The position numbers and the translations under genes were made by a program. The notes beneath the pieces are model-generated. The model did no database searches. It worked only from the letters and a program-made list of their open reading frames with translations, and had not been told where the DNA came from. 20,000 nt of DNA from an uncultured virus (IMG/VR IMGVR_UViG_3300030329_002226) (lineage: Duplodnaviria; Heunggongvirae; Uroviricota; Caudoviricetes): the IMG/VR virus record IMGVR_UViG_3300030329_002226, positions 47,277 through 67,276 of that record. One strand, given 5' to 3'. This document shows, piece after piece, positions 1 to 20,000 of the stretch; position 1 is the stretch's first letter, and each line of letters begins with the position of its first letter.

Positions 1-490
1 CTGTACCATTAGCCATTGTAACTTTTAAATATTTATTGCTACTATTTAATGTTTTATCATCATTATCATCATCTCTTATTATCCATTCACTCATTTCACT
101 ACCAGTCGCTGGTGCGCTGTTAGTTATAGTAACTGCTCCTGTAGCTGCACTAACTGTTATTCCTGTACCAGCTACAACTGATGTTACACCTGTGTTTGTT
201 AATAAAAACTCTCCTGAACCTGTTATAGGATTGGAACCTGAGTTCATTGCAACACTTATTCCTGTTCCTGTTGCAATTCCTACAGAAGTAACTGTACCGG
301 TGGTTGAACTAGTACCAAGGGCTATCCAAGATCCACCTTCACCATACTTTACTTGATTATTTGTTGTGTCATAATAAAGCTGACCATCTGCGGGAGTTCC
401 AGCAGCACCATCATTTAACTGATTTTCTAATACAGGTTGTGTTAGTTGGTTTTTATTAAACGCAACATCATTTAAAAAATTTATTGCCAT
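1..490 (-). CDS. Tail fibre/virion protein, N-terminal part (runs off window start)
   Basis: Hand-translated from ATG at 490: MAINFLNDVAFNKNQL...GQLYYDTTNNQVKYGEGGSW...GTVTSVGIATGTGISV...GVTSVVAGTGITVSAATGAVTIT, open to base 1. G/T/S/V-rich repeats are typical of phage fibres. Not in the ORF track. Confidence 0.75.
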   Translation of the reverse strand, partial: MAINFLNDVAFNKNQLTQPVLENQLNDGAAGTPADGQLYYDTTNNQVKYGEGGSWIALGTSSTTGTVTSVGIATGTGISVAMNSGSNPITGSGEFLLTNTGVTSVVAGTGITVSAATGAVTITNSAPATGSEMSEWIIRDDDNDDKTLNSSNKYLKVTMANGT

Positions 491-497
491 TTCTTGT

Positions 498-1190
498 TTA
501 ATTTAAATAAGCAGTTCCAGCAAATGCGGCTGAAAAGGTTATTGTTAGTTGTGTGTTTGATATATATTTTACTTCGCCAAATATGACGATGTCATTATTG
601 TTTATTACTGTTACAGAAGGATATGGTCCCCATCTACCTTCATGATCTATTGTCCATAACGTGTTAGAAGCATGTGTAAATACTCCTGTTCCTCCATCTG
701 CATCAGATAAAGAAAATTCTGCGATATCATAGTATCTATCATTAGTGACAATTCCGCTTCCTCCTATATAACTTAATCCTAAAGTATATGAGTCCGCAAA
801 ACTTCCTGGACTTGTATACGATGTTATAGTATAGTGACCAAATGTAGAAATTGAATTTTGTTCACTTATTATTATTTGATTACCTACTAAATAATTAACA
901 AATGCCACTACATTTTGGCCGGAGCGATCTTTTATAGCTAAATCTAAAGAAGTTATATTAGCTAAGGGCGTACCATCCGCAACTCCAGTAAATGTTCCAG
1001 TTGTAGGTAATGAAGCTACAAACTTAAATACCATCTGAGCAGATACAGATATCTTACCTTTTGTATTTAAATAATTAGCTACAGCTTCTGCTGTGAAATT
1101 TTTAGTAGACCTATTTGAAGAGTCGGTTCCAATCCACGCGTCTTGATCCTGAACTTCTGAGTCTCTAGGATAGGAATTAATTCTAGGCAT
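498..1190 (-). CDS. Putative virion/tail structural protein (230 aa)
   Basis: Beta-rich, G/S/T-rich. N-terminal motif YP..D...D..IGTD...TKNFT is shared with the adjacent gene. Co-oriented with the tail-fibre gene. Confidence 0.65.
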   Translation of the reverse strand: MPRINSYPRDSEVQDQDAWIGTDSSNRSTKNFTAEAVANYLNTKGKISVSAQMVFKFVASLPTTGTFTGVADGTPLANITSLDLAIKDRSGQNVVAFVNYLVGNQIIISEQNSISTFGHYTITSYTSPGSFADSYTLGLSYIGGSGIVTNDRYYDIAEFSLSDADGGTGVFTHASNTLWTIDHEGRWGPYPSVTVINNNDIVIFGEVKYISNTQLTITFSAAFAGTAYLN

Positions 1191-1202
1191 CTGTTAATTT
1201 AT

Positions 1203-1667
1203 TTATGAATATACTCTTATTTCAAGGGCTCCTGCTGTTATTCTATCATCAGCCCCGTTTGTTTTGAATGTTATAACTGAACTACTCGTTCTAGTCCACA
1301 TTACCATCTGATTTGGTTCTCCATCTCCAGGATTAACAAATACCATGGTTTTTAAATTAGTAAAAGGAGTACCAGAATTAGTAACAGTGTATACTCCAGC
1401 ACCTGTTCTAGCCCATGTCATTGTACCTGTAATAGTATTTTGTAAAACTGTAACGGTAGGAGCTGCTCCAGCTGCTTGACTCATTATACCTGAATATAAA
1501 GTATATCCTAAAGTTCCAGAATTAGTAGCTATATCAGCAATTTGTTTTATTGTGAAGTTCCTAGTCTTATTAGTATCACCTGCTACATTAGGATCTGCTA
1601 GTTCTGTTCCCAAAACTAGGTCACTTGCGGAAGGAGTACCTGTAGGATAAGCGGTTATTTCTGCCAT
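1203..1667 (-). CDS. Putative virion/tail structural protein (154 aa)
   Basis: T/G-rich. N-terminus MAEITAYP...DLVLGTE...TRNFT resembles that of 498..1190. Confidence 0.6.
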   Translation of the reverse strand: MAEITAYPTGTPSASDLVLGTELADPNVAGDTNKTRNFTIKQIADIATNSGTLGYTLYSGIMSQAAGAAPTVTVLQNTITGTMTWARTGAGVYTVTNSGTPFTNLKTMVFVNPGDGEPNQMVMWTRTSSSVITFKTNGADDRITAGALEIRVYS

Positions 1668-1678
1668 TTGTGTTATTT

Positions 1679-1927
1679 TTATTTATTTTTACTTTGAGGT
1701 TTGGTTCCTTTACCATATCCACCTCGGTTTTGTGATGTTTTTACAAATCTTTTCTTAGTATGATCGTAATCTTTGTCTATTAACCAGTTTGTTCCATGTT
1801 TTTTAGCAGCTTTGCGTCTTTTTCGCTGATTTTCTGCTTTTTTACGTCTTCTATCTGGAGTTTTTGCTGCGGCAAGATCTCTTTTAGCCTTAGCTTTTGC
1901 TGCTTTTGGACTTAATTTTTGAGACAT
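1679..1927 (-). CDS. Small highly basic protein (82 aa), possibly HNH-like/DNA-binding
   Basis: K/R-rich N-terminal half. DYDH...NRG is weakly reminiscent of minimal HNH proteins. Confidence 0.5.
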   Translation of the reverse strand: MSQKLSPKAAKAKAKRDLAAAKTPDRRRKKAENQRKRRKAAKKHGTNWLIDKDYDHTKKRFVKTSQNRGGYGKGTKPQSKNK

Positions 1928-1930
1928 GTC

Positions 1931-2266
1931 TTATTTATCTTCTCCCCATTGAGGCATAGGAATTGAACGCTGTTTTTTGTATCTATCCGCATGAGCAGAT
2001 AAAAAGTTTTTTACGTTTTTACTAAAATTCTTAAATTTTTGTACAAAACGGTTTGCAGGAATGTTAACTGCAGGTTGTAAAGGCTTAGGAATATAGTCTG
2101 CCCCTACCAATGTAGAGTCATTTACTGGTCTAGCTTGTGGTCTAGTAGCGTCGTGCTTTGCTCTTTCAGCTGCATTTGCTAATGCTTCTGCTTTTGCATC
2201 TGCATATTTACCGTAAGTCTCCTGATATATTTCCTCATCTGTTTGTTTTGCAGGATGTTTTCTCAT
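1931..2266 (-). CDS. Hypothetical protein (111 aa)
   Basis: ATGA overlap with the upstream gene. N-terminus MRKHPAKQT. Confidence 0.6.
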   Translation of the reverse strand: MRKHPAKQTDEEIYQETYGKYADAKAEALANAAERAKHDATRPQARPVNDSTLVGADYIPKPLQPAVNIPANRFVQKFKNFSKNVKNFLSAHADRYKKQRSIPMPQWGEDK

Positions 2267-2700
2267 TTTTTAATGTTTTTAATAATTGGACCGAAATCTT
2301 TAGAATAGTTTAATATATAATCAATGTTTTCTTTTGAAGGACCCATAGGTTTATTTGGATTAGAATATCTTTTTAAATTATCAAAAGCTTGTTTACTACC
2401 ACCTTTATTCCAACCCTTAGGCATTGAACTAGGATATTTAAGTTTATTTTCTAAATTTAGTCTTCTTTGAATTGTTGCTTTTATACTCTGGTTAATTTTT
2501 GAACCTATATTTCCAAAGTTAACAGTACTTCCTTTCCAGAAATTAGTTGATGGAGTTTTTAACCAACTAACCCCCCTACCTATAGGTAACATAGAAGCTA
2601 TAGTACCTAATGCTCTAGGAATTCCTTTCTTTACTTTATGCCAAGTACCGGCATGATCTAATTGAGTGAGTTTAGTTTGTTTAAGTGGATGTGATTTCAT
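2263..2700 (-). CDS. Hypothetical basic protein (145 aa), first gene of leftward operon
   Basis: A-rich leader, N-terminus MKSHPLKQT, directly downstream of the class-B motif. Confidence 0.6.
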   Translation of the reverse strand: MKSHPLKQTKLTQLDHAGTWHKVKKGIPRALGTIASMLPIGRGVSWLKTPSTNFWKGSTVNFGNIGSKINQSIKATIQRRLNLENKLKYPSSMPKGWNKGGSKQAFDNLKRYSNPNKPMGPSKENIDYILNYSKDFGPIIKNIKK

Positions 2701-2710
2701 CTTTTTTTAC

Positions 2711-2757
2711 TTTAAGTGTCTATATATATCCTTACAGGTTTATCAAGAAATTTACAT
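2711..2757 (-). promoter_or_regulatory. Class-B putative phage promoter (leftward operon)
   Basis: Minus strand ATGTAAATTTcttgATAAACcTGTAAggATAT matches 10718-10749 at 25/32 positions. Confidence 0.6.
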
Positions 2758-3011
2758 AAAATGTGACAAAAGCCATTTATTTATATATATCTAATCCTAG
2801 ATATTATACTTAGTATAATATCATAAGGGTATTACTTATAGAGGGATATGGGGTTACTACCTATTTTTGAGACGAGCTTTGTAAAAGGAAAATCGTTTTG
2901 TTTTTGCCGGGTTGCCCTTGTTTTTAGGATTTTGGCATTAAGGTTTCAGCTTTGATCGTGATTACCGTAGGGGTTTTAGACTTTTTTCTACTACTACTAT
3001 CTCGCGCGACT

Positions 3012-3045
3012 CACGGACTTATATTCTATTCTATTCGATACTATC
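3012..3045 (+). promoter_or_regulatory. Class-A motif copy 1 (variant downstream box)
   Basis: CACGGACTTA-N15-GATACTATC. Confidence 0.6.
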
Positions 3046-3068
3046 TATAATATGTTTGGTGAATACCA

Positions 3069-3102
3069 CACGGACTTATCTAATATTAATATAGATAATA
3101 TA
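3069..3102 (+). promoter_or_regulatory. Class-A putative early promoter copy 2
   Basis: CACGGACTTA-N15-GATAATATA upstream of 3142. Confidence 0.8.
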
Positions 3103-3141
3103 ATTGAGTTTTAAAATAAATATTAATTAAATAATTTAACT

Positions 3142-3405
3142 ATGAAAAAACCACAAATTAAAACCAAAACAAGTACTAATGAACTACAAACTAAAAGGTT
3201 TGTTATTAGAAAATCATTAATAGGTTCAAATACAATTATAGTATTTATGAATCATAAAAATGAAGAATGTCGATACAATCATGACTTAGTATACAATCAA
3301 TTAAAAGATAAATTCGAGTCAATGAATTGTTTCCAGAAGTACAAAAGTTATACTAATTCTAAAAATCTACCTAAATTTGTTAGAGAATTAAAATCAATAG
3401 TATAA
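3142..3405 (+). CDS. Early hypothetical protein (87 aa), paralogue of 4248..4496
   Basis: 51/71 identical residues to 4248..4496 from TKRFVIRKSLIG onward (hand alignment). Flanked by the class-A motif and a terminator. Confidence 0.85.
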   Translation: MKKPQIKTKTSTNELQTKRFVIRKSLIGSNTIIVFMNHKNEECRYNHDLVYNQLKDKFESMNCFQKYKSYTNSKNLPKFVRELKSIV

Positions 3406-3412
3406 TTAGTCC

Positions 3413-3446
3413 AAAAGGAGGTAACTTCGGTTATCTCCTTTTTTTT
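3413..3446 (+). terminator. Rho-independent terminator
   Basis: AAAAGGAGGTAAC-TTCG-GTTATCTCCTTTT followed by a T run; cUUCGg loop. Confidence 0.9.
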
Positions 3447-3465
3447 AACCCTTTGTGGCGACTAT

Positions 3466-3499
3466 CACGGACTTATACTAATTTATTATAGATAATATA
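3466..3499 (+). promoter_or_regulatory. Class-A putative early promoter copy 3
   Basis: CACGGACTTA-N15-GATAATATA, ~20 nt after the terminator. Confidence 0.8.
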
Positions 3500-3542
3500 A
3501 TTGAGAAATTTTAAATATTTATTAACTAAAAAATTTATAACT

Positions 3543-3719
3543 ATGTCTAAATATAAAATTCAAAACTCAACAATAAAAACAACTATCAATTTATTAACTA
3601 ACAAACATATTAATATTAAAACCAATAATAATATTATATATATAATTAAAAACCCTTTTAATATTAATATACCAAAATTATTAACTAATAATTATATACC
3701 ATTTAAATTAATTAAATAA
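3543..3719 (+). CDS. Small N/I/K-rich hypothetical protein (58 aa)
   Basis: ATG in TAACTATG context like its neighbours. The ORF-track TTG start at 3501 abuts the promoter and is less likely. Confidence 0.5.
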   Translation: MSKYKIQNSTIKTTINLLTNKHINIKTNNNIIYIIKNPFNINIPKLLTNNYIPFKLIK

Positions 3720-3737
3720 CCTTTAAAACCAATAACT

Positions 3738-3890
3738 ATGAACTATGAATTCACATTTGAGTTTAAAAACTCAGAACCTTTATATCTTACTCATACGAGT
3801 AATATATTAGATAACGAATTACTTCAATTTATGATAGAAATTGATGTAGACTTTAAAAACATTATTAACTTTAAAACAAATAAACTATGA
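3738..3890 (+). CDS. Small hypothetical protein (50 aa, MNYEFTFEFK...)
   Basis: Hand-translated. TAACTATG start, ATGA overlap with 3887. Confidence 0.6.
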   Translation: MNYEFTFEFKNSEPLYLTHTSNILDNELLQFMIEIDVDFKNIINFKTNKL

Positions 3891-4132
3891 ATTACAATCA
3901 ATTTGAAGAAAAATTACTAGATGAGTTTAGTTACACATTCTTTGACTATGCACCTGGTGATGAAGATGGAGGTTTTGATCCCTTTATTCAGTTTACTATT
4001 AAAACACTGTTTGACTCTGGTGTAACAGACACTGTGAAGATGATGGAAATAATAGAACCGATGCTAATTAAAAGAGATAATCACCTCGGTAAGCTGCTAG
4101 ATGAAGGAATACTACTTGCTCGTCACCAATAG
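3887..4132 (+). CDS. Acidic hypothetical protein (81 aa)
   Basis: ORF track; followed by a terminator. Confidence 0.7.
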   Translation: MNYNQFEEKLLDEFSYTFFDYAPGDEDGGFDPFIQFTIKTLFDSGVTDTVKMMEIIEPMLIKRDNHLGKLLDEGILLARHQ

Positions 4133-4143
4133 TAGTAATAAAG

Positions 4144-4169
4144 AAGGGTTCTTCGGAGCCCTTTTTTTT
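4144..4169 (+). terminator. Rho-independent terminator
   Basis: AAGGGTTC-TTCG-GAGCCCTT followed by a T run. Confidence 0.9.
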
Positions 4170-4188
4170 ATCCTCTTTATATGACTTT

Positions 4189-4222
4189 CACGGACTTATA
4201 TTAATTAATATTAGATAATATA
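4189..4222 (+). promoter_or_regulatory. Class-A putative early promoter copy 4
   Basis: CACGGACTTA-N15-GATAATATA. Confidence 0.8.
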
Positions 4223-4247
4223 TATGAACTTTAAAAATTAATACACT

Positions 4248-4496
4248 ATGAAGACTAAAATTAAATTAAATCAACTAGCAACAAAGAGATTTGTTATTAG
4301 AAAATCATTAATTGGTAAAAACACAGTAATAACTTTTACTAATAAGAAAAATGAGAAATGTACTTATAATCATGACATAGTATATAATCAACTAAAAACT
4401 AAGTTTGATAATATGATGTGTTTTAATAAGTATGGTAATTATACTAACACTAATAACCTTCCAAGGTTTGTTAGAGAATTAGATAAAATAGTATAA
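4248..4496 (+). CDS. Early hypothetical protein (82 aa), paralogue of 3142..3405
   Basis: See 3142..3405. Confidence 0.85.
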   Translation: MKTKIKLNQLATKRFVIRKSLIGKNTVITFTNKKNEKCTYNHDIVYNQLKTKFDNMMCFNKYGNYTNTNNLPRFVRELDKIV

Positions 4497-4502
4497 TTCA
4501 AT

Positions 4503-4553
4503 AGTGACATTAGGGTGTTATTATATAATATTAATACCCTTTTGTCACTTTTT
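4503..4553 (+). terminator. Long hairpin plus T run; also a TGACA inverted-repeat site
   Basis: AGTGACAttAGGGTGTTA...TAATACCCTttTGTCACT followed by TTTT. Confidence 0.65.
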
Positions 4554-4573
4554 ATTCTCCTTGTATTAACTCT

Positions 4574-4607
4574 CACGGACTTATATATAATTTCTATGGA
4601 TAATATA
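4574..4607 (+). promoter_or_regulatory. Class-A putative early promoter copy 5
   Basis: CACGGACTTA-N15-GATAATATA. Confidence 0.8.
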
Positions 4608-4690
4608 TATAAATTAGTTGGATAATGTGAGATAGTGCATTAGAAATACTAATAAATTTAAATAACTAAACAAAATAACACTTTTAAACT

Positions 4691-4834
4691 ATGAACTTAG
4701 AAGAATTAATATCAAACTTATTGATTAAAGAAATAAAAGAGAAGTTTCCATTTAATGAAGAAACTGATTGTAAAAAGAAATATAATGAAATCATACAAGA
4801 TTACTTATATGAAACAATAATAACTAAACTATAA
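4691..4834 (+). CDS. Small hypothetical protein (47 aa, MNLEELISNL...)
   Basis: Hand-translated. AAACTATG start; stops 3 nt before the next ATG. Confidence 0.6.
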   Translation: MNLEELISNLLIKEIKEKFPFNEETDCKKKYNEIIQDYLYETIITKL

Positions 4835-4837
4835 ATT

Positions 4838-5053
4838 ATGACTAGAGAAGATAAACTTCATGAAGAATTCCATGAAGAAGCGAGAGAATTAATGGAAAAA
4901 CTTATTGATAAATACAATCTTGATAAGTATACTAGTGAAAGAAAAAGAAATAATCCATTTCCAATGTCACTAGATGAATTCTTATATGAATATGTATCTA
5001 TTTTTAATAAAAGAGAAATAGATGAAATTAATAACTTAATAAACAAATTTTAA
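4838..5053 (+). CDS. Hypothetical protein (71 aa)
   Basis: ORF track; tight operon packing. Confidence 0.7.
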   Translation: MTREDKLHEEFHEEARELMEKLIDKYNLDKYTSERKRNNPFPMSLDEFLYEYVSIFNKREIDEINNLINKF

Positions 5054-5058
5054 ATCTA

Positions 5059-5283
5059 ATGAGTGTAACTAAAGAAATAGATAGGATTTCAAGTGAAATC
5101 GCAAAGGAATTAGAACCGAAGTTATTTGAAATGATATCTTGGGGATTAGATAAAGACTTCATCATTAAGAAAAATGGTGAAAAAATGAATTTAAGTGATG
5201 TAGAAGGTGATGAGTTTATAGAACTTATTACTTACATTGCTAATAAATCAATAGAAAAATTAACTAAAAGTATAAATAAATAG
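5059..5283 (+). CDS. Hypothetical protein (74 aa)
   Basis: ORF track; tight operon packing. Confidence 0.7.
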   Translation: MSVTKEIDRISSEIAKELEPKLFEMISWGLDKDFIIKKNGEKMNLSDVEGDEFIELITYIANKSIEKLTKSINK

Positions 5284-5357
5284 TGAAAGACGTAAGACGA
5301 GGTGCACTTATTAAAGTAGTGGTAACACGGCGCGGGTTGATTAGCTAAAACAACTAA

Positions 5358-5391
5358 CACGGACTTATAAACAAAAACTTTAGATAATATT
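5358..5391 (+). promoter_or_regulatory. Class-A putative early promoter copy 6
   Basis: CACGGACTTA-N15-GATAATATT; the next ATG follows after only 3 nt. Confidence 0.75.
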
Positions 5392-5394
5392 AAT

Positions 5395-5625
5395 ATGGAA
5401 AATTTATATGAACAATTATTACCTGATGTTAAGTTTGAACTTAAGAAAAATAAAGGTAAATATAAAAATGCAGTGAAGCAAGTGATTGCTAAACTACACG
5501 TCTATCATAACTACTCACAGATGAGTATGGATGATATTAAAACTTTAATAACTTTTTCTGATACTAACTGTTACGAGTGGACAGCGAGTGATTGGAAATA
5601 TGGAGAAAAACTATTTAAACAATGA
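5395..5625 (+). CDS. Hypothetical protein (76 aa)
   Basis: ORF track. Confidence 0.7.
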   Translation: MENLYEQLLPDVKFELKKNKGKYKNAVKQVIAKLHVYHNYSQMSMDDIKTLITFSDTNCYEWTASDWKYGEKLFKQ

Positions 5626-5774
5626 AGCATAAAGTATTTATTAAAATAACAGATATACTAATAAAATCATTAGTGGCAAGTCTTGCCGCTCTATTTGTAG
5701 CTGGTTGGTTATTTTTGGTATTTGGTTTTATATCAGGTGTCATTGAACCACCTTCATTTGGTATATATAAATAG
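5622..5774 (+). CDS. Small single-pass membrane protein (50 aa)
   Basis: Hand-translated MKHKVFIKITDILIKSLVASLAALFVAGWLFLVFGFISGVIEPPSFGIYK; ATGA overlap with the previous gene. Confidence 0.65.
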   Translation: MKHKVFIKITDILIKSLVASLAALFVAGWLFLVFGFISGVIEPPSFGIYK

Positions 5775-6014
5775 TATTAGACGAGTAGCTTAATAGGATT
5801 ATTGGAAGTTAGCGCGTAAATCTGCAAGACAGTAGCTCACTAACTCATATATAATCACGTAAGTGAATTGCTAATACTAAACCGGAAGCGCACCGCTATC
5901 TGACGAGATTGACCAGGGAATCCCATGGTAATATCTCCGGACGATATGAGCGACTCGAGGTTGGTAGGTTGTGGTTGAACCAGTAAACGTTTTCACGAGC
6001 TGGTTACTACAACC
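5772..6014 (+). ncRNA. Putative structured ncRNA(s), three stem-loop domains
   Basis: Raised GC and no long ORF. Pairings TAGTATTAG/CTAATACTA, AGTTAG/CTAACT, GAGAT/ATCTC, GGTTGTGGT/ACTACAACC, AACCAG/CTGGTT, plus a TCAC-GTAA-GTGA hairpin. Confidence 0.55.
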
Positions 6015-6017
6015 GAT

Positions 6018-6132
6018 AACTAGGTTTGGATATTGGAGAAGGCATAAGACTCGGCGGGAGTATTCCTCAGAGCGCTGATTATCCCAATAACTACTGACGA
6101 GTAAAGAGGTTCGATTCCTCTTCTAGTTACTA
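6018..6132 (+). ncRNA. tRNA-like element with expanded interior
   Basis: Acceptor-like stem AACTAGG/TCTAGTT, T-arm AGAGG-TTCGATT-CCTCT, then A-CTA. The 80-nt interior has no canonical D/anticodon arms. Confidence 0.55.
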
Positions 6133-6143
6133 AATTATAAATT

Positions 6144-6533
6144 ATGAATTGGAAACAAGAACAAGAAGTATTGGAAAATGCTTTTGCAAGAAGATTACTA
6201 ATTGAATATGGTATTCAAGAAGTAACTACGCAAAGACAAGCTAAGAATGGTACAAGAGAATTTGAATTTCCTGTATCTGCTCACAAGCAATGGAATAGGA
6301 AAGATAGACTTAGATTAGCTTGTTTTAAAACAGGATATGTAAGAAATCAAAATTCTTGCGCATCTCCTTATCAACTAAATCCTCAATATAAAAGAACAAA
6401 GAAATGGGTTTTCTTAACTAAAGATGGATTAAAAACTAAAGAATACATAACAATTTCGCGAGCAAAGATCTATTCAGGTATGGCTCGATTAGTTTTTATG
6501 TTAGAATTTTATAAAAGAAATTATAAGATATGA
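6144..6533 (+). CDS. Hypothetical protein (129 aa)
   Basis: ORF track; AAATTATG start. Confidence 0.75.
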   Translation: MNWKQEQEVLENAFARRLLIEYGIQEVTTQRQAKNGTREFEFPVSAHKQWNRKDRLRLACFKTGYVRNQNSCASPYQLNPQYKRTKKWVFLTKDGLKTKEYITISRAKIYSGMARLVFMLEFYKRNYKI

Positions 6534-6664
6534 ATAAATGTAAGTTTTGTAATAGTACAGCTTTGGTATATCACTATTATATTTGTGATTCTAAATGTGA
6601 AGAGTGTGGAGATTGGCAAGAAGGAGAAGAGTTTAACTTACACGGACTTAATAACAAACACTAA
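6530..6664 (+). CDS. Small zinc-ribbon protein (44 aa)
   Basis: Hand-translated MNKCKFCNSTALVYHYYICDSKCEECGDWQ... with two CxxC; ATGA overlap. Confidence 0.6.
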   Translation: MNKCKFCNSTALVYHYYICDSKCEECGDWQEGEEFNLHGLNNKH

Positions 6665-6674
6665 CGATAATATA
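6641..6674 (+). promoter_or_regulatory. Class-A putative early promoter copy 7
   Basis: CACGGACTTA-N15-GATAATATA; ATG at 6678. Confidence 0.75.
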
Positions 6675-6677
6675 ATT

Positions 6678-6917
6678 ATGCAAAAAATAAAATTTACATC
6701 TAAAACAACACTTAGAATAACTAATAAACATGGTTATTCTATTAAATACAAAGGTTATAACGTAGGAGAATTACCTAATTCTTTTGGTTTTAAATACAAG
6801 TTTAATGGATATGATGATGATGGATATGAAACTTTTAAAGAAGGTAAAGATAAATGGTTTAATTATAAAGGTCTAACTTGGGTAATAGATAAAGACCATT
6901 GGAGTAAATCTTTATAA
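6678..6917 (+). CDS. Hypothetical protein (79 aa, MQKIKFTSK...)
   Basis: Start reassigned from GTG 6585 to ATG 6678, downstream of the class-A motif. Confidence 0.65.
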   Translation: MQKIKFTSKTTLRITNKHGYSIKYKGYNVGELPNSFGFKYKFNGYDDDGYETFKEGKDKWFNYKGLTWVIDKDHWSKSL

Positions 6918-6918
6918 T

Positions 6919-7056
6919 ATGGATAGAAACGATGATTTTTTAAATCCACATGAGCAACCAGAAGATGAATGTGTAGTATGTGGTAAACCAATGGATTTCT
7001 GGTATTCTAAAAGTGATACATGTAGTGATGATTGCTTTAGAGCTAGTTTAATATAA
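6919..7056 (+). CDS. Small treble-clef-type Zn finger protein (45 aa)
   Basis: Hand-translated ...ECVVCGKPMDFWYSKSDTCSDDCFRASLI; C-x2-C-x13-C-x3-C. Confidence 0.65.
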   Translation: MDRNDDFLNPHEQPEDECVVCGKPMDFWYSKSDTCSDDCFRASLI

Positions 7057-7110
7057 ATCTACTGGAGTTTTTCATAGTTATAACAGTAGATTAGGTCTGT
7101 ACAGACAACA

Positions 7111-7160
7111 GAGCGTGCTACGGTACTAAGGTGCGGGTTCGATTCCCGCCACGCTCTCTA
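7111..7160 (+). ncRNA. Minimal tRNA-like element (acceptor stem + T arm only)
   Basis: GAGCGTG/CACGCTC stem, GCGGG-TTCGATT-CCCGC T-arm, 15-nt connector, ends T-CTA. Confidence 0.6.
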
Positions 7161-7281
7161 ATGGGTAAAAGATAAGAGTATGAAAAACCTCAAATAAGTT
7201 TATCCAACCGCATATGTATGTGGTGTCGAAGATTTGATCACTGGTACGTACGGAAGTGTATTACATATTGCGGTAAAATAT

Positions 7282-7354
7282 TGCGGGATAGAGCAGTGGC
7301 CAGCTCGCGAGCCTCATAAGCTCGAGGTCGTAGGTTCGAATCCTACTCCCGCAA
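7282..7354 (+). tRNA. tRNA-Met(CAT), initiator-like body
   Basis: Full cloverleaf: TGCGGGA/TCCCGCA, D-stem GAGC/GCTC, anticodon arm CGAGC-CTCATAA-GCTCG, T-arm GTAGG-TTCGAAT-CCTAC. CCA is not encoded (CTA follows). Confidence 0.92.
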
Positions 7355-7369
7355 CTAAATAAATAAATT

Positions 7370-7699
7370 ATGAGTGATTCAAAGAAAAAATATGAAGAAA
7401 TGGTAGAAGAGGGAGAAATCCCTAAATCTAGCGACATAAGACCAACACATGAATATAAATCTATGACTGAAGTAATACAAGAGGTTTATAAAGAAAAGTT
7501 TGAACGAACTAAATATATTTGGGTGTTAGACTTTACTGATGGTAAAATATATAGATATAATGTAAGAGCATTATGTAATGAAGATAATGAATGGAATCCT
7601 GATTCAGAAAGTTGTGAAGCATTTTTATTAGGTGCAGGTCATAAGATAAATAGTATTGAATGGATGGTAACTAATAATGAGACATGGGAAACAGATTAG
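7370..7699 (+). CDS. Hypothetical protein (109 aa)
   Basis: ORF track. Confidence 0.7.
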   Translation: MSDSKKKYEEMVEEGEIPKSSDIRPTHEYKSMTEVIQEVYKEKFERTKYIWVLDFTDGKIYRYNVRALCNEDNEWNPDSESCEAFLLGAGHKINSIEWMVTNNETWETD

Positions 7700-7902
7700 A
7701 AAGATTATTTACTGGATTTATTCTTATTGGACTTAGTTTCTTTTGTGGTGTGTTCTTTACATTTTACAAAATAGACCAAAGAACTTGGAATGAAAATATA
7801 TTAAAAGCTAGAGATATGGAAACTAGATACTTAAACTATCCAGAGAAAAGATGTTATAAACAAGATGATTTAAAAAGAATAATATACGGAAAAAATAAAT
7901 AA
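7684..7902 (+). CDS. Small membrane-anchored protein (72 aa)
   Basis: N-terminal hydrophobic stretch LFTGFILIGLSFFCGVFFTF. Confidence 0.65.
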   Translation: MGNRLERLFTGFILIGLSFFCGVFFTFYKIDQRTWNENILKARDMETRYLNYPEKRCYKQDDLKRIIYGKNK

Positions 7903-7979
7903 AATGAAAAATAAAAAAACAAAAAAACGAGAAATGGTTCTTTTATATTCTCAATTAAATAAAATAAATAAAAAATAAA

Positions 7980-8138
7980 ATGAGAAATATATATGATAGA
8001 ATATTTGGTGAGGAATTTATGAACTCACCAGTTCAAGGAACAAAAGAAGAAGCTAAATTTATGGAGCGAAAGTTAAATGAATTTAGAAAGAAACAAGAAA
8101 TGGATATTAATATACTTAAAAAAATTAAAGGATTATGA
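7980..8138 (+). CDS. Small hypothetical protein (52 aa, MRNIYDRIFG...)
   Basis: Hand-translated; ATGA overlap with 8135. Confidence 0.55.
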   Translation: MRNIYDRIFGEEFMNSPVQGTKEEAKFMERKLNEFRKKQEMDINILKKIKGL

Positions 8139-8326
8139 GAAAATTTAATAGATATAAAGAAAATTTACGTAGAGTTGGTAATGCTATATGGTCTTACTCA
8201 ACACACGTAGCAACAATAGATTACCCTGATAAACTAATACAACATGGTTGGTGGAGTGTAACTACACAGAAACATATTAACTATGTAGCAAGAGAATTAG
8301 GTTTAACTATTGAAAAAGATTACTAA
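8135..8326 (+). CDS. Small hypothetical phage protein (63 aa)
   Basis: ORF track; SYSTHVATI...WSVTTQKHINY looks like a conserved phage-protein motif (recognised by eye). Confidence 0.7.
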   Translation: MRKFNRYKENLRRVGNAIWSYSTHVATIDYPDKLIQHGWWSVTTQKHINYVARELGLTIEKDY

Positions 8327-8341
8327 TTTAAAATTAATAAA

Positions 8342-8791
8342 ATGAAAAAAATACTTACCGAAGAATTGATTCTTGAAAAACTACTAGAAGAAAAAGAACT
8401 TAAAGAACCAGGAGATATAGATACTCCTGAGATGCAAGAAATAATATGCGAGTTTTATGGTTCTGAAATTAGACATGATTGGAGTAATTGTAATATGTAT
8501 TTCACTACTGTTAGTACAGCTGATGGGTATGAATTATATCTTGCAGCAGAAGATGAATCATCTCCTTATTATGACCAAGACGTATACTATTATGAATCAG
8601 ATTGGTTTGAAAAACTACCTGATTGTATTGTAAGTGGTTTTATGATTCATGTAGATGAGCATGCTATGGAAGATTATGGATTTGAAGATGCTATAGCTTC
8701 AGTGTATGAAGATTATTGGAGAGATATGTATAATGAAGTAGAAGGTGAATTAATGGAAGAAGGATATGATTGGCCAGAAGATGAAAAATAA
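8342..8791 (+). CDS. Highly acidic protein (149 aa), DNA-mimic candidate
   Basis: Hand count 43 D/E versus 9 K/R; Tyr-rich. Confidence 0.7.
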   Translation: MKKILTEELILEKLLEEKELKEPGDIDTPEMQEIICEFYGSEIRHDWSNCNMYFTTVSTADGYELYLAAEDESSPYYDQDVYYYESDWFEKLPDCIVSGFMIHVDEHAMEDYGFEDAIASVYEDYWRDMYNEVEGELMEEGYDWPEDEK

Positions 8792-8888
8792 ATTAAGAGA
8801 ACTTAAGAAATATATTCCTTTATTTTTAGTTATTTCACTTATTATATTATATACTATAATAGTAAATATACTTGTACCTTTAAATTAA
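8781..8888 (+). CDS. Small membrane peptide (35 aa)
   Basis: Hand-translated MKNKLRELKKYIPLFLVISLIILYTIIVNILVPLN. Confidence 0.45.
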   Translation: MKNKLRELKKYIPLFLVISLIILYTIIVNILVPLN

Positions 8889-8982
8889 AAACCTATGAGA
8901 AGAAATATATATAAACATTTAATATCTACTAACTATATGGGTATAACCGATAGAATAAAACAATTTAAAAAGAGAAAACACA

Positions 8983-9261
8983 ATGACAGAAAAAGAAATG
9001 CATAAATTAGCTGATATAATAATAGATAAATTAGTTGAAAAACAAATGGCGCATGATGATGAGTTTAGACAAGATCTAGCTGAGATGATGAAAGAAAATC
9101 CCGGATTAGAAATAGGAGAAATAACTCAACAAGAATTAATAGAACAAGAATTAAATTTCTTACAAGACTTATTAAAAGAACAAGAAGAAAAAGAGAATTA
9201 TCGTGACGCCTCAATAACCTTAATTAAAATAGAAAAATTTAAAAAGAAATATAATCTATAA
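8983..9261 (+). CDS. Helical hypothetical protein (92 aa)
   Basis: C-terminal ...EEKENYRDASITL..I resembles a UVR-like coiled-coil motif (ExYExAAxxRD). Confidence 0.65.
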   Translation: MTEKEMHKLADIIIDKLVEKQMAHDDEFRQDLAEMMKENPGLEIGEITQQELIEQELNFLQDLLKEQEEKENYRDASITLIKIEKFKKKYNL

Positions 9262-9304
9262 TCTTGCAAGCAATGTGTATAGCATAATCACTATTATGCA
9301 TATA

Positions 9305-9347
9305 TGACAATAGGGATTATAATTATAAAAATAACAGGCTAATGTCA
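9305..9347. promoter_or_regulatory. Inverted-repeat operator/iteron-like site overlapping the HTH gene start
   Basis: TGACAATAGGG-N21-GGCTAATGTCA; same geometry as 4505-4547. Confidence 0.5.
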
Positions 9348-9962
9348 CACGAAAGAAACATGAAATGGTTAAATGATAGACAAATTATTTATAGAAGAGA
9401 TCCTATTAATGATAAACCTACTATTGAGACAGATACATATAGATATTATGAGCAAGGCACACATGAATGTTATACACTATTTAACACCAGTGCTAAAATA
9501 CCTACTTATAAATCATTAAAATGGCATTTTCTTGTATTATACTATTTAAATAGTGACATTTTGTCACCTGAAGAAGAGATAATAACTTTATTTAAATTTA
9601 TAGCTAAAAAAGAGAATGGATTTGTTACATTTTTTATTAGTAAACAAAAACTAGAAGAAATAATACAAAACGTACTGACAATAGGTGGTGAACCACCAAT
9701 AAATAGAAAAAGAAAAATAATATTTAAAGACTTTACAGGATTATCTACTAAAGAAAAACTATCAATTGTAGGAAAATTAATAGGTAGATCAAGCATAGAT
9801 AAAGAAATGATATATGAAACTATGTTAGATTTAAATGACTGGGGTAAGAAAATTACTATTAGTCGTATTGCTGGTTTACTTAATTGTTCCGTGAGAACAA
9901 TACATAGAAATATGGGAGATGAATTAAAACGAGAAAAAGTAAGATTAAATGAAGAAATATAA
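9342..9962 (+). CDS. DNA-binding protein with C-terminal HTH (206 aa)
   Basis: C-terminal KITISRIAGLLNCSVRTIHRNM is an HTH-like pattern. Confidence 0.75.
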   Translation: MSHERNMKWLNDRQIIYRRDPINDKPTIETDTYRYYEQGTHECYTLFNTSAKIPTYKSLKWHFLVLYYLNSDILSPEEEIITLFKFIAKKENGFVTFFISKQKLEEIIQNVLTIGGEPPINRKRKIIFKDFTGLSTKEKLSIVGKLIGRSSIDKEMIYETMLDLNDWGKKITISRIAGLLNCSVRTIHRNMGDELKREKVRLNEEI

Positions 9963-10710
9963 CGTAAACAATTACATTAGATATAAAGAAGATTTAAAAG
10001 AATCTTTAAAAAATATACCCGATTATGGAGACGACTATCATAAATATACTAGAAAGCAACTTATAATTAGATTTTTACCATTAGTAGAAACAATGTCAAG
10101 AAAGTTCTCAACAGATAGTAGAGCTTCTGGTGTGTTAACTATAATGGATTTAATACAAGCAGGTTCAGAAGGACTTACTAGAGCAGTAGATAAATTAGAT
10201 TGGGAAACTCTTAGTCAATCACAAGATAAAGAAAAAACTTTAAAAGCTTTTTTTAGTAAAAGAATAAAAGGAAATATAAGAAGAAGAATAGATATGATGA
10301 GAGGTAATATGAGAATACCTGAACATAAACTAAATGAAATACGTAGTAATCCTAAAGATAAAAAAATGGTATCAATGTTTTTTAATAGTATATTTTTATC
10401 TATAGATGCTAAACCAGAAACAGATGAGAACATGTTATATCAAATACCAGATAAATCTGAACCTTATAATATTCCTTTATTAAATATTTATTTAAAAAGT
10501 TTAATGCAGAAATATTTAGAAAAAAATGAATATGAAGTATTACGATTAAGTTATGGTTTAGACTGTGATAAACACTCTGCTAAAGATATAGCTAACAAGT
10601 TAAATATATTAGGACCAAGTGCTTATGTTAGAATTTCAGAACTAAAAAAGCAAGCGGTTCAAAAACTTATAGATAATGTAGATCACTCGCAAGTGATTGA
10701 TTATCTGTAA
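9949..10710 (+). CDS. Phage RNA polymerase sigma70-family factor (253 aa)
   Basis: Region-2-like LPLVETMSRKF...DLIQAGSEGLTRAVDK; region-4-like EYEVLRLSYGL...SAKDIANKL...VRISELKKQAVQKL. Confidence 0.85.
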   Translation: MKKYNVNNYIRYKEDLKESLKNIPDYGDDYHKYTRKQLIIRFLPLVETMSRKFSTDSRASGVLTIMDLIQAGSEGLTRAVDKLDWETLSQSQDKEKTLKAFFSKRIKGNIRRRIDMMRGNMRIPEHKLNEIRSNPKDKKMVSMFFNSIFLSIDAKPETDENMLYQIPDKSEPYNIPLLNIYLKSLMQKYLEKNEYEVLRLSYGLDCDKHSAKDIANKLNILGPSAYVRISELKKQAVQKLIDNVDHSQVIDYL

Positions 10711-10717
10711 GTTAAGA

Positions 10718-10763
10718 ATGTAAATTTAAAAATAAACATGTAATTATATTAATAACGCTTAAA
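10718..10763 (+). promoter_or_regulatory. Class-B putative phage promoter (replication operon)
   Basis: ATGTAAATTTaaaaATAAACaTGTAAttATAT...CTTAAA matches 2711-2757(-). Confidence 0.6.
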
Positions 10764-10773
10764 ACAAACACGA

Positions 10774-11283
10774 ATGACAATCAACGAAAAATTAGCGACA
10801 ATTCAAACAAAGTTTAAATCGAAGAAAAGTAGATTTAACTCTTTCGGCAAATATTACTTTCGCTCTGCCGAAGATATTCTCGAAGCAATAAAACCCTTTA
10901 TTAAGGAGCTTGGTGTAACAGTAGTTATAAATGAAGAATTAGTAGATTCTGCAGTTATTAAAACTACAGCCACTGTAACTGATGGAAAAGAAACAATTAA
11001 TGCTACAGCAGTAGTTGGAGTAGATCTAGATCAGAAAGGTATGCAAATGCCTCAACGATATGGTTCAGCATCTAGTTATGGTAAGAAATATGCACTAGGT
11101 AATTTATTTCTTATTGATGATACTCAAGACAGTGACGCAACTAATAATCATGGTAAAGTTAAAAATAAATTAACTGATATCATTGCAGCTAAGAATTATA
11201 TAGTAAATGGTGGTAAACTAGATACTATAAAAAATAAATATGATTTAACAGTTGCTCAAGAAAAAGAATTAAGTACTTTATAA
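10774..11283 (+). CDS. ERF-family single-strand annealing protein
   Basis: KSRFNSFGKYYFRSAEDI and GSASSYGKKYALGNLFLIDD are ERF-family motifs. Confidence 0.85.
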   Translation: MTINEKLATIQTKFKSKKSRFNSFGKYYFRSAEDILEAIKPFIKELGVTVVINEELVDSAVIKTTATVTDGKETINATAVVGVDLDQKGMQMPQRYGSASSYGKKYALGNLFLIDDTQDSDATNNHGKVKNKLTDIIAAKNYIVNGGKLDTIKNKYDLTVAQEKELSTL

Positions 11284-12014
11284 TGAAAAAAGAAGATGTA
11301 ATTAATAAGTTAAGAGATGATGAGCACTACTATGGAGACTTTGGTAAAAAGTATCTTAGTAATTCAGATATCAAAACTTTACTTACAAATCCTTTAGCTT
11401 TAGGGAAGGCGTCTGCAAAGACTGCTGCATTTCTAGTAGGTGGATATTTTCATACCGCTATACTTGAACCAGATAAACTCAAGAAATACCGAGTAATACC
11501 TTCATCTACTAGAAATACTAAAGTTTATAGAGAAATGTCAGAAGGAGAATTATGTTTACTTCAACATGAAGTAGATATGTTAGAAGTTATGATAGATAAA
11601 GTATTAAGTAATAATGTATGTAAAGGATTAATAAGAGGAGATAATGTAGAGTATGAAGTTCCTGGAATTACAAAGATATGTGGTAAAGAATGGAAAGGAA
11701 AAGCTGATATTATAAATCATGATGAAAAACTTATTGTCGACTTAAAAACAACTAATGATATAAATAAATTTAGAAAATCCTCTTGGTTATATAATTATGA
11801 TAGTCAATCATATATATATCAGAAATTATTTGGATATGAATTTATTTTTATAGTAATAGATAAAAACACGCATCAAATAGGTATATTTGACTGCTCACCT
11901 GAATTTATAGAGCGTGGATTTGAAAAAGTAGAAAGAGCAGTAGAACAATATAAACTGTTTTATGAAACAAAAGATTTCAAACCTGAACAGTATTTTATTA
12001 ACCAAACATTATAA
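11283..12014 (+). CDS. PD-(D/E)XK exonuclease (RecE/exonuclease VIII-like)
   Basis: LSNSDIK, GGYFHTAILEP, KGKADII...IVDLKTT, YDSQSYIY; adjacent to ERF. Confidence 0.85.
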   Translation: MKKEDVINKLRDDEHYYGDFGKKYLSNSDIKTLLTNPLALGKASAKTAAFLVGGYFHTAILEPDKLKKYRVIPSSTRNTKVYREMSEGELCLLQHEVDMLEVMIDKVLSNNVCKGLIRGDNVEYEVPGITKICGKEWKGKADIINHDEKLIVDLKTTNDINKFRKSSWLYNYDSQSYIYQKLFGYEFIFIVIDKNTHQIGIFDCSPEFIERGFEKVERAVEQYKLFYETKDFKPEQYFINQTL

Positions 12015-12016
12015 CA

Positions 12017-12334
12017 ATGGCATCAATTATTAGAGCTAGTATTAATCTCAACAATATTGATAAAACAAAAATTGTTGAAGGAAAAAAAGGTAAGTATTTA
12101 CCTATTGTAATTACAGTAAATGATGAAGTGGATCAATTTGGAAATCAAGGTCCAATTACTGTAGCACAAAGCAAAGAAGAAAGAGAAGCTAAAGAGGCTA
12201 GAACTTATTTAGGTAATGTTCAAGTCGTATGGACTAATGGTCATAACGTGGAGGTAACTCCTAGACAAGATCAGCAATCTAAACCAAAAGCAACTCCAGT
12301 TACTAAACAAGTAGAAGACGATTTACCATTTTAA
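12017..12334 (+). CDS. Putative single-stranded DNA-binding protein
   Basis: Acidic C-terminal tail EDDLPF; located in the replication module. Confidence 0.75.
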   Translation: MASIIRASINLNNIDKTKIVEGKKGKYLPIVITVNDEVDQFGNQGPITVAQSKEEREAKEARTYLGNVQVVWTNGHNVEVTPRQDQQSKPKATPVTKQVEDDLPF

Positions 12335-12337
12335 TAT

Positions 12338-14050
12338 ATGATAGAACAAAACGAGATTAATGGATTTTTGATTGATAAGTTCAATCAACATAACTTAGAA
12401 GTTGGGAAGAAACAAGGGATTTGTCCTTTGTGCTCACATACTAGGAAACCTCAGAATAAGAAAGCTAAATGTTGTTCTTATGATTGGGAACGGGGTCTCG
12501 GAACTTGTCATAACTGTAATTCTACATTTCAACTCCATACATATCAACGTAAAGGAGCTAGTGATAAAGAATATACTAGACCAGTAATAACTAAATACTT
12601 GCCAGTTAAGGATAAAGTTACTACATGGTTTGAAAAAAGAGGGATATCTCAAAGGACTTTGGACGACCTTAAAGTTGGTCAAGGTCCTGAGTATATGCCA
12701 CAGACTGGCAAAGAAGAGAATACCATTCAATTTAACTATATAATAGGTGATCAACTTATTAATGTTAAATATAGAGATGGTAGAAAGAACTTTAAATTAT
12801 ATAAAGGAGCAGAAAAAGTATTTTATAATATTAATAGTATTGTAGGGTATGACAATTGCGTTATAACTGAAGGTGAAATGGATGTATTAGCATTACATGA
12901 AGCTGGTGTTACTAATGTTATTTCAGTTCCTAATGGCGCAACATTACATCATAACAATTTAGATTATCTTGATAATTGTATAGACTATTTTGAAGATAAA
13001 CAAAAAATAATATTAGCATTAGATACCGACGAACCTGGATTAGCATTACGAAGAGAATTAGTTAGAAGACTAGGAGCTGAAGTATGTTACTTAATTGATT
13101 TTGAAGAATGTAAAGACGCTAATGAATACTTAATAAAACATGGCAAAGAAAAACTTAAAGAAACAATCCAAAAAGCAAGAGCATATCCACTCGAAAATGT
13201 CACAACGTTCAAAGATATTGAAGGAGACGTTAAAGACTTTGTCACAAACGGATTCAAACCAGGATTCCAAATCGGTTTACCAAACTTTGATAGAATATTT
13301 TCAACGTATACCGGGCAGTTCATTACTGTTACTGGCATACCTTCTAGCGGTAAGTCTGATTTTGTTGACCAAATGGTTGTAGGATATAATAAACTATATG
13401 GTTGGAGAACAGGATTTGCATCACCAGAAAATGCTCCTAATTATTTACATGCTCATAAGTTAATGAGAAAAGTTTGGGGTGATATGCCTCAACGAGATGA
13501 TATTGGAGGTTCTAAATGGGATGAGGTAGCAAATCATGTTAATGATAATTTCTTTTTTATTGATATGGAGAAATACACATTAGAATCTGTATTAAGAAAA
13601 GGAGCTGAACTTGTTAAACGTAAAGGTATTAAATGTTTGGTTATTGACCCTTTTAATAAAGTTAGAGATAAGAATGCTTCATCAATAGATGTTAATATAT
13701 ATACTATGGAATATCTAACTAAAATAGAAACATTTGCAAAGAAATATGATGTGTTAGTATTTATTGTAGCGCATCCAACTAAAATGTATAAAGATAAAGA
13801 TGGGAAAATCGAAGAACCTAATATGTATAACATTAAAGGTGGAGGAGAGTGGTATGACGCGAGTTATCACGGCATTCTTGTACACCGCGATTATATACTC
13901 AAGAACACGAAGGTCAAAGTACTCAAGGTCAAATTCCAAAATTTAGGAGAAAATGGAGGAGAATGCTTTTTTACTTGGGAACCTAAATCAGGTAGTTTTA
14001 TTCCTCAAGTTACTGATGAATTAGAATTAGAAAAAATGCCATGGGAATAA
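12338..14050 (+). CDS. Primase-helicase (T7 gp4/Twinkle-like)
   Basis: Zn-binding CPLC...CHNC, TOPRIM TEGEMD and DTDEPG, Walker A TGIPSSGKS, LVIDP, VAHP. Confidence 0.92.
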   Translation: MIEQNEINGFLIDKFNQHNLEVGKKQGICPLCSHTRKPQNKKAKCCSYDWERGLGTCHNCNSTFQLHTYQRKGASDKEYTRPVITKYLPVKDKVTTWFEKRGISQRTLDDLKVGQGPEYMPQTGKEENTIQFNYIIGDQLINVKYRDGRKNFKLYKGAEKVFYNINSIVGYDNCVITEGEMDVLALHEAGVTNVISVPNGATLHHNNLDYLDNCIDYFEDKQKIILALDTDEPGLALRRELVRRLGAEVCYLIDFEECKDANEYLIKHGKEKLKETIQKARAYPLENVTTFKDIEGDVKDFVTNGFKPGFQIGLPNFDRIFSTYTGQFITVTGIPSSGKSDFVDQMVVGYNKLYGWRTGFASPENAPNYLHAHKLMRKVWGDMPQRDDIGGSKWDEVANHVNDNFFFIDMEKYTLESVLRKGAELVKRKGIKCLVIDPFNKVRDKNASSIDVNIYTMEYLTKIETFAKKYDVLVFIVAHPTKMYKDKDGKIEEPNMYNIKGGGEWYDASYHGILVHRDYILKNTKVKVLKVKFQNLGENGGECFFTWEPKSGSFIPQVTDELELEKMPWE

Positions 14051-14305
14051 ATGAGTCCTATAAAAAGAAAAGACAAAATGGGACAATATATGCCTACAGT
14101 AGAAGAATACAAGGCATACGCTTGGTGTATAAATAATTATATTTATATATCTCCATTTGCTACAGGAGAAGGAGCATGGTATATAGATATAAATTTAAAT
14201 GGTAAAATACATAGATCTCCTGAAAGTTATGGTAAAGTAACTATATGGATAAAGATATATGAGTATTATAAATATTATTATAATAAATATGAAGACAAAG
14301 TTTAG
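14051..14305 (+). CDS. Hypothetical protein (84 aa)
   Basis: ORF track; abuts the helicase stop. Confidence 0.7.
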   Translation: MSPIKRKDKMGQYMPTVEEYKAYAWCINNYIYISPFATGEGAWYIDINLNGKIHRSPESYGKVTIWIKIYEYYKYYYNKYEDKV

Positions 14306-14933
14306 AAATGCTGAAGAAGCTTATAATTATTTCTTTGATAAAATATTATTAGAAGGAATAAACTATGGGGATACAAAAGCTTTATTTAATATAGGATTTA
14401 CTTTACAAAAACCTATGGAAAATTATATTGTAAATGAAGAACGTAATTGGAAATTAAATTATGCTCAAGCAGAATGGGAATGGTATTTATCTGGAGATTC
14501 CAACATTGCTAAATTAAAAGAAATATATGGTAAAATACCAGCAATATGGGAGCGTATGGCAGATAGTTATGGATATGTTAATTCTAATTATGGTTGGCAA
14601 TGGCAACGTAATGACCAGATAGATTATGTAGTTGCAAAGTTAAAAAATTGTAAAGATACTAGACACGCGGCTATTAGTATTTATGACTGCAAAGAACATA
14701 AAATATATACCAAAGATACTCCTTGTACTTATGCAGTTCAGTTTTATATATTAAACAACGTGTTAAATATGTGTGTTGTAATGCGTTCTAATGATCTCTG
14801 GTATGGCTTCTGTAACGATCAATATCAATTCAGTATGTTACAAAAAATGATTGCAGAGAGACTGTCTATTGAAATAGGAACTTATTACCATTTTGCACAT
14901 AATTTACACTTATATAATAATAAAATAAACTAA
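14289..14933 (+). CDS. Thymidylate-synthase-fold enzyme, probably dCMP hydroxymethylase/methylase
   Basis: Catalytic PC, MRSNDLWYGFCND, HFAHNLHLY, NSNYGW. Start reassigned to ATG 14289 (MKTKFRNA). Confidence 0.8.
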   Translation: MKTKFRNAEEAYNYFFDKILLEGINYGDTKALFNIGFTLQKPMENYIVNEERNWKLNYAQAEWEWYLSGDSNIAKLKEIYGKIPAIWERMADSYGYVNSNYGWQWQRNDQIDYVVAKLKNCKDTRHAAISIYDCKEHKIYTKDTPCTYAVQFYILNNVLNMCVVMRSNDLWYGFCNDQYQFSMLQKMIAERLSIEIGTYYHFAHNLHLYNNKIN

Positions 14934-15724
14934 TGTATTATATATATCATATACCTGGTAAAAAAATTGGAGTTACACGTAATTTAGAAATGAGAGTAAC
15001 TTTAATGCAAGGATATAAAAAAGGAGAGTATGAAGTTCTAGAACAAAATGAAGATATAAATTATATATCTAATAGAGAATTAGAATTACAAAATACTTAT
15101 GGATATAAAATAGATAATCAATCATATAAAGAATTAATAAATAATAATAAAAAGAAAATGAAAGTAAACGCAACTGAACAAACTACAACATTTCCTTGTC
15201 CACTTAATAAATTAAAAGGACGATTAATGGATAATATAGGTATGACATGGAAAACTGACCATGGAGTATTTGTGTTAGATAAACATATGATTACATGGAT
15301 AATGGATAATGCTAGAATATCTATGTATAATAATGATAGAAGTTATGTATATAATAAAGCATTAGCTGAATGGTTTAATGAACGAAATAGTTTAGAATCT
15401 TTAATTGATTATAGTGATGATATAGAAAGAATAGAAGTATTTAACAAAATAAGATATTGGGCTAAATCTAGAGGTTTATTTGATAAAGGAGATACTAGAA
15501 CTCAATATATTAAATTACAAGAAGAAGCAGGAGAATTAGCTAAAGCATTATTAAAAAATGATGAAGCAGAAATAATAGATGCTATTGGTGATATGGTAGT
15601 AGTATTAACCAATCTAGCTCACATACAAGGCGTGAGTATAGAAAGGTGTATAGCATACGCTTATGATATAATCAATAAGCGTACAGGTAAAATGATTAAC
15701 GGAACATTTGTAAAAGATGAATAA
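14933..15724 (+). CDS. MazG-like NTP pyrophosphohydrolase with N-terminal extension
   Basis: C-terminal KLQEEAGELAKA...IIDAIGDMVVVLTNLA. N-terminal YYIYHI..KIGVTRNL is GIY-YIG-like. Confidence 0.8.
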   Translation: MYYIYHIPGKKIGVTRNLEMRVTLMQGYKKGEYEVLEQNEDINYISNRELELQNTYGYKIDNQSYKELINNNKKKMKVNATEQTTTFPCPLNKLKGRLMDNIGMTWKTDHGVFVLDKHMITWIMDNARISMYNNDRSYVYNKALAEWFNERNSLESLIDYSDDIERIEVFNKIRYWAKSRGLFDKGDTRTQYIKLQEEAGELAKALLKNDEAEIIDAIGDMVVVLTNLAHIQGVSIERCIAYAYDIINKRTGKMINGTFVKDE

Positions 15725-15992
15725 TTACACAGTAAAGACTGAAGATAGAATAGTACAAAAAGTTATCGAAAAGATAGATCAACGTAGTCTGGTTGGTCAA
15801 GCTAAGTACGGAGCAATGATGATGGAAGAAGTAGAAGGTAAAGATAAAAATTTAATGGACTTCTTAACTGATGTTCAAGAAGAAATAATGGATGCTTTAT
15901 TATATATTCAAGCGGCAAAAGCTTGTTTAACTGATGAGATAGAAGAAGCAATGCTACGAAGAATAGAAGTACACGATGAAAAGGAAATATAA
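15717..15992 (+). CDS. Small all-alpha NTP-pyrophosphatase-like protein (91 aa)
   Basis: RS.VG..KYG...QEEIMDALLY; EExxD metal-binding motif. Confidence 0.6.
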   Translation: MNNYTVKTEDRIVQKVIEKIDQRSLVGQAKYGAMMMEEVEGKDKNLMDFLTDVQEEIMDALLYIQAAKACLTDEIEEAMLRRIEVHDEKEI

Positions 15993-16422
15993 AAGAAAAA
16001 AAGGCCCTGTTAACAGTAAGAAAATTACTGTTGACGGGATAACCTTTGCCTCAGGACTTGAGAAGTATATGTATCAAGCTTTGAAGAATGCGGGAATAGA
16101 CGCGGTTTACGAAGGTAGAACATACACTGTATTTCCTGAATTTGAATTTCCAAATATATCTATAGAAAGATGTGCTAATGGTAAAGGAGAGTATAAGAAT
16201 AGAGGAGAAAAGAAAATACTACCAATTAAATATACTCCAGACTTTATAGGAGATGATTTTATAATTGAATGTAAGGGTAGAGCCAATGAAAGTTTTCCTT
16301 TACGTTGGAAAATGTTTAAAAAATATGTAAGTATTGAATTACCTCATGTAATTATATATAAACCACAAAATCAAAAAGAATGCGACGAAACAATAAAGTA
16401 CATCCAGCAGTTGCAAAAGTAA
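15976..16422 (+). CDS. Endonuclease I-like Holliday junction resolvase
   Basis: FASGLE, YEG, YTPDF, IECKG as in the T7 gp3 family. Confidence 0.8.
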   Translation: MKRKYKRKKGPVNSKKITVDGITFASGLEKYMYQALKNAGIDAVYEGRTYTVFPEFEFPNISIERCANGKGEYKNRGEKKILPIKYTPDFIGDDFIIECKGRANESFPLRWKMFKKYVSIELPHVIIYKPQNQKECDETIKYIQQLQK

Positions 16423-16550
16423 TAGCTAGAAAAAAGTATGCCGAGCGTCAAATAGATAAATGGTGGAAATGGAGCTGGGAAAAAAGAAATAAAGTAAAAT
16501 ATAAAGAATTAGTAGAAAAACACGAACAATATAATATTAAATGTTATTAA
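16380..16550 (+). CDS. Small basic hypothetical protein (56 aa)
   Basis: Hand-translated MRRNNKVHPAVAKVIARKKYAERQIDKWWKWSW...; fills the gap after the resolvase. Confidence 0.5.
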   Translation: MRRNNKVHPAVAKVIARKKYAERQIDKWWKWSWEKRNKVKYKELVEKHEQYNIKCY

Positions 16551-16554
16551 AATT

Positions 16555-16701
16555 ATGAAAGAAAAACCCACATATTCAATAGAAATAGGAATATATCCAG
16601 GATTATTATTTGGAATAAGAACATATGATGAACCAGAACAAATTTCATTTGTAGCTTATATTCCTTTTATTGATTTTTGTATAACTTTTTACAAAGAATA
16701 A
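16555..16701 (+). CDS. Small hypothetical protein (48 aa)
   Basis: Hand-translated MKEKPTYSIEIGIYPGLLFGIRTY...; ends 1 nt before nrdB. Confidence 0.55.
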   Translation: MKEKPTYSIEIGIYPGLLFGIRTYDEPEQISFVAYIPFIDFCITFYKE

Positions 16702-16702
16702 A

Positions 16703-17671
16703 ATGAGTTTATTTAAAGAAAGAATACCTTACAAACCGTTTGAATACCCTATATATTATACCGAAGGTTGGCTTAAACAAGCTCAAGCTTTTTGGTTACA
16801 TACTGAAATACCAATGTCAGGCGATGTAAAGGATTGGAACGAAAAATTAACTTTATCTGAAAAAAACTTAGTAGGAAATATCTTATTAGGTTTTGCTCAA
16901 ACTGAATGTGCAGTATCAGATTACTGGACTCAAAAAGTCGTCGCATGGTTTCCAAAACATGAGGTCCAGCAAATGGCCATGATGTTCGGCTCACAAGAAA
17001 CAATACATGCTGTGGCCTATAGTTATTTAAATGAAACACTTGGACTTGAAGATTTCGAAGCTTTCTTACACGAGCCAGCTACTGCTGATCGTTTTGACAA
17101 TCTTGTTGCATATGATGGCAATGAACCAGTCGGCATCGGAAGATCGTTGGCTATTTTCTCTGCTTTCGCAGAAGGAGTTTCTTTATATTCCGCTTTTGCA
17201 GTGCTTTATTCTTTTCAGTTGCGTAATCTTCTCAAAGGAATAGGTCAACAAATGAAATGGAGTGTAAGAGATGAATCGTTACATAGTAGAATGGGTTGTC
17301 AATTATTTAGACATATGTGTGAAGAAATTCCTACATTATTAGATAATTGTAAAGAAGATGTATATTCAGCTGCAAAAATAATGATGGAATTAGAAGAAAA
17401 ATATATAGATAAAATGTTTGAAATGGGTGATATTGAAAACCTTAAAGCATTTGATTTAAAACAATTTGTTAGAAAAAGAACAAATGAAAAATTACAAGAA
17501 CTTGGTTACTCAGATAAAAGAAGATTTTTCAACTATGACAAAGACGCAGCAGCGAATCTTGATTGGTTCTATCATCTTACTGGGGGTCACACTCACACTG
17601 ACTTTTTTGCGATTAGGCCAACTGACTATAGTAAAGCAAATGAAGGAGAGGATTTTGAAGATATATGGTAA
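16703..17671 (+). CDS. nrdB: Class I ribonucleotide reductase beta subunit
   Basis: W..TEI, ETIHAVAY, AEGVSLYSAF, RDESLH, C-terminal DFF..RPTDYSK. Confidence 0.95.
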   Translation: MSLFKERIPYKPFEYPIYYTEGWLKQAQAFWLHTEIPMSGDVKDWNEKLTLSEKNLVGNILLGFAQTECAVSDYWTQKVVAWFPKHEVQQMAMMFGSQETIHAVAYSYLNETLGLEDFEAFLHEPATADRFDNLVAYDGNEPVGIGRSLAIFSAFAEGVSLYSAFAVLYSFQLRNLLKGIGQQMKWSVRDESLHSRMGCQLFRHMCEEIPTLLDNCKEDVYSAAKIMMELEEKYIDKMFEMGDIENLKAFDLKQFVRKRTNEKLQELGYSDKRRFFNYDKDAAANLDWFYHLTGGHTHTDFFAIRPTDYSKANEGEDFEDIW

Positions 17672-17688
17672 AAATAAAATAAAATAAA

Positions 17689-17907
17689 ATGGCACAAAAT
17701 AAATTAAAGAAAAAAGTTGAAGCTTTAACTAGAGTAGTTCAAGCTTTAATTAAAGAGGTTCAAGTGAATGCTAGTTTATCACAAGGAACTATAACTGCTT
17801 TTCAACTTTATGTTGGTGAGAAAAAATGGAATGAATTAATTGAGGAAATGAAAAAGATAGAAGAAGAAAAAAAAGATAAAAAATTAGAAATTCCTGAAGA
17901 AAAATAA
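17689..17907 (+). CDS. Small coiled-coil protein (72 aa) between nrdB and nrdA
   Basis: ORF track; tight packing. Confidence 0.65.
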   Translation: MAQNKLKKKVEALTRVVQALIKEVQVNASLSQGTITAFQLYVGEKKWNELIEEMKKIEEEKKDKKLEIPEEK

Positions 17908-17908
17908 T

Positions 17909-19492
17909 ATGTGGAAAAAAGAATGGAAAAAAGGAATAGATTATCCTGAGTGGGGAGACACTGAGGTATATAAAAAAACAATAGGAGGAGGTTATTTATA
18001 TAATGGAGAAACACCAAAAGATGCGTATAAAAGAGTTGCTAAAACAATTGCTAAAAGATTACAGAAGATCGAAATGGAAGAAACTTTTTTCACATATATG
18101 TGGAAAGGTTGGCTATGTTTGGCCTCGCCTGTTCTTAGCAATACTGGTACTGATAGGGGTCTCCCTATTAGTTGCTTTGGTATTGATGTCGCTGATTCTA
18201 TTATTGACATAGGACAAAAGAACTTAGAGATGATGCTACTCGCTAAGCATGGCGGTGGAGTTGGTATCGGTATAAATCAAATAAGACCCGCTGGCTCAGA
18301 AATAAAAATGAATGGAACAAGCGACGGAGTTGTACCGTTTTGTAAAATCTATGATTCTACGATACTCGCCACGAACCAAGGAGCGGTTAGAANNNNNNNN
18401 NNCGGGGATAAGTTTATGCGAAAGCTTATGGGTGGAGATGAAAATGCAAGAAGGAAATGGGGAAGATTATTACAAAAACGTAAAGCGACTGGAGAACCTT
18501 ATATCTTATTTAAAGGAAACACGAATAAAAGTAATCCACCAGCTTACAAAGACAATTCCTTAAAAGTGCATATGACAAATATCTGTAGTGAAATAGTTTT
18601 ACATACAGATGAAAATCATTCATTCGTTTGTTGTCTATCTAGCTTAAACCTAGCTAAATATGATGAGTGGAAAAATACAAATATTATTTATGATTCAATA
18701 TGGTTCTTAGATGGTGTGTTAGAAGAGTTCTTACAAAGAGCTAAGTATAGAAAAGGATTTGAAAATTCTGTACGATCTGCTGAAAAAGGTAGAGCATTAG
18801 GTCTTGGAGTACTTGGATGGCATACTTATCTACAAGAAAAAGGTTTACCATTTGAAGGTTTATTATCACAATATGAAACAAGAAGAATTTTTAGTCAAAT
18901 TAAAATCGAAAGTGAAAGAGCTTCCATGGATCTTGCTACGGCTTTTGGGGAACCTTTGTGGTGTGTTGGTACTGGTATGCGTAATACTCACCTTCGTGCT
19001 ATTGCTCCCACTGTTAGTAATTCAAAGCTTAGCGGAAACGTCTCGCCCGGAATAGAACCTTGGGCAGCAAATGTTTTTACAGATCAATCAGCTAAAGGAA
19101 CTTTTATTAGAAAAAATCCTACATTACAAAATCTTTTAAAGAAAAAGAAATTAGATACTAAAGAAATGTGGGAAAAGATATTAGCAGATGGTGGATCAGT
19201 TCAAGATATAAAAGAATTATCTATTGAAGAAAAAGAAGTGTTTAAGACATTTAAAGAAATAAATCAACTAGAATTAGTAAGACAAGCAGGTATACGTCAG
19301 CAATATATAGATCAATCAGTTAGTTTAAATCTTGCTTTTCCAGCAACAGCAAATCCTAAATGGATTAACAAAGTACATTTAAATGCATGGGAAAAAGGTG
19401 TTAAAACATTATATTATATGAGAACAGAATCAGTCTTGCGTGGAGATATTGCGGATCAAGCTATGCAAGAATGTGTTAGTTGTGATGGGTAA
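17909..19492 (+). CDS. nrdA: Class I ribonucleotide reductase alpha subunit (no ATP cone; spans assembly gap)
   Basis: ISCF, TNICSEI, VCCLSS, AIAPT, KTLYY, C-terminal CVSCDG; Ns at 18393-18402. Confidence 0.95.
   Translation: MWKKEWKKGIDYPEWGDTEVYKKTIGGGYLYNGETPKDAYKRVAKTIAKRLQKIEMEETFFTYMWKGWLCLASPVLSNTGTDRGLPISCFGIDVADSIIDIGQKNLEMMLLAKHGGGVGIGINQIRPAGSEIKMNGTSDGVVPFCKIYDSTILATNQGAVRXXXXGDKFMRKLMGGDENARRKWGRLLQKRKATGEPYILFKGNTNKSNPPAYKDNSLKVHMTNICSEIVLHTDENHSFVCCLSSLNLAKYDEWKNTNIIYDSIWFLDGVLEEFLQRAKYRKGFENSVRSAEKGRALGLGVLGWHTYLQEKGLPFEGLLSQYETRRIFSQIKIESERASMDLATAFGEPLWCVGTGMRNTHLRAIAPTVSNSKLSGNVSPGIEPWAANVFTDQSAKGTFIRKNPTLQNLLKKKKLDTKEMWEKILADGGSVQDIKELSIEEKEVFKTFKEINQLELVRQAGIRQQYIDQSVSLNLAFPATANPKWINKVHLNAWEKGVKTLYYMRTESVLRGDIADQAMQECVSCDG
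18393..18402. other. Assembly gap (10 N)
   Basis: Run of n in the sequence. Confidence 1.
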
Positions 19493-19494
19493 CT

Positions 19495-19521
19495 AAAAAA
19501 GGGAGGCATTACGCCTCCCTT
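19495..19521. terminator. Terminator between convergent operons (U tract on minus strand)
   Basis: AAGGGAGGC-ATTAC-GCCTCCCTT hairpin preceded by an A run. Confidence 0.85.
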
Positions 19522-19567
19522 AGTTACAGGAACTTTGGGTATGGTACGCCCATTATTTATTGTTCCT

Positions 19568-20000
19568 TTATGATGATATTACTTTATATTTTGTTTTACC
19601 ATTTTCTTTATATGCTTTTAAGCATTTGTTTCTATTCTTTTCTTCTGAAACATATGATACATGTACCCAATTAGGTTGCATATCTGTACCAAATTCCCAA
19701 ATCATTTGATCGAAATCTAAATTATCCTTGATCCAATTGTACATTTCAGCATTACTTTTCTTACCATATACATCGTCAATATCAATTGCTTGTCCTTTAC
19801 AATGTTGACTGGTAGCTGACCCACCAATTGATTCATTTAAAGCTTCTGAACGAAAAAATGAATTAACTTTAATTGGTCCTCCAACCCATTCTCTTAATGG
19901 TTCAAATACTTTTTCAGCTAATAATTTCATAGCTTCTACTTGAGTTTCATTTGGAGTATTATCTATATTTTTTCTTTTAGCTGTATTAGAGTGTATTGCC
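19568..20000 (-). CDS. Peptidase M15-family endolysin (5' end beyond window)
   Basis: SFFRS..LN..IGGSATSQHCKGQAID...WVHVSY. The frame stays open upstream of 19930 (AIHSNTAKRKNIDNTPNETQVEAM). Confidence 0.85.
   Translation of the reverse strand, partial: AIHSNTAKRKNIDNTPNETQVEAMKLLAEKVFEPLREWVGGPIKVNSFFRSEALNESIGGSATSQHCKGQAIDIDDVYGKKSNAEMYNWIKDNLDFDQMIWEFGTDMQPNWVHVSYVSEEKNRNKCLKAYKENGKTKYKVISS

Follow-up and report, generated by a model that had tools for sequence, protein, structure and literature searches.

Pre-replicative modification of cytosine is already known in phages, and enzymes of the thymidylate synthase fold with aspartate at position 177 have been mined from viromes. According to the accessible text of PMC13326640, Asp177 (N177D) selects dCMP, Asp or Glu at position 143 (L143D/E) accompanies hydroxymethyl products and Asn169 (D169N) marks hydroxylases, the discovery of which led to the rules being revised. 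The same text describes modified nucleotides as being incorporated by viral replicative polymerases, and it reports that related enzymes expressed without a phage kinase gave only trace modification of E. coli DNA. In the available portion of PMC8670742, positions 177 and 147 are the top separators of modified from unmodified contigs, and PRA-PH domains co-occur with such enzymes. The available part of the mSCD preprint (bioRxiv 10.1101/2024.12.05.627091) records 5mdC from five of seven tested Asp177 enzymes. The DNA of Enterococcus phage VPE25 is modified at cytosine, being bisulfite-resistant and cleaved by PvuRts1I (PMC4999554, available part), and T4 EndoII introduces nicks into host DNA but leaves hydroxymethylated DNA intact (PMC2764454, available part). 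No paper was found on a cassette of GIY-YIG, MazG and thymidylate synthase genes, or on DNA modification in the family described here, in a search for which subscription journals lay mostly beyond scope, and the family motif had no occurrence in the part of the MetaGPA supplements searched.

The window analysed here is a stretch of 20,000 nucleotides at the end of a contig of 67,276 bases from an uncultured virus. The contig is linear, is given a completeness of 100% by CheckV and has no terminal repeats. Since the genes at the window ends lie 292–1354 bases apart in 10 related loci, the contig appears to be nearly complete with little missing. The genome encodes portal, muzzle-like, GroEL/GroES, sigma-like, ERF, exonuclease, primase-helicase, resolvase and NrdAB proteins. 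By major capsid protein its cultured relatives are Elemovirus, Pachyviridae and phage Panino, the identity to Elemovirus, Panino and spring podophage proteins being 41–47%, and Cellulophaga accounts for 15 of 85 capsid matches. The group 2 putative Flavobacteriaceae phages of Nishimura et al. 2017 (PMC5332604) likewise have GroEL/GroES, a sigma-70-like gene and a related major capsid protein, and we infer that the phage belongs to this group, for which the accessible part of that paper makes no mention of base modification. A PF00303 gene is absent from the five cultured flavobacterial phages examined. All 20 sequencing runs in which the window stretch was found, as assembled Logan contigs, are marine. 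A scan of genome contigs returned 16 loci in MAGs of mixed taxa and no reliable host, and the best explanation is a GroEL-encoding podophage of marine Flavobacteriia-type hosts. With the enzyme described below as query at least 577 matches were confirmed, and the family is common among marine phages. Features of the locus are compiled in Table 1.

Table 1. Positions of the cassette, its motifs and its flanking genes in the window
Feature	Position	Strand	Basis or remark
Toprim primase-DnaB helicase	12338..14050	+	flank; bait independent of the finding
Conserved 84-aa gene, no assigned function	14051..14305	+	flank, immediately before the enzyme slot
Short thymidylate-synthase-fold enzyme, predicted dCMP 5-hydroxymethylase, 214 aa	14289..14933	+	profile, PDB alignment, residue rules
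Asp143-Thr-Pro-Cys146-Thr147	14715..14729	+	acidic 143, hydroxymethylase type; Cys catalytic
RSNDLWYGFCND motif	14784..14819	+	Asp177 codon 14817-14819 (dCMP selection); Asp169, not the hydroxylase Asn
GIY-YIG-like (T5orf172/MUG113) N-terminal domain of the 263-aa ORF	14933..15142	+	invariant Tyr5, Gly13, Arg21, Glu49
Middle domain of the 263-aa ORF, alpha/beta and conserved, without family match	15158..15390	+	
MazG-type all-alpha NTP pyrophosphohydrolase domain, candidate dCTPase	15434..15724	+	EE..E...DA.GD
91-aa two-helix protein, very common phage family	15717..15992	+	invariant RS..G..KY, DxQEExMD..LY
PD-(D/E)XK resolvase-like nuclease	15976..16422	+	flank
Class I ribonucleotide reductase genes (small and large subunits)	16703..19492	+	flank; dCDP supply

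The enzyme gene starts at an ATG at a place equivalent to that at which its homologues begin; an upstream ATG at 14259 was rejected because it overlaps the preceding gene and the aligned homologues start further downstream. The product matches PF00303 (2.8e-27) and scores below every NCBIfam ThyA cut-off. Among PDB sequences T4 gp42 (E 2.9e-18) and MilA (9.7e-18) come before the ThyA chains, of which the best reaches 1.6e-16 and those of E. coli length 2.3e-15. The residues Glu62, Arg125, Asp143, Cys146, Thr147, Arg166, Ser167, Asp169, Asp177, His207 and Tyr209 are identified, the numbers coinciding with those of E. coli ThyA from 143 to 209. With the fold, Cys146, the equivalent of Glu58, Arg166, His207/Tyr209, Asp177, an acidic residue at 143 and Asp rather than Asn at 169, everything looked for in a gp42-type enzyme is present. 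Asp177 aligns with Asp179 of T4 gp42 and with the ThyA position 177, as an earlier note on this DNA had proposed from the letters of the motif, and the resemblance to gp42 that it saw in PAIW...NSNYGW is borne out by the gp42 alignment. The two enzymes (gp42, PDB 1b49/1b5e) have in common the fold, the Asp143/Cys146/Thr147/Ser167/Asp169/Asp177 set and the NSNYGW segment, but they are 27% identical and the window enzyme is 32 residues shorter. Its chain ends five residues past Tyr209, compared with 45–69 in the long forms described below and 61 in Xp12; in ThyA the C-terminal tail closes over the folate.

The loci retrieved gave 305 distinct active-site segments, all of which keep Asp169 and Asp177 and none of which is of the Asn177 form, so that Asp177 is not a chance substitution. 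Two further loci fall outside this pattern, one (L242) having Asp177 with Ser in place of Arg166 and the other (L147) ending before the motif. Three identities for the window enzyme were rejected. Canonical ThyA would have Asn177, Leu143, His147 and a C-terminal arm, all missing here, and would pass the NCBIfam cut-off; a dCMP methylase of the Xp12 type would have a hydrophobic residue at 143 and a long C-terminal arm; and the 5-hydroxy-dCMP synthases RB69 gp48 and DLP3 gp80 (PMC13326640, accessible text) share Asp177 and the acidic residue at 143 but carry Asn169 where the window enzyme has Asp. By the published residue rules the protein is most likely a dCMP hydroxymethylase of the T4 gp42 type. 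There is a small chance that it acts on dCMP to give another product, a 5-methyl-, 5-hydroxy- or undescribed C5 adduct: its identity to gp42 is low, position 126 holds His instead of the second phosphate-binding Arg, and the rules themselves changed once hydroxylases were found (PMC13326640), whereas Asp169 excludes the published hydroxylase signature and Asp143 speaks against methylation. The earlier proposal of a dCMP-specific enzyme and a modified cytosine is well supported by all diagnostic residues and by gene context, and is narrowed to 5hmdC for this genome.

The gene order around the hydroxymethylase candidate is regular. In the best 80 loci baited with the enzyme it is usually primase, 84-aa gene, enzyme, GIY-MazG gene, 91-aa gene and resolvase, and 13 of these 80 represent a second lineage with a stand-alone MazG. 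Baits from the flanking genes also brought up loci without the short enzyme, which hold a full-length ThyA-like protein instead. These long forms have Leu143, His147 or Tyr147, Asp169 and G-x-P-Y-Asp177. This is the signature of the Xp12 dCMP methylase (QNN97214), which has a hydrophobic residue at 143, Asp169, G-x-P-Y-D177 and a long C-terminal arm and is of a type unlike the window enzyme. Sister phages are predicted to fill the same slot with 5mC makers instead of the 5hmC enzyme; the alternative of 5mdC, also raised in the earlier note, is retained for them and dropped for the window genome.

When the primase-helicase was used as bait, each of the best 80 loci carried an Asp169/Asp177 enzyme in the slot (54 short gp42-like, 24 long type 1 and two long type 2) and none an Asn177 enzyme or ThyX, with a GIY domain downstream of the enzyme in all 80. 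The three kinds of enzyme are 21–40% identical to one another. From the long enzyme as bait, GIY-MazG was the next gene in 79 of 80 loci, the contig of the remaining one ending too early, and one of the three enzyme types was found in all 405 loci with a GIY domain and more than 1 kb upstream of it, a count over all loci that is not de-duplicated and was partly baited by the enzymes themselves. In a quickly built helicase tree of 140 rows, thinned from 337 sequences, the enzyme type changes 25 times, with at least six of the changes forced by strongly supported branches; the types are more clustered than in shuffles. The helicase may itself recombine, and the tree does not give the direction of change. 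That the enzyme is repeatedly replaced and yet never loses Asp177 is the best indication of selection on the slot for activity on dCMP.

Some members of the family depart from this arrangement. In one locus (L091:680-2245) a long-type enzyme lies in frame with GIY-MazG with the first GIY strands missing, which may be a fusion or an assembly deletion. Several genomes have an inserted CAP-domain gene with a signal peptide that separates the long enzyme from GIY-MazG (L282:5461-5997, L291:1870-2304, L293, L294, L301, L311 and L320). A class II ribonucleotide reductase replaces class I NrdAB, with the cassette kept, in L064, L078, L080 and L033, where it is downstream of the resolvase, and at L539:2143-4008.

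In 42 long contigs PF00303 was matched exactly once per contig. A single such gene per genome, adjoining ribonucleotide reductase, would also be expected if the slot supplied thymidylate, either through an odd dUMP methylase or through synthesis of 5m-dCMP and its deamination to dT, the route proposed for Xp12. The sister podophage MW202828 has ThyX, the long forms exceed the TIGR03284 ThyA cut-off, and two of the seven Asp177 enzymes in the available part of the mSCD preprint gave no 5mdC, all of which can be read in the same direction. We regard a thymidylate supply as very unlikely, since the window enzyme stays below the ThyA cut-offs and combines Asp143, Thr147 and Asp177 without the tail of the long forms, none of the 305 segments has Asn177, and Xp12 has an adjacent DHFR and deaminase whereas profile searches found neither a dCMP deaminase nor a DHFR in 43 family genomes.

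Downstream of the putative dCMP hydroxymethylase, the start of the 263-aa ORF (14933-15724) overlaps the enzyme stop codon (TAATG) and its product comprises three domains. The earlier note had described both neighbouring genes as MazG-like pyrophosphatases, and this stands for residues ~168–263 of the first (Pfam PRA-PH 2.3e-7, MazG 1.7e-5). Both the fold and an EExxE...ExxD-type acidic motif are present in this C-terminal domain: the model superimposes on 1vmg with a VIA Z of 9.8 and an rmsd of 2.5 over 83 aligned residues, and in Foldseek DCTPP1 ties with other MazG folds, no match reaching E<=0.001. All matches of the 263-aa model in fold searches came from this part. A gp56-like role for the domain is plausible. 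T4 also has a nucleotide pyrophosphatase and a GIY-YIG domain within one genome, but gp56 is a dUTPase_2, whereas here the pyrophosphatase is of MazG type with GIY-YIG fused to it. The MazG family numbers 1259 phage records, Streptococcus and Staphylococcus phages foremost, and phi18:3 and phi19:3 have a stand-alone copy and no PF00303 gene, so that MazG alone is no sign of modification.

Residues 1–70 of the same ORF, which the earlier note had missed, resemble a GIY-YIG domain. Across 48 aligned members the matches at E<=0.1 are to T5orf172 in 43, MUG113 in 40 and GIY-YIG in six, the best being 4.9e-6; the domain of the window by itself matches no Pfam family, and there is no credible match among PDB sequences. 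A two-strand motif and the conserved Gly, Arg and Glu can be recognized in the sequence, the spacing from Gly13 to Arg21 equals that from Gly49 to Arg57 in EndoII, and Glu49 is invariant. Among 40 scanned of 150 listed database relatives of the domain, 13 continue into MazG, four into NUMOD-type tails and one into dUTPase_2. Tails of the NUMOD type occur in homing endonucleases, and a homing-endonuclease ancestry is an alternative suggested by these sequences. In P0384 the GIY domain is joined to dUTPase_2 instead of MazG, and this Pfam family also matches T4 gene 56. A single database protein, P0270, joins the GIY domain to a C-terminal segment of a C5 DNA methyltransferase and is possibly chimeric.

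The claim of a second pyrophosphatase is unsupported for the 91-aa gene: a PDB profile search was empty, Pfam and NCBIfam gave no match, and the hhalign probability against the neighbouring MazG is 1.4%. The monomer model predicts two long helices that match generic helices only. Weak EncFtn-like matches were obtained for 10 of 38 members, Atlas matches were to unnamed clusters only, and a search without positive control found no match in T4, Xp12, BF486P2, VPE25 or phi38:1. The family is very large (at least 7980 of 8000 scored candidates), and the gene is present in 15 of 16 clustered genomes.

The closest cultured matches of the enzyme are gp32 of Bacteroides phage BF486P2 (41% identity, with Asp143/Thr147/Asp177 and GFCND as in the window enzyme) and its VPE25 counterpart (36%, with Asp143/Thr147/Asp177). 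Both sit beside enzymes that decorate 5hmC, which supports the assignment: a carbamoyltransferase and a P-loop kinase-like gene in BF486P2, and a beta-glucosyltransferase and a P-loop kinase-like gene in VPE25, which also has its own PolIII alpha. The window enzyme, in contrast, has none of these nearby. BF486P2 has a second gene of this fold, gp27 (L081:9168-9929), with Asp143/Thr147/Asp177 and no Glu at the equivalent of position 58, adjoining the kinase and carbamoyltransferase. In the second lineage (L027, L028, L031, L034-L037) the short enzyme is 71% identical and is directly preceded by three genes (for example L028:809-1756, L037:8210-9121 and L031:9108-10001), namely a PALP PLP-dependent gene and two genes of ~300 aa that neither Pfam nor NCBIfam recognizes; together with a DUF6378 gene they are candidates for an amino-acid-type hypermodification of 5hmC.

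The absence of a glucosyltransferase and kinase that the earlier note reported for the window extends to the near-complete genome. A Pfam scan of its 80 proteins found no glycosyltransferase, carbamoyltransferase, kinase, polymerase or methyltransferase, nor did a scan of 150 cluster representatives from 16 genomes (eight core clusters and the majority of the 178 accessory clusters listed). Across the 43 family genomes, 42 of them at least 90% complete, profile searches that may miss very divergent enzymes, and in each of which the positive controls matched, found no DNMK kinase and no PolA, PolIII alpha or PolB, and one weak AAA_28 kinase match inside a 2436-aa ORF. T4, on the other hand, has the gp1 kinase, a polymerase and glucosyltransferases, for which no counterparts were found by profile here, and the system as a whole is not a T-even system. 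As no phage kinase or polymerase was found, the host must phosphorylate and incorporate the base, or incorporation is low.

A core gene of 206 aa in the window, with a C-terminal HTH (9342-9962; 15 of 16 genomes), has no family match and is a candidate replication initiator or recruiter of the host replisome in a phage without a polymerase of its own. Two paralogous ORFs of ~85 aa (3142-3405 and 4248-4496) lie in a low-GC region where the skew changes sign, near a likely origin. Same-strand out-of-frame ORFs within the primase and reductase genes (13140-13382, 17466-17687, 18312-18563 and 18804-19055) recur in 39–56 related loci, which may merely reflect codon conservation.

Restriction-site composition was compared in the family. 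No 4-base palindrome is eliminated in any of 16 family genomes (lowest value 0.43), and four of six flavobacterial control phages lack at least one while the other two keep all; the retention is weak support for modified DNA. The CpG ratio of 0.50–0.84 follows GC content, and GATC is avoided in the BF486P2 stretch even though modifying genes are present there. The family genomes still avoid GATATC, GGATCC, GAATTC and GGTACC. This avoidance, the lack of a detected kinase or polymerase and the trace incorporation reported for related enzymes without a kinase (PMC13326640) would fit an enzyme that makes 5hm-dCMP of which little enters phage DNA, the cassette mainly reshaping nucleotide pools. We consider this improbable: some 6-base sites are avoided even by Xp12, which is fully methylated, the exchange with methylases is in keeping with a requirement for C5-substituted dCTP that can be used, and a drain of dCTP without a usable substitute would presumably starve a phage that depends on the host polymerase. 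Variants of the pool reading are a drain on dCMP/dCTP, poisoning of host replication and evasion of dCTP-depleting defences. Such defences exist.

Taken as a whole, the locus is probably a three-gene cassette for pre-replicative cytosine modification, which is the best explanation. The enzyme would very probably bind dCMP through Asp177, with Cys146 attacking C6, methylene-tetrahydrofolate giving the carbon and water adding to yield 5-hydroxymethyl-dCMP, the addition of water being attributed to Asp143 and the missing ThyA C-terminal arm. With slightly more confidence than doubt, the MazG domain would cleave dCTP, and perhaps dUTP, down to the monophosphate, which would both supply the enzyme with substrate and reduce the pool of canonical dCTP. 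As profile searches found no kinase or polymerase in the phage, host kinases are proposed to phosphorylate 5hm-dCMP further to the triphosphate, which the replicative polymerase of the host, acting with the phage primase-helicase, would insert into DNA. Phage DNA would then likely carry 5hmC without glycosylation in place of some or all of its cytosines, which would shield restriction sites that contain C; replacement may be partial, and the purpose is presumably anti-restriction. In sister phages the ThyA-like Asp177 methylase in the slot would produce 5mC to the same end. That the fused GIY-YIG-like domain nicks unmodified host DNA, by analogy with EndoII, is a tentative suggestion. Counting against the cassette as a whole are the sole gene of this fold per genome, the ThyX of the sister podophage, the occurrence in the second lineage of the same enzyme with a MazG lacking the GIY domain, and the NUMOD-bearing, homing-endonuclease-like proteins among the next relatives of that domain. 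In its most far-reaching form, which we think unlikely, a polymerase-less marine family would replace most of its cytosine through host kinases and the host replisome, the fused protein would do the work of EndoII and gp56, and repeated exchanges between 5hmC and 5mC synthases in a single slot would vary the chemical disguise of the DNA against modification-dependent restriction.

What differs here from the described systems is the economy of the cassette and the interchange of its enzymes. Naturally near-matched pairs, such as L266 and L273, which are sister tips of the helicase tree, bear on the benefit to the phage of 5mC versus 5hmC. If the assignment is right, a common group of marine phages has modified DNA, which would matter for the restriction ecology of marine Bacteroidota and for bias in virome libraries.
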